Assembly (NCBI GenBank): GCA_011915565.1
Contig: GCA_011915565.1_3920.1
Direction: 5' to 3' (one strand)
DNA: 64,000 bases
Source of the DNA: a phage
In this document: one piece after another, positions 1 through 64,000 of the stretch
How the letters are laid out: each line of letters opens with the position of its first letter
How positions within the stretch are numbered: the stretch's first letter is position 1
Position numbers and translations under genes: made by a program
The notes under the pieces: model-generated
What the model saw: only the letters and a program-made list of their open reading frames with translations
The model's database searches: none
Told to the model about the DNA's origin: nothing

Positions 1-2
1 AA

Positions 3-2454
<2,452 letters not shown>

Positions 2455-2455
<1 letters not shown>

Positions 2456-3924
2456 TGGCAGGATTAACTACAACAGGATTACAAACTCTAAGATATCAGG
2501 AAATTTTTGATAATATCAAATCAAGACTTCTTAGAGATATTTCACCAAACCTTGACGTTTCTGAAGATAGCCAATTAGGTCTCTTCCTAGCTTCAATTGC
2601 AAGGTCTTTAGCAGATACACATGAGATTCTATCAGAAATCTATGACGGCGGGACAATTGACAAGGCTGAAGGATTTAACCTTGATGATATTACAGCTTTG
2701 AATGCTGTATACAGATATGTTGCTCAGGCAACAAGAGGTCAAGTTGAGTTTACTGGAACTACTGGTGCTACCATTCCTTCAACAACAAGATTAAGAAGTA
2801 CTGCCGGAAACATCTTTTATCCAGTTAATAACATTACCCTTACTCCATCATATTGTGTTGAAGCTACACTTGAAGTTAACTCTTTACGAACTGATGCAGA
2901 TTATGTTATTATTATTGATAACGTCATTTTCTCATATAAACCAACCTCATTAGACACAATCACTACGCTGCTAACAAAATTAGCAGAAGCTATTAATGGT
3001 GGTATTGTAGCAAAAGCAGAAGTCATTAATGATGGAGCCGCATTAAGAGTCTATAAAGACGAAGGTGATATCATTGCAAGAACAAACCCTATGGTTGTCA
3101 CTGCAACAACGTTTCTGACCTTTACAAAGATTACAACTATTTCAGATGTAGTAGCTGAAGAGGTTGGTGCTACCCCTGCTTTGGCTGGTACGCTTATTGA
3201 GATTGAGACAACTGTTGATGGTCTTGACAGTATTTATAACAGGTATGACTTAACAACTGGTAGAAACGAAGAAACTGACACAGAACTTAGACAGAGATAT
3301 TTAGAATCCTTAGCAGTTACTGGTGTAGGGACTTTGGATGCAATTGTGGCTGCTGTTAAAAGAGTTCAAGGGGTCTCAGATGCTTCAGGTGTTGAAAATG
3401 ATACTGAAGAGACGAACTCAGAAGGTCTTCCACCAAAATCTTTTAAGATTGTCGTAGTTGGTGGTCAAAACGATAATGTTGCTCAAGCAATCTGGGATAC
3501 AAAACCTGCTGGTATTAGGGCTTATGGCTCGATTTTTGGCACAGCCTATGATTTAGGTGGTTTAGCACATAATATTTATTTTAGCAGACCAACACCAAAA
3601 TACGCATTTGTTAAGGTGTCTTACTCATTATATGACGAAGAAAGTTTGACAATCCCTGAAGAGGATATCAGAGACAGCATTGTACAAGGTATTAATGCTT
3701 ATGGAAGAACTCTTAAGGTTGGTAATGATGTTATCCCTAACAGAATCTATGGATATATCTATGACGTGATTAAAGGTATTGAGATTAATGAGGTTAAAGT
3801 AGCCTTATCAAACAGCCAATCAGTCCCACCTAGTGACGGGCAGTATACTACAGCAAGAATTACTGTTGACGGTGACCAATATACTGTTTGGGAAAGCAGC
3901 CAGTATACCATCACTAAGGAGTAA
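2455..3924 (+). CDS. baseplate J-like protein
   Basis: 489 aa ORF following the W-like gene in conserved baseplate order; overlapping start/stop. Confidence 0.5.
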
Positions 3925-3926
3925 TA

Positions 3927-4781
3927 ATGTTTGAAAAGATTGATAGTGTTTATTACAAAACACTTGATGAAAGGACTGTAACACAGTTTAAAGATAAATT
4001 TATCTATACAAGTATCTTGAAAGCAATCACTGATGAATTACAAACTCTAGAGGATGTTTGCTGGCAGATGCACACAGAGAGAAATATCAGGACGTCAGTA
4101 GGCCAACAACTTGATAACATTGGCTCACTGATTAAAGTTCCTAGACCTTTAGGTGCAGATGATGAAACATATAGGGCTATGCTTTATATTCAAATCTTCC
4201 TAAGACGCTCTGACACCACCCCAACATTCTTGCAAAAAGCAATTATGACGCTATACGGTGCAACTTTCTCTCAGATTTTTGAGCATATTACTCCTAAGAC
4301 TGGTGGTATCGTTATCCGTATCAACACTAGAAAAAGCGTTCTAGATGCTGCATATACACTATCAAAGATTTCTGCAACAACTACTGGCTCCGCTGTTATC
4401 TTAAGAGATGTTACTTTAAATGGGACTGCTTGGACACCTGTAGAGGTTGCTGATTCATCACTTGCTATTGTTGATGATAAAGAGAACTGGTTTGTAACTG
4501 ATGCTAACAGGGGTCTTGTCACAAATAACACTGGTGGCTCTCTGGAGTCCAACTTAGTAGGTAGTCTTGTAGATGCTGGTGTTATTGATGGTTACTTTAG
4601 GGTTGACAGAACAGCAAACTCACAGAGTGATGATTATATGACTGTAGATAGGTCCAATAATAGTGGCTATTTCATCGTTGGTAAAGAAGCTATTGCAGGT
4701 GGTGCATATGGAATCATGGCTGAGGTTGCACAAATTGTCAAAGGCAGAAAAGATAAATCACAACAAGAAGGAAATTCTTAA
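3927..4781 (+). CDS. baseplate/tail-fibre attachment protein (gpI-like position)
   Basis: 284 aa ORF between J-like gene and tail fibres; position-based. Confidence 0.35.
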
Positions 4782-5083
4782 TGGCAGTTTTAAATTGGTC
4801 TACAAATGAAGTAGATACTGATGGTAACCAGTTAAAAGTTTTACCACCACCGGAAGTTCAAGAGACAGGTCTTTTAAAGGGTGAACCTATGGGTAGACAG
4901 TGGTTCAACTATATTATCAACTACCTGCTTAATAAAGTAAACGGCACTGTTGGTGAAGTTCGCTCATATGCAACTGAGCAACCAGATTTAGTGGCTAATG
5001 GCTGGAATCTGATTAAATCTGAGACAGGGACTGCATCAACAAGTACAGGAAACCTTTACACATATGAATATGTAGGAGCTTAA
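4781..5083 (+). CDS. hypothetical structural protein
   Basis: 100 aa ORF coupled inside the fibre operon. Confidence 0.4.
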
Positions 5084-5085
5084 TA

Positions 5086-6261
5086 ATGGCAGTAGGTGAA
5101 ATTCAAATTAGTGCCTTGCCACAAGCGGACTTACCAGTTGATTTAAGTGATATCTTCCACCTTAAGCAAGGTGTTGAGGATAAAAGATGTACGCTTGAAC
5201 AGTTGTTAGCACCTCACGCATCTCTGAGGAATAATCCTCATGGTGTAACCAAATCGCAAGTGGGTCTTGATAATGTTATTAACTCTCTCCAATTAGTTGC
5301 AGCCAATAACTTGTCAGACATTGTGAATGTTGCTGAGGCAAGAGCAAATCTACAAATTATGTCGTCAGAAGAAGTGAATAACTCAATTCAGCAACATATT
5401 GACGACAAAAGTAACCCACACAATACAACGAAAGCACAGGTAGGTTTAAGTAATGTTCAGAACTGGACAACATCTAATCTGTACAATGAAGATGCTGATA
5501 AGTACGCCACCGCGAGAGCAGTGAATAATCTATACAAAGCTATTCAAGCATCATATCCAGTAGGGACTATTCATCTATCTGTTAACTCTGCCAACCCATC
5601 CACTTACTTGCTTTGTGGAGGTACTTGGGAGTTAGTTTCTAAAGGTAGAGCACTAGTTGGTTACGATACAGATTCTAGACCTGTTGGTTCAATGTTTGGT
5701 TCTCAGACTGTAGCATTAACGAATAATAATTTACCAGCACACACACACTCTATCTATCTAACAGGTGGTGGTCATACACACTCTGCAAGTGTATCTATCT
5801 CTAGTTTTGATTATGGTTCAAAGAGTACATCAACTTTTGACTACGGTACAAAAACGACTAATAGTGCTGGTGCTCATACTCACACGTTTAGTGGTACAAC
5901 AAGTAATGCTGGTAACCACAACCACAGAGTACCTATGAGGGGTAATGATATGGGCGGTACAAATGCTATTACTGCATCTGCTGATGCTGGTGTTGGTAAT
6001 GCTATGTATACTGATTTAGCTGGTGCTCACACCCATAGCTTCTCAGGCACAACTGCATCATCTGGTGCTCATAGCCATACTCTTGCAATTGGTGCTCACA
6101 GCCACACTGTTAATATTGGTTCACACAGTCATACGGGCACTGTTACTGTTTCTAGCTCTGAGCATACACACTCAGGGACATCTGGTTCTGTTGGTGGTGG
6201 TCAAGCTTTCAGTGTTGAGCAACCATCTTTTGTAGTATATGTGTGGCAGAGAACAGCTTAA
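5086..6261 (+). CDS. tail fibre protein with C-terminal HxH repeat tip
   Basis: C-terminus rich in HTHS/HSHT/HNH triplets (AHTHSFSGT, GAHSHTV), as in T4 gp37/gp12-type fibre tips; ends QAFSVEQ...VWQRTA. Confidence 0.7.
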   Translation: MAVGEIQISALPQADLPVDLSDIFHLKQGVEDKRCTLEQLLAPHASLRNNPHGVTKSQVGLDNVINSLQLVAANNLSDIVNVAEARANLQIMSSEEVNNSIQQHIDDKSNPHNTTKAQVGLSNVQNWTTSNLYNEDADKYATARAVNNLYKAIQASYPVGTIHLSVNSANPSTYLLCGGTWELVSKGRALVGYDTDSRPVGSMFGSQTVALTNNNLPAHTHSIYLTGGGHTHSASVSISSFDYGSKSTSTFDYGTKTTNSAGAHTHTFSGTTSNAGNHNHRVPMRGNDMGGTNAITASADAGVGNAMYTDLAGAHTHSFSGTTASSGAHSHTLAIGAHSHTVNIGSHSHTGTVTVSSSEHTHSGTSGSVGGGQAFSVEQPSFVVYVWQRTA

Positions 6262-6307
6262 TTTCTTTACAGGGGCTTTGTAGCCCCTTTTAAGAGGAAA
6301 ATTTATA

Positions 6308-8857
6308 ATGGCAGATTACAAATTGAGTCAATTAAACTCAATCGACACAATTCGTTCAGAAGACCTATTGCACATCAGAGTTAAGAAAAGACCTGAAATG
6401 TTGGGTGACGAAGACCGTAGAATGACCTATCAAGACTTCTTAGCTTCTTTCAAACTAGAAAGGTTTGTTCAGATTGCTGGTAGCGCTATGACGGGTGATT
6501 TAGGTATTGTCAAGTTACTTTACGGTGGCAAGGCTGTATTTGACCCTACAGGCTCTTCTGAGATTACTATTGGGGATATTTTAAAGACTTTTAAAATTAA
6601 CTCAAATGGTCTTAAACTCACTATTGCAGATGCTTCAAGGTCAGCAACTGTTTATCATACTTTGAATAAACCAAGCCCTAATGAGCTTGGCATGAGAACT
6701 AATGAAGAGAATGATGCAAGATATGCAAGGCTCGCTGTTACAAATACATTCTCTGGAACTCAGAACATTCAAGGTGATGCTAACTTACTTCGCCTTAGAA
6801 ACCAAAATGCAAATAATGCACAATATATTGAAGGTGTAAACCTAGATGGTTCGGCTAGATGGTGGGTTGGTATTGGTAGTAATGGTTCTGATGGAGTGAT
6901 GCTGTATAATAACAAATATAATTCAGCCTTGACTATTGCAAGCAACATCTCTGTGAATAAGTCTTTAGCAATCACTGGTCAAGTTCAACCTTCAGATTTC
7001 TCTAACTTAGATGCCAGATACTTCACTCAGACAGTTGCTAATCAGAGATTTGCACAGTTAGCTGGTAATAACACCTTTACAGGTGCTAACACATTTAGGA
7101 CTATGAGTGTTATCTCAAATGCTGCTGCTATCACACTGCAATGTGCATCAGCAAACGAATCCCTGTATCTACTTGCAAAAGATTATGAAGGTGGAAACTT
7201 ATGGTATCTTGGTAAAGGTAGTTCAGGTGCTGGTGTAACTATCTACAACTATACCACTAACACCTCTTTAGTCTTAGATGCTGCTGGAGTATCAGCAAAT
7301 AAAAATGTCAGAATCACTGGTCAAGTTCAACCTTCAGATTGGGCTAACATTGACTCTAGATATATTCCGGCAGCAACATTAAGTACGATTGCAAGAACTA
7401 ATGCAAGGAATACTTTTAATGGTGTACAGACAGTTGTTACGGATAATGAAGGTCTGATTGTTAAAAACTCTACTCAGAATAGACCATTATATATTCGTGG
7501 TGTGGACACTACTAATGTATCAAGATGGTGGATTGGTGTTGGTGGTGCTGATACGAATGATGTTACCCTAAATAACAGTTATTCTGGAACCCAATTGGTT
7601 CTCGGGAATACAACATCATACATTAACAAAACATTGACTATTGCTGGACAAGTTCAACCTTCAGATTTCTCTAACTTAGATGCTAGATACTTTACGCAAA
7701 GTGCTAGTGATAGTAGATACCTAAGAATCAGAAGCACTAGCTTCAATGTGGGAAACACTGATAAGTGGGCTAAAATTGCCACTGTTGTGATGCCACAATC
7801 AGCATCCACTGCTGTTATTGAGGTATTTGGTGGGTCAGGTTTTAATATTAATACACCAAACCAAGCAGGTAAATGTGAAATTGTTCTGCGAACTTCAAAT
7901 AACAATCCAAAGGGCTTAAATGTTGTTGCTTGGAGAACATCAGAGAACACCATTGTCAGGGATATTGGTTATGTGAATACTTCTGGAGACACCTATGATA
8001 TTTACTATCTTGCTGGTACGTATCAAAACAGCACAACGACAAGGGTTCAGTCTTCTAGTAATGCAAGTGTACAGTTGTTTGAAGTCCCACAGACATTTGA
8101 TGATGCTCCACAAGGTATTGTGAAGGGTACAATTGCAAAATACTACACAAGTTTGCAAAAACCAACCCCTTCAGATATTGGTGCATACACTAAAGCAGAA
8201 ACTGACCAGAAGATTGCAGAAGCAATTAGTGACTCTACAGACCTGAATAAAATCTATCCAGTAGGCATTGTGACGTGGTTTAACAGTAATGTCAACCCTA
8301 ACACAGCACTTCCTGGGTTAACTTGGACGTACCTGAACAATGGTGTTGGTAGAACTATTAGAATTGCAGCAGCAAACGGTTCAGATGTTGCTACAACTGG
8401 TGGTTCAGACTCTGTAACGTTGTCTGTTGGTAACTTGCCTTCACACACACACAGCTTCTCTGCTACTACTTCATCATTTGACTATGGTACTAAGACTTCT
8501 AGCACAACTGGTAACCATAACCACAACAGAGGTACTATGGAGATTACTGGTACAGTAGGTTACTTTAGAAGTGACTCTAGCAGCTTCTACACAGCAAGTG
8601 GTGCATTCACACTTGGTAGCTCAACTGCTTCTAAAGGCTTCACTGGTTCTAACTTTACTTATGGTGTCCCTGCTAACTTTAATGCGTCAAGAACTTGGTC
8701 TGGCGTTACTAACACAACTGGTAACCATAACCATACTGTAGGTATTGGTGCTCACAACCACACCGTTAGCGGTAACACAGGTGGTACTGGTTCTGGTTCA
8801 GCATTTAGTGTTACTAACCAGTTCTATAAGTTAATGGCTTGGGTAAGAACTGCTTAA
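6308..8857 (+). CDS. long tail fibre protein with three tandem internal domains and HxH tip
   Basis: 849 aa; three ~110 aa repeats each ending ITGQVQPSD(F/W)(S/A)N(L/I)D(A/S)RY; C-terminal NLPSHTHSFS...GNHNHTVGIGAHNHTV...AWVRTA shared with the upstream fibre gene. Confidence 0.7.
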   Translation: MADYKLSQLNSIDTIRSEDLLHIRVKKRPEMLGDEDRRMTYQDFLASFKLERFVQIAGSAMTGDLGIVKLLYGGKAVFDPTGSSEITIGDILKTFKINSNGLKLTIADASRSATVYHTLNKPSPNELGMRTNEENDARYARLAVTNTFSGTQNIQGDANLLRLRNQNANNAQYIEGVNLDGSARWWVGIGSNGSDGVMLYNNKYNSALTIASNISVNKSLAITGQVQPSDFSNLDARYFTQTVANQRFAQLAGNNTFTGANTFRTMSVISNAAAITLQCASANESLYLLAKDYEGGNLWYLGKGSSGAGVTIYNYTTNTSLVLDAAGVSANKNVRITGQVQPSDWANIDSRYIPAATLSTIARTNARNTFNGVQTVVTDNEGLIVKNSTQNRPLYIRGVDTTNVSRWWIGVGGADTNDVTLNNSYSGTQLVLGNTTSYINKTLTIAGQVQPSDFSNLDARYFTQSASDSRYLRIRSTSFNVGNTDKWAKIATVVMPQSASTAVIEVFGGSGFNINTPNQAGKCEIVLRTSNNNPKGLNVVAWRTSENTIVRDIGYVNTSGDTYDIYYLAGTYQNSTTTRVQSSSNASVQLFEVPQTFDDAPQGIVKGTIAKYYTSLQKPTPSDIGAYTKAETDQKIAEAISDSTDLNKIYPVGIVTWFNSNVNPNTALPGLTWTYLNNGVGRTIRIAAANGSDVATTGGSDSVTLSVGNLPSHTHSFSATTSSFDYGTKTSSTTGNHNHNRGTMEITGTVGYFRSDSSSFYTASGAFTLGSSTASKGFTGSNFTYGVPANFNASRTWSGVTNTTGNHNHTVGIGAHNHTVSGNTGGTGSGSAFSVTNQFYKLMAWVRTA
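6820..7700 (+). repeat. three tandem ~330 bp intragenic repeats in the long fibre gene
   Basis: Near-identical DNA blocks (a)tcactggtcaagttcaaccttcagat at about 6961, 7312 and 7632. Confidence 0.7.
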
Positions 8858-8936
8858 TCCCTTGTTGACTGATTGTTAAGATGGTGTTAATATTCTTTAT
8901 AGGTATTCTCACCATCTTGGCTGATGAGGTGATTAA

Positions 8937-9134
8937 ATGCCTACAATCCTAGCAATTCTTCTAAAAAATCTAGGTAGCTTCTTCTGGAAACTCATTTTAT
9001 CCCTTCTAAGTGAATACATGATTGAGAAAGTGTTCTTTAAGCTTGCAAGATATCTTGCGAGTAAGACAGACACACCTATTGATGATGAGTTCGTAGATAA
9101 CTTAGAAAAAGCTTTTAAGGGGGAGAATAAATGA
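8937..9134 (+). CDS. small membrane protein
   Basis: 65 aa with a hydrophobic N-terminal segment; downstream of fibre genes. Confidence 0.4.
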   Translation: MPTILAILLKNLGSFFWKLILSLLSEYMIEKVFFKLARYLASKTDTPIDDEFVDNLEKAFKGENK

Positions 9135-9502
9135 AGTGGCTAGAGGATGCTTTTAAAAATAATATTGGTGCAATTGTAGTTGGTATTTTTAGTGTTATTG
9201 GGATGTATACCACGATGCAAGTTTCAAGTGGTAAGCAAGAAGTGTCTGTCACAACGAAGTTACAGCAGCTAGATAATTATTCCAAAAGTAACTATTCAGC
9301 TATTCGTGATTTACAGTCTGACATGAGACTTATTCAGTTAGGGATGGAGAATCAGAAAGTTCAGTTAGAGAATGTTAAGGGTGAGAATGCAAAACTTACC
9401 AAAACTCTTGATAAGTTCTCTGACAGTGTAAATAATCTGGCTCAATCAGTATCAGCCCTCCAAGCTATTACTGAGAAGAACACAAAAAGTACTGAAAAAT
9501 AA
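9131..9502 (+). CDS. membrane-anchored coiled-coil protein
   Basis: N-terminal TM-like segment (IGAIVVGIFSVIGMY) then heptad-rich region; ATGA overlap with upstream ORF. Confidence 0.45.
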   Translation: MKWLEDAFKNNIGAIVVGIFSVIGMYTTMQVSSGKQEVSVTTKLQQLDNYSKSNYSAIRDLQSDMRLIQLGMENQKVQLENVKGENAKLTKTLDKFSDSVNNLAQSVSALQAITEKNTKSTEK

Positions 9503-9508
9503 AGTTTA

Positions 9509-9540
9509 AGGCTCCCGTAAAAAGGAGCCTTTTTTGTTTT
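9509..9540 (+). terminator. intrinsic terminator closing the structural operon
   Basis: aaggctcc-cgtaaaaa-ggagcctt hairpin followed by tttttgtttt. Confidence 0.7.
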
Positions 9541-10439
9541 TAATTACCTACTGATAATGGTGCTTCAATCTTTCCTGCATGTTGGTAGTTGTAAATGCCA
9601 CCAATAAAATCACTTGCAGTAAGGTGTTTTAGGTCACTTAGTGTGTTAAGTGGTACACCAATCTCAAAAGTAGGTGCATGAAACTCTTCATTGTTCATCA
9701 GTTCATAAACCTGCTTCATATGGTTCTGATAAATCTGGGTATCCCCAAAGACACCTATCAAGTACCGTGGAGTGTATCCAGTCATCTTGCAAAGAACTTC
9801 TAAGATGAAGCCATAAGACGCAATGTTAAATGGAAGCCCTAAAAAGGTGTCTACAGAACGTTGATACCATTGCAAGTCAACTTCACCTTCGTTAGTGATA
9901 TAAATCTGAAACAGAACATGACAAGGTGCTAAAGCCATTGAGTTTGCTGCGATATCTGCTGCATTCCAAGCATTAACAAGCATGTATCGGTCTGTGATAT
10001 CACCCTTCATCTTCGTTACTAAGGTCTCTAGCTGGTCTACAACACAACCGTTATGACCTTCAAAGTTTCTCCACTGAACTCCATAGATTCTCCCACCTGC
10101 ATCCTCTAACCAATCTTGTTCAGAAGAATAATTAGAGCTTAACCAACGTTTAAAATCATCTGACCAGATAGTCCAGCGTTCTCCGTCATTTTCATCCCAA
10201 GTACGGTAACGAAGTTCACCCAGCTTATTCTCACCATTCAGGAACCATAAAGCCTCCCCAATAACTTGCCGTGTAAACACCTGTTTAGATGTTAAGAGCG
10301 GGAAACCAGTTCGCATATCAAAACGAAACTGAGGTGGAGCAAATGCAGAGATAACATCTCCAGTTCGTGTAGTACGTAGTTCACCAACGGATAAAACATG
10401 GTTCAGGATATTTTTGTAACTTGTATCTGCTTGTGACAT
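9540..10439 (-). CDS. thyA: thymidylate synthase
   Basis: Motifs APCH...FQIY, DQL, GLPFNIASY typical of ThyA. Confidence 0.9.
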   Translation of the reverse strand: MSQADTSYKNILNHVLSVGELRTTRTGDVISAFAPPQFRFDMRTGFPLLTSKQVFTRQVIGEALWFLNGENKLGELRYRTWDENDGERWTIWSDDFKRWLSSNYSSEQDWLEDAGGRIYGVQWRNFEGHNGCVVDQLETLVTKMKGDITDRYMLVNAWNAADIAANSMALAPCHVLFQIYITNEGEVDLQWYQRSVDTFLGLPFNIASYGFILEVLCKMTGYTPRYLIGVFGDTQIYQNHMKQVYELMNNEEFHAPTFEIGVPLNTLSDLKHLTASDFIGGIYNYQHAGKIEAPLSVGN

Positions 10440-10440
10440 A

Positions 10441-10986
10441 TCAAAAGTGTCCTTTTACTTGTGGAACATAAATTTCAAAAGTTGCTTTACCATCCTCTGA
10501 TGGTTTTGACTGTACCTTTGTAAACACACGGTTATCATACAGCTTCTCAAAGAAGTTTTCAAAAGGTAAATGCACAGTGGCCTCTTCAGTAACTTTATGG
10601 AAAACAGTATGGAACACCACACTAGCATACGGTAAAGCATTGACAAGGATACCTGCACCACCAATTACAAAGACATCTTCATCAATAGAGCTATCAAGAT
10701 ACTTCAAAAATGCTCCAAATGACTCTTTACTGGCTTTAGCATACATTACATCATCTTTGCCAAAGTCTATGCCTAAGTATGGTACAGAATTTGTTAAGAT
10801 GAGGTTTGCACGTTCTGGTAAAGGTTTACTACCCAGAGTCTTAAAAGTCTCATTGCCCATGACTACTAAGTTATTTTTAGTGAGTCTCTTAAACTCTTGC
10901 ATGTCCTGTTTATGTCGAGGCCACGGCATACCAGTCGGTGTACCAAATTCACCGTTTTCACCACTTGCAAATATTAGCTTAATCAT
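10441..10986 (-). CDS. frd: dihydrofolate reductase
   Basis: N-terminal MIKLIFASGENGEFG...MPWP and VIGGAGI motifs; adjacent to thyA. Confidence 0.8.
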   Translation of the reverse strand: MIKLIFASGENGEFGTPTGMPWPRHKQDMQEFKRLTKNNLVVMGNETFKTLGSKPLPERANLILTNSVPYLGIDFGKDDVMYAKASKESFGAFLKYLDSSIDEDVFVIGGAGILVNALPYASVVFHTVFHKVTEEATVHLPFENFFEKLYDNRVFTKVQSKPSEDGKATFEIYVPQVKGHF

Positions 10987-11243
10987 TTTGTAAACCCTTT
11001 CTTAATGAACCAGTTGATAACATTCTTCACAGCTTTATTGCTATGGTATATTAGGTGTGGTGTAGGTTGGTATGAACCATAAGCCCAGAATGATAGCTGC
11101 TCACCACAATCAACACATGTCGTACTCTCTTCAGCTATATGACCATTAACAATCACATGAACTTCACCTTGTAAATCTGTACACCCACAATGTGGACATC
11201 GGATAGGTGTTCCATCAGACTCATAGCAGTGTTCAATTTTCAT
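10983..11243 (-). CDS. small zinc-ribbon protein
   Basis: CPHCGC...CVDCG cysteine pairs; start/stop overlap with neighbours. Confidence 0.5.
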   Translation of the reverse strand: MKIEHCYESDGTPIRCPHCGCTDLQGEVHVIVNGHIAEESTTCVDCGEQLSFWAYGSYQPTPHLIYHSNKAVKNVINWFIKKGFTK

Positions 11244-11759
11244 CTATTTAACCTCAAAAACTGGCTCAAGAACCAATATAAAATCTACACAGTCATCTTC
11301 TTCATCCAGAATACCATCAAAGTTCTTAGGAACGAAGTCGAAGAGGCTCATAACAAAACAGTCAGAAGTGACCCTGATAGTTCCTCCCATGTTCTCTACA
11401 GTTAACACTGTGCGACTTTCTTTTACCTCCCTCAGAAGATTACTCACAAAGTCATCTAAGAAGTACTTCATCAATGACTTAAAACCTTTAGGGTAGTCTG
11501 TACCAGAGTATGTTTCAATCTGAGGCACAAGCTTAACATTTATACTAGTCTTTGTTAAGAACGTGTTAGAGAACATACTATCAGGTAGCTTACAAACAGT
11601 CTTTCCAGTACCTTCATGTTCAATCTCAACAAAACCAGCTTCGTCGCCACATGTAACTATTTTAAAAGATGCTTCATTCTCATACTGTGAAGCCATAAAC
11701 TTTTTAAGCATCTCTTTAAGGAAATCTGCATGAGCATCTTGTAAGTAGACATCAATCAT
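11244..11759 (-). CDS. hypothetical protein
   Basis: 171 aa ORF, co-oriented and tightly packed. Confidence 0.45.
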   Translation of the reverse strand: MIDVYLQDAHADFLKEMLKKFMASQYENEASFKIVTCGDEAGFVEIEHEGTGKTVCKLPDSMFSNTFLTKTSINVKLVPQIETYSGTDYPKGFKSLMKYFLDDFVSNLLREVKESRTVLTVENMGGTIRVTSDCFVMSLFDFVPKNFDGILDEEDDCVDFILVLEPVFEVK

Positions 11760-11772
11760 AGTTAATCACCTA

Positions 11773-12132
11773 TTATGGGAACAGACACTTAATGTCATCG
11801 TTTTTAAAAACAAAACTTGTGTAGTTATGACCATCAACATCCAGCCAAACAGCCTGAACATCTACACCATCAAGATTGTGGTAAAGCTCTTTGATGAAGT
11901 GGTCTTTCACAATCTGGCTGCTAGTTGTTTCCAGCTTAATATTTGAGATTGCTGAACCTACAGCCATATAACCCATGACACGTTTCTTCTCAGTATGCTT
12001 AATCTTACCATCTTTGTAAGCCATAATGAGATTGGAAAGAATTTTTACACCGTAGTACTTTTCAAGGTGAGTAGGTGCACCATAAAAGCCTAATGCGAAG
12101 TTTTCAGAGTGGATAATGTTTTCACGTTTCAT
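11773..12132 (-). CDS. hypothetical protein
   Basis: 119 aa ORF in the operon. Confidence 0.45.
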   Translation of the reverse strand: MKRENIIHSENFALGFYGAPTHLEKYYGVKILSNLIMAYKDGKIKHTEKKRVMGYMAVGSAISNIKLETTSSQIVKDHFIKELYHNLDGVDVQAVWLDVDGHNYTSFVFKNDDIKCLFP

Positions 12133-12133
12133 A

Positions 12134-12433
12134 TTAATCTGCCAGCCTTAAATTAAAATTAACACCAAATTTTTCGCATACTCCCAACATATACTCAAGG
12201 GAGACATTACCAGTGAGGTGGATTATGTTGGATACACGAGCCTGAGAGATACCACAAATTTTAGCAACTTGCTCTTGAGAAAGACCTCTGGATTTAATCT
12301 CTCTCTTAAAACGATGTGCAACGAAATCTCTCATTTCGTCTACATCCATTGGACAAATATAACTCTCCATTTCAGCCTCTCTGTCAGCCTCCCAATCATC
12401 TTGTGGAGCATAAGGGTCAAAAACCTCATTCAT
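12134..12433 (-). CDS. helix-turn-helix DNA-binding protein
   Basis: LSQEQVAKICGISQARVSNI resembles an XRE-type HTH; start chosen at internal ATG (MNEVF) forming ATGAATGA overlap; track ORF extends to 12463. Confidence 0.5.
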   Translation of the reverse strand: MNEVFDPYAPQDDWEADREAEMESYICPMDVDEMRDFVAHRFKREIKSRGLSQEQVAKICGISQARVSNIIHLTGNVSLEYMLGVCEKFGVNFNLRLAD

Positions 12434-12638
12434 CTTTCTTCTTCCGTTTGCGTGAAGTGTCAATCAATGAATCTATGCTTGTAGCCCTAACCTTTTCACG
12501 TTCATCGTTAAGATAATCGTCAAGAATCTTTTCAATCTGTGAATCATCTTGACAGATAACTGTAAAGACTGTAAAGCCGTCTGTATCATCAATTATCTTA
12601 CCATAACCGCTTCTGGGATGTAACTTTTTAAGAGCCAT
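12426..12638 (-). CDS. hypothetical protein
   Basis: 70 aa ORF with basic C-terminus; coupled to downstream gene. Confidence 0.4.
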   Translation of the reverse strand: MALKKLHPRSGYGKIIDDTDGFTVFTVICQDDSQIEKILDDYLNDEREKVRATSIDSLIDTSRKRKKKDE

Positions 12639-12639
12639 A

Positions 12640-13023
12640 TCAAATACCTGTGCAGCTTCTGTTTTCTAAGAAATACTCAACACCATACATAGCTTTTTGC
12701 ATCAAATCTTCTTTAAACTGGATACGATGATTGAGCATAGCCTGTACATCAATATCATCATGGTGCTTCTCTTTGATATTTGCAGATTGTAGGAAATACT
12801 CTGCAAGAACTCGATACTGATAGTCAGTTACCTTATCAGTCATCTCTGTCAAAGACTCTTCAGAGATTGGTTTAAGTAACTCGCCATTAGCTAGAGCAAC
12901 ACCTTTTACAATCTGGCAAGTGTCTTTTGGAACACCTGATAAGTCCACATTTGGAAGTTCTGTTGCATTGACTGGTAAGTTCATTGCCATAACCATTGCA
13001 GCGGCTAATAAAATCTTTTTCAT
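12640..13023 (-). CDS. secreted protein with signal peptide
   Basis: MKKILLAAAMVMAMNLPVNA-TE signal-peptide-like N-terminus; GAGGT Shine-Dalgarno 7 nt upstream. Confidence 0.5.
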   Translation of the reverse strand: MKKILLAAAMVMAMNLPVNATELPNVDLSGVPKDTCQIVKGVALANGELLKPISEESLTEMTDKVTDYQYRVLAEYFLQSANIKEKHHDDIDVQAMLNHRIQFKEDLMQKAMYGVEYFLENRSCTGI

Positions 13024-13114
13024 AATGACCTCAAAGTTATATTAAATTTTGTATTACATTGAGTATAAAAATAAGCTATAACACCTGACTTGTCAACAGA
13101 TTTTATAGCTTATT

Positions 13115-13510
13115 TGGCAGATTTTTATAAGGCTACTGCCATCCTTCCATACATTACCTAACCAAGCCGAACATCACACAACCAGACCGAGCCGTACCCC
13201 GCCTTATTAAAAGACCCTCTTTAAAGACCTTTTAAAAAGGTGAGTCTCATTTTAATGTAGCTGAGACTAACTACCCTCACCTTACCTCACCTGACCTGAC
13301 CTGACCCTACCTAACATTACCGTGCCACACCTCACTTAAAAACCCTCTTAAAAGACTCTTAAGTGATGTAATCGAATTTTTATGTAGCTCCGATTAACTA
13401 CCCATACCTTACAACACCAAACACCACCTTACCATACCTAACCAAGCTAAGCCTTGTTAAAAGACCCTGTTTAAAGACCTTTTAAAAAGGAGCCTCCGAA
13501 GAGGCTACCT
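13115..13510 (-). repeat. composite repeat block: conserved hairpin units separated by G-depleted pentameric tracts
   Basis: Units sharing ttaaaagaccct(c/g)tttaaagaccttttaaaaagg at 13205, 13335 and 13455; tracts like ctcaccttacctcacctgacctgacctgaccctacc almost lack G on the + strand. Confidence 0.7.
13484..13508 (-). terminator. intrinsic terminator after the 13518-13958 gene
   Basis: On minus strand: agcctc-ttcg-gaggct hairpin followed by cttttt. Confidence 0.6.
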
Positions 13511-13517
13511 AGTCAAC

Positions 13518-13958
13518 TTAGAAAGGTTTTCTGCGTTGCTTGTTAATATTAGCTTTCATAGCAGCTAAGTGATTTTGCTGTTCAATCAGTCGTGAACGTT
13601 CTTGATGACTAAGTGCCATAGTGTTCACATTCTCAATCGCTTGAGTGGCTTGCTTTAAAGCACGACCAATCTTACCAGACATTTTGCGTTTTGCAATAGT
13701 TGCTTGATGCTTAGGTTCAACCACACGATAACCAACACCCATTGAAGCAACCAGATAAATCTTCTCTTCTTTAAGAAGTTTTTCAATAAACTTTTCAAGT
13801 CGGTTTAGACGTGTAAGCGCATAAGCCTTCATTTCATCTTCGTACTTAACAATGTCACCTTGATAAGTTGGCTTCACAATACCTAAGAAGGTGTCCATCT
13901 CAGAATGAGATACAGTGTCACCGTAACTAAACTTTGCTGCTAATGCTTTTGTATTCAT
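13518..13958 (-). CDS. hypothetical protein (repeat-flanked cassette, gene 2)
   Basis: 146 aa ORF, basic C-terminus; no motif recognised. Confidence 0.5.
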   Translation of the reverse strand: MNTKALAAKFSYGDTVSHSEMDTFLGIVKPTYQGDIVKYEDEMKAYALTRLNRLEKFIEKLLKEEKIYLVASMGVGYRVVEPKHQATIAKRKMSGKIGRALKQATQAIENVNTMALSHQERSRLIEQQNHLAAMKANINKQRRKPF

Positions 13959-13960
13959 AA

Positions 13961-14566
<606 letters not shown>

Positions 14567-14624
14567 TTAGTTGATTGTTAAGTTGTTTGTAAAGAACCCT
14601 CAACAGAAGACTCTTTAGAAACTT

Positions 14625-14880
14625 GGTAGATTTTTAATGTGGCTACTACCATCCACCCTTACCAGACCAGACCAAGCCAAGCCCAACACTACCGAACCGG
14701 ACACGACCAGACCTTATTAAAAGACCCTGTTTAAAGACCTTTTAAAAAGGTAAGTCTCATTTTAATGTAGCTGAGACTAACTACCCACACCAAACCATAG
14801 CATACATCGCATTACCGGACAGAACCATACTTTACCAGACATCACTTAAAAACCCTCTTAAAAGACTCTTAAGTGATGCT
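14625..14880 (-). repeat. second copy of the composite repeat block (diverged)
   Basis: About 75% identical to 13115-13275, including ggtag...ctacc hairpin where the first copy has ggcag...ctgcc; ccttattaaaagaccctgtttaaagacc and acttaaaaaccctcttaaaagactcttaagtgatg recur. Confidence 0.7.
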
Positions 14881-14908
14881 GGTGAGTACCTGTTGGTTTA
14901 TGCTGCTC

Positions 14909-14936
14909 AGTATACTCACCAAATTTTCTATGTCAA
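14909..14936 (-). promoter_or_regulatory. candidate sigma70-type promoter reading into the repeat block and cassette
   Basis: Minus strand TTGACA-N16-TATACT. Confidence 0.4.
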
Positions 14937-15093
14937 CAACTTTTTATAAAAAAGTTCTGATAGCTATATGTGTCACGAAACAAAAGATTGTAAACAAGAC
15001 ACCCATTGCAAAAGATGTGTCCAAAAGCTTACTTGCAACGTATGACAATACAAAGACAACCAGTATAAACAGAATGACTGTACTGAACATAGT

Positions 15094-16197
15094 TTATTCA
15101 TAATCCCTAATAACTAGCCCTACAGGGAACTGTAAAGACCCCTTACGAGTCATCTTCTGGAACTGAACCGTTAAAGGTTTCCCGATAAACTCTTCAGGAT
15201 GTTCAGCAAGATACTGTTTCTTCTCGTGTGTAGTTTTCCATGAGACATCTACAAAGACGTTAGGAAGAGTCTCTACAACGAACTTGCCATGACCACGTTT
15301 ATCGGTCTTTACACCAGTCACTTTAAATTCTTCAGTGTACATCTTCTTGTGCTTAATCAAGAAGTATGAACGGTGACCACACTCGTAGAAAGATTCTTCA
15401 GAGATTGAACGGTACATTGCACCTTCAAACTTAGCTTCAACCCACTTATCATGGGCTTCATCAAACTCTTCCCAAGAATTTACACGACGAGACTTAACAG
15501 GAACAACTTTACAGCCGTCTCTGAAGTCATTCAATGGTGAAGTCTCAATAATATCTCTACGCTCAGGCCACGTTTTAGTACTGTCACAGATATCATACCA
15601 GTAGAACTTAAGTAAGTGTCTGTCAGGATTGTCTTCATTTTTAATCATAGAGACAATATCTTCTAAGTCCCACCCATGAGCATAAATCTCACCATCAAAT
15701 TCATCAACATCTTTATGGAGCCTCAACATTGCCATAATGTCAGGTATTAGCTCAGTAGGAATTTTATAAATAGTGTTCTCACGAGAATATGCTGTAAATA
15801 CACTGCCAATACTCAAGTGTCTTGAAATTCTACAACGGACACCGTCAAGTTTTGGTTGAGCATCAGCAGGGAATTTCAAATACTTTGCATGACTTACCTT
15901 CGCAGCATCGTGAGCAAGCTGTACACCTACCTTCTCAGTATTCTGTGCAGACTCTTTTGTGTAAGCATACCCTTTACGGTCAACTTGCTTTTTATACTTA
16001 GCAGCAACTTCAAAGAGAGCTTGCTGTTCAGCATTACGCTCATTCTTTTTACCGATGTTTTTAGGTTCTGCTGTATACTCTTCAAACATCATCTTGCCAT
16101 TTTCTTTACCATAGGTTGTGATAACTTTGTCACCTACAGCAACACATGACCAGACGTTGAAGGAACCATCTTTATTTTGTTTGTACAGAATTGTCAT
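15094..16197 (-). CDS. ATP-dependent DNA ligase
   Basis: KLDGVRC adenylation motif (KxDG); start set at internal ATG (MTILYKQ) with GAGG RBS; track ORF extends to 16233. Confidence 0.8.
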   Translation of the reverse strand: MTILYKQNKDGSFNVWSCVAVGDKVITTYGKENGKMMFEEYTAEPKNIGKKNERNAEQQALFEVAAKYKKQVDRKGYAYTKESAQNTEKVGVQLAHDAAKVSHAKYLKFPADAQPKLDGVRCRISRHLSIGSVFTAYSRENTIYKIPTELIPDIMAMLRLHKDVDEFDGEIYAHGWDLEDIVSMIKNEDNPDRHLLKFYWYDICDSTKTWPERRDIIETSPLNDFRDGCKVVPVKSRRVNSWEEFDEAHDKWVEAKFEGAMYRSISEESFYECGHRSYFLIKHKKMYTEEFKVTGVKTDKRGHGKFVVETLPNVFVDVSWKTTHEKKQYLAEHPEEFIGKPLTVQFQKMTRKGSLQFPVGLVIRDYE

Positions 16198-16402
16198 TTT
16201 TAACCTCTGAGTGATACCAAGTGTTGCAAGCATTACATGCGTAAAGCTCTAAGTCGTTTTTATCTGGTTTATGGAAACAGTTTGACCCACAACGACACCG
16301 GAATAACTTACCATCAACACGAAGAATGAATGTTTCAAGCTCACCCTCTTCTGTAAGGACGGCGTTATTATATTTGTTATCTTTATCCATTTGCACCCTC
16401 AC
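16172..16402 (-). CDS. small zinc-ribbon protein
   Basis: CRCGSNC...CNACN cysteine pairs. Confidence 0.45.
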   Translation of the reverse strand: MRVQMDKDNKYNNAVLTEEGELETFILRVDGKLFRCRCGSNCFHKPDKNDLELYACNACNTWYHSEVKNDNSVQTK

Positions 16403-16546
16403 CTGTGTCAGATTTCATATAAGACCTGTCACTAAACCTTTTAATGAAATGTACAACGCATTTCGGTGTATCTTTTGCATCTTTGATGTGCAACCTTTCG
16501 AAACTACGCACTGTGAAGGTTGCACCTGTCATTGTTTGTTTAGATT

Positions 16547-16804
16547 TCATTTTCTCTTACCACCAATTTCTACGTCAATAACTTGAACATCGCCAGCAAC
16601 ATCAAACTTATGAATGATGCTTTCCACAGTGTAAGTCCAACCCTCAATGCGAACCAACTCACCTTCTCGTGGGACGATTGGATTACGTTGAGCTACGGTT
16701 GTAGTGGAGTGAACAACATCATAACAATAGATGTAGTTTACTAAGACTTCCATCGAGAAAACCTCACTCAATAACCGTAGTGTGTGATTGTCCATTTTTG
16801 TCAT
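16547..16804 (-). CDS. hypothetical protein
   Basis: 85 aa ORF in the operon. Confidence 0.4.
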   Translation of the reverse strand: MTKMDNHTLRLLSEVFSMEVLVNYIYCYDVVHSTTTVAQRNPIVPREGELVRIEGWTYTVESIIHKFDVAGDVQVIDVEIGGKRK

Positions 16805-17021
16805 AGTTGTAAGATGTTGTTGTTTGAGAATTTGGACATCTTACAACAACAATATCTCTGCTTATAGCATCACCATTGAGTTTGTAGATTTTGCAGTCTT
16901 GCATCTCTGGAGGGAGGCTGTAAGAAGCATCTTTGTTTTCATAAGATGGGTTGCAGCCAGCCAGAAAAATTACTCCAAGTGCAACCATTGCTTTCACACA
17001 ACTCTTAACCTTATTGTTCAC
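16764..17021 (-). CDS. putative lipoprotein
   Basis: N-terminus MNNKVKSCVKAMVALGVIFLAGC: signal peptide with lipobox (LAGC). Confidence 0.5.
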   Translation of the reverse strand: MNNKVKSCVKAMVALGVIFLAGCNPSYENKDASYSLPPEMQDCKIYKLNGDAISRDIVVVRCPNSQTTTSYNYDKNGQSHTTVIE

Positions 17022-17153
17022 GATAGTCTACCTCTCTGTATGTTTTTAAATAGTGAGTGATGAGTTCTGGTAATTCACTACGTTTAACGTTTGAACGAAG
17101 AAGTGTCCAATCAAAACCTTTACCAACCCTTCCCCAGAGACTGTACATTTTCT

Positions 17154-17387
17154 TCATATCAACTCCAGAATATCAATACGTTCACCCTTAAGAACACCTG
17201 TACGGTCTCTTGCAATCTTACCGTCAACGATAAGGATATGCGCGACCTTTAAAGCCTCACGATTAAAACCTTTTACGAACTTGCTAGGCATGACTACAAT
17301 GGACATCTCCTGAATTAACTCTGGAGTGTAGCAGTTATCATGAAGTTGCTGAATAACATCTGCAAGTGTCATTTTTGATGTCTCCAA
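17154..17387 (-). CDS. hypothetical protein
   Basis: 77 aa ORF, co-oriented. Confidence 0.4.
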   Translation of the reverse strand: METSKMTLADVIQQLHDNCYTPELIQEMSIVVMPSKFVKGFNREALKVAHILIVDGKIARDRTGVLKGERIDILELI

Positions 17388-17578
17388 TACTCAATGTCAA
17401 TAAGTTCTTGTGCAATGCTTTTCAGATTACCTTTCAAGAAAACCTTCTCAGAACCTGAAAGAGATGAATTGTCAATTAGCCTGTTCATTCTCTCAAACAA
17501 CTTCTGCTTACGGTTCTTGATAGTTTCCTTTGAAGCACCTTTCATCATCGCTGCATGGGTTCTTCCACGATGGCTCAT
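17369..17578 (-). CDS. hypothetical basic protein
   Basis: 69 aa ORF overlapping neighbour start. Confidence 0.4.
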   Translation of the reverse strand: MSHRGRTHAAMMKGASKETIKNRKQKLFERMNRLIDNSSLSGSEKVFLKGNLKSIAQELIDIEYWRHQK

Positions 17579-17629
17579 AAGCCCTCCTATATAAGATATA
17601 GTATAAGGTACTCTTCCATGAGCACCTTG

Positions 17630-18181
17630 TCAACTTAGTTTTGCAAACTCTCCGTGGAGTTTTACAGCAGCTTCACAGTAAGCTTTATGGGCTTCTTCAG
17701 GTGTGTCAAACATACCAAGATGATAGTTTTTACCTTGTAAACGTATCATTGCTCGAAACCTTTTACTTATCTTCTGTACACCTTTTGGCAACCCAGATGG
17801 GGACTCTCTTGACCGATTGCAAGAGTTTTGTGAAGCTGTACAAACCCTTAAATTCAAGTACCTATTGTCCCAACCGTCCCCATTCTTATGGTCAACCTGT
17901 AAGGTTTTATCAGGTAGATATCCATCCATATACAAGATAACTAAACGATTTGCTTGGTAACCCCTTCCATCAATCAGCAACTGAACTGACTTGTGTCCAT
18001 CAGTATTTGTTCTGTAGTTTCCAGCCCTCTTACCTCCAAATCTAGAGTTAAAGTTTGCATTACCTTCTCTAAACTTCCAAGTAAAGACCCCTGTTTCGGG
18101 GTCGTAGTCCAATAGCTCCTTAAGACGAATTTCTGTAATCATTTCAACACCATCAATGTACTTCCAACCAGCTCTTACCAA
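17630..18181 (-). mobile_element. HNH homing endonuclease with AP2-type DNA-binding domain
   Basis: VDHKNGDGWDNRYLNLRVCTASQN (HNH) plus GVQKISKRFRAMIRLQGKNYHLGMFDTPEEAHKAY (AP2-like); directly downstream of the polymerase gene; alternative start at 18142. Confidence 0.75.
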
Positions 18182-20852
18182 CCTTGCCTGTGCCAGTTAC
18201 AAGCGTCTCACTCTTCAAACCTAAATTCTTAGATGCCTGACCATACATCCAGTCAGTTATGGCTTTAACTTCTTGAGTCATACTTTCTGGGCATTCCCAA
18301 CTGTTTTCATCGTGGTATGCCAGCAAAAGCCTAGCACCAATTGCTGGTTTTCGTCCATTTAATTTTGTCAACCCTTCTTCACATGCTCTTCTACAAGCAA
18401 GGTTAATTGCCTCATTTTGAATCTGAGCCTCCGAACCCATGAGCAAATAATTCAATAACTTATGTGGAGATTTACACCACAACCAAGCTCCAGCAACCTT
18501 TACAAAACCCCCTTTAGAGATTGCAGCAGTCTTACCAAACACCTCTTCAAGTGCCTTCTTAGTTGCTTTGTAGTCAGCTTCCAAGTCATCAAGCAGCTTC
18601 TTAATTTTAGGCAAACGAATAAAGTAAGTCTGTTTAGTTAATGCACCTTCCTGAGTAGTGGCTGCCTTAATAGTTTTAGCAAACTTTTCATCACCTGCAC
18701 CGAACAGTAGTGCATAGATACCATTCTTAGCTTTCTTACGACCTTTGCTAATCTCATGAAGAAGATTCTCATCCTGAGTAGCTCGACAAGTCAAGATATC
18801 CTGCTCATCATTCAAGCTAAAGTAAATACTGTTCAGTGTATGTGCATCAGTCCCTGAATAGACAACGTACAGGTCATTCTCAGAGTCATAACGTAGGTAC
18901 TTATCAATCTCTGGGTTGAGGTACTCATCAAAGTGTTTGCAGTAATAGCGTCCATCTTCTTGACGAATAAACTCAATCTCTTCTTTACCTTGCGTCACCG
19001 CTTTGGTGAAGTCTTTGTCACCCATAAAGTTACAAAGAAGAACTAGCTGGGCTGAGTTCATGTCTACAGAGACAACGTTAGTACCTTCTTCACAAATCCA
19101 CACTGCCCTCATTGGTTCCCCATAGACAGCAGCACCAGACGGTACGTTTACAATACCATATTGTGTCATACGTCCAGTTGAAGTACCAAACACCATTGCA
19201 CCAGCACTAAGGCGACCATCAGGACGAATCTGGTTCAACCAACCTTTTTCATCATCCTTTGAGTTCTCAATAGTTCTGCGTCTGTGCATCAAAGTATAGT
19301 ACTTCGCAATCTTCTGTCCAAGCTCACCTTCAATCGTATCATAAGATGATTCAGTAAGTTTTGGTGAAGTACGGATTAAGCAAGGCTCAAGCAAATCTGT
19401 GTATTTCTTCACAGACCAGTTATGCTCGATGTACTGTACACCTTCATGTTCAGCATAACTCAAACCACACCGCTCAACCATTTCCTGCCACTTAGGATGC
19501 TTTGTAATCATCTTTTTATTGTCTTTGAAACGACAAACTTTGACAGGGCGACCATCTGAGTCTTTCTTGTAATTCCAGTCATCTGGAATCCAACCAACTG
19601 ATTTCAAGTAGTCTTTAACAACTGCTACCTGAGTCATACGAGAAACTTCAAACTCAATTGGTGTATATGGTGCATCAATCAATCCTGTGTAGCGACTTGA
19701 CTCCAGTTCAAAGTGGTTAACAACATGGCTGTTATAGTACTTCACAGTTTTAACAGTTTTTACTGGCTTCCAGTCTTTGCATTTCTTACCAATCTTTGCA
19801 TTCAACTCGTTGCAAATTGCACGAGCATCCTTCATTGCTACAAAGCCTTCCTTGTACTCTTCACCAGTTACAGAGTTGGTTGGTGTATAGCAATTTCTCT
19901 TTTCAATGTTAAAAATCTTTGTAGTTGGCTTACCAAATGGCTTGATTTCGTATGTCTGCATCTCACCGTTACGTACCTGCTGACGATACTTTGTTTTAGG
20001 GTACTTGGTAATTCTCTTCAGTCCATCTGCATGACCGAATGTTTCAACATACTCATTCCAAGCTTTTGCAAACTCTTCTCCAGTGACTTTACCTTTGGTC
20101 TTAATAGTTGGAGGTAGATGTGGTTCAACCTCTGAAGCAAGTTCATTAGTCAATTTGTCAAGCTCCTTTACATGGAACTCCATAAGCTCCTTATCAGCTT
20201 TCCAACCATTGATAGCTTGTTGGCTCATCCAGAAAGATGTCTCTTTAGCTCGCATGTAAGTTTCATAAGTGTCTATACCACACTTCTTAAGCTTGAGATA
20301 CTCGTTATCAAGTGCCCGTTTAGTTTTGGCGTTAATACGGATATCTTCTACAACACGAGTGAAGATTTCTGCATTCCACACACCCCAATGTTCAATCTCT
20401 GGTTTACGAACACCAACACGAGCACCCCATGCAGCCAAGCCATGAGCACCTTTATAGCCTTTTGGAGTTGGCCTATCCATCCACTGAACACGAGACTGAA
20501 TAAGAGAATCCTGAAAGAAATTACTCCACGGCTTACATTTTGGATTATCAAAGTTCCATAAATCCGGTGCAATGTGATTGAAAACCCACCAGTCATAACC
20601 GAGGCCATTATGGATACAAAGTCGTTTTGCCTTTAACGCAAACTCAACACCTTCACGTAAACCACCCTTAATGTACTTAGTGTACTTGTGACCGAGGATA
20701 GGCTCATCTGTAAAGACCCATACAGGTGGCTCTTCATCGTCAGATTTATAGTCTGCAAAAGCCATTACGTGAACTTTAGTGAACTCAAGGAGTAAACCAT
20801 CAGTTTCTGTATCACCAACTAAATGTAAGTTTTTAAAATCTACGTTTTCCAT
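18153..20852 (-). CDS. DNA polymerase, family A, with 3'-5' exonuclease
   Basis: Exo motif HLVGDTETDG near N-terminus; polymerase motifs including ...LLLAYHDENSWECPE; start at MENVDF with GAGGGAG RBS (track ORF to 20882). Confidence 0.9.
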   Translation of the reverse strand: MENVDFKNLHLVGDTETDGLLLEFTKVHVMAFADYKSDDEEPPVWVFTDEPILGHKYTKYIKGGLREGVEFALKAKRLCIHNGLGYDWWVFNHIAPDLWNFDNPKCKPWSNFFQDSLIQSRVQWMDRPTPKGYKGAHGLAAWGARVGVRKPEIEHWGVWNAEIFTRVVEDIRINAKTKRALDNEYLKLKKCGIDTYETYMRAKETSFWMSQQAINGWKADKELMEFHVKELDKLTNELASEVEPHLPPTIKTKGKVTGEEFAKAWNEYVETFGHADGLKRITKYPKTKYRQQVRNGEMQTYEIKPFGKPTTKIFNIEKRNCYTPTNSVTGEEYKEGFVAMKDARAICNELNAKIGKKCKDWKPVKTVKTVKYYNSHVVNHFELESSRYTGLIDAPYTPIEFEVSRMTQVAVVKDYLKSVGWIPDDWNYKKDSDGRPVKVCRFKDNKKMITKHPKWQEMVERCGLSYAEHEGVQYIEHNWSVKKYTDLLEPCLIRTSPKLTESSYDTIEGELGQKIAKYYTLMHRRRTIENSKDDEKGWLNQIRPDGRLSAGAMVFGTSTGRMTQYGIVNVPSGAAVYGEPMRAVWICEEGTNVVSVDMNSAQLVLLCNFMGDKDFTKAVTQGKEEIEFIRQEDGRYYCKHFDEYLNPEIDKYLRYDSENDLYVVYSGTDAHTLNSIYFSLNDEQDILTCRATQDENLLHEISKGRKKAKNGIYALLFGAGDEKFAKTIKAATTQEGALTKQTYFIRLPKIKKLLDDLEADYKATKKALEEVFGKTAAISKGGFVKVAGAWLWCKSPHKLLNYLLMGSEAQIQNEAINLACRRACEEGLTKLNGRKPAIGARLLLAYHDENSWECPESMTQEVKAITDWMYGQASKNLGLKSETLVTGTGKVGKSWLEVH

Positions 20853-20912
20853 TTTTACTCCCTCTAAAATCATTAACCTCATACATTACTGCAAAAAATT
20901 ATAAAAAGCAAG

Positions 20913-20941
20913 TTGACAATGTACTTGACAAGGTGTTAATC
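20913..20941 (+). promoter_or_regulatory. candidate early promoter in divergent intergenic region
   Basis: TTGACA-N17-TTAATC inside an AT-rich 230 bp gap between divergent operons. Confidence 0.35.
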
Positions 20942-21109
20942 TTTGCGAAGTGGGTTTTTACTTAAAAGGTTACTTAACAGTTTAACTATACAGATACTTT
21001 AAAACTCTTAAAAGATTATTTAATAGCTTTTAAAAAGCTTTAAAGTATAACGTATAGAATACGTTAAGATAAAAGATTAAAACTTAATAGTTACTTAAAA
21101 GAGGCTTAC

Positions 21110-21532
21110 ATGCAGAAAATGTTTGTTCACCCAGACATAGCTGACTTCGTTAGAGCTTTGCAGAAGTTGGAAGAACTTGACATTGCTGCTCAACGGGAAT
21201 ATGCTCACCATCACAGGAGAATGGTTGATATACAACATGAAATAGAGTTGTCTGAAAACTATGAAGATGACTTAAAATGCTCTGTGTTCGAGCATATGAA
21301 AGACGTTGCTATAGCTAGACGTAAAGCTAAAGACACAGTTGCTTTACTAGATTCTCTTAAAAAGAGGTTGCAAAGTGGTACAGACCTGTGTAATCTAGCA
21401 TCACTGATTAACGATGTTGAAACTTCTTGGGATAGGCACTATTATCCACGTTCTGAAAAGACACTTGACTTTTCTTCATCTGAAAACTTAAAATGTTCTA
21501 GAAAGAAACTTAACCAACTGAGAGAGAAATAA
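21110..21532 (+). CDS. hypothetical protein
   Basis: 140 aa, first gene of the rightward operon. Confidence 0.5.
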   Translation: MQKMFVHPDIADFVRALQKLEELDIAAQREYAHHHRRMVDIQHEIELSENYEDDLKCSVFEHMKDVAIARRKAKDTVALLDSLKKRLQSGTDLCNLASLINDVETSWDRHYYPRSEKTLDFSSSENLKCSRKKLNQLREK

Positions 21533-21533
21533 T

Positions 21534-22334
21534 ATGAATACTACTGTAGACCAGATGCTTGAAGAAAAAGGTATTGATGAAGCATTTTTAATCAATGCTG
21601 TAGAAAGCATGGCTATGATTCTTCGTGGAAATAACTATACAGAACAGTTTATGCCAAAAAGCTATAACTTGCCTGAAGATAAAACTGATAACGGTGCTTT
21701 TGCAGAGCAGGTTAATATGATGTTGTCAGATACTACACTTGCCCTTGCATCTATTGCAGTCGGTGTTGATGCGCTTGCAGAGTTCATTTTTTATGAAATG
21801 CAAAAGAATGACTATATCAGGATGTCAGATGAAGAAAAGGAACTATTGCTGACTAAGGATACTGATTTCCTTATTGACACACTAATCTCATCAACAAGTG
21901 CTGTTATGGCAGTTCTTGAGAAGCGCATGGAAGAGAAACTTTCACGATATGAAAAACTTGATTGGGGCGTAGAAGAGTTAAGCCCACGAATCAAAGAAAT
22001 TATCCAGCAAACTAAAGAGTCTTTGGAAGAAGCTGTTGAAAATGACTCTGTAGCTGATATAGAACCTCTTCAGGTGAAAGTTGCACTGATGATTCCAGCT
22101 ATCTCTACGATGATGAATATCGTTGCACTAATCCAACTTTCACAGATGATGGGTGTAAGTATTGAGTTCATTGAAGAGATGACTGGTGGCGTTAGTATGC
22201 AAGCAATCAATGATGTTTTGGTGAACATCGGTGCTTCAATCATTGAAGAGAAACTACGCATTAACTTCGGTGATGATTTTGTGAAGCAAATCTCAGCTAT
22301 GGCTGAAAAAGAGTCTGCTGAGCAACTGCACTAA
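21534..22334 (+). CDS. hypothetical protein
   Basis: 266 aa acidic ORF, 2 nt after previous stop. Confidence 0.5.
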   Translation: MNTTVDQMLEEKGIDEAFLINAVESMAMILRGNNYTEQFMPKSYNLPEDKTDNGAFAEQVNMMLSDTTLALASIAVGVDALAEFIFYEMQKNDYIRMSDEEKELLLTKDTDFLIDTLISSTSAVMAVLEKRMEEKLSRYEKLDWGVEELSPRIKEIIQQTKESLEEAVENDSVADIEPLQVKVALMIPAISTMMNIVALIQLSQMMGVSIEFIEEMTGGVSMQAINDVLVNIGASIIEEKLRINFGDDFVKQISAMAEKESAEQLH

Positions 22335-22351
22335 GTCTTTATAAATCTTAC

Positions 22352-22378
22352 AAGCCTCCTTAGTTGGGGGCTTTTTAG
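22352..22378 (+). terminator. intrinsic terminator
   Basis: aagcctcc...ggggcttttt hairpin plus T-tract. Confidence 0.5.
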
Positions 22379-22395
22379 TAATTAATGGAGATAAA

Positions 22396-23139
22396 ATGAG
22401 TAATATTATCGCCTTTACTGGAAAGGCACGTTCTGGAAAAGACACCTCATGTTCTATTGTGAAGAACATTTTAGAGGATGAGTATGGCTACAATGTTGAA
22501 GTAATGGCCTTTGCAGACAACCTTAAACTATCTGCATCAAAGATATTTGACTTGACTTGGAATGACCTGTACGGTGAAACTAAAGAGACTCCACAGGTTT
22601 TTGACTTATCATATCCTGAACTGATGTTTAAAGTTACGGAAGCTATGGAGTTCACCTTCAGAGATGAACGTTACCATATGGACTTCAAGCTTATGTCAGA
22701 GTTAACCGGACGATTAATCATGGAGCTTAAGAAGGTTGCTAAACCTACCCTATTAACACGTCTGGGATTTAGTAAAAAGTATAAATTCTCATCAAGACAA
22801 ATTCAACAGATTTGGGGTACTGAAGTTGTCCGTAAAGTAATGGGCGACAAGTTCTGGTCTAAAGACCTTGAAAAAAGAATGGTTAGATTCCATGAAATGT
22901 GCTCACTTAGAAATCAATATGGTTTTGTCTTAATCAGTGATTTAAGATTTGACTCTGAAGCTGAATGGCTGAGTAGATTTGCACACCAAACTATTGAAGT
23001 AAAAAGAGACAATGTGGACAAAGTTTCATCACATGTTTCAGAAAATGGGATTTCTACAAAATATGAGCGTGACATTATTCATAATAATGGTACTCTTGCA
23101 GACCTTGAGAACAAGCTAAGAGCCATCATTAAAGTTTAA
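22396..23139 (+). CDS. P-loop kinase, probable deoxynucleoside monophosphate kinase
   Basis: N-terminal Walker A IIAFTGKARSGKDT; size and context fit phage dNMP kinases. Confidence 0.55.
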   Translation: MSNIIAFTGKARSGKDTSCSIVKNILEDEYGYNVEVMAFADNLKLSASKIFDLTWNDLYGETKETPQVFDLSYPELMFKVTEAMEFTFRDERYHMDFKLMSELTGRLIMELKKVAKPTLLTRLGFSKKYKFSSRQIQQIWGTEVVRKVMGDKFWSKDLEKRMVRFHEMCSLRNQYGFVLISDLRFDSEAEWLSRFAHQTIEVKRDNVDKVSSHVSENGISTKYERDIIHNNGTLADLENKLRAIIKV

Positions 23140-23147
23140 AAGAGAGA

Positions 23148-23348
23148 ATGAAGATGAGAGTAAAAGACAATTTTAAAGTTATTGACCACCGTTTAGTGGA
23201 ACTCTCATCTCTTTCCAATGAGGTAATGATTGAACGTCTTAAGAGAGTTGAATCACGAAGGAAAGAGATTGCAGATGAAATTCATGAACTGGACAAGATT
23301 GAAAATGGATTGAAGGCAGAACTACAACGAAGAGGTGCTAATGTCTAA
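23148..23348 (+). CDS. small coiled-coil protein
   Basis: 66 aa; overlaps primase start. Confidence 0.4.
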   Translation: MKMRVKDNFKVIDHRLVELSSLSNEVMIERLKRVESRRKEIADEIHELDKIENGLKAELQRRGANV

Positions 23349-25326
23349 AGGTCGTAAATTGAAAGAGGCTGGTCAGTTTATTGGTCATTGTGCATGTCCA
23401 CGTTGTGGTTCATCAGATGCTGGTTCAATCTATCATCATGACGATGATTCTTATTCGATGACTTGCTTTAGTTGTAACAAAGGTTTCCCAGAGTGGGATT
23501 TTGATAAAGGACAAATCGTGAGCACTTATTCTACTGGTTCAGACAATAAAAACCGTACTTTCCGTGGAATGGATTTAGACGATGTAAAAGAAAACCTAGA
23601 AGCAATGGACTTGAAAGACAGGAAGATTCCTGCAAAAGTCCTTGAACGCTTAGGTATCAAGGTTGACATTGACAGTGACGGTGAAATTGATGCGCACTTC
23701 TATCCAACTTACAAACGTAATGAAGATGGTAAGCTAGAACATGTTGGCTACCGTGTTCGTCACCGTTACCCAGAAGACCATCCAAAAGAGCACCTACGTG
23801 GTAAGCTAAAAGACTTTTCTGGTGGTGTTGGAGACATTAAAGGTGAACTGGCAATGTTCGGCTCATGGATTGCTCCAGAAGGTGGTAACCGTCTATTCAT
23901 CTGGGAAGGTGAGATGGAATGTGCGACAGCAATCTACATGACTTCTTTGGCGATTAAAGATAAGTCTCGTCGTAAGAATTACTGTCACGTATCTGTTCCG
24001 TCAGGTGCAAACATTAAGTCTATCAAAGATAACTATCAGTACATTACATCATTTGATGAAATTTACTTGTGCTTTGATAACGATGAAGCAGGTGCTAAAG
24101 CTACCAAAGAGGCTGCTGGTATCCTACCTATTGAGAAGGTTCGTTTATTCCAGTATCCAGAAGGTGTAAAAGACCTTAACGAATGGTGGACAAAGTTCTA
24201 TAAAGAGAAAGACACAGTTCTTGAAGGGTTTAAGCAGCGTATCTACAATGCGCCCCGTTACTGCCCTGCTGGTATCAAGAACTTCGCAGATGGTTTTGAG
24301 GCAATGAAGAATCGTGGTCAGATTCCATTGATTCCTTTCCCAGAATCTTTCGGAGATTTGAACAGGCTGACTTATGGCGGTTATGGTTTAGGTGAGATTA
24401 CAACTCTGGCAGCACCATCTTCAGTGGGTAAATCAGCATACACTCGTGAAATGATTTATACTGCTTGGAAAGATACCGATTACAATATTGGTGTAATTCC
24501 GGTCGAAGATACCTATGAAGAGTTGATGGAGATGCTCTGTGCAATCCACCTCAGCAAGCAGATTTCTGAGATTCCTTATGACGAACGTGATTGGGATGAA
24601 TTGAAGGAAGCACATGCAGAGCTATCTAAAGGTCGTCGTATCCACATCGTAGACCATCAAGGTGCAATTGACCAAGATAACCTGCTGGAATTTGTTGACT
24701 ATCTTGTTAACAGTTTAGACTGTAAGATTATTATTCTTGACCCTATCACGTTAGCTCTGTCACGTTCAGATACGGATGAAGAGGAAGTTTTGTCTGAGCT
24801 ATTGCGTCGTTGCAAACGCTACCAGTATGCGCAGGTAAACGTATGTCACGTTCGTAAGAGTGCAGGTGGTCAGAAAGCTAACTCTGAAGGTGGGGATATC
24901 TCTGAAGAGGATATCAAGGGTTCTGGTGCGTATTTCCAGATTTCCATGAATAATATTTTGTTAATGCGTAACAAGGTTGACCCAGACCCTGTTAAGAAAA
25001 ACTTGACAAAAATCAAGTTAACTAAATGTCGTCGTCACGGTAAGTCAACGGGTATTGCTGGTCATACTTGGTACAATCCAGATACAGGGCGTCTCATTAA
25101 AGCATCTGGTTGTGGAGTTGACATTGATGGTGCAGCAGAAAATATCCGTCAACAGTTTGGTATTGGTGAGGCTGAAGACCATTACGATGACTCTTTGCCA
25201 CATTATGAGGATGAAGTGTTTGACCGTGAGACTGGTGGAGTCTATACTGAAGAACAACGTCAAAGCTCAACGATTCCACCTGTATTAAGTGAGGATGCAG
25301 ATGACTGCCCGTTTGAAACTGAGTGA
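23335..25326 (+). CDS. primase-helicase (T7 gp4-like)
   Basis: N-terminal Zn finger CPRCGSSDAG...CFSCNKG; helicase Walker A APSSVGKSAY and Walker B IIILDPITLA. Confidence 0.8.
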   Translation: MLMSKGRKLKEAGQFIGHCACPRCGSSDAGSIYHHDDDSYSMTCFSCNKGFPEWDFDKGQIVSTYSTGSDNKNRTFRGMDLDDVKENLEAMDLKDRKIPAKVLERLGIKVDIDSDGEIDAHFYPTYKRNEDGKLEHVGYRVRHRYPEDHPKEHLRGKLKDFSGGVGDIKGELAMFGSWIAPEGGNRLFIWEGEMECATAIYMTSLAIKDKSRRKNYCHVSVPSGANIKSIKDNYQYITSFDEIYLCFDNDEAGAKATKEAAGILPIEKVRLFQYPEGVKDLNEWWTKFYKEKDTVLEGFKQRIYNAPRYCPAGIKNFADGFEAMKNRGQIPLIPFPESFGDLNRLTYGGYGLGEITTLAAPSSVGKSAYTREMIYTAWKDTDYNIGVIPVEDTYEELMEMLCAIHLSKQISEIPYDERDWDELKEAHAELSKGRRIHIVDHQGAIDQDNLLEFVDYLVNSLDCKIIILDPITLALSRSDTDEEEVLSELLRRCKRYQYAQVNVCHVRKSAGGQKANSEGGDISEEDIKGSGAYFQISMNNILLMRNKVDPDPVKKNLTKIKLTKCRRHGKSTGIAGHTWYNPDTGRLIKASGCGVDIDGAAENIRQQFGIGEAEDHYDDSLPHYEDEVFDRETGGVYTEEQRQSSTIPPVLSEDADDCPFETE

Positions 25327-25578
25327 TAGTTATAAAAGAGAGGGGTTCACACCCTTCTTTGAAGAAAAAAGTTTAAATAAATTTCAGGAAGAGTGTTTGA
25401 CAAAGATTGATAGGTTCTATAGAATGCTCTACATGAAATGTGATGGGGGTGTTGAGGTAGAAGAAAAGTTCCATCACAGTATTATCACAGTCACTATTAC
25501 TATACCTGAACATAATATTGGTTGGCTGTTTATAATGAAAGAAAATGTGTTTGAATATCAAGTATATCGGAGAATATC

Positions 25579-25728
25579 ATGAAACACTCTAAAGCATTTG
25601 AAAAAGTTTTTGGGGACTCTTTAAAAGCCACTGCTGGAAAACCAGCAAAATACTATGAAGAAAAACGTGTAAGAACTGGAAAAACTGCACGTAAAGCAGC
25701 TTCTAAAGATAAGCACAACTTCCAGTAA
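25579..25728 (+). CDS. small basic protein (not in the ORF track)
   Basis: 49 aa ORF MKHSKAFEKVFGDSLKATAGKPAKYYEEKRVRTGKTARKAASKDKHNFQ in an otherwise empty gap. Confidence 0.3.
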   Translation: MKHSKAFEKVFGDSLKATAGKPAKYYEEKRVRTGKTARKAASKDKHNFQ

Positions 25729-25735
25729 TTAATGT

Positions 25736-25764
25736 TTGACAATAGAGTATCAACAAATTAGAAT
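25736..25764 (+). promoter_or_regulatory. sigma70-type promoter upstream of the SSB gene
   Basis: TTGACA-N17-TAGAAT about 35 nt before the ATG at 25801. Confidence 0.55.
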
Positions 25765-25800
25765 TGGTACTCTTCATAAATTGAGATAGAGGTTTAAATA

Positions 25801-26658
25801 ATGTCTAAAGTTGTTAAAATGAAAGCTCCGGTAGAGAAGTACAATGGTACTGAACGTCAAACTCTGCGTTACCTGCTGAAAGATGTCTGGTTTTATTACC
25901 TGAATACTTCACCACGTCCGGGAAAAGGTAAGTCTATTGATAAGAAATTCCCAGGAAAAGATTGTAACTACAGCGTTTCAATTCTGGCAGAAGATGGTAA
26001 CAAGCTGTTTAAAGAGTTTACTAAGTCTAAGAAAAACCCAGAAGGTTGGGATAAAGTTACCACTGAAGCAGTTGATGCAGATGACTTCGAAGAGAAGTTT
26101 GGTTGCAAACCACCATTTGAAGCAGACACTTACTACATCTTGAAAGTAAGTCGTGCAGCAGCTTATAAAGATGGTGCTGTATGGACAGCTAAACAGTCAT
26201 TCCCTGTAATGCTGATTGAAGAAGTAAATGGTAAGCGTGTAGCTGTTAAGCAGCCGATGAAGAAAATCAAAGCTCAAGCATCTGACAAACATGAAGATGA
26301 TAAGAACTATGATGTAATTCATCCAGATATTGCAGTTGGTAACGGTTCTTTTGGTAGTGTGATTCTTTCTACTCACTTCTACACTTTTGAGAACAATGTC
26401 TTGACAAAGCCTATTCAGGAACAGTTTATCATTGATACTCTTGTACCTTACACTGGTGGTAACGGTGCTAACGGTGAACCTGAACTGGATGAAGATGAAC
26501 TGGCTATGCTTGGTCTTGATGGTGTCGAAGATAACGGTGAAATCACTGAAGAAGACGCAACAGACCATAAATCTTCGAATGATTCTGATGATGGTGACGA
26601 TGAAGACTTGCCAGACCCAGATGACGAAGAAGATGAAGACTTCGATACAGAAGACTAA
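25801..26658 (+). CDS. single-stranded DNA-binding protein with acidic C-terminal tail
   Basis: Last ~55 aa are D/E-rich (DDEDLPDPDDEEDEDFDTED), the T7 gp2.5-type tail; between primase-helicase and exonuclease. Confidence 0.55.
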   Translation: MSKVVKMKAPVEKYNGTERQTLRYLLKDVWFYYLNTSPRPGKGKSIDKKFPGKDCNYSVSILAEDGNKLFKEFTKSKKNPEGWDKVTTEAVDADDFEEKFGCKPPFEADTYYILKVSRAAAYKDGAVWTAKQSFPVMLIEEVNGKRVAVKQPMKKIKAQASDKHEDDKNYDVIHPDIAVGNGSFGSVILSTHFYTFENNVLTKPIQEQFIIDTLVPYTGGNGANGEPELDEDELAMLGLDGVEDNGEITEEDATDHKSSNDSDDGDDEDLPDPDDEEDEDFDTED

Positions 26659-26675
26659 TCTCTAAAAGTTACTTT

Positions 26676-26706
26676 AAAGCCCTGTACTTAGTATGGGGCT
26701 TTTTCA
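26676..26706 (+). terminator. intrinsic terminator
   Basis: aaagccc-loop-ggggcttttt. Confidence 0.5.
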
Positions 26707-26720
26707 TATGGAGAGCCATA

Positions 26721-27761
26721 ATGGAGAAGTACACATTAACAAAGCTTCCCGATTCAGTTACACATGTCTTTATTGACTCTGACAGCATTGCCTATAAAGG
26801 TGCTTGTGTAGTTGAGAAAGCAAAGTATAAATACGTTAATAAACTCACAGCAGAAGAATCTGAACCATTTGATAATGCGAAAGATGCTGCAAGATGGTTA
26901 GCAGACCAGAGAATCCTTGTGGAAGAGCTTGGCCTGACATTTGATGAAGATGAATGGGAAAGACAGACTTGGAAAGAAGCTAAGAGTGAAAAAGAAGCTA
27001 TCATGGCTACTCAACAGGTGCTTCAGGAATGGCTTAAGGTTGTTGGGAAAGAGAGAACTTGGGTAGGCTATTTAACAGAGAAAGGTGTGCATAAACATAA
27101 AGACGTTAAAGGTCTTGAGCACCAATATCAAGGCAACCGTAAAGATGCTGTCACACCAACACACTTAGTTGCTTGTCGTGAATACCTTCTGTCAAGACCA
27201 GAGTTTAAGCTCTTAAAGGGGGGCTTCGAAGCCGATTCAATCGTAATCGCTAAAGCTGAAAAGATGGGTAAGAAAGCTGCTCTTATGAGTATTGACAAAG
27301 ACCTTCGACAAGCTGAAGGAACTTATTGTATTGATATGACTTATGAAAAGTCACCACTAATTTTTATTGCTGACAATAATGTTGGTGATATCTGGGATTG
27401 CCCTATCAAATCAAAACCAAAAGCTGCAAAAACAGTTGGCGTAGGTTTTAAATTCTTGTGTTATCAGGCTGTTGCTGGAGATAATGCAGACAACTACTTC
27501 GGCCTAAAAGGTGCTGGTAAAGTAGCTGTGATGAATGCTTTAGAGGGTAAAGAGACCTACAAAGAGTGTCTTGACGCTATCTATGAACTTTATGCTAAAA
27601 AAGATTCTTATACCTATGTGTCATGGGATGGACAGACTGTTACCAAAACACCATTAGAGTTAATGGAACAGCATTTCTGGATAGCATATCAAGAGAGAAA
27701 TCCAAAAGACAATTTCTCTTTCAAGAAATATAATTGGGAGCCGTGTATGAATGAAGATTAA
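26721..27761 (+). CDS. 5'-3' exonuclease / flap endonuclease
   Basis: N-terminal HVFIDSDSIAYKGA resembles the FEN acidic pocket; GDNADNYFGLKGAGKVA resembles the H3TH motif. Confidence 0.6.
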   Translation: MEKYTLTKLPDSVTHVFIDSDSIAYKGACVVEKAKYKYVNKLTAEESEPFDNAKDAARWLADQRILVEELGLTFDEDEWERQTWKEAKSEKEAIMATQQVLQEWLKVVGKERTWVGYLTEKGVHKHKDVKGLEHQYQGNRKDAVTPTHLVACREYLLSRPEFKLLKGGFEADSIVIAKAEKMGKKAALMSIDKDLRQAEGTYCIDMTYEKSPLIFIADNNVGDIWDCPIKSKPKAAKTVGVGFKFLCYQAVAGDNADNYFGLKGAGKVAVMNALEGKETYKECLDAIYELYAKKDSYTYVSWDGQTVTKTPLELMEQHFWIAYQERNPKDNFSFKKYNWEPCMNED

Positions 27762-28248
27762 AGGATTTGGCAATTGCCCCACCTACGGTCATTGGGTATC
27801 TTTATGTGGGGAAGTTGACCCCACTAAACATTTTGGCTTTGTCTATTTAGTGCACTGTAAGAAGACTGGACAATATTATATCGGAAAGAAACAGCTTAAC
27901 AGCGTGACAAAAAGAAAAGTTGCTGGGAAGACTCGGAAGAAGGTAGTCACTAAGGAGAGTGATTGGATGACTTACGAGACTTCTTCTGAGTATATTAAAA
28001 AAGATATTGAGAGCTTTGGAAAAGAATTTTTTGACTTTTACATCATTCAGACCTACTACACAAAAGGTGGCCTAGTCTATGGTGAAGCAAACCTTCAACA
28101 TAAATTCGATGTAATGACAAAAAGGATTGACTCGAAGCTCAGACTCTTCTACAATGCCAATATTGCAGCAATTAAGTTTATTACTAAAGAAACTTATGAA
28201 GATGCTGAAAAAAGAATCCATAAGGTAATGAAAGCAAATTGTGCTTGA
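27751..28248 (+). mobile_element. GIY-YIG-like (T5orf172-type) nuclease domain protein
   Basis: GFVYLVHCKKTGQYYIGKK matches a GIY...YIG spacing; free-standing between replication genes. Confidence 0.45.
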
Positions 28249-28254
28249 TAACTA

Positions 28255-28518
28255 TTGAGAGAGAATAAAATGTTTAACAAAAGCAAAGCTGTGAATTATG
28301 TAGCAAAAGTTGACAGTAAGATTGAAGAACTTGAGCGCATTCTTGCAAATGCTAGAGAATCAATAATTAAAGAAGTTGAAGCTGTTGAATCACAAATGCA
28401 GCACCTAATGCTTAAACGCCAAGAGCTACGTGAGCATCTAGAATATATTGAAACACGAGAGCTAAAAGTTAACAGATATTTTAAGGAGTCCGAATGTTTA
28501 ACTCAAGAGAATCAGTAA
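28255..28518 (+). CDS. small coiled-coil protein
   Basis: 87 aa, heptad-rich. Confidence 0.4.
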   Translation: MRENKMFNKSKAVNYVAKVDSKIEELERILANARESIIKEVEAVESQMQHLMLKRQELREHLEYIETRELKVNRYFKESECLTQENQ

Positions 28519-29249
28519 AAAACTGGAACCTTCGTTGTGGAAACACTCAAAAGCAACCTTACAGTAATGAGTATTGGGAATCTTTAAAATCTCAATCTCT
28601 GTGTATGCTTGAAGAAGCAAAAGAGCTTGTAAAAGCAATTGAAGAGAAAGACCCCATTGAGACATTGGATGCTCAGGTAGATTTGCAATATGTTCTTAAC
28701 GGTTTGATTTACCTGTCACAACATGACCACAACGGTGCTATGGAAGCTGTTTGCCATAATAATGACCTGAAGTACACAGATGACTATGAAGAAGCTTTAA
28801 AACGTCTTGCAGACATTGAAAAGCGTACTGGTCAAGAGTGTATTATTCGAATGTCAGTGGTTGATGGTAAAGAGTGGTATGCGATTGTCCGTGCAGCCGA
28901 TGGGAAGATTATGAAGCAATCAAATCTCCCTAAAGTACAGCTTGGTGAATACATTGTAGAGCTTGAAAGCCAAGAACTTTTTGTGGTAGTATCTGAGACA
29001 TGCGTTATCTGCAAAGGTATTGTAGGTAGCTTAAAGGATTTGGGTGTAGATGGTTTTGTAGAAGTTAATCCAATTACCTCTAAAGCAGATAAAGACTTCT
29101 GTAAAGAGAATGGACTATGGATTGCAGATATTGTCTACTATGATGGTGAGCAGTTCCATGTAACCTCATACCCGAAACTGAATTATGATGCTAATAACCT
29201 GAAGTGCTGGTTAAAAGGGGTTGGTTATAATGGATTCACAGAACATTAA
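28494..29249 (+). CDS. hypothetical protein, possible MazG-like NTP pyrophosphatase N-domain
   Basis: LEEAKELVKAIEEKD...DAQVDL resembles an EExxE/D metal-binding helix pair; weak. Confidence 0.3.
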   Translation: MFNSRESVKNWNLRCGNTQKQPYSNEYWESLKSQSLCMLEEAKELVKAIEEKDPIETLDAQVDLQYVLNGLIYLSQHDHNGAMEAVCHNNDLKYTDDYEEALKRLADIEKRTGQECIIRMSVVDGKEWYAIVRAADGKIMKQSNLPKVQLGEYIVELESQELFVVVSETCVICKGIVGSLKDLGVDGFVEVNPITSKADKDFCKENGLWIADIVYYDGEQFHVTSYPKLNYDANNLKCWLKGVGYNGFTEH

Positions 29250-29553
29250 TAAAGAGGGTGTGGCTCAGAAGAGCCACTTCTCAAACTACAATATTTCTAT
29301 GACGGTGTTTATGAATGACCCGTTACTTGAAAAGTATGGTGAGACTCCAGATACACTTCTGGATAATGAACAAGTTTTAAAAGCAGTCCTGTACAAATAC
29401 GGGATTGACATTGAGAAAGAGTATTCTTTTGAAATCTGCCAACACAGGAATACTTTTGGTAAAGTTGTGATGGCTCCACTTTTTATGGGTGTAGAAAGGA
29501 CTGACTACGGTTGGTTATATCTAAAAAGAAACTTGGAGAAATACCGTGTTTAA
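29221..29553 (+). CDS. hypothetical protein
   Basis: 110 aa ORF. Confidence 0.4.
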   Translation: MVIMDSQNINKEGVAQKSHFSNYNISMTVFMNDPLLEKYGETPDTLLDNEQVLKAVLYKYGIDIEKEYSFEICQHRNTFGKVVMAPLFMGVERTDYGWLYLKRNLEKYRV

Positions 29554-29881
29554 AGCAAAGAAGTTAGATTACGATGACATTATCTCAGGTGCTAAATTAG
29601 GTGTTGATAGTATCGGACAAGATGTTAAGCACGGGGACACAGTTATGTACTGTGATGACCGAAGAGGAAGAAGTGCAATCTTGTTTGGAAAAGTTGTATG
29701 TAAAATACGCGGTAATTATGTTGTTTCAGATATGGATGGCAACGTCGCACAAAAGCTCAAAATAATCATGGATAGCAAGACTCCATCATGGCTCTTAAAT
29801 TGTATGCACGCTTCGTCTATCACAAAAGTAAGTGATAAGTTTTACGATATGTGGCAGAATGAGCAAATTTTCAAGATTTAA
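29546..29881 (+). CDS. hypothetical protein
   Basis: 111 aa ORF ending just before a terminator. Confidence 0.4.
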   Translation: MFKAKKLDYDDIISGAKLGVDSIGQDVKHGDTVMYCDDRRGRSAILFGKVVCKIRGNYVVSDMDGNVAQKLKIIMDSKTPSWLLNCMHASSITKVSDKFYDMWQNEQIFKI

Positions 29882-29885
29882 ACTA

Positions 29886-29911
29886 GGGAGCCTCTTCGGA
29901 GGCTCTTTTCA
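29886..29911 (+). terminator. intrinsic terminator
   Basis: ggagcctc-ttcg-gaggctc hairpin then ttttc. Confidence 0.65.
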
Positions 29912-29927
29912 TCTGTAGGATTAGAAA

Positions 29928-32162
29928 ATGATTAAGACAATTAAAAAATCAAATGGTACAGTAGTAAGCTTTGACCCAGAAAGACTGAATAAGTGGGCAT
30001 CATGGGCAGATAAACGTGGAATTATCTGGTCAGAAGTCACTATGGAAGCTATGAAACGTGTCTATGAGGGTTGCACTACAAAAGAGATGCACCAAGCCAT
30101 GATTGATGTTTGTGTTGATAAACAAACTCAAGAGTACTCAGATATGGCTGGACGACTGCTTTTGGGTATTATCTACAAAGAAGCCTTTGGAGGCTTTACT
30201 AAGGTTCCTACGCTGATTACCTTCGTTAAAAATATGGAGAGAGCAGGACTTTGGGAGAAGATGGATTATTCACAGGAAGAGCTTGAATACCTGCAAGGTT
30301 ACATCGTGCACTCAAAAGATATCTCTTACGGTTATGCAGTCTTGAAACAGTTCAGAGACAAGTACGGTATCCGTGATATTAAAACGGGAAGACTGTTTGA
30401 GTCACCACAATTTATGTTCATGGGTATGGCTATGAAAGCCTTTGAGAAGCAACCAAAGCACCGTAGACTGCAAGATGTTATCAAGCTGTACACTTACCTA
30501 TCTGACCTGAAGATTAACGCTCCTACGCCCTATTTAAACGGGTTAAGAGCAACTAAATCAGGTTATGCGTCATGCTGTTTGATTAAGGCAAATGACACTG
30601 CTGAATCACTTGGTATTGCTGCAAAGGTTGCTTATGATATGACTACAAAGCAAGCTGGTATTGGTATGCTTATGGAGACTCGCACTATTGGTGATGGTAT
30701 CCGTCAAAATACTATTGAGCACATGGGTAAGCTACCTTATTACAAGCTTGTACGTTCATCTGTAGAGGCAAATAAACAGAAGAGCCGTGGTGGTTCAGCT
30801 AATAACTTCTACACTGCTCTAGACCCGCAGATTGAAGATTTACTGCGTTTGAAGCACCCTACAACGGTTCCTTCTAAACGTATTAATGAGATGGACTATT
30901 CATTCGGCACAAACGATTATTTCTGGCAGTGTGTTCAGTATGATACAGATTGGTTGCTATTCTCTTACAAAGATGCACCAAAACTCTATGACATGTTCTA
31001 CACAGCATCTGCTGATGAGTTTGCTATGGCAGTTGGTCATGCAGTACATTCAGGTGTTAAGCACAGACGGGTAAAGGCTCGTGAAATTGCTAAGCTGTTT
31101 ATTCAACAGCGTTATGCTACAGGTCGTGTGTATCCATTCTTCACTAACAATGTAAACACACATACACCATTTAAAGAACCATTGAAGATGTCAAATCTTT
31201 GTATGGAAATTGTATTGCCAGTGTATGGTTTTGAGAAAGAGACAGACCTTTACAGAGATGATGCTGTGAAAGAGGATGGTGAGGTGGCTCTTTGCTTCCT
31301 AGCTAGTTTGGTTGCAGGGAGAATTTCAGAAGATGAATACGCTGACGTTGCTTATTATGCTCTTGCAATGGTTGACTCCGTTATTGACCTTATGGATTAT
31401 CCGTATCCGTCGATGCGTAACCATGTTCAGAAGCGTCGTTCTGTTGGGATTGGCCTTACAAATGTGGCTCATTACCTTGCGAAGAACTACGTGAACTACT
31501 CTTCACGAGCAGGTAAGACAAAGCTTCATGAACTTGCAGAGATGCACTCTTACTACTTACACGAAGCCTCTCTGAGACTTGCTAAAGAACGTGGTGTACC
31601 TGAGTATATGCAGTTCACTAAGTATCCTGAAGGTTGGGTTCCTCCGAAGACAGCTAACAGGAAGATTGATGAGAAGCATGATGCAAAGCTTCGTTATGAT
31701 TGGGATGACTTAGCACAACGTATTAAAGAAAATGGTGGAATCCGAAACTCTGTATTAGAAGCTTACATGCCTAATGAGAGTTCTTCACTGGCAACTAATA
31801 CGACAAATGGCTTGTATCCAATTCGTGACTTTATTTTAACTAAAAAGTCTGCAACTGGTAACGTACTGTTTATTGTTCCAGATTATGAAGAGTTGAAGTA
31901 TGTCTATGAAATTGCTTGGGATATTGACACCTTTGATATGATTGATTGTTATGCAATTGTTCAAAAGTTCACTGGTCAAGCTATCTCTTCAGACTTCTAT
32001 GTTGACTATGCAAAGTCTAAGAAGGTATCATTGGCTCAAGCTCTGAAGTACATGATTTATGCCAACTCGGTAGGTATGAAAACCATGTACTATCTTAACA
32101 GTCGCATTGGTGTAGGTAAATCTGCACTGCAAGATGCTTATTGCGAGGGTTGTGGTGTTTAG
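29928..32162 (+). CDS. nrdA: ribonucleotide reductase class I large subunit
   Basis: 744 aa with NLCMEIVLP-type active-site region and C-terminal CEGCGV. Confidence 0.9.
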   Translation: MIKTIKKSNGTVVSFDPERLNKWASWADKRGIIWSEVTMEAMKRVYEGCTTKEMHQAMIDVCVDKQTQEYSDMAGRLLLGIIYKEAFGGFTKVPTLITFVKNMERAGLWEKMDYSQEELEYLQGYIVHSKDISYGYAVLKQFRDKYGIRDIKTGRLFESPQFMFMGMAMKAFEKQPKHRRLQDVIKLYTYLSDLKINAPTPYLNGLRATKSGYASCCLIKANDTAESLGIAAKVAYDMTTKQAGIGMLMETRTIGDGIRQNTIEHMGKLPYYKLVRSSVEANKQKSRGGSANNFYTALDPQIEDLLRLKHPTTVPSKRINEMDYSFGTNDYFWQCVQYDTDWLLFSYKDAPKLYDMFYTASADEFAMAVGHAVHSGVKHRRVKAREIAKLFIQQRYATGRVYPFFTNNVNTHTPFKEPLKMSNLCMEIVLPVYGFEKETDLYRDDAVKEDGEVALCFLASLVAGRISEDEYADVAYYALAMVDSVIDLMDYPYPSMRNHVQKRRSVGIGLTNVAHYLAKNYVNYSSRAGKTKLHELAEMHSYYLHEASLRLAKERGVPEYMQFTKYPEGWVPPKTANRKIDEKHDAKLRYDWDDLAQRIKENGGIRNSVLEAYMPNESSSLATNTTNGLYPIRDFILTKKSATGNVLFIVPDYEELKYVYEIAWDIDTFDMIDCYAIVQKFTGQAISSDFYVDYAKSKKVSLAQALKYMIYANSVGMKTMYYLNSRIGVGKSALQDAYCEGCGV

Positions 32163-32217
32163 TTTTAACAACTATGAGGGTCGTAAAAGACCCTCTAAAA
32201 ATAACTTTGGAGAGAGT

Positions 32218-32475
32218 ATGAAGGACTTAATAGCAAATCATGAGTGGCCAATTTATCTGTTCTACAAACCTCGGAAAACGTTGTACTATGTAAGTAGCAC
32301 AGATATGATGATAAAACAAAATGATGACTCATGGGTCGATGGTGTGTCATACATCTCTACAGCAGATGGTAAAATCTATGCAAGACCATATGAAATGTTC
32401 AATGAAGAAAATTGGGAAGTTCTAGACCGAAAACAAGCCTTAGAAATGATAAAGAAAGGAGAAATCACACTATGA
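32218..32475 (+). CDS. hypothetical protein between nrdA and nrdB
   Basis: Start set at MKDLIANHEW with GGAGAG RBS; track ORF begins 32134. Confidence 0.4.
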   Translation: MKDLIANHEWPIYLFYKPRKTLYYVSSTDMMIKQNDDSWVDGVSYISTADGKIYARPYEMFNEENWEVLDRKQALEMIKKGEITL

Positions 32476-33545
32476 TTAACCAACACCCAATCTTTTTAGG
32501 TGGTGAGAGAAAGACATTTGACTCACTTAATAAACACTACCCAAAAATCTTTGAGCTATATAAACAACAAAAAGCGCAAGACTGGTCAGAAGATGAGTTT
32601 CCTTTTGAACAATCACGTCTTGATTTTGAGAGTGTGCCAGCATCAATGTCAGGTGTAATGCTTGAGATTCTTAAGTGGCAGTGGGAAGCAGATACCCAAG
32701 TTGCTAAGAGCTTGGCATTCGCCTTTGCACCATTCATCTCTGATGACATCTATGCAACTGCAATTATGAAGCAGTCTGAGATTGAAAACCTACATGCTCT
32801 TACTTACTCAGAGATTGTAAGGCAATGTATTAAAAACCCTGAAACAATCTTAGATGAGATTAACCAGAATGTTGCTGTGCAAGACCGATTAAAAACCGTG
32901 AATCGTGTTCTTGAAGAATTACTGGATGAAGGTATAAACTATCGCCTGAGTTATGTCCGTGATTCACTTCTGGACAAAGACCCTTTACACTTCCATAAAG
33001 CGATTCTGAAAGGGCTGTTTGCAGTGACTGCACTTGAAGGTATATCTTTTATGGCATCCTTTGCATGTACTTTTGCACTTGATGCTCAAGATAAATTTCA
33101 GGGTATTGCTCAAGCTGTCCAGAAAATTATGCTTGACGAAATCCTTCACACTAAAATTGATATTGAAGTTTTAAAAGAAACTTTAAGAGATGATGAGTGG
33201 CAGAAAGCTTTTCAACAAATTCTTCCAGAGATTAAAGTAATCTTAGATGAAGTAGTTGAAAGTGAAGAGAAATGGTCGTATTATATCTTCTCCGAAGGAC
33301 GTGCTGTAGTTGGCTTAAATACAAAGCTTCTTCATGAGTGGGTTTACTATAATGCTGCCCCACTGTATGATATGTTTGGCATTCCCAGAGATTTTGTAGC
33401 TCCTAAAGAACCACCTTTGAAGTATATGATTAAGAAGATGGAAATTGATAAAGAGCAGAATGCTAATCAGGAGCAACAGAACGGTGCGTACCTGTTGAAT
33501 ACTGTTGTAGATGATTTGAATAGTGGATTTTTAGAGGTTCCTTAA
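32472..33545 (+). CDS. nrdB: ribonucleotide reductase class I small subunit
   Basis: Start at MINQHPIFLGGERK (GGAG RBS, ATGA overlap); 357 aa, size and position fit NrdB. Confidence 0.85.
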   Translation: MINQHPIFLGGERKTFDSLNKHYPKIFELYKQQKAQDWSEDEFPFEQSRLDFESVPASMSGVMLEILKWQWEADTQVAKSLAFAFAPFISDDIYATAIMKQSEIENLHALTYSEIVRQCIKNPETILDEINQNVAVQDRLKTVNRVLEELLDEGINYRLSYVRDSLLDKDPLHFHKAILKGLFAVTALEGISFMASFACTFALDAQDKFQGIAQAVQKIMLDEILHTKIDIEVLKETLRDDEWQKAFQQILPEIKVILDEVVESEEKWSYYIFSEGRAVVGLNTKLLHEWVYYNAAPLYDMFGIPRDFVAPKEPPLKYMIKKMEIDKEQNANQEQQNGAYLLNTVVDDLNSGFLEVP

Positions 33546-33787
33546 TGACTTATGTGATTTACTCCAAAACTGGATGCCATCAGTGTGAGACTGCAAAGAA
33601 TTTTGCAAAAGCTCGTGGTATTGACCATGTTGTGAGAATGTTAGGGCAGGATTATGAACTGTCAGACCTGATGGATATTGCACAGATGCCAGTTCGTCAG
33701 ATGCCGTTCATCATGAAAACTGATGGACAAAACCTAAAACCTGTTGGAACGCTACAGAATTTTATGGCAGAGGTGAATAATGCTTAA
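33545..33787 (+). CDS. glutaredoxin/NrdH-like redoxin
   Basis: 80 aa; active-site-like CHQC near N-terminus (YSKTGCHQCETAK). Confidence 0.6.
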   Translation: MTYVIYSKTGCHQCETAKNFAKARGIDHVVRMLGQDYELSDLMDIAQMPVRQMPFIMKTDGQNLKPVGTLQNFMAEVNNA

Positions 33788-33986
33788 ACGCCTTTGGGAA
33801 GGTTTGGTTGTTGATGCACCAGCTATTGTGATTGGTATGCTTGTTGTTAACCTATTTACTGATTTTGAACAAGGTTCATTGTTTGGGGCCATGTTACTAT
33901 GGGTTATCTTTGAAATATTAGAGATACAGCTAGGCATCACTGAAAAACTGAGAAAACTCGTTTCTAAGTTTTCTAAAAAGATTTAA
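33780..33986 (+). CDS. small membrane protein
   Basis: Two hydrophobic segments. Confidence 0.4.
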   Translation: MLKRLWEGLVVDAPAIVIGMLVVNLFTDFEQGSLFGAMLLWVIFEILEIQLGITEKLRKLVSKFSKKI

Positions 33987-33992
33987 AATGAA

Positions 33993-34015
33993 AGGGTCTC
34001 TTCGGAGACCTTTTT
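33993..34015 (+). terminator. intrinsic terminator
   Basis: gggtctc-ttcg-gagacc then ttttt. Confidence 0.65.
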
Positions 34016-34034
34016 AGCATGTAAAGGGGCAATA

Positions 34035-36179
34035 ATGAACAAAGTACAGATTATTAAAAAGAATGGCTCACTTGAAGAACCCGATATCAAAAAAGTTTTA
34101 GCGGCAGTAACAAAGTCAGCTAACAGGGTTGGATATAAAGAACTGCCACCAGATGTTACCCAAGCTCTTGAGTCAGCATTCATGAGGATTTTGGTAAAGT
34201 CCACTAAGCAGAATAATTTGCTTATCTCGGTAAATGATATTCACAGTATTGTTGAAGGTGCTTTGGCAGAGGTCAATCACGAGATTTATGAGTCTTACTC
34301 AACATACAGAAATTACCGTAAAGAGGTTGCTCAAAATTGGGACGAACTCTACCAGAAGACTAAAGATACACTCTTCTTAGGTGACCGTGAAAATGCTAAC
34401 TTTGACAGCAGTTTAATTTCTACGAAAGGTTCAATTATCCGTGGTTACCTGACTAAAGAAATCTTTAAACAGTATCATCTAACACCAGAGGAACTTGAAG
34501 CCATTGAGAAAGGCTTTATCTATATCCACGATTTGAGAGACCTGATTTTTGGTGGTATTAACTGTTGCCTGTTTGACATTGGTAAAGTACTAAAAGGTGG
34601 CTTTGAAATGTCCGGCATTGAGTACTGTGAACCTAAATCTGTACTGTCAGCGTTGCAGGTTATTGGTGACGTAGTACTTTCAGCAACTGCACAGCAATTT
34701 GGTGGTTTTACTTTAGCAGAGATTGATAAGGTACTTGTACCGTATGCTAAGAAGTCTCTACGCTATCATGCTGAGAAAGCATCATCTTATGGTATTCCTA
34801 AAGAGCATTACCACAATTATGTAATGGAGCAGTTACAAATTGAACTGACTCAAGGTTTTCAGTCACTTGAGATGAAACTAAATACCGTACCTTGTAGCCG
34901 TGGTGATTTTGCATTCACAACTTTAACATTTGGTTTACTTGACTCAGATATGTCTAATGAGGATAATCGACTACAATACATGATTGCAAGTACTCTCCTA
35001 GATGTTCGTATGAATGGACAAGGCAAGAGTAAAAAACCTGTTGTATTCCCTAAACTGGTTTATATTTATGACCAGAAGAGACATGATGAGAATATCTGTC
35101 AAGGTCACCTGTACAGTAAAGCTATTGAGTGTTGCTCTAAAGCAATGTACCCAGATTTCTTAAGTGTGTCTGGTCATGGTGCTGTAGCAGAGGCTTTTGA
35201 GCGTTCTGGTAAGGTAATTTCACCGATGGGTTGCAGAGCCTTCTTATCTCCATATTTTAATGAGGATGGGGAAGAGTTTTACGTTGGTCGTGCTAACATT
35301 GGTGCTGTATCTTTGAACTTGCCAATGATTTACCAGTACTCTAAAGAGAATGGTTTAGATTTCTGGAAAGAGCTTGATAAGTACCTAGAGATGATTCGCA
35401 ACTTCCACAAGAAACGCTACGAAATGATTGCTAATATGCCAGCAAGTTCTAACCCTCTTGCGTTCACACAAGGTGGTCTGTACAAAGGAACTAAGAAACC
35501 TACTGACAAGGTTGGTTGGGATATTGTGAAGTCCTTCACAGCTTCTTTTGGTGTTACTGCGCTTGATGAGTTGTCTGTTCTTGCTGAAGGTAAACGACTT
35601 CATGAAGTTGGAAGCTATAGTTTTGCATATGATGTTCTGGCATACATTAACATGAAAACCGAAGAGTTTAAAAATGAAGATGGCTTCTTATATGCCGTCT
35701 ATGGTACTCCAGCAGAATCACTATGTGGGACTCAGCTAAAACAGTTCAGAGATATGTTTGGGGTTATCAAAGGTGTTTCCGATAAGGAATACTTTACAAA
35801 TAGTTTCCATATGAATGTTGCAGCAGACATCTCACCATTTGAGAAGCAGGACTTAGAAGAGCCATTCTTCCATATCTGTAGAGGCGGTAGAATCCAGTAT
35901 GTAAGAGTAGCTAACCCAGAAAACTTAACAGCACTTAAAAGTTGTATTACAAGAGGTATGTTGAAAGGTTTCTATCAGGGACTTAACTTTGACTTAGCAA
36001 TCTGTGAACATTGTGGTAACAGGCCAAAGGCTGATGTTGAAGAATGTGAAGTTTGTCACTCACATGATATCTCTGTGATTAACAGGGTGTGTGGGTATCT
36101 TGGATGGACTAAGATTAAAGGTGAATCCCGAATGAACGATGCAAAAATCGCTGAGATTCGTGACAGAGTTTCTATGTAA
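34035..36179 (+). CDS. nrdD: anaerobic ribonucleoside-triphosphate reductase
   Basis: 714 aa; C-terminal Zn site CEHCGN...CEVCHSHD and glycyl-radical motif RVCGYLG. Confidence 0.9.
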   Translation: MNKVQIIKKNGSLEEPDIKKVLAAVTKSANRVGYKELPPDVTQALESAFMRILVKSTKQNNLLISVNDIHSIVEGALAEVNHEIYESYSTYRNYRKEVAQNWDELYQKTKDTLFLGDRENANFDSSLISTKGSIIRGYLTKEIFKQYHLTPEELEAIEKGFIYIHDLRDLIFGGINCCLFDIGKVLKGGFEMSGIEYCEPKSVLSALQVIGDVVLSATAQQFGGFTLAEIDKVLVPYAKKSLRYHAEKASSYGIPKEHYHNYVMEQLQIELTQGFQSLEMKLNTVPCSRGDFAFTTLTFGLLDSDMSNEDNRLQYMIASTLLDVRMNGQGKSKKPVVFPKLVYIYDQKRHDENICQGHLYSKAIECCSKAMYPDFLSVSGHGAVAEAFERSGKVISPMGCRAFLSPYFNEDGEEFYVGRANIGAVSLNLPMIYQYSKENGLDFWKELDKYLEMIRNFHKKRYEMIANMPASSNPLAFTQGGLYKGTKKPTDKVGWDIVKSFTASFGVTALDELSVLAEGKRLHEVGSYSFAYDVLAYINMKTEEFKNEDGFLYAVYGTPAESLCGTQLKQFRDMFGVIKGVSDKEYFTNSFHMNVAADISPFEKQDLEEPFFHICRGGRIQYVRVANPENLTALKSCITRGMLKGFYQGLNFDLAICEHCGNRPKADVEECEVCHSHDISVINRVCGYLGWTKIKGESRMNDAKIAEIRDRVSM

Positions 36180-36241
36180 AACTTGACATGGTGGTGTGAG
36201 TCTTGATAGGCTTACATCACCTTTTTTATTGGATGTTAGAT

Positions 36242-36358
36242 ATGGCAGAGAGTATTATTGGGTTGTTCATAGGTTCTGTCTTACTAGGGTTCTTTTTAGT
36301 ACTCTCTTATTGTGAATTAAGAGGCAAGTTAAAATGTTTAAAATATCAAAAGCGTTGA
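36242..36358 (+). CDS. small hydrophobic peptide (not in the ORF track)
   Basis: 38 aa MAESIIGLFIGSVLLGFFLVLSYCELRGKLKCLKYQKR, single TM-like helix. Confidence 0.25.
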   Translation: MAESIIGLFIGSVLLGFFLVLSYCELRGKLKCLKYQKR

Positions 36359-36534
36359 TATACATTCTCCACATTCTAATCTTCTTCTTTGGGGTTAGTG
36401 TTATGGTATGGGGTTTTTCAGACCCACAATGGAGTTTCGCATATCAGGGTCAGATGGATTTATGGTCATGCTTCAAACCATTTTTAGGGTTAGTCATAGC
36501 ATTCAGTGCATTGCCAACTAAGGTGAAATTATGA
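36334..36534 (+). CDS. small membrane protein
   Basis: 66 aa, two hydrophobic helices. Confidence 0.4.
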   Translation: MFKISKALIYILHILIFFFGVSVMVWGFSDPQWSFAYQGQMDLWSCFKPFLGLVIAFSALPTKVKL

Positions 36535-36926
36535 TTAAGTTGAACAAAAAACAGTTAGAGTGGATTAAAGATTATGCCTCAGAGTGTGGCTCTTGCGAAA
36601 AGAATCACGTAAGATATTCAACATTCCATACGACCTTCACATTGTACATCAGCGACAACGTTCTAAGTGATTCCGTAGAAGATGGCGTAGCGTTACCTAA
36701 TGAATTGCTTGACAAATTAGCTGTAGTCTCTGGAACTTGGTCTGAAGAAGACGGTCATGAATTATCTAATGATGTTGTCTTCTACACTCTTGAAAACATT
36801 ATGAATCCAGAGTACATTATACTAATGACTTGTGCACAAGATTGTGTGCCATTACAAAACTTCATTAAAGAACACTGCGAAGAATTTATTACTAAACAGG
36901 TTCCTTGTCAGGTGGTGTTTGAATGA
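36531..36926 (+). CDS. hypothetical protein
   Basis: 131 aa, cysteine-containing acidic ORF. Confidence 0.4.
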   Translation: MIKLNKKQLEWIKDYASECGSCEKNHVRYSTFHTTFTLYISDNVLSDSVEDGVALPNELLDKLAVVSGTWSEEDGHELSNDVVFYTLENIMNPEYIILMTCAQDCVPLQNFIKEHCEEFITKQVPCQVVFE

Positions 36927-37222
36927 GTAAAACAATTCGAAGAAAAGGTTTAAAGAACGTTCATGGACTCTATGAGTGGAGAAATGAGGTACGTAACAGA
37001 GAAAATGCTTCAGATGTCTACTCCCATTCTGATATGATGTCCAGAAAAGGTGGCTCTTACGACTTCACAAGCCAGCCTTGTAGAGAGATTAAGAAGGCCA
37101 CTAAACGTCTTACAAGAACACAAATAAGGCAGCTTTCTAAGACATCCTTCTTAGATGAAGATTTTGATATTGATAGCAAGTCTCCAAAGAAAGCCGCTAA
37201 GAACACTTATATGTATTGGTGA
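36923..37222 (+). CDS. hypothetical basic protein
   Basis: 99 aa ORF. Confidence 0.4.
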   Translation: MSKTIRRKGLKNVHGLYEWRNEVRNRENASDVYSHSDMMSRKGGSYDFTSQPCREIKKATKRLTRTQIRQLSKTSFLDEDFDIDSKSPKKAAKNTYMYW

Positions 37223-37231
37223 GGTAACTAG

Positions 37232-37717
37232 ATGAATTACATGGAGATTCGACCATTTGACACAGCTAATGGTGAAGGGGTTCGTGTAAGCCTCTTCGTA
37301 GCTGGTTGTAAGCATCACTGTGAAGGTTGCTTTAATAAGGAATCTTGGAAGTTTAATGCTGGTAAAGAGTTTACTTATGCAAACCTCTACGGTATCATTA
37401 AGTTAATGGATGATGAGGCCATCAGTGGGTTGTCAATACTCGGTGGAGAGCCTCTGGATGATAGAAATATTCAAGAGGTTACCAACATATGCAAGCGTAT
37501 TAAAACTGTTTATCCAGAAAAGTCTATATGGCTTTGGACAGGTTTTCAACTGCACGAAAAAATCCACTTAGATGTGATGAAATATGTTGACGTGGTGATT
37601 GATGGTAAGTATGATTCATCTAAACCAACAGTTAAACCATATCGTGGTTCAGACAACCAAAACCTCTGGAGAAAAGAGTACGGATGGCAAGGTGATTGTC
37701 AGTGGAGAGCAGAGTGA
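37232..37717 (+). CDS. nrdG: anaerobic RNR activating enzyme (radical SAM)
   Basis: CKHHCEGCFN radical-SAM CxxxCxxC cluster motif; GGEPL SAM-binding motif. Confidence 0.85.
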   Translation: MNYMEIRPFDTANGEGVRVSLFVAGCKHHCEGCFNKESWKFNAGKEFTYANLYGIIKLMDDEAISGLSILGGEPLDDRNIQEVTNICKRIKTVYPEKSIWLWTGFQLHEKIHLDVMKYVDVVIDGKYDSSKPTVKPYRGSDNQNLWRKEYGWQGDCQWRAE

Positions 37718-37797
37718 TTATTCTGGCAAATGGACTAAGGTATAACTCCAATTGGTATCACTGAAGAAGAACTCCATAAGTTCTGTATTAAACTTTA

Positions 37798-38079
37798 ATG
37801 AGAGAGACTAAAATGGGAATTTTAGGTAATATGAAGGCTGGCTTCTTGAAGGCACTGGCAAAAGCAGCAGCAATCATTTCTATGACTGGAAAGCAGGTTG
37901 GTGTAGATGCTTCAGCAGTTGCACAAGTTCTTACAAGCCAAATTGAACAGCAACCTTACATCTACGTAGGCCGTGGCAAAGGTGGTAAAAAACAAGCACA
38001 TCGACCAACTGGTGCAGCAGCAATTAAACGTGCAGCTAAAAAAGCTCGTAACCGTAAACGTAATAAGAAGGCTAAATAA
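37798..38079 (+). CDS. small basic protein
   Basis: Lys/Arg/Ala-rich C-terminus. Confidence 0.4.
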   Translation: MRETKMGILGNMKAGFLKALAKAAAIISMTGKQVGVDASAVAQVLTSQIEQQPYIYVGRGKGGKKQAHRPTGAAAIKRAAKKARNRKRNKKAK

Positions 38080-38081
38080 TC

Positions 38082-38402
38082 ATGAGCAAAGTTTATAACA
38101 CTCGCAAATTACAGATTTTCGTACTGTGCCAGTTTATGGCTAAAGAATACAACTTCTACTATTGCGGCACAGGTTTTATTAGTGATGATGATGGCTCATA
38201 CCTTCCATTCAAAGAAGCTGTGAAGCTCTTTAATGAAGAGGAAAGCTCTAAGAAAGATATTGAAAAGGTGAAACTGACCTACAGCAAGAAAGATAAGAAG
38301 ATTATCTGCCTAGATAACTTTGTAAAAGTTACTGGAAAAGCAAAAGAGCTTATGGATGAGAGTGAGATTCCATTCACAAGCCTCTTGAAAGTAGCTCAGT
38401 AA
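38082..38402 (+). CDS. hypothetical protein
   Basis: 106 aa ORF. Confidence 0.4.
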   Translation: MSKVYNTRKLQIFVLCQFMAKEYNFYYCGTGFISDDDGSYLPFKEAVKLFNEEESSKKDIEKVKLTYSKKDKKIICLDNFVKVTGKAKELMDESEIPFTSLLKVAQ

Positions 38403-38413
38403 ACAGATACTAT

Positions 38414-38445
38414 AAGGGGACTGTAAAGGTTCCCTTTTTATTTTG
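38414..38445 (+). terminator. intrinsic terminator
   Basis: aagggga-loop-tccc then tttttatttt. Confidence 0.5.
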
Positions 38446-38453
38446 GAGGTAAA

Positions 38454-38969
38454 ATGTATCTGTCAAACCTGAAACGTTCGGTTGCAATGTCAGTTCTAAG
38501 ACTCAGCTTTGATGAGCGTCAAGAGTTTATAGACTCCCACAAATATGACCCTTCAAATTCTAATCACATGGTTCTTTGGAATCGTGATAACTTCCGTGAA
38601 AGAGCACTTGTCCGTTATTACCCACACTACACAATAGATAACCTGTATGAATGGTGTGTTGTGAAGAACACCATTGCAACACTGAACAATCTTTGCAGGT
38701 ATACGGGTAAGCAAACATTTACATTAGGTCATCACAAACCTGTTACAAAAGGTGGTGAACATCACTGTGCAAACTGGTTTATCCAAACTAAAGCTGATAA
38801 CCAGAAGCAAGGAGATAGCCTCCTAAGTATTCCTAAGATGACCTATGAAGAGCAAGAGAGGTATATCAAAAATAATATGCCAGATGTGCTTGACAACAAC
38901 TATACAGATTTGGCAATATCTCTCCTGTTGAAGTTCGAGACAGTTTATAGGGCAACTTATAATGGCTAA
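38454..38969 (+). mobile_element. putative HNH endonuclease
   Basis: LGHHKPVTKGGEHHCANWFIQTKADNQ resembles an HNH core; free-standing between nrdG and the NAD genes. Confidence 0.4.
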
Positions 38970-39240
38970 AGAAAAGTGGGAGATTTTACCATTAGTCAGT
39001 GAAGGAGGTAATGGTTGTGAAATGTACATGATACGTGGTCATGTTCCAGAGCCAATTGCACTTGAGATGGTAAACAACTTTACAGATGGTTCTTACAAAG
39101 ACTTAGGCGAACCAACTGTCAAGCAACAATGGGTTAAACCTGTACCAGACAGCACAGGTAACTGTAGTGTACTTTATCACGTTGTAGACCCTGCAAAATG
39201 CAAATCTGCAATGGCAGTAACAAACGTAACTTTTGATTGA
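38962..39240 (+). CDS. hypothetical protein
   Basis: 92 aa ORF. Confidence 0.4.
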   Translation: MAKEKWEILPLVSEGGNGCEMYMIRGHVPEPIALEMVNNFTDGSYKDLGEPTVKQQWVKPVPDSTGNCSVLYHVVDPAKCKSAMAVTNVTFD

Positions 39241-40133
39241 GAGAGAAAACTATGAAAACATCTATCCGTGTTACAGTTCATTCACCAACTAAAGGGACTC
39301 ATGAAGAAGAGTTTAACATCGTCCAATTCCCTTCTGGTGAGATTGGTGGACACTTTTCGCCAGAGTTTGTTGATTTTACTGCTTATGCAGCATCATCCAT
39401 CAACAATGTGATTATGATTGTAAAAGGTTATGACAAGGACACATTGTTTGCTGTGGCACTTGCTAAAGAAGCAATTGATGATTTAATTCCTCATGATTAT
39501 GCTTTAAAGACTGTCATCTTTTACTACTTACCAAATGCACGATATGACCGTCACATGTTTAAAGGTGACGCAGCAGCTTTAAAGGTTTTTGCTAAACAGA
39601 TTAATGCAATGGGATTTGGCGCAGTCTGTGCAGTTGACCCTCACAGCTATGTACCAGATAACCTGTTTAACTGCTTCCAGAGTATTCCTCAAAAGGAAAT
39701 TGCAGTCCACTATGCAAATGACCCACTGATTGATTACTTAGTAGCCCCAGATGCAGGTGCTGCTAAGAAGATTGCAGAGACTGCTAAAGAGGTGGATAAA
39801 CCATACATCACAATGTCTAAAGTACGCAACCTTAAGACTGGTGAAATTACTGGTATGCGAATCCTTGATGATGTTGATTTGACAGATAAAACCGTCATGA
39901 TTCTGGATGATATCTGTGATGGTGGTCGAACCTTCATAGAAGCAGCTAAACATCTTCGTGAAGCAGGTGCAAAACGTGTGGAACTCTATGTAACACACGG
40001 TATCTTCTCTAAAGATGTTGAAAACCTTCTTGACAATGGCATTGACCACATCTACACTACAAACTCTTTAGGGGAAGCTAAAGACCGTGGCTTAACACAT
40101 TATGGTCAAGTTACTGTAGCAAACCTTGATTGA
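39237..40133 (+). CDS. prs: ribose-phosphate pyrophosphokinase-like enzyme (Prs family; candidate ADP-ribose pyrophosphokinase)
   Basis: PRPP-binding loop VMILDDICDGGRTF; phosphoribosyltransferase-type fold. Confidence 0.8.
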   Translation: MREKTMKTSIRVTVHSPTKGTHEEEFNIVQFPSGEIGGHFSPEFVDFTAYAASSINNVIMIVKGYDKDTLFAVALAKEAIDDLIPHDYALKTVIFYYLPNARYDRHMFKGDAAALKVFAKQINAMGFGAVCAVDPHSYVPDNLFNCFQSIPQKEIAVHYANDPLIDYLVAPDAGAAKKIAETAKEVDKPYITMSKVRNLKTGEITGMRILDDVDLTDKTVMILDDICDGGRTFIEAAKHLREAGAKRVELYVTHGIFSKDVENLLDNGIDHIYTTNSLGEAKDRGLTHYGQVTVANLD

Positions 40134-40142
40134 AACTTTATA

Positions 40143-40166
40143 GGGGCTTAAAAGCCCCATTTTGAG
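40143..40166 (+). promoter_or_regulatory. intergenic stem-loop between the prs-like and nadV-like genes
   Basis: ggggcttaaaagcccc perfect hairpin followed by atttt. Confidence 0.5.
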
Positions 40167-40178
40167 AGAGATTAAAAG

Positions 40179-41960
40179 ATGACTAAATCACTTTATGCAG
40201 TACCAGCAGGTTTAAACGCAGATGCTTACAAATCTGGTCATGTTTACCAGTACCCTAGTGCAACAGAGTACTTGATGTTCAACCTGACACCACGTAGTGA
40301 CAAATGGTTTAACAGCCCCTTAGCAATTGATGGTGTAGTAGCTTTTGGTATTCAACGTTTCGTTAAAGATTACTTGATAGACCACTGGAACGCCACTTTC
40401 TTTGAACGTGATAAAAAAGAAGCCATTGATGAAATCTTAGAAGTTATGAATGGTGTTCTGGGTAAAGATGCTATCGGTCGAGAGCATTGGGAAGCACTTC
40501 ACGACTTAGGTTATCTACCAGTTGAAGTATACGCTGTAGAAGAAGGTACAGTTGTTCCTATGCGTGTACCAATGATTGTCTTCCAGAACACTGTTTCAGG
40601 TTTCCATTGGGTAGCGGGATATCTGGAAGATGCTTTCTCTGCTGAGATTTGGAAGGCTTGTACCATTGCAACTATTGCATTGCATTATAAACGCATCTGT
40701 AAGAAGTGGGCTGACCTTACTTGCGACAATGACTTACATTTACCTTATCAGTGCCATGACTTTGCTATGCGTGGTATGTCCGGCTTTACTGATGACGCAT
40801 TTAACGCTGTAGGCCACTTAACCAGCTTTAAAGGGACTGATAGCTTCCCTGCTGTATATACAGCTAAACGCATCTACGGACAGTCTTACCCAGTCTCTGA
40901 TATTGGTGGTTCTGTACCAGCCACTGAACACTCTGTAATGTGTGCAAACATTGCTTGGGAAGGTGGTAATGAGTTGGTTGAAGAAGAAAGACGCTTTAAA
41001 GGTGAGTTGCAAACCTTCCGTCGCTTCTTAACAGAAACTTATCCAACTGGTATTGCAAGTGTTGTTTCAGACACTTATAACTTCTGGAGAACTGTGTCAG
41101 AAATCTTACCAGCACTCCGTAAAGAAATTATGGAACGTGATGGCAAACTGGTAATTCGTCCTGACTCTGGAGACCCTGTACACATTGTCACAGGTTATAA
41201 AGCAATCCACTTAGAGTGTGCTAAAAAGGCTTATTATGAGCACCTAAGCAATCTGGAAGCCAGTGACACAATGCTGAATGCTGTTCTGAACATGAAGCTT
41301 GAAAACATCAGCTATGGTATTGCTGGATGGCTACTGTCAGAAGGCTACGAAATGGTTGTTGACAGAGAAGACTTTGAAGTTGCTGATACAGTGATGTTGA
41401 AGAACGCTTATATGGTTGGTTCTGCAAACGTTGTAACACGCCCTGTAGCAGAGATTGATGGAGCTATTAAGACCTTGTATAACATCTTTGGAGGAACTAT
41501 TAACTCTAAAGGTTTTAAGGTACTGGATGAGCACATTGGCCTTATCTATGGCGACTCTATCACGTTGGAACGTGCAAACGAAATCCTGAAGCGTCTGTAT
41601 GAAATGGGGTTTGCAAGCTCTAACGTGGTGTTTGGTGTAGGCTCTTACACTTACCAGTACATGACTCGTGACACCTTTGCATTTGCTGTCAAAGCAACTC
41701 TTGCAAGCATTGGTGGCAAAGAGATTATGCTTGCAAAAGACCCTAAAACAGATAGTGGTGTTAAGAAATCTGCCTTTGGTGGTGTAGCACCTATGTGGGA
41801 TGGTGAGAATTTGAAAGCTGTAGATGGCTATGGATTCCAGAGCTTTGCAGATGCACTTGAACATCCAGCTTGTGCTTTACGTTTAGTCTTTAGCGACTCT
41901 GAGCAGTACGGTTACACAACTCTTGGTGATATTCGAAATAATATTGACAATCAGCTTTAA
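40179..41960 (+). CDS. nadV: nicotinamide phosphoribosyltransferase-like enzyme (NAMPT/NadV family)
   Basis: 593 aa; size, composition and position next to a Prs-like gene fit NAMPT/NadV. Confidence 0.8.
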   Translation: MTKSLYAVPAGLNADAYKSGHVYQYPSATEYLMFNLTPRSDKWFNSPLAIDGVVAFGIQRFVKDYLIDHWNATFFERDKKEAIDEILEVMNGVLGKDAIGREHWEALHDLGYLPVEVYAVEEGTVVPMRVPMIVFQNTVSGFHWVAGYLEDAFSAEIWKACTIATIALHYKRICKKWADLTCDNDLHLPYQCHDFAMRGMSGFTDDAFNAVGHLTSFKGTDSFPAVYTAKRIYGQSYPVSDIGGSVPATEHSVMCANIAWEGGNELVEEERRFKGELQTFRRFLTETYPTGIASVVSDTYNFWRTVSEILPALRKEIMERDGKLVIRPDSGDPVHIVTGYKAIHLECAKKAYYEHLSNLEASDTMLNAVLNMKLENISYGIAGWLLSEGYEMVVDREDFEVADTVMLKNAYMVGSANVVTRPVAEIDGAIKTLYNIFGGTINSKGFKVLDEHIGLIYGDSITLERANEILKRLYEMGFASSNVVFGVGSYTYQYMTRDTFAFAVKATLASIGGKEIMLAKDPKTDSGVKKSAFGGVAPMWDGENLKAVDGYGFQSFADALEHPACALRLVFSDSEQYGYTTLGDIRNNIDNQL

Positions 41961-41972
41961 AAGTATATGATA

Positions 41973-41998
41973 AGAGGCTCCTACGGGAGCCTTTTTAA
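41973..41998 (+). terminator. intrinsic terminator
   Basis: gaggctcc-tacg-ggagcct then ttttt. Confidence 0.65.
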
Positions 41999-42013
41999 TT
42001 TCTGGAGAAGATT

Positions 42014-42349
42014 ATGAAAATCAAAGAGATGAACATCAACATTGTCTTAGAAGAACGTTGGGAGAATATTAAGAAACCTGAAGATGGTAAAAAGTTCCTT
42101 AACAAAATTTTAGTAGCAGCTAAAGAAGAACTGACTGGCAAGATTGCAGCAGCAGTCACAATAAAAGTTTGTGTAAAAGGTCTTCCAGACAACCACCAAT
42201 TTGCGCTTGACGAGTTTAAAAAAAGCTTCTACAATCCAAACAAACAGATGCTTGAAAGTAACTTTGCAGTATCTACAAGTATCGTCCATGACAGAAGCTT
42301 TATCCTTTACAAAAATATGAGAGGTGAGTCATGCAAGCATATTGGATAG
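42014..42349 (+). CDS. hypothetical protein
   Basis: 111 aa ORF after the terminator. Confidence 0.4.
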   Translation: MKIKEMNINIVLEERWENIKKPEDGKKFLNKILVAAKEELTGKIAAAVTIKVCVKGLPDNHQFALDEFKKSFYNPNKQMLESNFAVSTSIVHDRSFILYKNMRGESCKHIG

Positions 42350-42507
42350 AAATTTTACTGTCACTTGGCAGCGTAGCAGTATTTGTTTACCTTCTTTGCA
42401 AGTACTATGCAGAGTACAAGAAGTGTGATTACTGCAATGGGGAAGGGTATACAAGAGCAGGTTGTTGCCCTATGTGTGGTGGTTCTGGTAAAATGTTTAA
42501 TAAGTAA
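42331..42507 (+). CDS. small membrane-anchored zinc-finger protein (not in the ORF track)
   Basis: 58 aa: hydrophobic helix then CDYCNGEGYTRAGCCPMCGGSGK (DnaJ-like CxxCxGxG); overlaps previous ORF end. Confidence 0.4.
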   Translation: MQAYWIEILLSLGSVAVFVYLLCKYYAEYKKCDYCNGEGYTRAGCCPMCGGSGKMFNK

Positions 42508-42535
42508 TTTAACAGTAAACTAAGAGGAAAGTATT

Positions 42536-44902
42536 ATGCGCATGGTAAATGACCACGCAGAAGTGATTAAGAGTTCAACTTCTTTAGAGACGTCTCAAGC
42601 ACAGATTACAATGACACCTGAGATGTTCAGCCTTTTGAGTTCTGGTGTGTATACCTTTAAAGAAAGGGCAGTGATTCGTGAACTGTCATGTAACGCAGTA
42701 GATGCTCAGAAAGAAGCTGGAAAAGAGAACATTCCATTCCATGTGCATTTACCTACTCGTTTTGAGCCTTACTTCGAAGTTCGTGATTTTGGAACTGGAT
42801 TGACTCATGATAAAGTTATGAGTTTGTACCTAAACTATGGAGCTTCTACGAAGAATGACTCTAATGACTACATTGGTGCAATGGGTATCGGCTCAAAGTC
42901 ACCATTTGCAATTGCTCAGTCATTCACAGTATCTAGCTATGTTGACGGTGTTGTTAATAAGTACTCTGTTTATCTTGAGAATGGTATCCCTCAAGTAACT
43001 AAGCTGACAACTAACCCAACAAAAGAACCTAATGGTTTAGCTGTACGTGTGGCAGTTGCTGACCACCGTATCTCAAAGTTCTTTGAAGAAGCTGGGAATG
43101 TGTACTCATACTTCACTGTAAAACCAGAAAGTAATATTGAGTACGACGATATATTAGCAGATATGAACGTCATTGCCCGTGAAGAAGGTGTTTATGATGC
43201 CATGATTCATAAGCAAAGCTGGCGTTCTGGCGCTAACAGAACAGAGTTTAATGTGGTGATGGGTAACATTGCCTACCCTGTTAACATGGAAGCATTACTT
43301 GGAGATGATTTCTTCAAAGTATTGCCAGAATTTTTCCGTAGGAGCGTAGACCTTGTAAACATCTACATGCCTATTGGTTCAGTTGCTATTGCAGCTTCTC
43401 GTGAAGCATTGCAGATGAATGACACGACAAAAAATGTTATCATTGAGGCTACTAAAAAGATAACTGAAGCCATTACAAAGGATGTTATCAAGAAAGTTAA
43501 TAGCCAACCTACACTCATGGATGCTGCACAGGCTTATGCTGAGTTACGTTTGAACTCACGAGAGATGTTTAATGCTGTGTGTCCAAAGCTAGAATGGGGA
43601 GGCGTTAAGCTTGATTCTCTGGAAGAAGAATTACTAAACATTCGTCGTGGGATTATCTACGCAGAAGACGGCTCAGTCATTTATGAACGTGACGGCAAAG
43701 GTAATATTAAGGTTGATAGGAACGGGAACAATATCCCTAAAGTAGACTATCTTTATGACCCAGTTGCTTATGTCAAGTTCAACTCTTTAGAGAGTAAGAT
43801 TCGTGCAACAGCACTTTCCTACACTCAAGAGGCAAGCATGTTCAATATCTTTGGTGCAATGCGTAAAAGCCAAATTGAACAGTTTTTGTTCGTGATTAAT
43901 GACCGTCGCAATAAAAACGGTACTGAGAAGACTGTAGGACGCAATCAAATTTTGCGTGGTGCATGTCGAGACTATGCCAGTGAATCAAATCTGTTTCACA
44001 GATACAATGGCATTGTGTTTGTATTCTCGACTGAAAAAGAGTTAGATGATTTAATCAATCTACACAAACTTGATAAAAGCTTGTTAAAGATTGTGAAGAT
44101 GTCTGATAAGGAACACCACTATCAGCGCAAAGAAGCTGTAAGGGGTGTTGTAAAACTATGGAAAGCTGTTCCAGCAGAATCTGTAGCTTCATACAAAGAG
44201 GTGTCAGAAGACTTAGACACAATTGAAGAACCTCAGCTTTACATTAAGGCAGTTGGTGACACAGTTGATGGTAGATGTTTTTGCTCATCTCCAGAAGATG
44301 TAGCTAAGTCAGTTGCTAATGTTACAGGTAAGACAGTCTATGTTTTCCGAAAAGCAAATTGGAAAAAGATACCAGAAGACTGGATTGAAGTAGATGAGCA
44401 ACTCTTGAACGATAGCTTAACTGATGTTCACTGGATTAACCATAACAGATATATGACACGTATCTATATGAATGGTGTCCTTGACCTTACAAGCAGTTGG
44501 ATTATTGCCAGAAACTTTACGTTTAATAACAGGAAGATTTCTCGCGGGTATTGTTATTCAAGGGATACTATTAAGACAATCTTCTTAGAAGGGAATGAAG
44601 ATGCTGTTGAGGCAATGTTCGGTAAGATTCAGTATGTGGCTGCACCGTTTGCATACACTTACACTATCAGTGTTCTTCAGGATTTGAAGACATGCCTTGA
44701 TAATGACACAAAACTGTACAAAAAGATTAAGAAAGCAGGTGACCGCATGGTTATCAAGCTGACAAACTATCTTTCAAAAAGAAAACAAGAAAACTTCTTG
44801 CTTTCACACTTAGATTGGAATAAAGTATCACCTATCGAAGTGAGTAAGTTTTTAGGCTTTGATGTGAAATGTGTTCCAGAAGGTACAACAATTTACGATT
44901 AA
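42536..44902 (+). CDS. rIIA: rIIA-like protein with GHKL-type ATPase N-domain
   Basis: Bergerat-fold motifs ELSCNAVDA, RDFGTGL, GAMGIGSKS near N-terminus; 788 aa; followed by rIIB-like gene. Confidence 0.55.
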   Translation: MRMVNDHAEVIKSSTSLETSQAQITMTPEMFSLLSSGVYTFKERAVIRELSCNAVDAQKEAGKENIPFHVHLPTRFEPYFEVRDFGTGLTHDKVMSLYLNYGASTKNDSNDYIGAMGIGSKSPFAIAQSFTVSSYVDGVVNKYSVYLENGIPQVTKLTTNPTKEPNGLAVRVAVADHRISKFFEEAGNVYSYFTVKPESNIEYDDILADMNVIAREEGVYDAMIHKQSWRSGANRTEFNVVMGNIAYPVNMEALLGDDFFKVLPEFFRRSVDLVNIYMPIGSVAIAASREALQMNDTTKNVIIEATKKITEAITKDVIKKVNSQPTLMDAAQAYAELRLNSREMFNAVCPKLEWGGVKLDSLEEELLNIRRGIIYAEDGSVIYERDGKGNIKVDRNGNNIPKVDYLYDPVAYVKFNSLESKIRATALSYTQEASMFNIFGAMRKSQIEQFLFVINDRRNKNGTEKTVGRNQILRGACRDYASESNLFHRYNGIVFVFSTEKELDDLINLHKLDKSLLKIVKMSDKEHHYQRKEAVRGVVKLWKAVPAESVASYKEVSEDLDTIEEPQLYIKAVGDTVDGRCFCSSPEDVAKSVANVTGKTVYVFRKANWKKIPEDWIEVDEQLLNDSLTDVHWINHNRYMTRIYMNGVLDLTSSWIIARNFTFNNRKISRGYCYSRDTIKTIFLEGNEDAVEAMFGKIQYVAAPFAYTYTISVLQDLKTCLDNDTKLYKKIKKAGDRMVIKLTNYLSKRKQENFLLSHLDWNKVSPIEVSKFLGFDVKCVPEGTTIYD

Positions 44903-44907
44903 AGTGT

Positions 44908-44937
44908 TTGACAAGGGGCTTTGAAGCCCCTTAGAAT
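44908..44937 (+). promoter_or_regulatory. candidate promoter with hairpin in spacer
   Basis: TTGACA-N18-TAGAAT; spacer is the hairpin aggggctttgaagcccct. Confidence 0.35.
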
Positions 44938-44981
44938 AGCCTCACAAATTGATTGATTAACTAACAAGAGAGAGTAATAAG

Positions 44982-46091
44982 ATGACTACTAAAACTAAAG
45001 CACAGATTGACGCAGAAATTTACAAACTGGTTAAAGAAGGTAAGCTGACCAAAACAGCTATTGCACAGAAATTTAACACTTCAACCCGTTCAGTTGGTCG
45101 TGCTGTAGAGCGTCATGAAGCAACCCTAAAAGGGAATAAAAAGGCAACTTCTACACCAGCTACGAAGACTTTGAAACAAGTTGCTAAGACTTTTAAAAAG
45201 AAAGCTGGCAAACCAGTTGAAAAGGTCGTTAAAGAGACTGTACAGAAAGCTCCAGTAAATAAACTGCACGAAGCTATGCAGAAAGATGACAAAATTGAGT
45301 ACATGATTACTGGTGACTCTGTAATTATGACTTATGGTTCAGAATCTGAAATTGTTGAGTCTACTCATCCAAACTATCAAGAGATTGTAGTTCATGTTGT
45401 GAAAGGTGAGTTCAAGAAAGCATTTGAACTGATGAACATCCGTAAGTCTATCGAAAACTTCACTCAGGGTGCTATTACAATCAAAGGTGACAAGCTATTC
45501 TACGGTGCTGTTGAGATGCGTTCTACTCTGGTTGACCGTATTCTCCACATGATGAAGACTGGTGATAAAGGTTTTGAACGACTTGTAATGTTCTTCGAAA
45601 AACTGATGGAAAACCCATCTAAAGATTCTGTAGAACAACTTTGGGGATTTGTATCTCACCTTGATGTTGAAATTGATGAAGAAGGCTACATCATTGGTTG
45701 GAAGAAAGTCTCTACTCGTGAAGGCAAGCTGGTTGACTCTCACACCTACAAAGTGCCTAATGATTTGGGTAACATTGTAGAAATGCCACGTTGGATGGTT
45801 GATAATAACCGTAACGTAACTTGCTCTCAAGGTCTTCATGTTGGTGCTTGGGATTATGTTCGTTGCTTCTCAGGTGATACAATCCTGAAGGTTCGCGTAC
45901 ATCCACGAGATGTTGTATCTGTTCCAACTGATTACAACGATATGAAGATGCGTTCCTCTCGTTATGAAGTTGCAGCAATCGTTGATAATCAACGTAAAGT
46001 GCTGGAAGCATGGGACGGTAAGACTGAAGCTTTGCATGTCATCGTTGGCACTGCTGGTGAACTCATCTCTCAACGTAAACGTGAAATCTAA
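44982..46091 (+). CDS. rIIB: rIIB-like protein
   Basis: 369 aa ORF downstream of the rIIA-like gene; synteny-based. Confidence 0.4.
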   Translation: MTTKTKAQIDAEIYKLVKEGKLTKTAIAQKFNTSTRSVGRAVERHEATLKGNKKATSTPATKTLKQVAKTFKKKAGKPVEKVVKETVQKAPVNKLHEAMQKDDKIEYMITGDSVIMTYGSESEIVESTHPNYQEIVVHVVKGEFKKAFELMNIRKSIENFTQGAITIKGDKLFYGAVEMRSTLVDRILHMMKTGDKGFERLVMFFEKLMENPSKDSVEQLWGFVSHLDVEIDEEGYIIGWKKVSTREGKLVDSHTYKVPNDLGNIVEMPRWMVDNNRNVTCSQGLHVGAWDYVRCFSGDTILKVRVHPRDVVSVPTDYNDMKMRSSRYEVAAIVDNQRKVLEAWDGKTEALHVIVGTAGELISQRKREI

Positions 46092-46106
46092 TAAGTAATT
46101 TCTTAA

Positions 46107-46133
46107 AAGGCTGCTTCGGCGGCCTTTTTTATT
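46107..46133 (+). terminator. intrinsic terminator
   Basis: aggctgc-ttcg-gcggcct then tttttta. Confidence 0.6.
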
Positions 46134-46191
46134 TGTATTTTGTGCAGAGTGCTGTATAATTGTTGTCACGATAAACTAAACAGGAGAACCA

Positions 46192-46740
46192 ATGAAGAAA
46201 TTGATTCTAGGTTTGTGCTTAATGTTTACAGCACACTTATCTTATGCAGTTGACTGCCCAGAGCTATCAATTAGCCAAAAAGTGAACATGTTAAAAGCTT
46301 ACCAGTATGGTGAGAATAACATGGGTAAAGGTTGGGGTATCACTCTAGCAGCTATAGCCTTACAAGAGTCAGAGTTAGGTCTGAAGGTAGAAAATAAAAA
46401 GACCCATGACTATGGTATCTTCCAGAATCACTTGAAGACTGTTGTAAAGCGTAACAAAATTAGTCCTAATGTTGCTAAAAAGAAACTCTTAAAAGATTTT
46501 GACTATGCTGCGAAGGAAACGCACAAAGAACTTGAGTTTTGGACAAAGGTGCATGGTCAGCCAAAGTCAAAGAAGACTTTACAAAAAGTTTTAGCATCAT
46601 ATAATGCTGGGTATTCGTACAGAATCCCTAAAGCTAAGAAGTATTCTCAAGATGTCTATAACAACATGAAAGTTATTGCTCAATGTGAATTTGCAACAAA
46701 CATTTCTAAGGTAAACCATGAAAAAATTAAAAAAGTCTGA
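46192..46740 (+). CDS. secreted lytic transglycosylase-like (SLT domain) protein
   Basis: Signal peptide MKKLILGLCLMFTAHLSYA; SLT-like motifs ALQESELG, YGIFQ, SYNAGYSY. Confidence 0.55.
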   Translation: MKKLILGLCLMFTAHLSYAVDCPELSISQKVNMLKAYQYGENNMGKGWGITLAAIALQESELGLKVENKKTHDYGIFQNHLKTVVKRNKISPNVAKKKLLKDFDYAAKETHKELEFWTKVHGQPKSKKTLQKVLASYNAGYSYRIPKAKKYSQDVYNNMKVIAQCEFATNISKVNHEKIKKV

Positions 46741-47413
46741 TGAAGTCCTGTGCCACGCTTATGACTTACATCCTCATGAGTTAGGTCTTGATTCCTGTGT
46801 ATGGACTCCAGAACAGTGCAGAGATTTTGAAGACACTGCAAGAGAGGTTGTATGTTCACTTGAAGAGTTCCACACATCAGAACCCATTGTGAACGTTGTG
46901 GACAAAGAGACTGGACAAACTATAGGTGTAAGGCGTGATAGTTTAGTGATAGTCAATAAAGACCTTGTAGAAAAAGGTAACCTCATCTTAGCAGATATTG
47001 ATGGTGTTCTTACAAATTTTAATCACGAAGATTGCTCAACGGAATTGACTGATGGGTCATTCTCACAGTACACTAATCTTCTTGATTCTGTAAGAGCAAA
47101 ACCAACATATGTTTTCAACATTATTGATGCAATTGCAAATCATGCAGCAGTTGGACTCTTGACAGCAAGAGGTGAATCTCAGAGAATACCTACTGAGATG
47201 TTTTTAAGGCACAATATAGAGCATGATTACTTGCTTTTTATGCGTGGTTTTGGAACTAACTCTATAAGTGCAGAAAGTTTGAAAGTGAGGATGATTCAGT
47301 CTTGCATTCTTCCTTACTTTAATATAGTATGCTTTATAGAAGATACAGAGAAGAATGTTCAGAAGGTAAACAGAATCCTTCCACACATTAAAACCATGTT
47401 AGTTAAACATTGA
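46718..47413 (+). CDS. HAD-superfamily phosphatase-like protein
   Basis: ILADIDGVLTNF resembles HAD motif I (DxDGT/V). Confidence 0.4.
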   Translation: MKKLKKSDEVLCHAYDLHPHELGLDSCVWTPEQCRDFEDTAREVVCSLEEFHTSEPIVNVVDKETGQTIGVRRDSLVIVNKDLVEKGNLILADIDGVLTNFNHEDCSTELTDGSFSQYTNLLDSVRAKPTYVFNIIDAIANHAAVGLLTARGESQRIPTEMFLRHNIEHDYLLFMRGFGTNSISAESLKVRMIQSCILPYFNIVCFIEDTEKNVQKVNRILPHIKTMLVKH

Positions 47414-47889
47414 GAGAAGAACTTATGAACAATATCATTACGGTAGCACTGGACGATACGGCAAACAAATCTGAAGTAGTTCGTAAAATGATTCAAGGTA
47501 ACTTTGAAGGTAAAATTTTCCGTGCTGTTAATGTAAAAGCTGATGGCAGCATTCGTGAATATCGTGCATTGTTGAACGTTAAGAAGCACGTAAAAGGTGT
47601 TGGTTCAACGACTGCACACAAAGAAAACCTGATGACTATCTATGATATGGGTAAGGCTTCAGAGTTAGGTGCTGAAGGTATCGTTAAAGAAGGTGCTCCG
47701 TATCGCTCTTTCAATCTGGAAACTACCCTTATGCTTTCCTTTACAAGTGGTTCCAAAACAATCACTTATCTCTTTACTGATGCTGCAACGGTATCTGCTA
47801 TTAAGGATAGCACTGTCAAAGCTGGCGTAGTTGCTGCTGCAAAAGCTTCTTCGATGGCTGCAAATATCCTTGCTAAAGTCCTCGGTTAA
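47410..47889 (+). CDS. hypothetical protein
   Basis: 159 aa ORF with ATGA overlap, followed by a terminator. Confidence 0.45.
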   Translation: MREELMNNIITVALDDTANKSEVVRKMIQGNFEGKIFRAVNVKADGSIREYRALLNVKKHVKGVGSTTAHKENLMTIYDMGKASELGAEGIVKEGAPYRSFNLETTLMLSFTSGSKTITYLFTDAATVSAIKDSTVKAGVVAAAKASSMAANILAKVLG

Positions 47890-47899
47890 GGTTAAGATA

Positions 47900-47924
47900 C
47901 AGGCTCCTTCGGGAGCCTTTTTCA
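47900..47924 (+). terminator. intrinsic terminator
   Basis: caggctcc-ttcg-ggagcct then ttttt. Confidence 0.65.
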
Positions 47925-47941
47925 TTTCAGGAGATTGTTAA

Positions 47942-48289
47942 ATGACATTTAAAGAGTTCTGTCAAGCTACTTTCATAGTTGTTTTCTTAGTTGGGGCAGG
48001 TGTCTGGGGAGGATACTCTTACAGAGACTACCAAGTTGCTGAAACTGAGCTAAACAATGAGAAGCTGATAAGTGTTGCTAAAGATGCTTATCAGGAAGGA
48101 TTAGCTACACTGAGCACCAATTACAAAAATGATTTGAAAGATGTGCTTGCTAAGAATAAGCACACAAAAGAGGTACTAACGTATGAAAAAACTAAGCCAG
48201 AGTTTTATAATGTTTGTGTTACTGATAATTATGTCAGGGTGTTCAACGAACAAAGTGAACAGTACATTCAAAAACTCCCAAGTAAGTGA
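47942..48289 (+). CDS. putative i-spanin (Rz-like)
   Basis: N-terminal TM helix (ATFIVVFLVGAGVWGGY) then coiled-coil-like periplasmic region; overlaps a lipoprotein ORF in another frame. Confidence 0.45.
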   Translation: MTFKEFCQATFIVVFLVGAGVWGGYSYRDYQVAETELNNEKLISVAKDAYQEGLATLSTNYKNDLKDVLAKNKHTKEVLTYEKTKPEFYNVCVTDNYVRVFNEQSEQYIQKLPSK

Positions 48290-48452
48290 GGGTGACAAGT
48301 ACACTCAAGAAGAATCACGGTATATCATCAAAGGTAACACAGGCAGTGATGTAGCAGCAGCACTTGAGTTCTACCGTGACGGCTTTTACCAGTGTACAAT
48401 TAAAGCTAATAACCTTATTGACATGATTTTATTAGGAAATAAACAGCAATGA
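48183..48452 (+). CDS. putative o-spanin (Rz1-like lipoprotein)
   Basis: Signal peptide with lipobox (LLIIMSGC); starts inside the 3' end of the TM/coiled-coil ORF. Confidence 0.4.
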   Translation: MKKLSQSFIMFVLLIIMSGCSTNKVNSTFKNSQVSEGDKYTQEESRYIIKGNTGSDVAAALEFYRDGFYQCTIKANNLIDMILLGNKQQ

Positions 48453-48718
48453 CAGAGAATGAAGATACTTTTTACGTAGAAGGGTACTTACTGTTACCGC
48501 GACCAAAAGAAACTTATATGCGAATTGACTTCATACCAACCATTATGGATAATGTGATGTGTCATATCTTTATGCAGGGTGTCACAGCACAGCTTAAGTA
48601 TGTTGGTAAAGAGTGCAAAATAAAGGTTGACACTCATCCAGAAATCAAAGAGAATCACTACACATGGTTCTTACCAGACTCTAAAGAAATCTTAGCAGTT
48701 CTTAAAACGAGGAAATGA
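48449..48718 (+). CDS. hypothetical protein
   Basis: 89 aa, ATGA-coupled. Confidence 0.4.
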   Translation: MTENEDTFYVEGYLLLPRPKETYMRIDFIPTIMDNVMCHIFMQGVTAQLKYVGKECKIKVDTHPEIKENHYTWFLPDSKEILAVLKTRK

Positions 48719-49029
48719 TTATGCAATTCCAGCCAACAAATCGTGGATTTTCTTATGCAGAATTTAAAGATGCTAAAGGGGAAATTTGTACTTTACAAGA
48801 AAGTTCATCATACGAACCATGTATCTGGTTAGGTGCTAAAGAGGTCTCTGTTCAGTACCTAGATAATGGCTGGAAAACACTTGACATCCCAGCATTAGTT
48901 GGTAAAGATTTTGTAGGTAATCAAAGAATGAAGCTCAATCAAGAACAGGTAAAAGAGTTGTTGCCGTACCTCCAATACTTTGCTGAAAATGGTGAATTGC
49001 CAACAGAGGAACTTACAAATGCAGATTAA
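48715..49029 (+). CDS. hypothetical protein
   Basis: 104 aa, coupled. Confidence 0.4.
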   Translation: MIMQFQPTNRGFSYAEFKDAKGEICTLQESSSYEPCIWLGAKEVSVQYLDNGWKTLDIPALVGKDFVGNQRMKLNQEQVKELLPYLQYFAENGELPTEELTNAD

Positions 49030-49345
49030 TGGAAGAGACTTTGTAGCCGTTTACTACGAGAAAGACAAAGAAGTTGGCGTAGCACAAGTATCTTATGGCA
49101 ATGGTAAGTGGCTATATGGAACAATCGCAGTAGTAGGAACAAGAAGTGATACAAAAACTTTTAAAGATTGTGTTGACCTTCTTGAAGAATCCATTCAGAA
49201 TCACTGGTGTCTGATATGGATGACTGACAACGAAGTGATAGAACGCTTCAAAAAGATTGGTATCAACATCGACAGTATTGAGCATGTTGATTTATATGAG
49301 CTAACTGAGAAGGTAAACTATGAAAGTAATACTAGCCAGAGATAA
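49019..49345 (+). CDS. hypothetical protein
   Basis: Start set at MQINGRDF (track ORF 48980). Confidence 0.4.
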   Translation: MQINGRDFVAVYYEKDKEVGVAQVSYGNGKWLYGTIAVVGTRSDTKTFKDCVDLLEESIQNHWCLIWMTDNEVIERFKKIGINIDSIEHVDLYELTEKVNYESNTSQR

Positions 49346-49547
49346 AAAGACACGGAAACTCATCCGGTCAGCGGTGTTCATTGGACGAAATGAGGTCATC
49401 CCATTTACAGCAAATGATGTGATAACTTACCGGAAGAACTTAGTATTTACTGACTGTTTACGTGGCTTCATCTCCCAACCGTTGGAAGACTTTAAAAGCC
49501 GTTGTGGTAAAGGTATCATCATTCAAGAGGCAATTATCAATGGCTGA
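49320..49547 (+). CDS. hypothetical protein
   Basis: 75 aa ORF. Confidence 0.35.
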   Translation: MKVILARDKKTRKLIRSAVFIGRNEVIPFTANDVITYRKNLVFTDCLRGFISQPLEDFKSRCGKGIIIQEAIING

Positions 49548-49740
49548 CTTCTGCAAAGACTGTTCTATCGAAATGTTCGGACGTGATACAGGTGACTTAA
49601 AAGGTCTTATCACTGAAGATGACTTTAAAGCTGGTTATGCAATGCCAGTAATCTGTGAAGGCTGTGGGTGTATCTGGGTAGACCACGAAGGACAACGTGT
49701 AAAACCTTCAGAAGACAAAGAATCTTGGGAGAGATGTTAA
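49540..49740 (+). CDS. small zinc-binding protein
   Basis: Start at MADFCKDC (track ORF 49462); CKDC...CEGCGC cysteine pairs. Confidence 0.4.
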   Translation: MADFCKDCSIEMFGRDTGDLKGLITEDDFKAGYAMPVICEGCGCIWVDHEGQRVKPSEDKESWERC

Positions 49741-50526
49741 ATGGGTATTGTAAAAATAATTAATGGTGATATCTTTGCCGCATTTGATAAAGGTAAGTTT
49801 GACATCATCGGTCACGGTTGCAACTGTATGAACTTAATGGGTGCAGGTATCGCTGACAAGATTTCTAAACTTTACCCAAAAGCGTATGAGACCGATACAG
49901 AAGTTTATCTGTATGCAGGTGGTATAGGTCACAAACCCTGTGAAAATTTACTAGGTAATTTCTCTGTAGCACGTTTAAAACAAGGTCGTATAGCTAATCT
50001 TTACACTCAGCTTAAGACTGGTAAAGATGCCCGATACAGTGCTTTAGAGTCATCTTTGAAACAGCTTAACAGATACTGTGAAGTTAATCAGTTGAAGAAA
50101 GTTGGGTTACCTATGATTGGTGCAGGTATCGGTGGACTTGACCCTCAAGCCGTTACCGTTATCATTAATCAGGTGATGAAGAGTGTAGATGTGTATCTGT
50201 ATGTCTACGAAGGAGAGATGTACCACAAGTTACGCTCAGGTTGGAATAACTACTGCGAACCAGAATACTTTGCAGGTGTAGTAACGTTCACAGACAATGC
50301 AGTTACCCTCTTCAGACGAAGAAAAGGTAAGATACATCAAAGTAACCCTCCGGTTGAAAAGATGTCTCTAAGTAACGCTCTAGTTACCCACCTGTCGAAG
50401 AGCAATCACAGAATTGCAGTAACATTTGGCAGTGATGCAGACACATATATCTATGCAAGGACTGATGAAGATATCGAGGAGATTTTCTCATCACAAGAAG
50501 TTACCTTCTTAGACGCAAAGAACTAA
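49741..50526 (+). CDS. macro-like domain protein (candidate ADP-ribose binding/hydrolase)
   Basis: NGDIF...DIIGHGCNCMNLMGAGIADKI and LPMIGAGIGGLDPQAV resemble macrodomain motifs (GDIT...IVNAAN..L.GGGGV and FPAISTGVYG). Confidence 0.5.
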   Translation: MGIVKIINGDIFAAFDKGKFDIIGHGCNCMNLMGAGIADKISKLYPKAYETDTEVYLYAGGIGHKPCENLLGNFSVARLKQGRIANLYTQLKTGKDARYSALESSLKQLNRYCEVNQLKKVGLPMIGAGIGGLDPQAVTVIINQVMKSVDVYLYVYEGEMYHKLRSGWNNYCEPEYFAGVVTFTDNAVTLFRRRKGKIHQSNPPVEKMSLSNALVTHLSKSNHRIAVTFGSDADTYIYARTDEDIEEIFSSQEVTFLDAKN

Positions 50527-50555
50527 TAAACTCTGTAGAATATTCACAATAGATT

Positions 50556-50603
50556 AAGCCTTCCTTATCTGGTAAATTTTTCAGGTAAGGAAGGCTTTTT
50601 TAT
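50556..50603 (+). terminator. strong intrinsic terminator
   Basis: 11 bp stem aagccttcctta...taaggaaggctt followed by ttttttattt. Confidence 0.75.
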
Positions 50604-50795
50604 TTCAAGATTGTGCAGGTAGAGTTCTGTAGAGAAATCTGTAGAGAAAATTTTGAACTCCAAAGAGAAAATTCATTTTCAAACTGTGCAGGTAATCTCC
50701 AAAGAGCTTTTTCATTTTCAAAACGTGCAGACCCCGCTCAGGTCGGGCAAGAAAAATCATTTTAGAATTGTGCAGGTAGGTGGATGCAGGTGGGG
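50603..50795 (+). repeat. iteron-like direct repeat cluster
   Basis: Four copies of (c)attt(t)ca(a/g)a(a/t)(c/t)gtgcag(gta) at about 50605, 50674, 50713 and 50758, plus tandem ctccaaagag-N6-cattttcaaa and ctgtagagaaa x2. Confidence 0.6.
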
Positions 50796-50954
50796 ATGTC
50801 GCCATTTCTCACAAGGCTAACACATCTGGAAATAAAAGTCAACAGAAAAATTTGTAGCGGATTGAAAAATAATTCTTGATTGTAGTTCTGTTTTGTGGTA
50901 GTCGCGTGCGCCCGTTTCATTACAATTTTTGCAAAAATATTTTTAAAATTCCTA

Positions 50955-51014
50955 TTGACTCTTTGAGTATGGTTATCTAATATTTGCATCAACGGGGAGG
51001 GAATGACCTTCCCC
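50955..51014 (+). promoter_or_regulatory. type A cassette: sigma70-type promoter plus conserved 5' leader stem-loop
   Basis: TTGACT-N17-TAATAT then leader hairpin ggggagggaatgaccttcccc and conserved actaa(a/g)taaagtcct(t)aaact(a)ggagattc(a/t)aaaatg. Same leader recurs at about 53121, 53985, 54917, 56058 and 56384. Confidence 0.6.
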
Positions 51015-51046
51015 ACTAAGTAAAGTCCTAAACTGGAGATTCTAAA

Positions 51047-51427
51047 ATGGCATACCGTGCACCTAAATTCATCAACAAAGACAACTTCCGCAACGCACTG
51101 GAGAAGTCACTTGATGAAAAATTTAACGGCAAATTGATTGTTGTTCACGCATTCAATTTTAAGTATGATATTAACGGGAATAAAATCAACCATTACACGG
51201 CAACCATGTTAGATGGTACGCTATCAAGTGAAAAAGCCGTACTGAATGCACTTGCAGGACGTGGTAAAAACCTGATAAGCTGCAATAAGAGACGTTATCA
51301 AGGTGGCGCATATGGTTATGATGATGCTGTTTACCATCTTGAAAATATGGGCTATTCAGTGGAGAAAGCTGGAGCGTCTCAAATAATTGGTAGTGATGGT
51401 TATGTGACAATCTTCAAAATTAAATAA
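51047..51427 (+). CDS. small early-region protein 1
   Basis: 126 aa ORF behind a type A cassette. Confidence 0.5.
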   Translation: MAYRAPKFINKDNFRNALEKSLDEKFNGKLIVVHAFNFKYDINGNKINHYTATMLDGTLSSEKAVLNALAGRGKNLISCNKRRYQGGAYGYDDAVYHLENMGYSVEKAGASQIIGSDGYVTIFKIK

Positions 51428-51440
51428 AAGTACTTTACAA

Positions 51441-51513
51441 GGGGCTTATAGTTCGATAAAGTAAGCCCCAGATAAAGAGCTTTATCACTCAATCCTAAAT
51501 TGGAGATTCAAAA
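51441..51513 (+). promoter_or_regulatory. type B cassette: intergenic hairpin plus conserved ATAAAGAGCTTTA box and RBS
   Basis: ggggcttatagttcgataaagtaagcccc then cagataaagagctttatcactcaatcctaaattggagattcaaaaatg. Variants at about 51786, 52391 and 53460 keep the stem by compensatory or wobble changes. Confidence 0.55.
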
Positions 51514-51771
51514 ATGGCTATTATCAAAAACGTTGTAGTTCCTGCAAAAACTCGTGATGACGCTCGCATCATGGCGAAAAAGTTAGGCGGGAAAGTGGTT
51601 GACAACGGAAAACAATCTGCTGTAAGATGGAGCGTGAAGGCTGATAAGCAACTAACCTTAAAACGCAGTTCAAACAATCTTTTTAAAGGTGTAAAATCAC
51701 TCGGTAAAGTGAACGTGTTTACCAAAAAAGGCTATAAAATGCACTTATCATTAACTGGCAATTTAATCTGA
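51514..51771 (+). CDS. small early-region protein 2
   Basis: 85 aa basic ORF behind a type B cassette. Confidence 0.5.
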   Translation: MAIIKNVVVPAKTRDDARIMAKKLGGKVVDNGKQSAVRWSVKADKQLTLKRSSNNLFKGVKSLGKVNVFTKKGYKMHLSLTGNLI

Positions 51772-51861
51772 TAAAGTACTTTACAGGGGGCTTAAAAGCT
51801 GATATCTTAAGCCCCAGATAAAGAGCTTTACCACTCAATCCTTAAACTAGGAGATTCAAAA

Positions 51862-52374
51862 ATGAAAACTGTAGAAGCTACCTTTGAAGTTGTAAAAGAA
51901 AAATTTTCCATCATTTACGAAGCTGTTAATTGCTTTGAAGCAAGCCATAACCTTGATAATTGGGAGTTTACAGATGACCATCAAGGCGGCGTGACTATTA
52001 AAAACCCCAACTGTCAGCGTAATGATTTTAAATATGCAATCCCTTTACATTACAGCCTTAAACAGCTTTCAAGTGACTATGCAAAACAAGGCCGGGAAAA
52101 TCCATCAAAAGAGGCTTACATAAGCTTACAGAAAGAACTAGAAAGAGATTTAGAGGCTTCAGAATACAACCTTGCCGCGAAAGTTGTCGATGCAAATGGT
52201 CAAACAATTTTAGATAGTTTTTATATTGGTTACGCTTTCGATTGGTGCTATAGTGACGGCGATGATTTAGAGGATAGACTAAAAGAAGAGGTGAGCAATT
52301 CAGACGCAGAATCTGAAGTATTAGAACGCTTGGAAGCATTAAAAGATTCAGTGATGAATATCTTTAAGAACTAA
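51862..52374 (+). CDS. small early-region protein 3
   Basis: 170 aa acidic ORF behind a type B cassette. Confidence 0.5.
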   Translation: MKTVEATFEVVKEKFSIIYEAVNCFEASHNLDNWEFTDDHQGGVTIKNPNCQRNDFKYAIPLHYSLKQLSSDYAKQGRENPSKEAYISLQKELERDLEASEYNLAAKVVDANGQTILDSFYIGYAFDWCYSDGDDLEDRLKEEVSNSDAESEVLERLEALKDSVMNIFKN

Positions 52375-52462
52375 ATAGATTTCTTTACACGGGGCTATCA
52401 AGCTGATAAGATAGCCCCAGATAAAGAGATTTATCAACTATCCTAAACTGGAGATTCAAAAA

Positions 52463-52759
52463 ATGAAATTATCAAATAAAGTCCGTGAAAATCTAAGCAA
52501 GTTACTCAACAAAATTGATTTTATCGAGACATCAAGGAATAGTCATGATGTTATGGAATGGTTACACGGAAAAATCAAAGGCCGTCGTGTAGTGATTTGC
52601 TTATGGAATAGTTGCAGGGAATATAAAAAACCTGTATTACAAGTCAATATCTATGATGATACTTTTAAAAGCCCTGTAAAGTCTAAAAGTGATTTATTAG
52701 AATCCTATGAGATAACTGTAAATGGCAAAGTATCAAGTAAAGAGGAAACACCATGTTAA
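52463..52759 (+). CDS. small early-region protein 4
   Basis: 98 aa ORF behind a type B cassette. Confidence 0.5.
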   Translation: MKLSNKVRENLSKLLNKIDFIETSRNSHDVMEWLHGKIKGRRVVICLWNSCREYKKPVLQVNIYDDTFKSPVKSKSDLLESYEITVNGKVSSKEETPC

Positions 52760-53085
52760 TGACTGGTATCACTGCAATCATTGCCATTTTCGCGCTATAT
52801 AAGGCATATAAAGCCTATAATCTAGCAAATAAGGCAATCACACAGCAGGTTAGCAATAGCCTTGTAGAAAGCTTTCTAGGGCGTCTCAGTGATGAGCAAA
52901 TAAAGCGGTTAGAAATGAGCTTCAGATTCAAAGCGAAAACCTATCAGATAAGTGACATCTTCAAGGATGATTTCCAGTTAGTCGATGATTATAATTCTCT
53001 GATAAATGCTTTAAATATCAGTGACTTAAAAGACTACTACGCTGTAATTGTTCAAGAGTTGAGCAAACGAAAACAAAACTGTTGA
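52753..53085 (+). CDS. small early-region membrane protein 5
   Basis: N-terminal hydrophobic helix (MLMTGITAIIAIFALY); overlaps upstream stop. Confidence 0.45.
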   Translation: MLMTGITAIIAIFALYKAYKAYNLANKAITQQVSNSLVESFLGRLSDEQIKRLEMSFRFKAKTYQISDIFKDDFQLVDDYNSLINALNISDLKDYYAVIVQELSKRKQNC

Positions 53086-53110
53086 CACTGATTTTTAGAT
53101 AGATTAAATT
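53082..53110 (+). promoter_or_regulatory. type A cassette promoter
   Basis: TTGACA-N17-TAAATT followed by leader hairpin at 53121-53140. Confidence 0.55.
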
Positions 53111-53174
53111 ACACATCAACGGGGAGGGAACAACCTTCCCACTAAATAAAGTCCTTAAACTAGGAGATTCTAAA

Positions 53175-53447
53175 ATGTATACTACTAACAATGGCCTCAC
53201 TTTGAACGTCACACTACGTCACTATGTAGATGGTGTCATGCACTTTGAAGATTTACAAGCTGAACAACATATCTTAGATTGGCAAGTCGCAGGACTCCAA
53301 AAAACTGCTACGGGATACGGTAAAAAGATTCCAACTAGTTGGAAAGTTCACTATGAAGGACGTTTGCGCAGAATTTATCAAGATGTGCAAAGCAATAGCG
53401 CATCGAGTTACATTATAGTAAAAGGTGAAAAACTGCATTTAGTATAA
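53175..53447 (+). CDS. small early-region protein 6
   Basis: 90 aa ORF behind a type A cassette. Confidence 0.5.
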   Translation: MYTTNNGLTLNVTLRHYVDGVMHFEDLQAEQHILDWQVAGLQKTATGYGKKIPTSWKVHYEGRLRRIYQDVQSNSASSYIIVKGEKLHLV

Positions 53448-53532
53448 AGTACTTTACATGGGGTTTAAAAGTTGGTATCTTAAGCCCCAGATAAAGAGCT
53501 TTACCCCTAAATCCTAAATTGGAGATTCAAAA

Positions 53533-53937
53533 ATGGCTATTAATAATCGTGAGTTATCAATCTTAAAAGCACGTTTAACCGTTAATCGAATCAATGTTAT
53601 CACGTCATCAGCACCAGACGAGACATTACACAACATTATCGGGAAGATTCAAGGTGTTATCTTAGACGTTGAGAATGTAAAAAACTCATTAGCAGACGTT
53701 GCAGCAGGTGTTACACTAGACGGCGCACAATATGAAATGATTGACATGTTAGGCAAATCAAAGGTTATGAATAAAGAGTTAGACTTAAAAATGTTTCGAT
53801 TTGCCGTGAAAGTATGGCTATCTGTCGAGTATGATGCTAATTTTGCAATTGCTGATTTCTTTGCCACTTGGTTGCAACGTAACTTAACAAATCATGATTT
53901 TCGTGATATCTGTGATGCAATTTACGCAGAACTTTAA
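53533..53937 (+). CDS. small early-region protein 7
   Basis: 134 aa ORF behind a type B cassette. Confidence 0.5.
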   Translation: MAINNRELSILKARLTVNRINVITSSAPDETLHNIIGKIQGVILDVENVKNSLADVAAGVTLDGAQYEMIDMLGKSKVMNKELDLKMFRFAVKVWLSVEYDANFAIADFFATWLQRNLTNHDFRDICDAIYAEL

Positions 53938-53945
53938 AAATTTTA

Positions 53946-53974
53946 TTGACACTGATTTTTAGATAGACTAAATT
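53946..53974 (+). promoter_or_regulatory. type A cassette promoter
   Basis: TTGACA-N17-TAAATT, near-identical to 53082-53110; leader hairpin 53985-54007. Confidence 0.55.
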
Positions 53975-54037
53975 ACACATCAACGGGGAGGGAACAACCT
54001 TCCCACTAAATAAAGTCCTTAAACTAGGAGATTCAAA

Positions 54038-54580
54038 ATGAAATGCTTTCACGGTACTACTCAAGAAAACTTTATCAACCTGATTAATAACGGTGATAAA
54101 CCATCAGGTGTATGGAATTGTTCGGATATGGACGGCAATTTTTACGTGTACCCAGAAAATAAACTCTATGGTGATGATGAGGAAGAGATAGCATCGGAAG
54201 GTATCCAGCAAGCTCTAGGAAATGCCACTATCACGGCAGCTTTTCAGATGAAAACTCAAAATATTGTTATCTTAGAACTTGACATTCCAGAGGATGAGCT
54301 AAATGATGATTATTCTTGTGATAACATGTCAAATATAGCAAGCTTTACAGAGTACTTTGATGTAAATTGGATTAAAAAGGTCTATACAACAGAGTTCAAC
54401 GCTATGTATTCACCTTTTTGTCTCCCTTCACTGGATAATCCAAATTTGAATTATCTTGATGAAACATTGGAGCTACTTGCTAAAAGTATCCAACAATCCG
54501 ACAGTATTCAGGTTTTTTGTGACATCATGGATACACTGACAGAAAACATTGTAGAGAGTGATTTAAAGGTCTTTTTCTAA
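54038..54580 (+). CDS. small early-region protein 8
   Basis: 180 aa acidic ORF behind a type A cassette. Confidence 0.5.
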   Translation: MKCFHGTTQENFINLINNGDKPSGVWNCSDMDGNFYVYPENKLYGDDEEEIASEGIQQALGNATITAAFQMKTQNIVILELDIPEDELNDDYSCDNMSNIASFTEYFDVNWIKKVYTTEFNAMYSPFCLPSLDNPNLNYLDETLELLAKSIQQSDSIQVFCDIMDTLTENIVESDLKVFF

Positions 54581-54646
54581 AAACCTATACATTCACCTTA
54601 TAAACACTGATTAACCCCTTACAGGGGCTTTTAGAGGGCTTAAATC

Positions 54647-54880
54647 ATGCTTACAACCATTTATCTCATCCTTTCTATCTGTAACGGTCATTCATGTGAC
54701 TTTAAAGGGCTTGAAGAGTTTACAGGAAGTAAAGAAAATGCTATTCAGGTTTGCCAGATAGCAAGACAAGACTATCCCGCCAGTGACGACATTCAATGCT
54801 ACTTTAAGACAGAAGATGAAGACGGCATCTATTTTGACAGCGTTGACGGTCAATATGAAATTATCATTGAAAAAGACTAG
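54647..54880 (+). CDS. small early-region protein 9 (possible lipoprotein)
   Basis: N-terminus MLTTIYLILSICNG; atypical upstream region. Confidence 0.4.
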   Translation: MLTTIYLILSICNGHSCDFKGLEEFTGSKENAIQVCQIARQDYPASDDIQCYFKTEDEDGIYFDSVDGQYEIIIEKD

Positions 54881-54971
54881 ACAAGCCTGATAAAAGTCTG
54901 TAAATTACACATCAACGGGGAGGGAATGACCTTCCCCACTAAATAAAGTCCTTAAACTAGGAGATTCAAAA

Positions 54972-55313
54972 ATGGCTTATGTAACCGTAATTACCGATAA
55001 AGCTGGCTCATCTTGGTCAACTCAGGTTAGTGATAAGATGTCGCCTATGCAGTGCCTAAAATACTTTGAGCAGTGGAACAAAGGCGAGGATGTAAGCCCC
55101 TTTCAAGTGATGCAAATCATCCATACAGATAACGAAGGGAATAAAACGACCTTGAACAGTGAATACTACGCAAGCCGTTTTGAAACGAGAAGTAAAACAA
55201 TGAAGCTTTTACGTGAATCCGGCTATTCTCATATTGCCGCGCTAATCTGGGATGACCTGCTAAAAAGCCAGCGTATCAGCTATGTAAAACCTGAAAAAAT
55301 ATTCATCAGTTAA
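54972..55313 (+). CDS. small early-region protein 10
   Basis: 113 aa ORF behind a type A cassette. Confidence 0.5.
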   Translation: MAYVTVITDKAGSSWSTQVSDKMSPMQCLKYFEQWNKGEDVSPFQVMQIIHTDNEGNKTTLNSEYYASRFETRSKTMKLLRESGYSHIAALIWDDLLKSQRISYVKPEKIFIS

Positions 55314-55513
55314 TCAATAACTTACAAAAAACTTTTAAAAAAGTGTTGACAATACCCCTTGACATTGGTAACTTTGTTCGAGGGGGTTTATCTAAAAGGG
55401 ATTCACTTAAAAGATTCTTTATAGATAAACTTAAAAAATTGCTTGCAATCATCTTCCAAAAACTTTATAGTTTATCTCAAGCAATAATGCTTTCCTAAAC
55501 TGGAGATTCAAAA

Positions 55514-56044
55514 ATGAACAAGTTCAAAGCTATCAACTACATTCGCTCAAATAGTGTCATGTCTAAGCCTGTTAAGGATACCTACGAATTTCGTTGCAAT
55601 GGTGAACACTTTGCTACCATCACCAAATCAAACAACGGGGCTTATTATATCCATCGTCGTAATGTTTCTACGGTTGTAGTTTCTAACTTTATGCAAGCTG
55701 TAGCGGAACTCCTCCCGCTCTTCTTAGAAAAGTATGCCGTACAGTGTGAAAGTGTTCGTGAATGCACTAAAACAGTGTTAAACGGTTATCGTATGGCTTA
55801 CGAGCGCTCTTTAAAGAATCTCAATAAATACTACAAAGCACCGGAAGGCACTTCATCCACAGCCTACGGGGTAGGGGGCTTCAATGTCAGCCTTTACGAA
55901 GTGGAAGAAATCGAGCTTTATGACCATCGCCCAAATGGTTACGCTAAGACACTGGGAGAGGGGTTAATGCTGAATATCAAGAACTTAGAAAAAACTTTAA
56001 GAGAAATTGAAAAAGATATTGACGAGACAATCAAAAATCTGTAA
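55514..56044 (+). CDS. small early-region protein 11
   Basis: 176 aa ORF behind a 200 bp leader carrying tandem TTGACA boxes and the conserved RBS block. Confidence 0.5.
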   Translation: MNKFKAINYIRSNSVMSKPVKDTYEFRCNGEHFATITKSNNGAYYIHRRNVSTVVVSNFMQAVAELLPLFLEKYAVQCESVRECTKTVLNGYRMAYERSLKNLNKYYKAPEGTSSTAYGVGGFNVSLYEVEEIELYDHRPNGYAKTLGEGLMLNIKNLEKTLREIEKDIDETIKNL

Positions 56045-56106
56045 ATTGTCAATCAACGGGGGGTAACCTGCCCCACTAAACAAAATCCTAAACTGGAGTT
56101 ATCAAG

Positions 56107-56370
56107 ATGGAAAACGTAGAATTAACCACACTATTGCAGATTGCAACTGACAAAGAAGACGTAGCGTTGTTTCACCGTATCGAAAGTGATTTGTTCAATG
56201 GTGAAATCATTAAAGAATCTTACGAAGTTGTCGGATTCAAAGATGGTAAAGCATTTGGCTTTTTTGACCTCGACAAAAGCAAAGCGGTTACAATGTACGA
56301 TGTTCTATCTTGTGAAATTCTGACAAAATACAACGAAAAAAGGCTTGCAACCTACGCCAATATGCAGTAA
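56107..56370 (+). CDS. small early-region protein 12
   Basis: 87 aa acidic ORF behind a diverged type A leader. Confidence 0.5.
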   Translation: MENVELTTLLQIATDKEDVALFHRIESDLFNGEIIKESYEVVGFKDGKAFGFFDLDKSKAVTMYDVLSCEILTKYNEKRLATYANMQ

Positions 56371-56437
56371 ATTACTAATCAACGGGGAGGGAATGACCTT
56401 CCCACTAAACAAAGTCCTAAACTGGAGAATCTAAATT

Positions 56438-56686
56438 ATGTCAACTATCCGCGTAACTGTTAATGCTTATGGCTGCCACCAACTTGATGCAAAATTCGAT
56501 ATCGGTGGAACAGATAACACCTTTGACCTTATCAAAATGCTGATTCAGCAGGTGATACCAGATTATAACCCTACTGATGACTTCTGGAAAGATGCCGTAA
56601 AAGAAGCCATAAACGAGGAATCTCACTACCATTATTGGGGTGACTTGATTATCTCTCTGTACTACAGCAAACAAGGTTACAACTAA
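56438..56686 (+). CDS. small early-region protein 13
   Basis: 82 aa ORF behind a type A cassette. Confidence 0.5.
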   Translation: MSTIRVTVNAYGCHQLDAKFDIGGTDNTFDLIKMLIQQVIPDYNPTDDFWKDAVKEAINEESHYHYWGDLIISLYYSKQGYN

Positions 56687-56759
56687 TCGACGCAGCGGGG
56701 CTATTTAGCCCCAGATACCTGAAAAGCTCCTTCTCATAGGGGCTTTTTTACGTCTATAA

Positions 56760-58320
56760 AGAGACTCTATACAGTCCCTTTCCTTTCCTTCCTAGAATCT
56801 ATCCCACTAATTCGATAGAGACTATCTCATACCTTAAAAAGCAATAACTCTATAGTCTACTCTATAACCTCTTATCAAATCAACTTAAATATAAGCCCAT
56901 AACCCGAAAGGGAAGGGCAACCACTAAAACGCTCTATAAAGCTCTATAACAGCCTTATCAACCTAACTTAAGCAATCATATTAACCCACTCTAAAAAGCC
57001 CTTTATAGAGCTTCCCAGAGCCTTAAAAGAATCTTATAAGGGTGTAAGCTTTATCATCTCGTTAGTATTCTTGTGAATAACTAAAAAGGGATTGGTAGTT
57101 CCTTTAAAGTATGTTATAGGGGCTATAAAGTTACTCAAAAGTTACGTAAAAGAGGCTATAAAGTTACGTGATAGATAGCTTAAAAGTTACGTAAATGCTA
57201 GCCCCCTTAACATTTTCTTAACAATTTCTTAACAATCCCTACATAGTTATGCTTTTAAGGCACTTGTTAGAGACTTGTTAGCCCTTGTTAAATCTCTGTT
57301 AAGACCACGTAAAAGCCTTGTAAGAGTCTTTGACATAGCCTTAAAAGCCTCTGTAAAGCCCTATAAAGAGCTATCCATACAGTTGAGGGGTAGATACTAG
57401 GAAGAGATTTAAAAGAGCTTATAAAGAGTTATAGAGAGCTTTTAAGAGGTATGTTTAAGAGTTCACTAAGAAAGGAAAGGGAATGATAAGAAAAGAGATA
57501 GTGACCATGCTAATAGCTTGTTAAAAAGATTAAACACTTGTTAGAAACTTGTTAATTATCTTAACAAAATAACTCTTTAAAATTAACTTGTTAACTCTTG
57601 TTAGTCATCTGTTAAGCCTCTGTAAAGTCTATGTATCAACTGTTAAGAAACTGTTACATCCCTGTTAGTTCTGTTAAGAATCTGTTAAGACCTCTGAAGA
57701 GATGTTAAGAGAATGTAGTAGCTGTTAAGAGATTGTTAAGGATATTTTAAAATTTTGCAAAGTACTTGTAAGGGAGCTGTTAAGGGCTACCAAGCAGATA
57801 TACATCCTAATCAGATATTTTTGAGTTCCTTCAAAGACCCTAAAAAATGACTTGATAGTCCTATTTTATAAAAATTTTAAAAATCTGAATAATTACCTAG
57901 ACAGTCTTTTAAAAATACAGGTAGAAACAGGCTTATAAGATACCTTGTTAGTACCGTGTTAGACCTTGTGAGATAAGGTCTGTAAAGATATTCCTGTTAA
58001 GTTTGTTAAAACAGTCTATATAGAGGCTTAGTAGTGCCTAGTGAACACCTATAGAGGGTAACATAGCTGACATAGAGATTAAGGGGTGTATAGAGGCTTC
58101 TAAGAGCGTATAGAGAGATGGTTAAGGTGATTGTATAGGTTGTTAAGAAGGCTTGTTAGAAGAGTGTTTAGAGGGCTTATTAAAGGGCTAGTTAGAAGGG
58201 TTATACAGAGGGCTATTAAGACCACTAGATAGTTACTAAGATACTATATAGTACTATATAACTATATAGAGAGTAAGATTAAGGAGGTTGTTAAGAAGGA
58301 TAGATATTTTGTTCACATAT
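56760..58320. repeat. ORF-free array of short degenerate repeats
   Basis: No ORF of 60 aa or more in any frame across about 1.7 kb; about 30 same-strand copies of (c)tgtta(a/g) concentrated at 57190-58300; recurring ctataaag(ag), tatagag and aaagttacgtaaa motifs. Confidence 0.75.
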
Positions 58321-58402
58321 GATGGTGACCCAGAGGTTGGGACAACCGATAAAATTTTATAAAAATTAAAAAGCCCCCGATTAAGGAGGCTCTTAAGATA
58401 TT

Positions 58403-58996
58403 TTAAATCAGTGTTTCCAGAACTGTTTTAAGGGATGACTTAGTTGTCTGATAAAAATGAATGAATCCGTTGTTGTTATCGAATATCTGCATCATGATAT
58501 CATCTCCCTTGATTGGGTATACTCGGATATCATAGTGAAAACCATTAAAGACACAAGACCCATTACAGAATGCGCTAAAGTCATCCACTGAGATATACTC
58601 TTCATGTCCTGTGATTTTTATACAAACACCTTTACTCGGTCTCTTAGGGTTGATATCTTCCATCACAGACATACTCTGTCCACCAAGAGATACCATAGTG
58701 ACCACTTTACGGTTCTTCTGTCTAAAGTACATCTTAACTTTCTGCAAAGTGTCTTCATAGAACGGATAAGACCTAGCTACAAAGATTCCTTCAAGTGGCT
58801 CTTTACCATTTTCAACTTCTCTGGTATGTCGTACTGCAAAGATAATTTGTTGGAACCAGTCAAGATTTTCTTCGGAGAGTGCTTCTCGAACATCACTCCA
58901 GTCAAGGACTAAGTAGTTACCTTCAACTTCTTTTAAGTTATCTTTTTCCATATCTATCACACCATTATCGTAAAACTTGGTAAGCTGGTACTGCAA
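58403..58996 (-). CDS. hypothetical protein
   Basis: 197 aa; last gene of the leftward operon. Confidence 0.45.
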   Translation of the reverse strand: MQYQLTKFYDNGVIDMEKDNLKEVEGNYLVLDWSDVREALSEENLDWFQQIIFAVRHTREVENGKEPLEGIFVARSYPFYEDTLQKVKMYFRQKNRKVVTMVSLGGQSMSVMEDINPKRPSKGVCIKITGHEEYISVDDFSAFCNGSCVFNGFHYDIRVYPIKGDDIMMQIFDNNNGFIHFYQTTKSSLKTVLETLI

Positions 58997-59429
58997 ACTT
59001 GTTGCTATTGTTCCTAATAATGTCTTCTTCTGTTACTAAGAATGTAATCCCACATAAGTGCGTATAGTGGCTGTCATACTCGAATATTTTAAGTAAGTAT
59101 TTACCATCATGATAAACAAATTCTACTACACCTTTTGCAACAATCTTTCCAGTCTTGAAGTCTTTAAGAGGGTATGTATTACCAACTTTAGGGGCTGTTT
59201 TCACTTCAGGTTCTTTTAGCTTCTCACTAGCTTCTACATCACCTAGTAAGTTAGAACTTTCAAAAGCTCTGAATCTCATATAAGCTTCTGAACATTCCCA
59301 GATAAAACAATGTACAAGAACCTTAGCAGCATGTCTTGAGCAATTCAACTCATCACAGATTTCTTTGTACATTTCATCTTTAGTTGAATTGGTAAGCATT
59401 GCTTTTCGAACTGTTTCTTTAATTTTCAT
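58965..59429 (-). CDS. hypothetical protein
   Basis: 154 aa, coupled. Confidence 0.45.
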   Translation of the reverse strand: MKIKETVRKAMLTNSTKDEMYKEICDELNCSRHAAKVLVHCFIWECSEAYMRFRAFESSNLLGDVEASEKLKEPEVKTAPKVGNTYPLKDFKTGKIVAKGVVEFVYHDGKYLLKIFEYDSHYTHLCGITFLVTEEDIIRNNSNKFAVPAYQVLR

Positions 59430-59841
59430 AAGCTCTCCGAATAACCCTATTAAGCATCTCTAAAGTCAGCTTTCCAGATTCTAAATGCGGCATAACAAGC
59501 TTTAAAGCTTTTTCAACATCATGCACAATATCTATTATACCTTCTGCATAGGCTTCTACAAGGATATCTTTTACACCGATATAGCCTTCATTGATAATGA
59601 TTTGCATATCAAAATCTTCTGATTGCTTGTTTAACTTACCTCTCCAATACCCATCAGCATTAAAAGATATCACTTCACACTCTTTAAAATCCATATCATC
59701 TGCATGGAATGGAGTAATTATTGTGCATTGGATTGGGTACTCTACACCAGTGGTGTCAACATCAAAGACCTTCACAGAAGTAAGTGGTTTCTTTGTTTTA
59801 GAGCAGTAAACTGCCAATCTTTTACCAATAAGCTCTTTCAT
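59419..59841 (-). CDS. hypothetical protein
   Basis: 140 aa. Confidence 0.45.
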   Translation of the reverse strand: MKELIGKRLAVYCSKTKKPLTSVKVFDVDTTGVEYPIQCTIITPFHADDMDFKECEVISFNADGYWRGKLNKQSEDFDMQIIINEGYIGVKDILVEAYAEGIIDIVHDVEKALKLVMPHLESGKLTLEMLNRVIRRAYEN

Positions 59842-59893
59842 TTCGCTACCTTCTAAGTTTCTACAAAGGGGCTATCAAGTAACCCCTAAGTTA

Positions 59894-60118
59894 TTACTCA
59901 GACTTTTCAGTCTTCTTATCGGATTTCTTGCTAGTCTTCTTCTCAGCTTTCTGTTCAGGTTCCTTCTCAGAAGTTGCCTTGATAACCATATCAAGAAGCT
60001 CTGATAAGTCACTCTTCAGCAAAGTAACAGGCTGCTCATTGTAGAAGTTTTTGTCAAGATAAACTTTGAACTCTTCTATAGAAGGAAATCCAAAAATTGG
60101 TACAGGTGTCTTAATCAT
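59894..60118 (-). CDS. small protein with lysine-rich C-terminal tail
   Basis: C-terminus KKTSKKSDKKTEKSE. Confidence 0.4.
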   Translation of the reverse strand: MIKTPVPIFGFPSIEEFKVYLDKNFYNEQPVTLLKSDLSELLDMVIKATSEKEPEQKAEKKTSKKSDKKTEKSE

Positions 60119-60194
60119 TACTTAGTTTCTCCATAGGCATCTTTCAAGATTGCCTTGTTAATCATTTCAGCGATTGCAAAACGAACACATACAG

Positions 60195-60698
60195 CTATAA
60201 TTGTAGGTTGCATTCTTTACTTACCTCTTCAAGTTTAACCTCAGAGTCCTTAAGTCGTTTCTTATGAACTCTGAATCTTATTAGTGAGATGATGATACCA
60301 GCTAAAGGAACAGCATACAAGTACCAGATATCATGTAGCTTTGCAGTAATCTGTGTAATTGTCAAATCTTGAGCTATGTAGCTGATTGCTGATACTGCTA
60401 GTAATGTTGCTAAGAAAAACACTAGTATCATTGCAATATTCATACAACCTCTTGCATGGTACTCATGCTTAATACACTTATTCTTTTCGTCAACAACCCT
60501 GTTGTAGTCGTTTGTAAAGTCTCTGTAGAAAGCTTTCAAGTATTCTTTATTGTAGCCTTCAAAGCAACCTGTACCGTACCAATAATCACCACCAAAATGT
60601 GCTATGATACCAGTATCTCCGTTTGGTTTGGTTACTCTTAGAGAGACATGATGACCAGTCTTCTGGTAATCTATCTTATATCTTTCTTCGTAAATCAT
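60195..60698 (-). CDS. membrane protein
   Basis: Two adjacent hydrophobic helices (MNIAMILVFFLATLLAVSAISYI, YLYAVPLAGIIISLI). Confidence 0.45.
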   Translation of the reverse strand: MIYEERYKIDYQKTGHHVSLRVTKPNGDTGIIAHFGGDYWYGTGCFEGYNKEYLKAFYRDFTNDYNRVVDEKNKCIKHEYHARGCMNIAMILVFFLATLLAVSAISYIAQDLTITQITAKLHDIWYLYAVPLAGIIISLIRFRVHKKRLKDSEVKLEEVSKECNLQL

Positions 60699-60913
60699 TT
60701 TTCAACCCCTCTCAATCTCTTGTTCCATTCAAGGTCAACAAATCTTTGCAGAACTTTTCCTCTAGGTGTTACACCTTTTAAATCTGCATCGTAACAATGG
60801 TAAAAGTCACCTTCAGCGTGTTTACCATAGCATTTTCTGATATTCTGGCTTCTGCGATACTGTTCTAACAAGGACAGTTTGTAGTAATCTTCAACTGTAG
60901 TTAGTTTTTTCAT
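60695..60913 (-). CDS. hypothetical protein
   Basis: 72 aa, ATGA-coupled. Confidence 0.4.
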   Translation of the reverse strand: MKKLTTVEDYYKLSLLEQYRRSQNIRKCYGKHAEGDFYHCYDADLKGVTPRGKVLQRFVDLEWNKRLRGVEK

Positions 60914-60997
60914 TCTTTCACCACGTATCTTCTCAAGAAACTAAAAAAGGGAACTACCTCTCGATAGCCCCCATCATAGTTAATGTTGTATATTCGG

Positions 60998-61579
60998 TCA
61001 AGAGTATTTTTTAGGCAGTAATGCACTGCGCTTATTGCTCTCTTCACTCAATAGTGCGATAAATTCATCACCTTTACCCTTCCACGGGCTGAATGTCGGA
61101 ATGTGCTCTCTGATAGCATCAATCACTGTTTTAAGGGCGTTGTTCTTTAACCACCAATCAGATACCGCTGAAGCTACAATGTAGTAAGCACCGTCATCTG
61201 TGAAGATTGGCTCAGAGATACATGGCGAAATCATAGTGGTAATGATAGAACCATTATTCATGTAGTATGTTCTTTTTTCAACCTTATCAAGAAGCTTATG
61301 AAGGTCTGCAAAGAGACTCACCACCTCTTTATGGTCAATATCTTTTTCAAGATTTGCTCTATATTTCAATAGTGCAGCATCGACCTCTTTGTCATTGAAT
61401 TTGAAGTATTGAACTTCTTCATTCACACATACACTGATGTTGTTGGTGTTTATCGTCAATTTGCACAGTTTGACTGGAGAGTTAATGTTGGTCTGAAAAA
61501 GTGCTACACAGCCTTCTACATTCCCGAAATGTTTGACTAATGTAACTTCTGGTTGGATGTGCTCATGTTCTTCTGACAT
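60998..61579 (-). CDS. hypothetical protein
   Basis: 193 aa. Confidence 0.45.
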   Translation of the reverse strand: MSEEHEHIQPEVTLVKHFGNVEGCVALFQTNINSPVKLCKLTINTNNISVCVNEEVQYFKFNDKEVDAALLKYRANLEKDIDHKEVVSLFADLHKLLDKVEKRTYYMNNGSIITTMISPCISEPIFTDDGAYYIVASAVSDWWLKNNALKTVIDAIREHIPTFSPWKGKGDEFIALLSEESNKRSALLPKKYS

Positions 61580-61923
61580 TATAGTTTCCTCATTAAATAC
61601 TTTTTAAGTTGTGTGTTAGGTTTCTCAAAAACTTCTATAGAAGATATCTTGACAGACTCACCACGCATACCTGTATGTTTAAATATGTAATACTCTAACA
61701 TCCCTATGTACTTTGCTGGTAAGTCATGTTTGACATACACTGTTACAGAATCTTCAAATTCAACAACCTTTGTACCATCCTTGTAGTTAAACTCTCTAGG
61801 GTGGTTGTAGTTATCAATGTCATACATTAAAAAGAGTCTTTTCCGTTGCATGTCAAGCTTATTGGTTAAAGACTCTTTAATATCTGAGAAGTTTTTGTAC
61901 ACTGTGACATGGAGCTTACTCAT
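61579..61923 (-). CDS. hypothetical protein
   Basis: 114 aa, coupled. Confidence 0.45.
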   Translation of the reverse strand: MSKLHVTVYKNFSDIKESLTNKLDMQRKRLFLMYDIDNYNHPREFNYKDGTKVVEFEDSVTVYVKHDLPAKYIGMLEYYIFKHTGMRGESVKISSIEVFEKPNTQLKKYLMRKL

Positions 61924-62209
61924 CGTTAAACTCTCTGACGAAGAAATAGTTGACTTTGTTATTACCTACCATAAGGTCAAAGCAGGTATTTTCAAAAGGT
62001 TTGTTGTAGGCATCGTATGAAATATATGGGTCAGCTACTTGCTTAGTGCTTAACTTCTTACTTGATGGATTTAAGAGGCCACCATACAGCTTCTTGATAG
62101 CCTCTTCTACAACAGACCAGATAATTTCGTCAGTAATTTCTTCGTACAGGTCAAGTTCACGCTCCAGTGAGAAGTCACAAATAGGGAAAACAACCTGTAC
62201 TTTACTCAT
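61916..62209 (-). CDS. hypothetical protein
   Basis: 97 aa. Confidence 0.4.
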   Translation of the reverse strand: MSKVQVVFPICDFSLERELDLYEEITDEIIWSVVEEAIKKLYGGLLNPSSKKLSTKQVADPYISYDAYNKPFENTCFDLMVGNNKVNYFFVREFNDE

Positions 62210-62616
62210 TAACGAATAACCTGTGAGACTTGAATTGCTTCAGTTACTGACAAGTCACCTACTTTCTCTTCTTTGATAAAAGTGAAGGTGAGTTCAACAG
62301 GTTCTTGCTCTTCTTGCTCTTCTTGCTCAACTGGAACACCATTAAGCTCATCAAAGATTGATTGGGTTGTCCAGTCTTCTCCACCATCTGGATAGTGGAT
62401 TACGTAGAGAGGGAACTCTGTGTTAAACCAACCAAATACAGGGCAGCCATCTTCATCATCTCGCACCCGATGAAGGGTGCTTCCAGACCCTGTAAAACGA
62501 AGGAATAAATCTCCGTTGCACTTGAATATTACTGCGTCGGCAAAACCGATGTCTTCTCGACCATCATGACCAAATGTGTCAACCTTTACTTGAATATCTC
62601 TAACATCTTTATTCAT
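62209..62616 (-). CDS. hypothetical protein with acidic EQE repeat
   Basis: EQEEQEEQE stretch encoded by 9 bp tandem ttcttgctc x3 at 62302-62328. Confidence 0.45.
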   Translation of the reverse strand: MNKDVRDIQVKVDTFGHDGREDIGFADAVIFKCNGDLFLRFTGSGSTLHRVRDDEDGCPVFGWFNTEFPLYVIHYPDGGEDWTTQSIFDELNGVPVEQEEQEEQEPVELTFTFIKEEKVGDLSVTEAIQVSQVIR

Positions 62617-63007
62617 AAAAACCTCTCTCTGCTTGTTCGATTTTTGCTCTTAAAGTTTCGCAATGCTGTAGATGGTAGTTAGCTTCTTGTTCATGTGTTG
62701 CTAACTGCCTTTCCAGAACAGATTTATAGTAACCTGCAAGTTGCTCTTTTGTCAATGGGTGCTCTGAAATAATATCAAGTCCACTTTCACCAAGAGGATT
62801 GAATTGTCCATGCTCATTGACATTGTAAGTCTCAAACTTGAACATACCATTGTTCACAGACTTAATAGGTGACAGTTCAACAAGCTCTACAGTAAACCGT
62901 GTATACACCTTGTCGCCTCTTGAAACTACATTGTTTCCAATGATGCGTACAAGCGAACCATTACGAGTGTATTTAAAAGTCCCAAAATCACTAGCCCAAA
63001 GCTTCAT
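62609..63007 (-). CDS. hypothetical protein
   Basis: 132 aa. Confidence 0.45.
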   Translation of the reverse strand: MKLWASDFGTFKYTRNGSLVRIIGNNVVSRGDKVYTRFTVELVELSPIKSVNNGMFKFETYNVNEHGQFNPLGESGLDIISEHPLTKEQLAGYYKSVLERQLATHEQEANYHLQHCETLRAKIEQAERGFYE

Positions 63008-63027
63008 AGTTTTCTCCTTAGAAAATA

Positions 63028-63055
63028 AAAAAGGCTCCCGAAGGAGCCTATGAAG
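63028..63055 (-). terminator. intrinsic terminator downstream of the lysozyme gene
   Basis: Minus strand ggctcc-ttcg-ggagcc hairpin followed by ttttttatttt. Confidence 0.65.
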
Positions 63056-63058
63056 ATA

Positions 63059-63523
63059 TTACTTTGGATATACACTGTCAAGATAAATGTCAGCTTCCAT
63101 TCTACGTCTGTTTTTCAGACCGTTTGAAGTGACCTTCTTACCTTTGACTGTAACCTTGTTCCACCACTGCATAGCTTCTGCACAACCTACCTTATTACCA
63201 GCATTGTGGCGCTTGATAAATGTGGAATCCTGCATAGCTGTGATACCGATGTTGTATGTTTCACTTACAAGTGCATCGAACTCATTCTGAGTAGTTGGAA
63301 CCTTGATAGCTTTGTTCACTGCTGCAACAAACTTCTCAACATCCGCGAGAAGATACTGTTCAGCTTGTTCAGCGGTGATTTTCATTCCCATCTTAACAGG
63401 TTTTCCGTCAATACGGATTGTACCATACCCGATTGTTGGGATTCCGGCAGAGTCTTCGTAAGCCTCTAACTCCAGACCTTCGAAGAACTTAATAGCTTCT
63501 AAACCTTTTCTTGAGAGTTGCAT
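63059..63523 (-). CDS. lysozyme (GH24 endolysin-like)
   Basis: N-terminal LELEAYEDSAGIPTIGYGT region resembles the catalytic Glu/Asp/Thr region of T4/lambda-type lysozymes; 154 aa. Confidence 0.75.
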   Translation of the reverse strand: MQLSRKGLEAIKFFEGLELEAYEDSAGIPTIGYGTIRIDGKPVKMGMKITAEQAEQYLLADVEKFVAAVNKAIKVPTTQNEFDALVSETYNIGITAMQDSTFIKRHNAGNKVGCAEAMQWWNKVTVKGKKVTSNGLKNRRRMEADIYLDSVYPK

Positions 63524-64000
63524 TATGCCTCCCCTGCTGGGTTAACAGTAACTGTTGCAGCATTAGACGTTACAGAACCACCTGCACCAGTAACTACACA
63601 GGTGTAGCTTCCTGCATCAGCAGCGGTTGCACCTTCTTTGGTGTAAGTTGCAGTAGTTGCATCGAGGATGTCTTCCTCACCTTTCTTCCATTGGTAACCT
63701 GTCGCACCTGTTGCCACAACATTCAGCGTTAAGGTCTCACCTTCAGTGATTTCTTGATTGGTTGGCTGTTGAGTGATAACTGGTAAAGCTTTCACAGTAA
63801 CGGTTGCAGGGTTAGAAGTGACAGAACCACCTGCACCTGTTACAACGCAAGTGTATGAACCTGCATCTGCTGGCAGAGCACCAGACTTACTATAGGTTGC
63901 ATCTGTAGCCGAAGGAATGTCAGAGCCATCTTTCTTCCACTGATAACCTGTTGCACCTGTTGCAGTCACTTCCAAGTTGATGTTTCCACCCTCATTGACG
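63523..64000 (-). CDS. Ig-like domain repeat protein (partial, runs off window end)
   Basis: Two tandem ~75 aa repeats TGATGYQWKK...AGSYTCVVTGAGGSVTSN(P/A)ATVTV, typical of Ig-like virion decoration domains. Confidence 0.5.
   Translation of the reverse strand, partial: VNEGGNINLEVTATGATGYQWKKDGSDIPSATDATYSKSGALPADAGSYTCVVTGAGGSVTSNPATVTVKALPVITQQPTNQEITEGETLTLNVVATGATGYQWKKGEEDILDATTATYTKEGATAADAGSYTCVVTGAGGSVTSNAATVTVNPAGEA

Follow-up and report, generated by a model that had tools for sequence, protein, structure and literature searches.

The region at positions 5086-8857 very probably (about 88% by our own estimate) holds the short and the long tail fibre genes of a wV8-group Felixounavirus, i.e. 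a myophage of the Felix O1 type infecting E. coli O157:H7 and related hosts, with two presumably homotrimeric baseplate fibres that both end in a gp37-type tip. It lies in a window of 64,000 nucleotides of phage DNA, by which we mean the whole stretch that was analyzed. This fibre-pair arrangement has already been published for close relatives and the architecture is known; hence, the finding is genuine but unremarkable. In 2010, homology to gp37 was already described for both fibres of Felix O1, whose gp76 and gp77 are gp37-like at the C-terminus (PMC3185647), and in 2015 for both C-termini of VpaE1 gp74 and gp75 (PMC4690856); the full fibre architecture was shown in 2025 via cryo-EM of Sf14 (PMC11821841) and Bas63 (PMC12609058). 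According to the same reports, the virions of these relatives carry both of their fibres, as seen by cryo-EM for Sf14 and Bas63 and by mass spectrometry for VpaE1.

Identity and gene order of the locus

Two adjoining open reading frames on the same strand, 5086-6261 (391 aa) and 6308-8857 (849 aa), make up the fibre pair, exactly where an earlier note, made from the letters alone, had placed it. The features at the level of whole genes are:

4781..5083, + strand: long-fibre platform protein, 100 aa, attaching the long fibre to the baseplate wedge (phmmer against PDB: 9NDY chain S, 'LTF platform protein (gp025)' of Bas63, E 4e-58, 100/100 residues)
5086..6261, + strand: short tail fibre gene, 391 aa, with N-terminal baseplate-binding region, NPHxxTKxQVG shaft and gp37-type tip (ORF; phrog_2097 tail fiber, E 1.6e-137)
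6272..6291, + strand: GC hairpin GGGGC-TTTGTA-GCCCC followed by TTTT, between the fibre genes (sequence; fold)
6308..8857, + strand: long tail fibre gene, 849 aa (ORF; phrog_4277 tail fiber, full length)

The DNA of the fibre region is 94-97% identical to that of wV8, H12 and KEP3, all of the wV8 group of Felixounavirus, and 235 phage records match; the wV8 locus is 93.9% identical across 4781-9502. Synteny with classified Felixounavirus and Ounavirinae members was found throughout the order wedge, platform, short fibre, long fibre, two small ORFs, thyA and folA, and the 284-aa ORF upstream of the platform gene matches wedge protein 1 of Bas63 (E 3.5e-157; PDB 9NDY). The short fibre, annotated in wV8 (gene 82) as 'putative tail fiber protein GP37', equals Sf14 gp52 in length (391 aa; PMC11821841). 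The long fibre is 98% identical in amino acids to the 'tail fiber protein' of phage vB_EcoM_H12.

Between the two genes, a 38-nt stretch (6263-6300) folds at -16.3 kcal/mol, and two relatives keep the stem with a changed loop. This hairpin is a probable weak terminator or attenuator; the wV8 record carries a 'Rho-independent terminator' at the equivalent position, and a consensus terminator scan did not pick up 6272-6291 because its T-run comprises four T only. The T4 gp37 tip needs gp38 and gp57A for folding. No homologue of either adjoins the window's fibre genes, and the two ORFs downstream of them (65 and 123 aa) matched only PHROGs of unknown function; folding may therefore differ from that in T4. 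For Sf14, a separate chaperone or adhesin was not identified, and homologues of Mu-type chaperones are not reported (PMC11821841).

The gp37-type tips of both fibres

The common C-terminal module proposed in the earlier note is borne out by formal alignment: BLASTP of the short against the long fibre gives 30% identity over 221 columns (E 2e-15), and hhalign of the two families aligns residues 152-391 of the short fibre with 645-849 of the long one at a probability of 99.9% (E 5e-31). A third copy of the module was not found by tblastn within the window. Of the motifs that had been quoted, NLP(A/S)HTHS, FDYG(S/T)K, GNHNH and IGAH(S/N)HTV are present, whereas the C-terminus had been misread as beginning with (W/A): both proteins end in W(Q/V)RTA. 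The tips are divided as follows:

5518..5736, + strand: short fibre collar domain, ~aa 145-217 (Pfam PF21939 Gp10_C, aa 154-276, 66.7 bits, cut-off 27)
5737..5928, + strand: short fibre outbound needle strand, HxH at aa 219, 230, 264 and 278 (HxH positions; 2XGF alignment)
5929..6021, + strand: short fibre head (distal tip), ~aa 282-312, its most variable segment (conservation in 67 homologues)
6022..6258, + strand: short fibre returning needle strand, HxH at aa 315, 329, 338, 347 and 360, with conserved C-terminus ...VYVWQRTA (HxH positions; alignments)
8156..8527, + strand: long fibre KPTPSDIGAYTKAETD joint, collar and outbound needle strand (HxH at aa 713 and 737), almost invariant (conservation; Gp10_C; hhalign)
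8528..8722, + strand: long fibre head, ~aa 741-805, variable (conservation 0.53-0.56)
8723..8854, + strand: long fibre returning needle strand (HxH at aa 807 and 816), with invariant C-terminus ...FYKLMAWVRTA (homologue ends; 2XGF alignment)

The likeness of the HxH-rich tip to T4 gp37, likewise suggested before, turns out to be homology. Residues 145-362 of the short fibre match the T4 gp37 tip structure 2XGF with E 9.8e-27 and 97 bits, and seven of its nine HxH motifs pair with HxH of T4; among the outbound ones, 230, 264 and 278 do so residue for residue, and 219 faces a stretch that is not HxH. The short-fibre collar aligns both with the collar part of 2XGF and with the C-terminal domain of T4 gp10 (2FKK/5HX2). 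For the long fibre the match to 2XGF is modest (aa 707-828, E 9.4e-7), its returning strand and C-terminus being aligned to T4 gp37 'GDHSHSVGIGAHTHTV', and Gp10_C scores 24.7 bits, slightly below the cut-off of 27; many close homologues have a precomputed PF21939 match. The C-terminal blocks ...VYVWQRTA and ...LMAWVRTA align with each other in hhalign, and AWVRTA forms the end of all 117 long-fibre homologues of at least 785 aa.

Nine HxH motifs in the short fibre compare with 1.58 in shuffled sequences (none of 20000 reaches nine), and four in the long fibre with 0.38 (one of 20000 reaches four). Their histidines are mostly invariant or nearly so across homologues. Conversely, the least conserved stretch of each tip sits between the outbound and the returning HxH sets, which is the place of the T4 head domain: conservation to the query falls to 0.14-0.32 at aa 286-315 of the short fibre, against 0.6-0.85 elsewhere (67 homologues), and the Felix O1 short fibre has a different head with an indel. 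In the long fibre, conservation is 0.95-1.00 at aa 621-720 and 0.82-0.95 at aa 721-740 in both knob classes (see below). DNA homology to Felix O1 ends at 8512 and returns at 8720; megablast matches to Salmonella phages stop at query position 3427, i.e. at the same 8512 of the window. The long-fibre head of ~65 aa is bigger than that of T4 and is without a solved counterpart.

Homology to 2XGF, a Gp10_C collar and HxH strands flanking a variable head place both modules among the T4 gp37-type tips, and the sequence comparisons support the view that both proteins are tail fibres with tips homologous to the collar, needle and head of T4 gp37. In AF2 monomer models, the repeat and knob domains of the long fibre come out as distinct beta domains with good confidence, whereas no fold is obtained for the intertwined tip. 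Because its pLDDT stays below 50, the needle geometry is taken from homology.

The concentration of variability in the presumed head of each tip fits two receptor-binding proteins, as the earlier note had it, and cryo-EM of relatives places both fibres on the virion. One could object that the long fibre is the sole receptor-binding protein and that the 391-aa protein is a structural or trigger element like T4 gp10 or gp12, without a specificity of its own. In Pfam, after all, it matches best to Gp10_C, a domain of baseplate proteins, its sequence is strongly conserved within the wV8-type coliphages, gp76 was detected in the Felix O1 proteome with a coverage of only 9% (PMC3185647), and the short fibre of Bas63 is stowed against the sheath (PMC12609058). 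We nevertheless consider this rather unlikely: the match to the T4 gp37 tip (E 1e-26) stands far above that to gp10 (E 3e-6), and the presumed head, the least conserved part (0.14), differs between the coliphage and Salmonella phage versions, which is the pattern expected of a host-contacting surface. Highly improbable, in our judgement, is an origin of the shared tip by recent duplication or by ongoing gene conversion between the two genes of one genome. The genes are adjacent on the same strand, and short stretches of DNA coding for the His boxes are 74-83% identical between them; yet the tips are merely ~30% identical in protein, the short-fibre tip scores higher against T4 gp37 (97 bits) than against its neighbour (65 bits), the HxH numbers are unequal (nine and four), and T4 gp37 shares 54% and 37% identity with the two VpaE1 tips (PMC4690856). 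Together these figures suggest an old divergence and separate exchange with T-even-type fibres rather than concerted evolution.

Shaft repeats, knob and joints of the long fibre

Upstream of its tip, the long fibre comprises three further parts:

6308..6724, + strand: N-terminal baseplate-binding region, aa 1-139, highly conserved (conservation 0.89-1.00 in 93 + 26 homologues)
6725..7726, + strand: three tandem ~110-aa shaft domains, R1 6725-7057, R2 7058-7390 and R3 7391-7726 (Pfam PF20744 x3, E 2e-77)
7692..8155, + strand: mid-fibre knob cassette, ~aa 462-616, an autonomous beta-sandwich with alternative, unrelated forms in relatives (SP22/Tf breakpoints; AF2; Foldseek)

The three repeats of the earlier note are recovered by PF20744 (gp37_trimer; 255.8 bits, gathering cut-off 21.7) in three stretches, aa 140-250, 251-361 and 362-473, spaced by 342 and 327 nt, and each unit closes with the conserved joint ITGQVQPSD(F/W)xN(L/I)DxRY. 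Their DNA, which had been called near-identical, is not: pairwise identity is 32-43% in amino acids and 50-57% in codon-aligned nucleotides, the longest exact runs (19-35 nt) are found at the GQVQPSD joint, and Tandem Repeats Finder detected no ~330-bp array. AF2 models the monomeric units as beta-rich (block-mean pLDDT ~59-90). They weakly resemble T7 gp17 371-553 (4A0T/4A0U) and T4 gp34 (4UXG/5NXH), with phmmer E 0.01 and Foldseek 2e-4 to 4e-3, a resemblance and not a family membership; the same comparisons were made for Sf14 (PMC11821841) and Bas63 (PMC12609058). Judged by their divergence, the repeats are old domain copies.

It had been proposed that these repeats are a recombination substrate, so that unequal crossing-over would alter copy number, and hence fibre length, within phage populations. 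A common joint does end each unit with its short exact identity, and syntenic Ounavirinae-type relatives with four units (L007, an 87-kb scaffold, on 3 contigs) and five units (L006, a 77-kb contig) exist. Units 3 and 5 of the five-unit protein are 61% identical in amino acids and 68.5% in nucleotides, which suggests a past duplication. A likewise syntenic metagenomic contig with two units (ERZ1505402 NODE_674, L001) has its junction exactly in the joint; its coverage is only 6.7x, and it could be a misassembly. Against the proposal stand the low identity of the unit DNA, the 119 of 120 close homologues with exactly three units (this contig being the one exception), their lengths of 788-856 aa without steps of ~110 aa, and the Bas63 paper, in which variable repeat number is not reported across Felixounavirus species (PMC12609058). 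A population-level device for length switching is quite improbable on these grounds, and copy-number change appears to be rare and ancient. The proposal is partly rescued on the longer time scale: apart from the low-coverage contig, variation between two and five copies is confined to more distant relatives, and the copy number has changed in the course of evolution. A reading of the repeats as a contingency locus, i.e. a tandem array for length variation, was rejected, neither near-identical head-to-tail DNA nor polymorphism among close relatives having been found.

As for the knob, the genomes of SP22 and Tf are 89-96% identical to the window up to 7691/7692 and 89-91% again from 8156/8159, without homology between, and 26 of 119 long-fibre homologues have an alternative PF12604 knob. 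AF2 models the knob (aa 470-616) with a pLDDT of 85, and Foldseek matches it to tailspike N-terminal domains, here that of WceF (6TGF, E 3e-6, TM 0.70); identity to T-even gp37 segments is 31-48%. Replaceable segments bounded by conserved joints are the body of repeat 2, the mid-fibre knob and the tip head, and mosaic breakpoints fall at identical joints in Felix O1, SP22, Tf and one metagenomic contig. Furthermore, unit 1 of the window is 82% identical in nucleotides to unit 4 of the five-unit relative, with flanks at ~72%. The swappable cassette of the earlier note thus holds for head, knob and repeat body, but not for whole tips, as the collar and proximal needle of the long fibre are nearly invariant; on the whole, its observation is partly confirmed and its interpretation partly supported.

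A tentative reading, which we regard as possible rather than probable, is that the long fibre is a modular rod whose shaft units, knob and head are exchanged independently between positions and phages at short conserved joints. If this were true, its reach (two to five units in nature) and a second surface for host interaction, the mid-fibre knob, could evolve apart from the tip. Hints of it are the match of unit 1 and the recurrent breakpoints described above; moreover, in a Salmonella Felixounavirus, laboratory-selected substitutions are located at long-fibre aa 497 and 534 (PMC6669636), which correspond to the knob region by position number only.

Proposed arrangement and comparison with known systems

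In the picture we propose, each fibre would dock through its own private N-terminal domain; hhalign detected no sequence similarity between the two N-termini. By analogy to Bas63, the trimeric platform protein of the adjoining upstream gene may carry the long fibre, and a wedge protein the short one; the baseplate-binding role of long-fibre aa 1-139 is likewise suggested by the Bas63 cryo-EM description (PMC12609058). In the tip, the collar would come first, the chain would run out along a thin needle, form a small head and run back. Each HxH, together with its two symmetry mates, would coordinate a single metal ion on the three-fold axis through six histidines, with nine sites predicted for the short fibre and four for the long one, compared to seven in T4, where the HxH motifs of the tip bind iron (PMC12609058). 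The distal head varies most in both proteins and is expected to make the contact with the cell surface (with LPS, in this phage group). The sequences themselves show the homology, the limits of the domains, where variability lies, the breakpoints of recombination and how copy number is distributed; the trimer state, the binding of metal, the sites of attachment and the contact with a receptor are all transferred from relatives and T4. The length of the long fibre would be set by the three diverged ~110-aa beta-rich shaft domains and the beta-sandwich knob, and its evolution would proceed via segment replacement between the repeat-end joint, the KPTPSDIGAYTKAETD joint and the His boxes, not via slippage of near-identical repeats.

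The nearest described system is Bas63 (Escherichia phage JohannRWettstein; gp26 short, gp27 long; Sci Adv 2025, PMC12609058; 9NDY), which agrees with the window in genus and in gene order (wedge 1, LTF platform, short fibre, long fibre). In its fibres, too, a private N-terminal domain binds the baseplate and a gp37-like tip is made up of collar, HxH needle and head, and its long fibre has extra repeated beta domains; this likeness is drawn from the paper's description, the Bas63 fibres being absent from the PDB chains that the window's fibres matched in phmmer. The HxH counts are seven (short) and six (long) in Bas63 but nine and four in the window, and in the Bas63 paper the long fibre is divided into five beta-helix domains, whereas sequence methods give three repeats and a knob here. 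Shigella phage Sf14 (Commun Biol 2025, PMC11821841) has the same fibre order, gp52 (391 aa) and gp53 (792 aa), both retracted along the tail, with T7 gp17 pyramid-like domains, a domain like the T4 gp10 C-terminus and a gp37-like distal tip. It is placed with the Moogleviruses, which are likewise Ounavirinae but separate from Felixounavirus. With 57 aa less than in the window, its long fibre comes, by length comparison only, near the alternative-knob class of 788-790 aa.

The T4 gp37 tip (2XGF; Bartual et al. 2010, PNAS) corresponds to both tips of the window in its collar, in the HxH motifs on the strands that run out and back, in the head that separates these, and in a hydrophobic C-terminal end of a similar kind. 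It differs in having seven HxH layers instead of nine or four, and it stands on a kinked 145-nm fibre of four proteins, whereas the window encodes straight single-protein fibres and has the tip twice per genome. T4 uses OmpC or LPS as receptors; for the window's phage group only LPS is reported. Tetart, Desplats and Krisch (1998, J Mol Biol) reportedly described how T-even gp37/gp38 recombine at conserved motifs, the His boxes. Similarly, short conserved DNA joints delimit the variable segments in the window, and among these joints are the two His boxes on either side of the head (8512 and 8720). Unlike in the T-even case, the same principle extends to the shaft repeat joints and the mid-fibre knob, and this in a different phage subfamily.

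Organization of the fibre locus

As the earlier note had proposed, two adjacent fibre ORFs lie on the plus strand at exactly the coordinates that it gave for them. The 3.8-kb fibre stretch shares 94-97% DNA identity with Escherichia phages vB_EcoM_H12, KEP3, ZX4221 and wV8 and matches 235 phage records, nearly all of them Felix O1-like; the G+C content of the window is 38.6%. This DNA identity and upstream matches to chains of the Bas63 baseplate (PDB 9NDY) identify the locus, at the level of sequence, as the module that encodes the fibres of a Felixounavirus in the wV8 group. Wedge and platform genes come first, followed by short fibre, long fibre and two small ORFs and, on the opposite strand, by thyA and folA; wV8, SP22, Tf and Felix O1 have the same arrangement.

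Features of the fibre locus
Upstream: 284-aa ORF, matches 'wedge protein 1' of 9NDY (E 3.5e-157)
4781-5083: 100-aa ORF, matches 'LTF platform protein gp025' of 9NDY (E 4e-58)
5086-6261, plus strand: short fibre ORF, 391 aa
6272-6291: GC hairpin GGGGC TTTGTA GCCCC followed by TTTT, between the fibre genes, just before the long-fibre ribosome-binding site
6308-8857, plus strand: long fibre ORF, 849 aa, adjacent to the short fibre ORF
8937-9134: 65-aa ORF directly after the long fibre gene, hydrophobic start, matches only PHROGs of unknown function
9131-9502: 123-aa ORF overlapping the 65-aa ORF, hydrophobic start, matches only PHROGs of unknown function
9508-9531: hairpin, symmetrical, T-runs on either strand; separates the last plus-strand late genes from minus-strand thyA

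The hairpin between the fibre genes keeps its stem and alters its loop in two relatives, and the wV8 record carries a Rho-independent terminator annotation at the equivalent position; it could set the ratio of short to long fibre expression. The hairpin before thyA is likely a bidirectional terminator. At the position of the 65-aa ORF, relatives have ORFs of 63-65 aa that match Pfam PF26925 (Phage_PM2_Gpl), and the protein table of phage Sf14 lists gp55, two genes past the longer fibre, as 'holin or lysozyme' (PMC11821841). A role of both small ORFs in lysis or in fibre assembly is conceivable. ARAGORN predicts no tRNA gene across the 64-kb window (1-64000); Felix O1 is reported with 22 tRNAs, and the tRNA cluster must be located in the part of the genome beyond the window.

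Homology of the two fibre tips to T4 gp37

The tip motifs quoted in the earlier note all occur in both proteins, and both end in W(Q/V)RTA. The proposed C-terminal similarity is significant on formal alignment: BLASTP aligns aa 136-342 of the short fibre with aa 623-820 of the long fibre (30% identity, E 2e-15), and a profile-profile comparison with hhalign (54 short-fibre versus 56 long-fibre homologues; 99.9% probability, E 5e-31) extends to the final residue. A tblastn search of the whole window with both proteins found no third copy of the module. HxH motifs are strongly enriched, with nine in the last 191 residues of the short fibre (shuffled sequences average 1.58, and none of 20000 has as many) and four in the last 149 residues of the long fibre (average 0.38, with four reached in 1 of 20000). 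The receptor-binding tip of T4 gp37 (2XGF) is matched by aa 145-362 of the short fibre (E 1e-26), where seven HxH motifs line up with those of T4, and by aa 707-828 of the long fibre (E 9e-7), so that the module is, at the level of sequence, homologous to this solved structure. The part preceding the needle is a collar domain in common with T4 gp10; the Pfam Gp10_C score is 66.7 bits for the short protein, and the long one, at 24.7 bits, stays narrowly below the cut-off.

In T4 gp37 the chain goes out along the needle, makes the head and comes back, and iron is bound by HxH motifs on the three-fold axis (Bartual 2010 via PMC12609058). By homology, the tips of the window phage would be built in the same way, with nine and four layers of HxH motifs holding iron instead of seven; an AF2 monomer model places the tip region at pLDDT < 50. 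Our preferred reading, to which we assign a probability of nearly nine in ten, is that both fibres are homotrimers with gp37-type tips that would be stapled by metal and would bind LPS-related structures with their heads, three spacer domains and a knob presumably adding to the length of the long fibre. Gene conversion or recent duplication was considered as the origin of the shared tip and is rejected, because the two tips are only about 30% identical and because the short-fibre tip is nearer to T4 gp37 than to the neighbouring long-fibre tip. Between the N-terminal regions of the two fibres, hhalign finds no significant similarity; a 'shared baseplate-binding domain' of the kind reported for both Bas63 fibres from structure is therefore invisible in sequence here.

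The existence of two fibres with a shared tip is already known, since it is described for Felix O1, VpaE1, Sf14 and Bas63. The Felix O1 record labels both genes 'putative tail fiber protein GP37', and the resemblance of both C-termini to T4 gp37 was noted for gp76 and gp77 of Felix O1 (2010 genome paper, PMC3185647) and for gp74 and gp75 of VpaE1, whose fibres are conserved at the N-terminus and variable both in the middle and at the C-terminus (2015, PMC4690856). Cryo-EM shows a 391-aa and a 792-aa fibre in Sf14 (PMC11821841) and both fibres on the virion of Bas63, where the shared tip consists of collar, HxH needle and head and was compared explicitly with 2XGF (PMC12609058). The PhageMaP preprint on gene essentiality in Bas63 holds nothing usable on either fibre. 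Our core finding adds nothing to these cryo-EM and genome papers; minor additions are a correction of repeat DNA identity, a breakpoint map of the window phage and the range of two to five units in metagenomic relatives.

Shaft repeats and their copy number

The three tandem repeats of the long fibre are genuine protein domains (Pfam PF20744, gp37_trimer, three matches, E 2e-77).

Segments of the long fibre (conservation: identity to the query among 93 homologues)
aa 1-140: N-terminal region, conservation 0.89-1.00
aa 140-250, 251-361, 362-473: repeats 1 to 3 (PF20744)
aa ~462-616 (7692-8155): knob, replaced in SP22 and Tf
aa 621-720: joint, collar and start of the outbound needle, conservation 0.95-1.00
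aa 721-740: remaining outbound needle (HxH 737), conservation 0.82
aa 741-800: head, conservation 0.53-0.56
aa 821-849: final 29 residues, conservation 0.99-1.00

The DNA of the three repeats, described earlier as near-identical, is not: pairs of repeats share 32-43% of their amino acids and, with codons aligned, 50-57% of their nucleotides, the longest stretches of perfect identity (19-35 nt) all fall at the joint coding for ITGQVQPSD, and Tandem Repeats Finder (3000-12000) reports no 330-bp array, only a 27-nt His-box micro-repeat. The earlier observation is thus confirmed in part and its interpretation supported in part: the homology of the tips stands, but the near-identity of the repeats does not. 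In the AF2 monomer model of the full long fibre (mean pLDDT 55), only repeats and knob are usable, and not the N-terminus and tip; every unit forms a separate beta-rich domain (block-mean pLDDT about 59-90). The units have weak fold and sequence matches to T7 gp17 (371-553) and T4 gp34, to which the Sf14 and Bas63 papers likewise liken their shaft domains.

Units were counted with an HMM made from the three units of the window. Of the 120 best homologues, 119 have exactly three. Leaving aside the one two-unit variant and two incomplete sequences of 751 and 773 aa, the proteins measure 788-856 aa, with no 110-aa steps. This variant (P0068, 740 aa), on a 23-kb metagenomic contig of 6.7x coverage (ERZ1505402 NODE_674), is 95% identical to the window in DNA up to 7098 and 94% from 7644 on, with its junction in the conserved joint; it could be a real allele or a misassembly. 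A unit-profile search of 1.84 billion representatives gave 204 matches, headed by a five-unit protein of 1015 aa (P0241), a four-unit protein called at 901 aa (P0242) and proteins with three units. The five- and four-unit genes are located on contigs of 77-87 kb amid a complete Ounavirinae gene order. Units 3 and 5 of the five-unit gene share 61% aa and 68.5% nt identity. Its unit 4 (7475-7706 of the 77-kb contig L006) is 82% identical in nucleotides to unit 1 of the window (6789-7020). The flanks, baseplate genes among them, either reach about 72% or fail to align, and a shaft unit seems to have been relocated in another phage. Relatives with two, four and five units show that the number of units was altered on an evolutionary timescale, and this likeness suggests that units also changed place. 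The proposed variation in repeat number is therefore borne out on that timescale (two to five units), but not within the wV8 group, where the number is constant at three; the Bas63 authors saw no variable repeat number in recognised Felixounavirus species (PMC12609058).

On the 87-kb scaffold L007 (3848-4001), the four-unit gene is called from an internal Met (MLGDEDR, corresponding to aa 31 of the window protein), which leaves a 150-nt gap behind the gene of the short fibre. Translation probably begins some 30 codons further upstream, which would give a protein of about 930 aa.

Replaceable segments and possible host contact

Felix O1-type phages are in use for Salmonella typing and E. coli O157 biocontrol, and it therefore matters for host-range engineering which fibre segments are fixed and which are replaceable. 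Practical by-products of our analysis are a joint-by-joint map of such segments in the window phage and the range of two to five shaft units tolerated by natural relatives. In SP22 and Tf, 89-96% DNA identity to the window extends to 7691/7692 and identity of 89-91% returns at 8156/8159; what lies between cannot be aligned. The Felix O1 alignment is broken into four blocks (4781-7098, 7308-7699, 8159-8512 and 8720-9498), leaving out the repeat-2 body, the knob and the head; its two most distal breakpoints coincide with the His boxes on either side of the head. Megablast matches to Salmonella phages likewise end at 8512. The replaceable segments are the following:

repeat-2 body
7692-8155: knob
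8513-8719: head

These breakpoints, together with a near-invariant collar and proximal needle in the long fibre, argue that the unit of exchange is not the whole tip, and that three segments between conserved joints are swapped instead. A swappable host-range cassette was suggested earlier; the parts that are replaced are head, knob and repeat-2 body, and not the tip as a whole. A parallel is offered by gp37/gp38 of T-even phages, where exchange is reportedly mediated by conserved motifs (the 'His box' paper of 1998).

The knob is an autonomous beta-sandwich fold (AF2 pLDDT 85) with 31-48% identity to segments of T-even gp37 proteins; in 26 of 119 homologues an unrelated PF12604 knob takes its place. 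Its Foldseek matches (E 3e-6, TM 0.70) are to domains at the N-terminus of WceF and of tailspikes from Acinetobacter phages. Foldseek yields only such tailspike-like beta-sandwich domains and no convincing lectin or enzyme match; we assign no binding function to the knob. A Salmonella relative under selection gained long-fibre substitutions at aa 497 and 534 (PMC6669636), which lie in the knob region by residue number alone.

The short fibre, measured likewise as identity to the query (67 homologues), keeps 0.6-0.85 over most of its length; the minimum, 0.14, is reached at aa 286-300, a stretch flanked by HxH 278 on the outbound strand and HxH 315 on the returning one. Variability in both fibres is distributed as it should be if the distal head were in contact with the host, and the short-fibre head, as its most variable segment, is presumably host-contacting. 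Among relatives, the number of HxH motifs is four in 87 long-fibre proteins and six in 30, and ranges from 3 to 11 (mode 9) in the short fibre. At aa 289 in the short-fibre head (5950-5952), the window reads GNDMGG instead of GNDRGG, a single Arg-to-Met change; GNDRGG is present in all four of the closest relatives compared (wV8, SP22, Tf and the ERZ1505402 contig).

Follow-up and report, generated by a model that had tools for sequence, protein, structure and literature searches.

The stretch of phage DNA analysed here, which we call the window, is 64,000 nucleotides long (contig GCA_011915565.1_3920.1 of assembly GCA_011915565.1). A megablast search with region 14500-21000 of the window matched 266 phage records. 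Most of these phages belong to the genus Felixounavirus and infect Escherichia, Salmonella, Shigella or Citrobacter, with 90–96% identity. One close relative, Salmonella phage GEC_vB_BS, is placed in the Ounavirinae, genus Felixounavirus. These matches indicate that the window comes from a Felix O1-like lytic myovirus. Within this region, an HNH endonuclease gene and four small ORFs of unknown function fill the interval between a ligase gene and a polymerase gene. An initial sequence-only reading had located a small lipoprotein gene between ligase and polymerase genes, and this placement was borne out:

15094..16233, minus strand, ATP-dependent DNA ligase
16764..17021, minus strand, coding sequence of a predicted 85-aa prolipoprotein (GTG start, stop codon included; phrog_902, and PF16225 [DUF4884] in precomputed tables)
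17011..17157, minus strand, upstream 48-aa ORF of unknown function (phrog_2381), whose stop overlaps the lipoprotein start by 11 nt
17031..17036, minus strand, Shine-Dalgarno-like GAGAGG, 9 nt upstream of the GTG, read directly from the sequence
17630..18181, HNH endonuclease, between the ligase and polymerase genes
18153..20882, minus strand, family A DNA polymerase

The 11-nt overlap of stop and start suggests that the 48-aa ORF and the lipoprotein gene are translationally coupled; in other phage groups, the 48-aa ORF is not kept beside members of the lipoprotein family. Judged by its position in a co-directional replication block, the lipoprotein gene is plausibly expressed early or in the middle of infection. 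A promoter and terminator scan gave results at chance level.

We then examined the reading frame itself. The product of the ORF is MNNKVKSCVKAMVALGVIFLAGCNPSYENKDASYSLPPEMQDCKIYKLNGDAISRDIVVVRCPNSQTTTSYNYDKNGQSHTTVIE. Its translation opens with MNNKVKSCVKAMVALGVIFLAGC and continues with NPSYENKD. The minus-strand sequence leading into the start reads ACAGAGAGGTAGACTATC-GTG and contains the GAGAGG element. Two further in-frame starts are present (GTG at 16997 and ATG at 16988), and the hydrophobic leader and lipobox are kept with all three. In the majority of relatives the protein has 78 aa and begins with MWK, its start corresponding to the second GTG, and the long N-terminus of the window protein also occurs in one cluster (340 sequences). 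Within the protein, the following features were assigned:

16956..17021, minus strand, predicted signal peptide, residues 1-22 (n-region with K4, K6 and K10; h-region AMVALGVIFLAG), from direct reading of the sequence and hydropathy
16953..16964, minus strand, lipobox L20-A21-G22-C23, with Cys23 as predicted lipid-attachment residue and first mature residue, followed by Asn
16767..16955, minus strand, mature 63-residue domain (~7.1 kDa, pI ~5.2), predicted as a ~12-residue tether followed by a small beta-sheet domain
16893..16895, minus strand, codon of the invariant Cys43, the putative disulfide partner of Cys62
16836..16838, minus strand, codon of the invariant Cys62, with the near-invariant Pro63 next to it

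The N-terminus has the two signal peptide features of lipoproteins that are substrates of Lgt and LspA, namely a positively charged n-region and a hydrophobic h-region (residues 11-22), in which the Kyte-Doolittle mean over 9 residues peaks at 2.96 (residues 12-20). As a lipobox we took the pattern [LVI][ASTVI][GAS]C at ~15–35 residues from the start and kept in relatives; in the window protein LAGC ends at residue 23, and its Cys does not vary in any of three alignments (A1, A2 and A3, of 12, 62 and 150 sequences).

A pattern of this kind can arise without a gene behind it. In the six-frame ORF set of the window, the PROSITE-like lipobox pattern occurred in 6 start/ORF combinations spread over 5 reading frames, mostly non-coding ones. 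Since the pattern recurs by chance, it is no proof when taken alone, and it is conservation that settles whether the gene is real. The lipoprotein matched phrog_902 with an E-value of 1.7e-17, and the match persisted (E 5.5e-11) when the mature part was used by itself. A tblastn search returned 586 phage records, of which no fewer than 198 reach 60% identity, and a profile built from 62 sequences matched 1150 clusters (50% identity) at E<=0.001 and 620 at E<=1e-10, all of them small proteins. In close relatives, the lipobox and the mature part are retained although the sequence of the signal peptide has changed (MWKAVIALGVIFLAGC, MLKLLTLVMTILLVGC), as one would expect of a real lipoprotein. 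The reading of the ORF as a chance frame with a lipobox-like string, or as an annotation artefact with no functional gene, can draw on the lipobox-like patterns in several non-coding frames of the window and on the annotated starts, which differ among relatives (75, 78, 85 or 124 aa). Against it stand more than 1000 clusters with an invariant Cys and conserved motifs, the many phage records with high identity, and a lipobox that stays in place as signal peptides diverge. This conservation already refutes the reading at the sequence level, and we consider its probability negligible. By its sequence, 16764..17021 on the minus strand is thus a genuine gene for a small lipoprotein with a classical lipobox signal peptide; the 85-aa ORF with its LAGC lipobox that had been proposed from the letters alone holds at its exact coordinates and belongs to a conserved family.

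We next considered the family to which the protein belongs. Precomputed tables carry PF16225 (DUF4884) on all homologues returned except two (P0012 and P0025). A local Pfam hmmscan of the lipoprotein and 13 homologues at E<=10 gave no PF16225 match and no meaningful family, and the Pfam assignment therefore rests on the precomputed tables. In the three alignments, the lipid Cys, Cys43 and Cys62 are invariant and Pro37, Pro63, Tyr46 and Lys75 are nearly so. A strict lipobox pattern was found in 193 of the 205 collected members. In 10 of the other 12, a Cys follows a hydrophobic stretch and is preceded by F, M, Y or S, and the remaining two (P0002 and P0003) have a standard lipobox that lies outside the scanned region owing to miscalled N-terminal extensions. 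Exactly three Cys are present in 169 of 193 members, and the lipid Cys is separated from the second Cys by 17–22 residues, while the second is 17–20 residues from the third in 90% of members. The family motifs LPxE(L/M)xDCK(I/V)Y and VVRCPNSxT both occur in the 85-aa protein. It shares length, lipobox, three-Cys pattern and motifs with the other DUF4884/phrog_902 members, and nothing sets it apart; on these sequence features it is an ordinary member of a catalogued but uncharacterised family.

Members close enough to be found with the window protein as query occur in Felixounavirus, Certrevirus (Vequintavirinae), Stephanstirmvirinae, Vibrio Demerecviridae (T5-like, ~114 kb), Acinetobacter Saclayvirus, Aeromonas Straboviridae (T4-like) and the jumbo genera Asteriusvirus and Eneladusvirus. 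The hosts seen are all two-membraned (Escherichia, Salmonella, Vibrio, Acinetobacter, Aeromonas, Erwinia and Klebsiella). In all of the clusters recovered by word search (67 of 67), the longest contig was at most 352 kb, which fits phage genomes and not chromosomes. This is an unusually widespread and well-conserved family for a stand-alone domain of 60 residues. The T1-like coliphage Henu8 carries a protein annotated as DUF4884, with no function given (PMC12210894), and BT_3183 of Bacteroides thetaiotaomicron is a DUF4884 protein detected as a fucosylated glycoprotein, likewise with no function given (PMC8931616). Looking for co-occurrence with Cor in T1-like phages, we found no phrog_902 family member in the genomes of T1 and pSf-1, and tblastn with homologue P0067 found no T1-like record, so that the Henu8 annotation is not linkable to the subfamily of the window protein. 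Our literature searches found no functional study of the DUF4884/phrog_902 family.

We also read the gene in its surroundings in 14 distinct contexts, comprising the window, one close relative and 12 distant loci. In every one of them (14 of 14), the gene is one of a series of small, co-directional genes without assigned function, close to genes for nucleic-acid enzymes; among those nearby are genes for ligase, primase, RNA ligase and polynucleotide kinase, thymidylate synthase and a nucleotidyltransferase, as well as tRNA genes. Tail fibre, receptor-binding or lysis genes stood beside the lipoprotein gene in none of the 14. An all-against-all comparison of neighbours within 3 kb at nine loci gave no neighbour common to different phage groups, indicating that the lipoprotein gene moves, and works, alone. 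In some contigs no more than one gene separates it from a divergent junction, a position in which early genes often stand. One metagenomic contig carries a second, weakly related copy in tandem. In a T4-like Aeromonas phage the gene falls within an unannotated variable region, where no positional analogy to T4 genes is possible.

The mature part is hydrophilic, with 4 Pro in 63 residues and no second hydrophobic segment (maximum 19-residue hydropathy 0.35). AlphaFold2 models were of low confidence, with a pLDDT of 56.5 for the whole precursor and 64.8 when the mature part was modelled with 150 sequences; in the mature model, pLDDT reached 66–73 over the first 40 residues and four to five short strands were formed. 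One of the conserved Cys lies just before strand 22-27 and the other just after strand 34-39 (mature numbering). Because they bound both ends of the hairpin, a disulfide clamp is a reasonable interpretation, and we infer from this model that a Cys43–Cys62 disulfide may clamp a beta hairpin. Foldseek against the PDB gave nothing below E 1.6, which is weak evidence coming from a low-confidence model. The BFVD structure matches at E<=0.03 (ranks 1–4) were all unannotated phage proteins, two of them named lipoprotein, from Yersinia phage fHe-Yen9-03, Vibrio phage JSF10 and Aeromonas phages Aeh1 and phiAS5. When PDB sequences were searched with a profile, matches arose at the level of the signal peptide only; NCBIfam likewise gave only signal-peptide-level matches, below cut-off; and PADLOC returned nothing for the lipoprotein.

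Under the enterobacterial +2 rule, Asp after the lipid Cys leads to retention in the inner membrane and Asn to the outer membrane. The window protein has Asn at this position (CNPS), which predicts an outer membrane location. Homologues from Asteriusvirus, Certrevirus, Stephanstirmvirinae and Eneladusvirus, whose hosts are enterobacterial, have CDAS, CDAY or CDGS, which predicts retention in the inner membrane. Across the family (n = 193), the +2 residue is Asp in 54 members (28%), Glu in 29, Thr in 26, Ser in 24 and Asn in 23. Since this residue varies, the function, if it is shared, may not depend on the membrane in which the protein is anchored, and such independence would sit more easily with a target in the periplasm than with one outer membrane protein bound at its periplasmic face.

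Two other genes of the window bear on whether the protein could act in lysis:

47942..48289, i-spanin, Rz-like (phrog_1152, E 1.7e-41)
48183..48452, second lipoprotein ORF, lipobox MSGC, overlapping the 3' part of the i-spanin gene

Just upstream of this pair lies an SLT-like secreted protein (46192..46740; Pfam SLT, E 9e-4, below cut-off).

Small outer membrane lipoproteins of phages are most often o-spanins, and a lysis role would make the 85-aa protein an Rz1-like o-spanin, a unimolecular spanin or, like a lipid-anchored antiholin, a periplasmic factor that sets the time of lysis. It shares with lambda Rz1-type o-spanins its small size, lipid anchor, predicted outer membrane location and periplasmic Cys, and GEC_vB_BS has an annotated holin gene on the opposite strand at a distance of ~5.3 kb. 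However, Rz1-type proteins are proline-rich and have an adjacent or overlapping i-spanin gene, whereas the mature part here is poor in Pro and predicted to be a folded beta domain, neither neighbour of its gene encodes a transmembrane product like an i-spanin, and the window holds a separate spanin pair at 47942..48452. We therefore rejected an o-spanin identity, as the true pair lies at 47942..48289 and 48183..48452 and no i-spanin gene overlaps the lipoprotein gene. A unimolecular spanin of the T1 gp11 type was also rejected, as no C-terminal transmembrane segment accompanies the lipobox and the hydropathy of the mature part stays low throughout. With lysis genes in contact in none of the 14 contexts, a role in lysis appears improbable, although an antiholin would be compatible with the sequence. 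A broader alternative is that the protein serves host takeover or counter-defence, in that it would bind, inhibit or hijack a host envelope component in favour of the primary infection and not to block secondary phages, with a periplasm-exposed defence sensor, an envelope stress sensor, a protease or nuclease, or an envelope-biogenesis machine as candidates. In favour of this are the status of the gene as a stand-alone accessory, carried by many large lytic phages in the plastic early parts of their genomes, its position first or second after a divergent junction in some contigs, and its conservation across hosts, which fits a conserved host target. Yet no known defence or anti-defence family was matched, with PADLOC silent and the NCBIfam matches confined to the signal peptide below cut-off, and neither sequence nor fold points to a target; we regard takeover as possible, if rather unlikely.

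The sequence-only reading had likened the protein to T5 Llp and lambda-like Cor, as an early-expressed exclusion factor. Spelled out, such a lipoprotein would bind the periplasmic face of the phage's own receptor from the outer membrane and make it unusable, which would block superinfection and protect released progeny. The part of that analogy describing a small lipoprotein in a replication block stood, but the kinship with receptor blockers did not. The 85-aa protein resembles T5 Llp and the Cor proteins of T1, N15 and phi80 in its similar size, short tether, periplasmic Cys, predicted outer membrane location (here from Asn at +2) and origin in a lytic phage; LPxExxDCKIY weakly and locally resembles PKDIKCEAYY of Llp and PERTCTAIY of Cor; and phrog_902 is the second-best match of T1 Cor (E 0.0017), over residues 1-36, about half of which are signal peptide. 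The reference sequences, T5 Llp (100% match to NC_005859) and T1 Cor, both fall in phrog_1119 ("Cor superinfection exclusion protein"), whereas the 85-aa protein belongs to phrog_902 and had no phrog_1119 match at E<=1. A full-length hhalign comparison of the family with Llp gave 93% over 32 columns and was rejected as being driven mainly by signal peptide and lipobox, which account for about half of the aligned columns and nearly all of the conserved positions. When residues through the lipid Cys were removed from both families before hhalign, with 24 Cor/Llp relatives, no homology was detectable between the mature parts (probability 0.7%, E 0.08, 12 columns). The topology of the Cys also differs: the Llp disulfide Cys11–Cys58 ties the termini of that protein (PMC9586334), whereas the internal Cys of the phrog_902 family lie 17–20 residues apart in the middle of the domain, as a putative hairpin clamp, with at least 23 residues after the last Cys and no such arrangement to tie the termini. 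Llp binds the periplasmic face of the FhuA plug (PMC9586334), but Felix O1 and its relatives have been reported to recognise LPS rather than a protein receptor (PMC8594841), which would leave no TonB-dependent transporter to jam. Exclusion genes of Drexlerviridae have been described beside receptor-binding protein genes, downstream of gpJ (PMC8594841), and T1 cor is located in the tail gene region, whereas the phrog_902 gene shows no such linkage and adjoins receptor-binding protein genes in none of the 14 contexts. A blocker of one receptor would be expected to co-vary with it, yet members of this family occur in phages that infect Escherichia, Vibrio, Acinetobacter, Aeromonas, Erwinia and Klebsiella and use unrelated receptors, which argues against a receptor-specific partner, and many of its members (28%) carry Asp at +2. 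An Llp- or Cor-like receptor blocker is not supported by these comparisons, and we judge it very improbable.

Our best single guess, with a probability of roughly 0.3, is a tentative one: that the protein acts in a receptor-independent, post-adsorption exclusion or in protection of the envelope. Following the known Sec/Lgt/LspA/Lnt pathway, it would be exported by Sec, lipidated by Lgt on Cys23 and cleaved by LspA before this residue, then transferred by Lol to the outer membrane and given a periplasmic disulfide by DsbA, probably Cys43–Cys62. The mature form would present a small beta domain of four to five strands on a tether of ~12 residues. A stand-alone gene that is found with many hosts and receptors and in an early or replication setting leads us to propose a common target in the envelope or the tail, namely a component that is exposed to the periplasm and shared by Gram-negative envelopes or by incoming phage tails. 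Binding it would protect or reprogramme the envelope of the infected cell, and the likeliest phenotype would be receptor-independent exclusion of secondary phages after adsorption, or protection against wall-degrading tail tips. T4 Spackle and TP-J34 Ltp offer a resemblance in logic only, as early, exported, stand-alone proteins that act on parts of incoming phage and not on a receptor; such an action would fit the receptor-independent distribution of the family. Spackle acts in the periplasm, where it inhibits the tail lysozyme of a superinfecting phage, and is no lipoprotein; Ltp is a helical lipoprotein that binds the tape measure protein, in Gram-positive hosts. No match to the Spackle profile (phrog_1586) was found, and the only listing at E<=1 besides phrog_902 was phrog_15147 (E 0.094). 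The proposed action would differ from the receptor jamming of T5 Llp or Cor. The variation of the +2 residue, by which members may be placed in different membranes, is hard to square with a single membrane-embedded target, and exclusion is one among several roles compatible with a periplasmic lipoprotein.

A bolder reading takes phrog_902/DUF4884 as a pan-phage, receptor-independent envelope effector with one universally conserved, periplasm-exposed target, for example a machine that builds or spans the envelope, or some conserved element of incoming tails, through which the cell would be shut to further phage entry or an envelope-based defence disarmed. We hold this to be speculative and on the unlikely side. 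If true, the reading would define a new and very widespread class of exclusion or takeover proteins unrelated to Llp/Cor, Spackle, Imm and Sim.

To our knowledge, few phage genes are as poorly understood as those for the small exported proteins of lytic phages. The few cases that have been studied (Llp, Cor, Spackle and Imm) showed that phages control the envelope of the infected cell and exclude competitors. Nothing in the sequence evidence for the present protein would surprise a specialist. The breadth of its family makes it a reasonable target for simple expression and plating work. The family is kept in Felix O1-like phages used for diagnostics and biocontrol, and the design of phage cocktails would be affected if the protein excludes other phages. 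One defined phenotype would annotate hundreds of phage genomes.

Several variants occur within phrog_902, the family of small phage lipoproteins to which the 85-aa prolipoprotein belongs. On a 192-kb metagenomic phage contig (loci L009 and L010), the lipoprotein is duplicated in tandem: a family member is directly followed by a weakly related second copy at 6294..6620 (hmmsearch E = 1e-8). A helical-looking C-terminal extension that ends in ...KLT(P/D)EERKALGL is present in some members of the family, and in one homologue (P0006) codons 1-9 of the 48-aa ORF that lies upstream are fused to the lipoprotein; the variants with a C-terminal extension or N-terminal fusion comprise P0028, P0072 and P0006. 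Every homologue returned, with two exceptions, bears the precomputed Pfam label PF16225 (DUF4884), and this label was not reproduced by a local Pfam-A hmmscan at E ≤ 10.

A small lipoprotein was also found in Shigella phage pSf-1 (locus L012), at the position described for the exclusion lipoproteins of T1-like phages:

45529..45759, minus strand, small lipoprotein ORF with lipobox LTGC

About 1 kb, which includes one membrane-protein gene, separates this ORF from the tail tip protein gene upstream of it. The ORF has no relation to the phrog_902 family beyond the signal peptide.

Another lipoprotein ORF of the window is listed here with two genes close to it:

46192..46740, plus strand, 182-aa protein with a signal-peptide-like N-terminus (phrog_600, function unknown)
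47942..48289, plus strand, i-spanin (phrog_1152 match, E = 1.7e-41)
48183..48452, plus strand, 89-aa lipoprotein ORF with lipobox MSGC, probable o-spanin (phrog_4180, function unknown)

The 89-aa ORF begins within the 3' part of the i-spanin gene, and together the two genes are a spanin pair of overlapped architecture, in which the MSGC lipoprotein is probably the o-spanin. The gene for the 182-aa protein lies ~1.2 kb upstream of the spanin genes. The N-terminus of its product resembles a signal peptide (MKKLILGLCLMFTAHLSYA), and Pfam matches the protein weakly, below the cut-off, to an SLT transglycosylase (E = 9e-4); it may be a secreted endolysin.

Within the replication module, two further ORFs overlap the ligase or the polymerase gene:

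16172..16402, minus strand, 76-aa ORF with CxC...CxxC cysteine pairs (phrog_5768, function unknown)
17630..18181, minus strand, HNH endonuclease with an AP2 domain (HNH_3, E = 6e-12)

The ligase gene starts inside the 76-aa ORF, which is annotated in some relatives as a second 'DNA ligase' CDS. The coding region of the HNH endonuclease shares 29 nt with the 3' end of the polymerase gene (18153..20882). Among relatives, polymerase or ligase genes are annotated as split and the HNH endonuclease is absent or gained, a pattern that suggests homing-endonuclease traffic within the replication module.

Follow-up and report, generated by a model that had tools for sequence, protein, structure and literature searches.

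The window analysed here (a stretch of 64 kb out of a ~87-kb Felixounavirus genome, to which our presence and absence calls refer) contains a Prs-like gene immediately followed by a Nampt-like gene, which raises the question whether the pair boosts nucleotide and NAD supply by classical salvage or rebuilds NAD+ under attack by NAD+-depleting defences. A NAD+ reconstitution (anti-defence) pathway had been put forward in the original prediction, and this reading is supported by synteny and orthology with genes 79-80 of phage Bas63, by published tables and by residue signatures. We consider the pair to be NAD+ reconstitution pathway 1 (NARP1), with a probability of about 0.93. The identification is correct yet not new, as NARP1 is an already described pathway whose discovery was made in this very genus.

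Defences that deplete NAD+ through SIR2, TIR or SEFIR effectors split it into ADP-ribose and nicotinamide. In NARP1, Adps would use ATP to convert ADP-ribose to ADPR-PP, with the pyrophosphate placed on the distal ribose, and Namat would exchange this pyrophosphate for nicotinamide, giving NAD+ directly. NAD+ would be regenerated by the two enzymes, and therefore the phage could keep replicating. NARP1 shows that phages can answer immunity that depletes NAD+ (SIR2-HerA, DSR1/2, type I Thoeris, SEFIR) through metabolism, not by inhibition of the defence protein.

The locus is 99.1% identical at the nucleotide level to phage SP22 and 98.6% to wV8. The gene pair is real, with both ORFs on the + strand and a spacer of 45 nt between them. 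The start of the first gene had been placed at 39237, where a TTG ORF start does exist; it is a mechanical call that overlaps the upstream stop codon, and the true start is probably the ATG at 39252 (MKT...), which is also the start given in the annotations of Bas63 and FelixO1. The pair belongs to a run of early/metabolic genes that all point the same way (NrdD/NrdG ... adps-namat ... rIIA/rIIB) and is probably co-transcribed with two small upstream ORFs in a unit ending at a terminator, which is annotated as such in phage Barry and conserved in Sf17 (Table 1). A functional tie of these upstream ORFs to NARP1 was rejected: because orf92 homologues are confined to Ounavirinae, and orf171 homologues in Stephanstirmvirinae and one Klebsiella phage adjoin a helicase and not adps-namat, the association reflects lineage synteny.

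Table 1. Features of the NARP1 locus and of the unlinked Macro-domain gene (positions in the window).
Feature	Position	Strand	Basis or remark
orf171, upstream of pair	38454-38969		weak HNH-like match, PHROG 2214
orf92, upstream of pair	38962-39240		conserved ORF
adps, ADPR-pyrophosphate synthetase (Prs-like), 293 aa	39252..40133	+	Bas63_0079 identity 78%; PHROG 619; SP22/wV8 orthologues tabled as Adps
divergent adps N-terminal-domain allele (window/wV8 type vs Bas63/FelixO1 type)	39252..39690	+	nucleotide identity comparison
MSKVR, catalytic-hairpin Lys190 and Arg192	39813..39827	+	ICP1 Adps alignment; HMMER alignment to Prs 4twb
PP loop VMILDDICDGGRTF with D219, D220, D223 (= ICP1 D212, D213, D216)	39894..39935	+	ICP1 alignment
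spacer hairpin GGGGCTTAAAAGCCCC, GGGGCT-TAAA-AGCCCC then AUUUUG	40143..40158	+	10 nt past adps stop codon
namat, nicotinamide ADPR-transferase (Nampt-like), 593 aa	40179..41960	+	Bas63_0080 identity 98%; Namat structures are best matches
selectivity-clamp loop (SCL) TPRSDKWFNSPL with K42/W43	40287..40322	+	identical to Bas63
~85-aa alpha/beta subdomain in Namat, residues ~340-428	41196..41462	+	alignment; predicted block pLDDT 93-97
selectivity-clamp helix (SCH) motif GSYTYQYMTRD, residues 488-498	41640..41672	+	fits Namat-specific consensus GS-X-Phi-X-Phi-X-Phi-TRD
canonical intrinsic terminator closing the unit, GAGGCTCC-TACG-GGAGCC and U-run	41972..41995	+	terminator scan, folding
Macro-domain 'phosphatase', Adpp-like, 261 aa	49741..50526	+	Adpp HMM; PF01661; PHROG 335

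Orthology points to Bas63 (JohannRWettstein), a Felixounavirus whose genes 79-80 are the founding NARP1 operon and have been validated by genetics (Osterman et al. 2024, bioRxiv 10.1101/2024.02.11.579819). Bas63 lacking both genes plates ~20-fold lower on SIR2-HerA with a deeper loss of NAD+, and ADPR-PP was seen only with wild-type Bas63 plus the defence system (bioRxiv 10.1101/2024.02.11.579819). Counter-defence phenotypes have also been shown for other phages or systems. The window shares with Bas63 the genus, the synteny, the protein lengths (293 and 593 aa), a Namat identity of 98%, the spacer hairpin, the terminator and an orthologous unlinked Macro gene; it differs in the Adps N-terminal allele, with ~59% identity over 95 codons and 78% overall. 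NARP1 is recognised by an Adps-clade (Prs-like) gene close to a Namat-clade (Nampt-like) gene in a phage genome; here the two are adjacent and co-directional. Orthologues of the window's pair are already placed in the tree and tables of the literature: those of SP22/wV8 are tabled as Adps ('Namat nearby: Yes') and Namat ('Adps-associated') (bioRxiv 10.1101/2024.02.11.579819), and the tabled Adps orthologues carry the window-type allele.

Names in current databases point elsewhere. The Prs-like ORF matches Pfam PF00156 and PF14572, PHROG 619 (E=4e-97) and the broad subfamily TIGR01251 (122.6 bits, cut-off 113), and the Nampt-like ORF matches PF04095 and PF18127, PHROG 448 (E=8e-203) and NF006629 (468.9 bits, cut-off 405). 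That older annotations use prs and nadV holds true, and GenBank relatives even carry nadR and pncB. All these Pfam, NCBIfam, PHROG and GenBank names favour classical salvage, in which a true PRPP synthetase would be combined with a Nampt/NadV making NMN from PRPP and nicotinamide, and host NadR or PncC/NadD would complete NAD+, boosting nucleotide/NAD supply without recycling ADP-ribose. Against this, the Prs-like ORF stays below every NCBIfam Prs equivalog cut-off, with best equivalog/subfamily scores of 104 vs 296 and 91 vs 297. A correct annotation is the main value here, as TIGR01251, NF006629 and the PHROG names still say Prs/Nampt, or nicotinate PRTase, nadR or pncB; recognition of Adps and Namat matters for host-range prediction of Felixounavirus therapy and biocontrol phages.

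The window Adps was compared by sequence alignment with ICP1 adps (from GenBank) and E. coli Prs. Cellular Prs and Nampt/NadV have the same folds as the window proteins and much catalytic machinery in common, and the best PDB sequence matches of the window Adps are ordinary Prs in a PDB copy without the ICP1 Adps entries. Yet its identity to E. coli Prs is 25%, and the regulatory C-terminus is lacking: the alpha11-alpha12 filament/allosteric module of PRPS is missing, a feature described for Adps (PMC13586617). An active-site alignment against Prs and an ADPR-pyrophosphokinase, proposed in the original prediction as a check, finds the catalytic lysine and the acceptor-groove residues matching ICP1 Adps. 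The former, Lys190, corresponds to ICP1 K185, SPbetaL1 K162 and PRPS1 K194 in a K-x-R pattern as in Prs (for the catalytic role of the hairpin lysine in Adps see PMC13586617); the latter, ICP1 R87, H121, D161, D212, D213 and D216, are R97, H131, D167, D219, D220 and D223 in the window. The PRPP-binding loop that had been quoted is present at Adps residues 215-228, and its DDICDG core is common to the window and ICP1, where E. coli Prs has DDMIDT.

ICP1 Adps, of which structures with ADPR/ATP and ADPR-PP/AMP exist (PMC13586617), is thus like the window protein in its catalytic Lys, its acceptor-site Arg/His/Asp, its DDICDG core and its lack of PRPS C-terminal helices, but unlike it in several respects. 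The overall identity is 33%, and the spacer of the ICP1 gene pair measures 180 nt. While F221 is retained as F228, the adenine-stacking F92 aligns with Met102 (with Phe103 adjacent) and F223 with E230, and F18 is not confidently alignable. In the PP loop, which is remodelled in Adps (ICP1 C215-S220), the tail reads GRT in the window and AAS in ICP1; for ICP1 A218-S220 the backbone amides are stressed (PMC13586617).

In Namat, the core residues D15, Y17, F195, R198, D221, H251, R327 and D329 are conserved in a HMMER alignment to 9w5x, their counterparts in Bacillus phage SPbetaL1 being D13, Y15, F189, R192, D215, the catalytic His, R306 and D308. The SCH motif is conserved in 49/49 aligned homologues. 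In the SCL the third residue should be R, K or Y and, if K/Y, the next residue stacks, with Bas63 as an example of the K/Y type (PMC12774641); the window SCL, S-D-K42-W43, conforms to this third-position rule. This adenine clamp is absent from cellular Nampt, and the presence of its motif in the window protein speaks against salvage.

The SPbetaL1 Namat crystal structures 9w5w/9w5x (PMC12774641) are both the best PDB sequence match and the best Foldseek match of the window Namat. Its model (pLDDT 93.5) matches them with a TM of 0.94-0.95 over the target, while NadV and NAMPT rank behind. SPbetaL1 NARP1 has the same two-gene Adps-Namat layout, Namat core and SCH motif; its Namat, however, has ~491 aa without the window's ~85-aa and ~15-aa insertions, is ~37-38% identical, and stacks through Arg40 of the SCL where the window has K42/W43.

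The in-vitro chemistry was shown with the SPbetaL1 and ICP1 homologues because the Bas63 protein purified poorly (bioRxiv 10.1101/2024.02.11.579819). Judging from orthology and residue conservation, the window's own proteins would perform the same NARP1 chemistry. Points that count against this are the distance of the assayed homologues (ICP1 Adps 33%, SPbetaL1 Namat ~37-38% identical), the N-terminal Adps allele with ~59% identity to Bas63 over the first 95 codons, and the ~85-aa Namat subdomain that is missing from the Namat crystal structures.

The system in the window may extend beyond the pair. NARP1-AP consists of Adps-Adpp-Namat, e.g. in Vibrio phage Gary, with Adpp assigned within ±2 genes (bioRxiv 10.64898/2026.01.28.702374). 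No Macro/Adpp gene lies within this distance: the neighbours orf171, orf92, orf111 and orf58 have no Macro family match even at E<=10, and the Adpp HMM matches none of the four. Like Gary, the window nevertheless has genes for Adps and Namat as well as for a Macro protein of PHROG 335 that shows Adpp-like conserved positions; unlike in Gary, the Macro gene is 7.8 kb distant (downstream of the pair and outside its operon) and bears an extra C-terminal domain. A tentative extension, compatible with NARP1 as the main explanation though rather less probable than its opposite, is that NARP1-AP is split and works in trans in Felixounaviruses, Bas63 included, the putative Macro phosphatase dephosphorylating ADPR-1''-phosphate, which aRES produces, to supply Adps and Namat with ADP-ribose.

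This would agree with the match to an HMM of 10 published Adpp proteins (E=3.2e-32), with identity at 15/16 Adpp-conserved positions and with PHROG 335, which also holds 5/5 published Adpp tested. The close fold neighbours of the protein include the ADPR-1''-P phosphatase Poa1p, the gene is conserved alongside NARP1 throughout enteric Ounavirinae (Bas63_0095 is the orthologue), and aRES is present in E. coli, Klebsiella and Enterobacter. On the other hand, apart from the distance, PHROG 335 is a huge family of 2,796 phage records, T4-type Tk.4 genes among them. Phages with these Tk.4 genes are not known to carry NARP1, and the Tk.4 products resemble the window Macro protein (~35%) no less than true Adpp do (27-36%). 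By fold, the de-ADP-ribosylases DarG and TARG1 come as close to it as Poa1p or closer, the Adpp 'GGDW' motif has no Trp in the window protein, and the additional C-terminal domain argues in the same direction. Neither Escherichia phages nor Felixounavirus appear in the published Adpp table (bioRxiv 10.64898/2026.01.28.702374), and the share of NARP1 phages with Adpp has been put at 15%, an estimate that counts genes at ±2 positions only. If the in-trans reading is true, this estimate is too low, the NARP1 'Achilles heel' versus aRES would not hold for this large enteric phage group, and the widely used Felixounavirus phages are predicted to escape aRES as well.

The spacer between adps and namat contains a perfect hairpin (6-bp stem, 4-nt loop), as had been noted, but the attenuation or processing role attached to it finds no specific support, the hairpin being a recurrent element that is missing in relatives. 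We regard it as unlikely that it is a dedicated signal setting the Adps:Namat expression ratio. Its stability could suggest such a role (-14 kcal/mol for the 61-nt spacer region, z=-3.55, equalled by 0/200 shuffles), as could the short U-tract that follows and a stem that is unchanged in Bas63 and Mooglevirus Sf17 although the loop varies. However, the window has four intergenic copies of this stem, the spacer copy included, and the three further copies follow unrelated genes. The hairpin is absent in FelixO1 and phiEa21-4, whose NARP1 loci look functional: an HNH gene replaces the whole spacer in FelixO1-type genomes and adps and namat overlap in phiEa21-4, and therefore the hairpin is not required for NARP1. 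The hairpin is a generic recurrent intergenic element of this genome, not one specific to the pair. As an intrinsic terminator it was rejected, since with only 4 U it fails the U-tract rule of the terminator scan. It matches no Rfam family; the sole match in a search of the hairpin and locus was a sub-threshold chance match of the histone 3' stem-loop, located on the terminator.

Classical salvage by host enzymes is very improbable for the window and is largely refuted for the Bas63 orthologue, where the anti-defence effect is independent of host pncC and nadR, persisting in a host that lacks both (bioRxiv 10.1101/2024.02.11.579819), and ADPR-PP accumulates in vivo. SPbetaL1 Adps gives no product in the Prs-type reaction (ribose-5-phosphate in the legend, PRPP in the running text), but converts ADPR into ADPR-PP. 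SPbetaL1 Namat does form NMN from PRPP in vitro without ADPR-PP (bioRxiv 10.1101/2024.02.11.579819), whereas offered both substrates it yields NAD+ only; some classical Nampt activity may accompany Namat activity.

Other reconstitution pathways fit the window less well than NARP1. NARP2 (Nampt and Nmnat, Vibrio phage KVP40) and NARP3 (PnuC-like and NadR-like, Bas30; PMC13464706) likewise restore NAD+ under NAD+-depleting defence, and NARP2 also has a Nampt-family enzyme. NARP2 is defined by a Nampt-clade enzyme and a phage Nmnat without Adps; in the window, by contrast, Adps is present and its partner from the Nampt family has the Namat clamp motif, and no NMNAT-containing NadR-like ORF was found in these 64 kb. 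Neither does the 64-kb window hold the PnuC-like transporter and NadR-like bifunctional enzyme that define NARP3: among its six-frame ORFs no NadR-like or PnuC-like match to KP2025 proteins was found at E<0.1, a search of limited sensitivity over 64 kb.

Two further observations concern the NARP1 enzymes themselves. The Adps N-terminal domain, which contributes adenine-contacting residues, exists as two alleles: nucleotide identity between them is 57-80% in this region vs ~95% in the flanking genes, and the distribution across records is bimodal. The ~85-aa Namat insertion is predicted to be confidently folded and is detectable only in Ounavirinae. It is conceivable that host pressure acting on these enzymes lies behind both the dimorphic domain and the Ounavirinae-only subdomain.

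The two neighbouring plus-strand ORFs at 39237-41960 of the window are a textbook-close orthologue of the founding operon of NARP1, the Adps plus Namat pathway that rebuilds NAD+. The discovery of NARP1 began with genes 79-80 of the BASEL phage Bas63 (JohannRWettstein, MZ501086), a Felixounavirus (bioRxiv 10.1101/2024.02.11.579819). Bas63_0079 (293 aa) and Bas63_0080 (593 aa) have the same synteny in the Bas63 genome as the window pair, and ungapped comparison gives 579/593 identical residues (98%) for Namat and 229/293 (78%) for Adps. Nucleotide identity of the locus reaches 99.1% with Escherichia phage SP22 and 98.6% with wV8. The orthologues of wV8 and SP22 are given by sequence in the NARP1 supplementary tables, where Adps is labelled as having Namat nearby and Namat as "Adps-associated" (bioRxiv 10.1101/2024.02.11.579819), so that the pair is already catalogued and offers nothing new. 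Both tabulated Adps sequences are of the window type, with wV8 differing at two of the residues shown. The NAD+ reconstitution pathway of the original prediction is thus borne out by orthology to Bas63 79-80, by the tabulated SP22 and wV8 sequences and by the retained residue signatures.

Without genes 79-80, Bas63 plates about 20-fold less well on SIR2-HerA and NAD+ depletion is deeper; the two genes exert their effect independently of host pncC and nadR; and ADPR-PP, together with the ADPR-cyclic-phosphate into which it breaks down, is seen only when wild-type Bas63 meets the defence system (bioRxiv 10.1101/2024.02.11.579819). The chemistry was done on SPbetaL1 homologues because the Bas63 protein purified poorly. 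SPbetaL1 Adps converts ADPR and ATP to ADPR-PP and yields no Prs-type product; SPbetaL1 Namat makes NAD+ from ADPR-PP and nicotinamide, preferring ADPR-PP over PRPP, and can form NMN from PRPP alone (bioRxiv 10.1101/2024.02.11.579819). SPbetaL1 NARP1 also overcomes DSR1, DSR2, SEFIR and the type I form of Thoeris, whereas type II Thoeris withstands it. Structures have been solved for ICP1 Adps (PMC13586617) and SPbetaL1 Namat (PMC12774641). The window pair does not fit NARP2, which requires Nmnat alongside a Nampt-clade enzyme and has no Adps, and no PnuC-like or NadR-like ORF of the type forming NARP3 (PMC13464706) was found in the 64-kb window.

At least 80% of the locus is covered in 229 phage records, essentially all FelixO1-like, with Escherichia, Salmonella, Shigella and Citrobacter as hosts. 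The Felixounavirus layout around the pair runs from NrdD and NrdG through small ORFs and adps-namat to rIIA and rIIB. Three records under other names, GU169904 (Staphylococcus phage SA1) and MG065664 and MG065668 (Campylobacter phages A132 and A126), contain Felixounavirus sequence with 90-99% identity to the locus and are likely chimeric or mislabelled assemblies.

Coordinates of the features in the window and of the spacer insertion in two relatives
Feature	Position	Strand	Remarks
orf171	38454-38969		PHROG 3500, weak HNH-like motif
orf92	38962-39240		PHROG 4726
adps, Prs-like, 293 aa	39252-40133	+	Pfam PF00156, PF14572; PHROG 619 (E=4e-97)
hairpin GGGGCTTAAAAGCCCC	40143-40158		adps-namat spacer; beats 200/200 shuffles, z=-3.55
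namat, Nampt-like, 593 aa	40179-41960	+	Pfam PF04095, PF18127; PHROG 448 (E=8e-203)
canonical terminator	41972-41995		directly 3' of namat
Macro-domain protein, 261 aa	49741-50526	+	PHROG 335 "phosphatase"; passes Pfam Macro PF01661
free-standing HNH gene, FelixO1 (sequence L003)	2116-2607		adps-namat spacer
free-standing HNH gene, VpaE1_ev78 (sequence L004)	2394-2885		adps-namat spacer

ORFs, Pfam and PHROGs agree that a Prs-like gene directly precedes a Nampt-like gene, as had been proposed. The TTG at 39237 is only the mechanical start of the first ORF and shares nucleotides with the stop codon of the 92-aa ORF before it; in adps the conserved start is the ATG at 39252 (MKT...), preceded by GAGAGAG and identical to that annotated in Bas63 and FelixO1. 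Between the nearest upstream terminator-like site in the terminator scan (38414-38436) and the next one downstream, which is the terminator after namat, the four genes orf171, orf92, adps and namat follow one another closely, and they probably form a single transcription unit. This reading is tempered by a promoter-like site (10/12 match) at 40030-40058 inside the 3' end of adps. A sigma-70-like promoter (11/12, TTGACA-16-TATGAT) abuts the terminator hairpin behind namat, which suggests a back-to-back terminator/promoter junction at 41944-41995, ahead of the next gene (42014).

Both orf171 and orf92 precede adps-namat across Ounavirinae, including Erwinia phage phiEa21-4. A functional tie to NARP1 was nevertheless rejected as unsupported, since homologues of orf171 outside the subfamily adjoin a helicase instead. 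In Klebsiella phage KP2025 (L012 1-2477) NARP3-type content, a NadR-like and a PnuC-like gene, is found about 2-4.5 kb from a homologue of orf171; this proximity is probably coincidental, a by-product of early-region synteny.

In an HMMER alignment to 9w5x, the numbering of which agrees with the published SPbetaL1 numbering, Namat retains D15, Y17, F195, R198, D221, H251, R327 and D329. The motif of its selectivity-clamp helix (residues 488-498, GSYTYQYMTRD) directly fits the Namat-only pattern GS-X-Phi-X-Phi-X-Phi-TRD, and its selectivity-clamp loop with K42/W43 is the Bas63-type solution (PMC12774641). Adps was aligned with those of Bas63, FelixO1 and ICP1 and with E. coli Prs. The ICP1 residues R87, H121, D161, K185, D212, D213 and D216 correspond to R97, H131, D167, K190, D219, D220 and D223 and are all conserved, so that acceptor and catalytic residues are kept. 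The loop VMILDDICDGGRTF (residues 215-228) has the core DDICDG in common with ICP1, whereas Prs has DDMIDT, and Adps lacks the alpha11-alpha12 module found at the C-terminus of PRPS. Differences from ICP1 Adps concern F92, which lies opposite Met102 with Phe103 adjacent, the tail of the loop (GRT instead of AAS) and F18, which has no placeable counterpart in the alignment. None of the NCBIfam equivalog thresholds for Prs is reached by Adps; the protein passes solely the broad subfamily TIGR01251, which explains its database name.

The AlphaFold2 model of Namat (pLDDT 93.5, pTM 0.91) matches the Namat crystal structures best, with TM 0.94-0.95 over the target, followed by H. ducreyi NadV and mammalian NAMPT. 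Relative to SPbetaL1, Namat has two insertions of about 15 aa (40947-40994) and about 77-89 aa (41196-41462). The longer one (residues ~340-428) is confidently modelled as an alpha/beta subdomain (pLDDT 93-97) and detectable in Ounavirinae only, at a site that is a length-variable hotspot across the Namat family. The word "insertion" is absent from the main text of the Namat structural paper (PMC12774641), so the longer insertion is apparently not discussed there. Four chromosomal proteins of about 496 aa from Klebsiella, Cronobacter, Kosakonia and Erwinia (P0069, P0073, P0083, P0116), annotated as "nicotinate phosphoribosyltransferase", carry the helix motif GS[FY]TYQYNTRD and, judged by this motif, probably represent bacterial Namat/NARP1, which has been reported from Paenibacillus.

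The first ~440 nt of adps (39252-39690) have 57-80% nucleotide identity to Bas63 and FelixO1, compared to ~95% in the flanks, and many of the differences to these two phages are synonymous. Among ~250 Ounavirinae records the N-terminal 98 aa fall into two classes, with at least 80% identity in 155 records and 60-80% in 91. In FelixO1 an N-terminus of the Bas63 type is joined to a middle part of the window type. The gene adps is a mosaic, in which the N-terminal domain underwent allelic replacement, and in FelixO1 the two alleles have recombined.

The hairpin between the two genes, from which differential processing or attenuation had been proposed, is real; a dedicated role for the pair is not borne out. 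The terminator scan skips it because only four U follow, and it is not a canonical terminator. Its stem, GGGGCT-N4-AGCCCC, recurs at 6272-6287, 44915-44930 and 56697-56712, giving four intergenic sites in the window against an expectation of 0.01, each ~10-13 nt past the stop codon of a plus-strand gene. At three equivalent sites in Bas63 the stem is identical and the loop bases differ, and Mooglevirus Sf17 retains the adps-namat copy. FelixO1-type genomes have a 492-nt gene for an HNH homing endonuclease in place of the entire spacer, and the hairpin is gone; the window carries the "empty" allele of a spacer that is filled in many relatives. In phiEa21-4, adps and namat overlap by 35 nt. The recurrent stem, the HNH replacement and this overlap identify the hairpin, by genome comparison, as generic punctuation of these genomes that appears dispensable for NARP1; it may act as a leaky terminator or a stabiliser of RNA 3' ends. 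The rIIA/rIIB copy falls between the two hexamers of a sigma-70-like promoter match (11/12, TTGACA...TAGAAT, 44908-44937).

The residual interest of the locus lies in side observations, chiefly an unlinked gene resembling Adpp, the Macro-domain ADPR-1''-P phosphatase. NARP1 is unable to counter aRES, which produces ADPR-1''-phosphate, and 15% of NARP1 operons carry Adpp no more than two genes away from the pair ("NARP1-AP"; bioRxiv 10.64898/2026.01.28.702374). None of the four neighbours of the window pair encodes a Macro protein. The Macro gene lies 7.8 kb away, a distance at which the survey of two genes on either side defining NARP1-AP would miss it. An Adpp HMM derived from ten published sequences matches the ORF at E=3e-32, its product is identical at 15/16 positions conserved in at least nine of the ten, and it belongs to the same PHROG as all five published Adpp tested. 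Its Bas63 orthologue is bas63_0095 (97% identical). The published Adpp survey has no Escherichia or Felixounavirus entry (bioRxiv 10.64898/2026.01.28.702374), and in the literature library searched no paper mentioned "Felixounavirus" together with "macro domain". PHROG 335 is very large, with 2,796 phage records, and takes in T4-type Tk.4 genes from phages that are not known to carry NARP1. The fold neighbours DarG and TARG1 are as close as Poa1p, and an extra beta-rich C-terminal domain of ~100 aa matches no solved fold. The ~8-9 kb spacing to NARP1 is conserved as ordinary genome synteny. We propose as a hypothesis, not as a finding, that this candidate Adpp-like protein might feed NARP1.

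Follow-up and report, generated by a model that had tools for sequence, protein, structure and literature searches.

A gene at positions 49,741 to 50,526 of the 64,000-nucleotide stretch of phage DNA analyzed here (the window) was proposed in a first-pass annotation to encode a macrodomain-like protein. The locus raises the questions of whether the protein is a macrodomain, which derivative of ADP-ribose it would process, and what the region following the macrodomain contributes.

Gene organization and phage source

The reading frame starts with ATG, ends with TAA, and encodes 261 residues. The TAA codon of the upstream open reading frame (49738-49740) directly adjoins this ATG. Terminators at 47901-47918 and 50556-50597 delimit the transcription unit, of which the macrodomain gene is the last cistron.

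49727..49733, + strand: Shine-Dalgarno-like GGGAGAG, 7 nt before the ATG (read from the sequence)
49741..50526, + strand: complete coding sequence (261 codons and a stop) for a macrodomain with an orphan C-terminal domain (ORF list, PHROG_335)
50556..50603, + strand: intrinsic terminator with a 17-bp stem and a T-run (inverted repeat I1; stem region 50556-50597)

The phage source of the window is a Felixounavirus (Felix O1-like), and proteins 95-98% identical to the product of the open reading frame occur in ~150 Felixounavirus records. Homologues in phages number ~2,800 altogether. Felix O1-like phages find wide use in typing and in the biocontrol of Salmonella and E. coli. More than 200 public records (PHROG 335) already label the gene "phosphatase" or "macro domain protein," a point that the first-pass annotation had overlooked. 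No paralogue of the macrodomain or of the C-terminal domain was found elsewhere in the 64,000-nt window.

The N-terminal part is a macrodomain

Profile and structure comparisons established that the N-terminal part of the protein is a genuine macrodomain. Residues 25-141 scored 32.3 bits (E=1e-7) with the Pfam Macro profile (PF01661), which has a gathering score of 22 and was aligned from position 2 to position 117 of its 118. PHROG_335 matched the full length of the protein (E=1.9e-112). The AF2 model of the 261 residues had a pLDDT of 90 and a pTM of 0.88, the macrodomain fold ending near residue 156. Foldseek superposed its three-layer alpha/beta/alpha fold with probability 1.00 and TM scores of 0.75-0.85 on viral Mac1, human TARG1/OARD1 (PDB 4J5Q-S; TM 0.83-0.85, the best structural match), DarG (5M31/5M3E; 0.81-0.84), and yeast Poa1p (PDB 6LFQ-6LFU; 0.75). 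Both motifs on which the macrodomain had first been proposed could be located, GDIF...DIIGHGCNCMNLMGAGIA spanning residues 9-38 and LPMIGAGIGGLDPQAV residues 123-138, and the fold, whose absence from profile comparison or structure prediction had been named as grounds for dismissing the proposal, was found by both approaches. The best NCBIfam and PADLOC matches were to the DarG macrodomain (47.6 bits, E ~1e-12); for the NCBIfam DarG equivalog NF048014 this score compares with a cutoff of 250, and the alignment covers the macrodomain only (profile positions 4-152 of 338). A dN/dS of 0.013 indicates very strong purifying selection on the macrodomain.

49741..50211, + strand: residues 1-157, macrodomain of the Poa1p/TARG1 structural class and the phage Tk.4/Adpp clade (Pfam, AF2, Foldseek, Tk.4 identity)
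49813..49824, + strand: H25-G-C-N28 catalytic-site motif, invariant in alignment A1 and in all Adpp/Tk.4 sequences
49837..49854, + strand: loop 1, M33-G-A-G-I-A38, GxG ADP-ribose-binding loop (M33, G36, and A38 invariant)
49996..50010, + strand: N86-L-Y-T-Q90, with Gln90, invariant in the alignments, at the position of the catalytic Lys
50110..50136, + strand: loop 2, P124-M-I-G-A-G-I-G-G132, second glycine-rich ADP-ribose loop (alignments)

In the alignment, substitutions are rare or absent in the loops M33-G-A-G-I-A38 and I126-G-A-G-I-G-G132, and G9 is nearly invariant. We take D10 to be the adenine-contacting Asp of the N-terminal G-D motif. The GxG loop is a hallmark of the macrodomain fold (PMC9503650). 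His25 aligns with His23 of Poa1p, and Asn28 aligns with Asn22 of DarG and Asn23 of PhiKZ AdfM, the roles of which have been described (PMC13309987). The family-invariant Gln90 stands where TARG1 has K84, DarG K80, and PhiKZ AdfM K78, and Gly131 where TARG1 has Asp125, so that the Lys84/Asp125 dyad of TARG1 is Gln90/Gly131 here. With Gln90 in place of the lysine that DarG and PhiKZ AdfM use for catalysis, a DarG-like mechanism should not be taken for granted. The first-pass annotation had not remarked on the absence of the TARG1/DarG lysine.

The protein is most likely, judging from its sequence and homologues, a hydrolase acting in counter-defence, which would strip ADP-ribose of its 1''-substituent. 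The two glycine-rich loops would bind ADP-ribose, and the site formed by His25, Asn28, and Gln90 would cleave the group on C1'' of the distal ribose, thereby freeing ADP-ribose. The missing TARG1/DarG lysine would also agree with a non-catalytic ADP-ribose binder, either a sponge or reader of immune signals (e.g., Thoeris gcADPR or His-ADPR) or a sensor regulating the C-terminal domain, and some macrodomains are readers only (PMC9503650). This explanation is hardly credible, because His25, Asn28, and Gln90 are invariant and are the same residues as in the enzymatically active Adpp, and because the dN/dS value, together with strictly conserved site residues, fits an enzyme. The earlier suggestion of a phage macrodomain undoing immunity based on ADP-ribosylation, or processing ADP-ribose derivatives, gains support by analogy from the experiments on the homologues Tk.4 and Adpp considered below.

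An orphan C-terminal domain

50212..50241, + strand: linker helix, residues 158-167 (AF2 secondary structure; block pLDDT ~77)
50242..50523, + strand: orphan C-terminal domain, residues ~168-261, six beta-strands and one helix

The C-terminal extension of roughly 100 residues noticed at first reading corresponds in the model to ~105 residues beyond the macrodomain fold, predicted to form the linker helix and a beta-rich domain of ~95 aa. The beta-rich domain had no Pfam match at E<=10 and no relative in the PDB; among PHROGs it matched its own family only, apart from a weak match to phrog_10351 (E=0.03). A Foldseek search of BFVD returned only phage SUSP2, a member of its own family, and 1.84e9 representatives, searched with an HMM profile, yielded only the same macrodomain fusion. 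Because all of these searches were negative, we assign no fold or family to the domain. Matches to PQQ/BamB beta-propellers and to retro-element polyproteins were weak, extended over multiple stretches, and were judged to be spurious repeat matches.

The occurrence of the domain is restricted to Ounavirinae-like phages. It evolves ~10 times faster than the macrodomain, yet under purifying selection. Only Pro174 and Gly179 are invariant in its alignment, Tyr236 being nearly so, and there is no conserved His, Asp, Glu, or Lys. A second enzyme, such as a cyclic phosphodiesterase, was rejected on the absence of these conserved residues, and a conserved DNA-binding or DNA-mimic surface was rejected on the pI of the homologues, which ranges from 4.6 to 9.8. 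The lack of conserved catalytic residues or charge and the fast evolution therefore argue for an accessory module rather than a second enzyme, and the sequence data make a targeting or protein-binding module the most likely role. Compact, constrained, fast evolving, and without known relative, the domain has a profile typical of host-virus arms-race interfaces.

Relation to the NARP1 genes

39237..40133, + strand: Adps-like (PRPS-like, Prs-like) NARP1 gene (Pfam Pribosyltran and Pribosyl_synth; orthologues annotated in relatives)
40179..41960, + strand: Namat-like (NAMPT-like) NARP1 gene (Pfam NAPRTase and NAMPT_N)

The NAD+ reconstitution pair reported ~8 kb upstream of the macrodomain gene is indeed present, 7.8 kb separating the end of the pair from the ATG. 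NARP1 was discovered in Bas63, a phage of the same genus that serves as the model of that discovery. More than 12 genes and two terminators lie within this interval, placing NARP1 and the macrodomain gene in different terminator-bounded units. NARP1-AP has been defined by a macrodomain gene within two genes of Adps/Namat (10.64898/2026.01.28.702374), and the window gene lies outside that distance. NARP1-adjacent macrodomains carry Gln or Val at position 26 and Gly, Ala, or Ser at position 89 in ~110 of ~128 cases (~85%; the counts are not phylogenetically independent), and 13 of them, from Acinetobacter and Aeromonas phages, carry the window-type Gly26/Thr89 (HGCNC/YTQ). As to the coordinated NAD/ADP-ribose counter-defence theme proposed in the first-pass annotation, the NARP1-AP precedent and the co-occurrence across Ounavirinae genera speak for it, but the location in a separate unit 7.8 kb away and the Tk.4-type signature residues do not. 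The evidence for coupling between the macrodomain gene and the NARP1 pair is circumstantial. A "NAD synthetase" annotation 22 kb upstream was discarded as a further gene of this theme, the encoded protein having in fact a SegE-like GIY-YIG domain, and a Migulavirinae/Thoeris preprint was set aside because its mentions of macrodomains concern the host protein ThsA.

In a rival explanation, the protein would be an ADPR-1''-P phosphatase of the Adpp type, turning the product of aRES (RES-type NAD+ phosphorolysis) into ADPR, the substrate of NARP1, and completing a split NARP1-AP that restores NAD+. Adpp dephosphorylates ADPR-1''-P, which lets NARP1 overcome aRES (10.64898/2026.01.28.702374). The tested Adpp (gp137 of Vibrio phage Gary) belongs to the same clade with conserved His, Asn, and Gln, and yeast Poa1p, an established ADPR-1''-P phosphatase, has an almost identical HxCNC...GxGIA motif. 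The presence of NARP1 in the window phage, its conserved synteny with the macrodomain fusion in Felixounavirus, Mooglevirus, and Kolesnikvirus, the HGCNC/YTQ residues of the 13 NARP1-adjacent macrodomains, and the public "phosphatase" label all point in the same direction. However, the gene is outside the NARP1 operon, the match to the tested Adpp (27% identity, 52 bits) is poorer than that to Tk.4, and most NARP1-adjacent macrodomains differ in signature at positions 26 and 89. In addition, co-occurrence inside one vertically inherited core genome is a weak sign of coupling, and it is not obvious why a phosphatase acting on a soluble metabolite should need an extra domain. We consider the Adpp-type role possible although doubtful.

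The same chemistry could serve metabolic housekeeping with no specific defence, by clearing ADPR-1''-P or dead-end products of RNA repair (Tpt1/KptA) or of ADPR-PP decay. Poa1p plays such a role in yeast (10.64898/2026.01.28.702374), the ADPR-PP of NARP1 is reported to decay spontaneously to ADPR-cyclic-phosphate, the genomic block that includes the macrodomain gene also contains a PNK/HAD-like gene, and the metagenomic homologue P0026 fuses the same type of macrodomain to a cREC "cyclic-phosphate processing" domain. Nevertheless, the PNK-like open reading frame has no Pfam match in the window, and none of RNA ligase, Tpt1/KptA, 2H phosphoesterase, NADAR partner, or ADP-ribosyltransferase (ART) is annotated in the whole genome of one close relative. 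With no experimental precedent in phages, a housekeeping role appears very unlikely.

Candidate substrate on DNA

The closest characterized homologue of the window macrodomain is Tk.4 of phage T4 (35% identity over residues 3-160, E=1e-24). The T4 homologue lies between vs and tk.3..tk and is therefore tk.4. Both genes are carried by lytic myoviruses and are located outside any NARP1 operon, T4 presumably lacking NARP1. The proteins have HGCNC, MGxGxA, NLYTQ, and PxIGxGIxGG in common, i.e., every invariant residue, together with the Gly26/Thr89 signature. Knockout of tk.4 sensitizes T4 to DarTG2, a genetic phenotype only, reported in the HIDEN-SEQ preprint, in which Tk.4 was named AdfM, for anti-DarT factor macrodomain (10.1101/2025.11.20.689424).

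By homology, the window protein would play in Ounavirinae the part that Tk.4/AdfM plays in T4, that of an antitoxin-like counter-defence enzyme encoded as an orphan. Its substrate would be the ADP-ribosyl-thymidine that the DarT2 toxin of the host leaves on single-stranded phage DNA, and the C-terminal domain would act as an accessory adding targeting or protein binding to the macrodomain. We prefer this reading, tentatively, and in favor of it count the match to Tk.4 (82 bits, versus 52 bits to Gary Adpp), DarG as the best NCBIfam and PADLOC match, the position of the gene outside the NARP1 operon, and the low dN/dS of the macrodomain. The signature residues Gly26/Thr89 likewise favor Tk.4-type DNA de-ADP-ribosylation. 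Counting against it are the PAK_P1-type NARP1-adjacent macrodomains, which are nearly as similar (68-76 bits), the 13 NARP1-adjacent macrodomains bearing Gly26/Thr89, the presence of Gln90 where DarG and PhiKZ AdfM have their catalytic Lys, and NARP1 itself, whose presence fits an Adpp role. In a neighbor-joining tree of macrodomain sequences (200 bootstraps), the Ounavirinae and Tk.4 clades were separate and well supported (99% and 98% bootstrap), and the deep nodes, on which the nearness of the Ounavirinae clade to the Tk.4 or Adpp clades depends, had <50% bootstrap, which also counts against the preferred reading. Settling the AdfM or Adpp affiliation by phylogeny was abandoned for this reason.

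An extra domain is easier to rationalize with a macromolecular target than with a soluble metabolite, a further point for the preferred reading. The macromolecular target could also be a protein or RNA modified by a host ART defence (e.g., a CmdTAC-type mRNA ART) or by a phage ART, the C-terminal domain selecting it. Macrodomains of the TARG1 class are active on the ADP-ribose of proteins and nucleic acids (PMC9503650), and the window macrodomain belongs to the TARG1/DarG/Poa1p structural class and carries an accessory domain suited to macromolecular targeting. We regard a target of this kind as decidedly improbable, given the absence of the K84/D125 dyad of TARG1, the lack of any annotated ART in the close relative, and the fact that no homologue within the Tk.4/Adpp clade is known to have such a role.

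Should the macrodomain be the AdfM and/or the Adpp of this subfamily, it would explain part of the resistance to DarTG2 or aRES-type defences and help to predict host range. Adpp-type and AdfM-type activities could reside in one promiscuous enzyme. The clade poses a mechanistic puzzle, since macrodomains without the DarG/TARG1 lysine are linked to two chemically different 1''-substituents, the N-glycoside of thymine and phosphate.

Comparison with known macrodomain systems

TARG1, in addition to its structural match, provides the best PDB sequence match (residues 72-156). Poa1p has the His23 equivalent of His25 in a motif nearly identical to that of the window protein. Deposited Poa1p structures include mutants of H23, Ser30, and Phe152, and the last two of these residues align with Leu32 and Gly131 of the window protein. 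Sequence similarity to Poa1p is limited to ~40 residues, and the context of Poa1p is eukaryotic tRNA splicing, unlike that of the phage gene. PhiKZ gp104, also named AdfM (PMC13309987), is 23% identical to the window protein and itself matches DarG with E=9e-25.

DarG conserves the equivalent of Asn28 and also combines a macrodomain with a C-terminal domain, but its DarT-binding domain is unrelated in sequence to the C-terminal domain of the window protein, and no fold match was found. Removal of the ADP-ribose mark or product by the macrodomain may nonetheless be coupled to binding and blocking of DarT2 or of an aRES-type NADase by the C-terminal domain, in a two-layer orphan antitoxin. Such a protein, which we consider unlikely, could be a convergent mirror of the macrodomain-plus-toxin-binding architecture of DarG, built with an unrelated domain of unseen fold. 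In a variant of this explanation, the C-terminal domain could dock the enzyme onto the NARP1 enzymes, closing the split NARP1-AP pathway.

Gary Adpp is a Poa1p-like macrodomain of the same broad phage clade in which His25, Asn28, Gln90, and the loops are conserved, and both phages also encode Adps and Namat. It differs by having HQCNC/NVYGQ instead of HGCNC/NLYTQ, by the location of its gene between Adps and Namat rather than in another transcription unit, and by lacking a C-terminal domain. Tk.4, the homologue on which the preferred DNA de-ADP-ribosylation reading is modeled, is likewise a single-domain protein, of 159 aa, whereas the window protein has 261 aa and an extra folded domain of ~95 aa. 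The window protein thus departs from these phage macrodomains in its architecture, and as a naturally occurring form with two domains it could help in studying how substrates are targeted.

Position and surroundings of the macrodomain gene

The open reading frame (ORF) delimited in the first-pass annotation was found exactly at 49741..50526 on the + strand (261 residues) and contains both of the motifs quoted there. Its start codon directly abuts the stop codon of the preceding ORF, with GGGAGAG ahead of the start. Two terminators enclose a compact + strand unit in which the macrodomain (macro) gene is the last:

47901-47918, second terminator
47942..48289, +, embedded ORF of the i-spanin/o-spanin pair
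48183..48452, +, embedded ORF of the same pair
48449..48718, +, small ORF
48715..49029, +, small ORF
~49019..49345, +, small ORF
49320..49547, +, small ORF
~49540..49740, +, small ORF
50556-50597, strong intrinsic terminator with a 17-bp stem

The spanin pair (47942..48452) opens this unit; it is unusual for lysis genes to share a unit with a putative counter-defense gene. The five small ORFs, which overlap or abut one another directly upstream of the macro gene, had no Pfam match (0/5) and are conserved across Felixounavirus and Mooglevirus as hypothetical proteins. The gene at 46718..47413 (+) is labeled "polynucleotide kinase" (PNK; HAD-like) in relatives, with weak or faint precomputed Pfam HAD_PNKP matches; this assignment looks weak, since no Pfam match was obtained in the window at an E value of ≤0.1.

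Directly past the terminator, an intergenic iteron-like array (50599-50778, + strand) comprises 3 to 4 direct repeats, ~34 to 45 nt apart, each ending in ...TTCATTTTCAAAxTGTGCAGGTA:

50599-50621, repeat copy
50672-50694, repeat copy
~50711-50730, repeat copy
50756-50778, repeat copy

Within the array, the exact 10-mer TGTGCAGGTA is present in three copies, and it is absent from the rest of the window. Some relatives have an annotated small ORF on the minus strand that overlaps the array, in which regulatory or promoter elements may be clustered.

Megablast placed the window in Felixounavirus (Ounavirinae), with 93 to 96% nucleotide identity to ~200 Escherichia and Salmonella phages. In these records the gene is labeled "phosphatase," "putative macro domain protein," "O-acetyl-ADP-ribose deacetylase," or "hypothetical protein," indicating that its macro identity was already public.

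Macrodomain assignment and site residues

The macrodomain call of the first-pass annotation was upheld by four analyses: the Pfam Macro profile (32.3 bits; gathering score, 22), PHROG_335 ("phosphatase"), which spans the entire protein (E = 1.9e-112), an AlphaFold2 model built from 29 homologues (pLDDT, 90; pTM, 0.88), and Foldseek comparison of residues 1 to ~157 (TM scores of 0.83 to 0.85 for TARG1, 0.81 to 0.84 for DarG, and 0.75 for Poa1p). The best match in NCBIfam and PADLOC was DarG, over the macro part only and at 47.6 bits, far short of the equivalog cutoff of 250.

The protein thus belongs to the TARG1/DarG/Poa1p structural class. Invariant residues in the alignment of 29 homologues are His25, Gly26, Asn28, Cys29, Met33, Gly36, Ala38, Asn86, Leu87, Thr89, Gln90, Pro124, Gly127, and Gly129. 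Near the N terminus, HGCNC...MGAGIA nearly matches the HSCNC...WGGGIA motif of yeast Poa1p, whose His23 corresponds to His25, and Asn28 corresponds to Asn22 of DarG and Asn23 of PhiKZ AdfM. In contrast, the catalytic lysine of TARG1 (K84), DarG (K80), and PhiKZ AdfM (K78) is replaced by Gln90, and Asp125 of TARG1 by Gly131, indicating that the TARG1/DarG lysine mechanism is closed to this protein.

Characterized relatives and proposed role

We propose that the protein would be an active macrodomain hydrolase acting in counter-defense by taking off a group attached at C1'' of ADP-ribose. Two characterized relatives suggest different substrates. HIDEN-SEQ identified tk.4 as the single T4 gene needed on DarTG2-expressing hosts, and a clean knockout of this gene, named adfM, sensitized T4 (10.1101/2025.11.20.689424). 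T4 Tk.4 (159 residues) shows 35% identity to the window protein (E = 1e-24), with all of the invariant residues, including NLYTQ, in common; tblastn matches in T4-like phages are tk.4, as they sit between vs and tk.3..tk. The second relative is Adpp, a Poa1p-like macro inside some NARP1 operons; Osterman et al. showed that it removes the phosphate from ADPR-1''-P, which the aRES defense produces, thereby letting NARP1 rebuild NAD+ (10.64898/2026.01.28.702374). The Gary Adpp sequence (Table S1 of that study) aligns with the window macro at 27% identity (52 bits), and other NARP1-adjacent macros are 29 to 36% identical (67 to 76 bits).

In a neighbor-joining tree (200 bootstraps), the proteins bearing the C-terminal domain formed one clade (99%), Tk.4 and its allies another (98%), and NARP1-adjacent macros several more, with no settled deep branching order among them. 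His25, Asn28, and Gln90 are invariant over all macros in the tree, and positions 26 and 89, beside the site, vary by group. The window protein, Tk.4, and all 29 aligned homologues have Gly26 and Thr89. Of the ~128 NARP1-adjacent macros, ~111 have Gln or Val at position 26, ~110 have Gly, Ala, or Ser at position 89, and 13, from Acinetobacter and Aeromonas phages, have the Gly/Thr signature; these substring counts cover the whole of Table S1 and lack phylogenetic independence. Such counts shift the assignment toward the Tk.4 type, short of deciding it. We tentatively favor a Tk.4-type anti-DarT2 DNA de-ADP-ribosylase, at somewhat below even likelihood. An Adpp-type ADPR-1''-P phosphatase supplying the phage's own NARP1 appears rather unlikely. 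One enzyme with both activities is chemically plausible because both substrates are 1''-substituted ADP-ribose; we consider it improbable, in an estimate that overlaps those for the two single activities. Other macromolecular targets, housekeeping, or a noncatalytic reader share the remaining probability.

PhiKZ gp104, also named AdfM, is a distinct protein with a true DarG-type macro (PMC13309987): it matches Mycobacterium tuberculosis DarG (E = 9e-25), keeps Lys78, and shares only 23% identity with the window protein. The name was thus given independently to two unrelated lineages, one Poa1p-like with Gln at the catalytic position (T4 Tk.4) and one DarG-type with Lys78 (PhiKZ gp104), each only ~23% identical to the other's relatives. 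This clash could mislead annotation.

The metagenomic homologue P0026 (339 residues) joins a Tk.4/Adpp-type macro to a cREC_REC "cyclic-phosphate processing receiver" domain (PF20274). ADPR-PP of NARP1 reportedly breaks down to ADPR-cyclic-phosphate, and this combination of domains may point to a salvage in two steps, from cyclic phosphate to 1''-phosphate to ADPR.

NARP1 context

The window carries the NAD+-rebuilding pair first discovered in the Felixounavirus Bas63:

39237..40133, Adps-like (PRPS-like) gene of NARP1
40179..41960, Namat-like (NAMPT-like) gene of NARP1

The stretch from NARP1 to the macro gene is occupied by rIIA, rIIB, an SLT-like gene, the PNK/HAD-like gene, the spanins, and several small ORFs. 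Kolesnikvirus has the same full order through a macro fusion of 260 to 264 residues, Mooglevirus has it from rIIB onwards (where the compared region began), and two metagenomic relatives retain the rII...macro block in the same order with a fusion only ~33 to 35% identical. The co-occurrence is therefore ancient, since the order recurs in other Ounavirinae-like phages; vertical inheritance of the core genome would give the same pattern. The coordinated NAD/ADP-ribose theme of the first-pass annotation thus has a concrete precedent in NARP1-AP, but its support here is circumstantial, the macro gene being outside the NARP1 operon.

Annotations of a close relative include no ART, RNA ligase, Tpt1/KptA, sirtuin, or NADAR, weakening readings of the protein as an eraser of a phage ART or as acting on an RNA-repair by-product. 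The "NAD synthetase" label on the orthologue of 27751..28248 (+) in a close relative looks wrong, as Pfam identifies a SegE-like GIY-YIG endonuclease domain (E = 9e-28), and this gene does not belong to an NAD theme.

C-terminal domain

The C-terminal extension noted from the sequence is present, and residues ~168 to 261 are predicted to fold behind the macro as a domain of six β-strands and one helix (pLDDT of 85 to 93 in the full-length model and 78.8 alone). The domain had no Pfam match, and BFVD returned nothing beyond its own family. Searching 1.84 billion representative proteins with a profile recovered the same macro fusion and shortened copies only, besides β-propeller repeat matches judged spurious. 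In these searches, the domain was seen solely behind this macro subfamily in Ounavirinae-like phages and never as a stand-alone copy, and the window holds no paralogue.

Identity to the window protein falls faster in this domain than in the macro: 76% (macro) versus 45% (C-domain) for the Mooglevirus type, 53% versus 20% for the homologue P0009, and 44% versus ~10% for Kolesnikvirus. Relative to phage Ro111lw, the macro part has a dN/dS of 0.013; the C-domain, at 0.149, is constrained, yet ~10-fold more relaxed. Its fast evolution, with only Pro174 and Gly179 invariant (Tyr236 nearly so), argues against a second catalytic site, and its pI of 4.6 to 9.8 among homologues, with net charge not conserved, argues against a conserved DNA-binding or DNA-mimicking surface. 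These properties would fit a protein-interaction or targeting module.

Comparison with known systems

No paper mentioning the macro and C-domain architecture was found in the literature. The macro identity (annotated) and the functions of the family, described in 2025-26 in single-domain homologues, were already known; what is new is that the macro is joined, in a conserved arrangement of two domains, to a rapidly evolving orphan C-domain, and that this arrangement is found in the phage genus that served to define NARP1.
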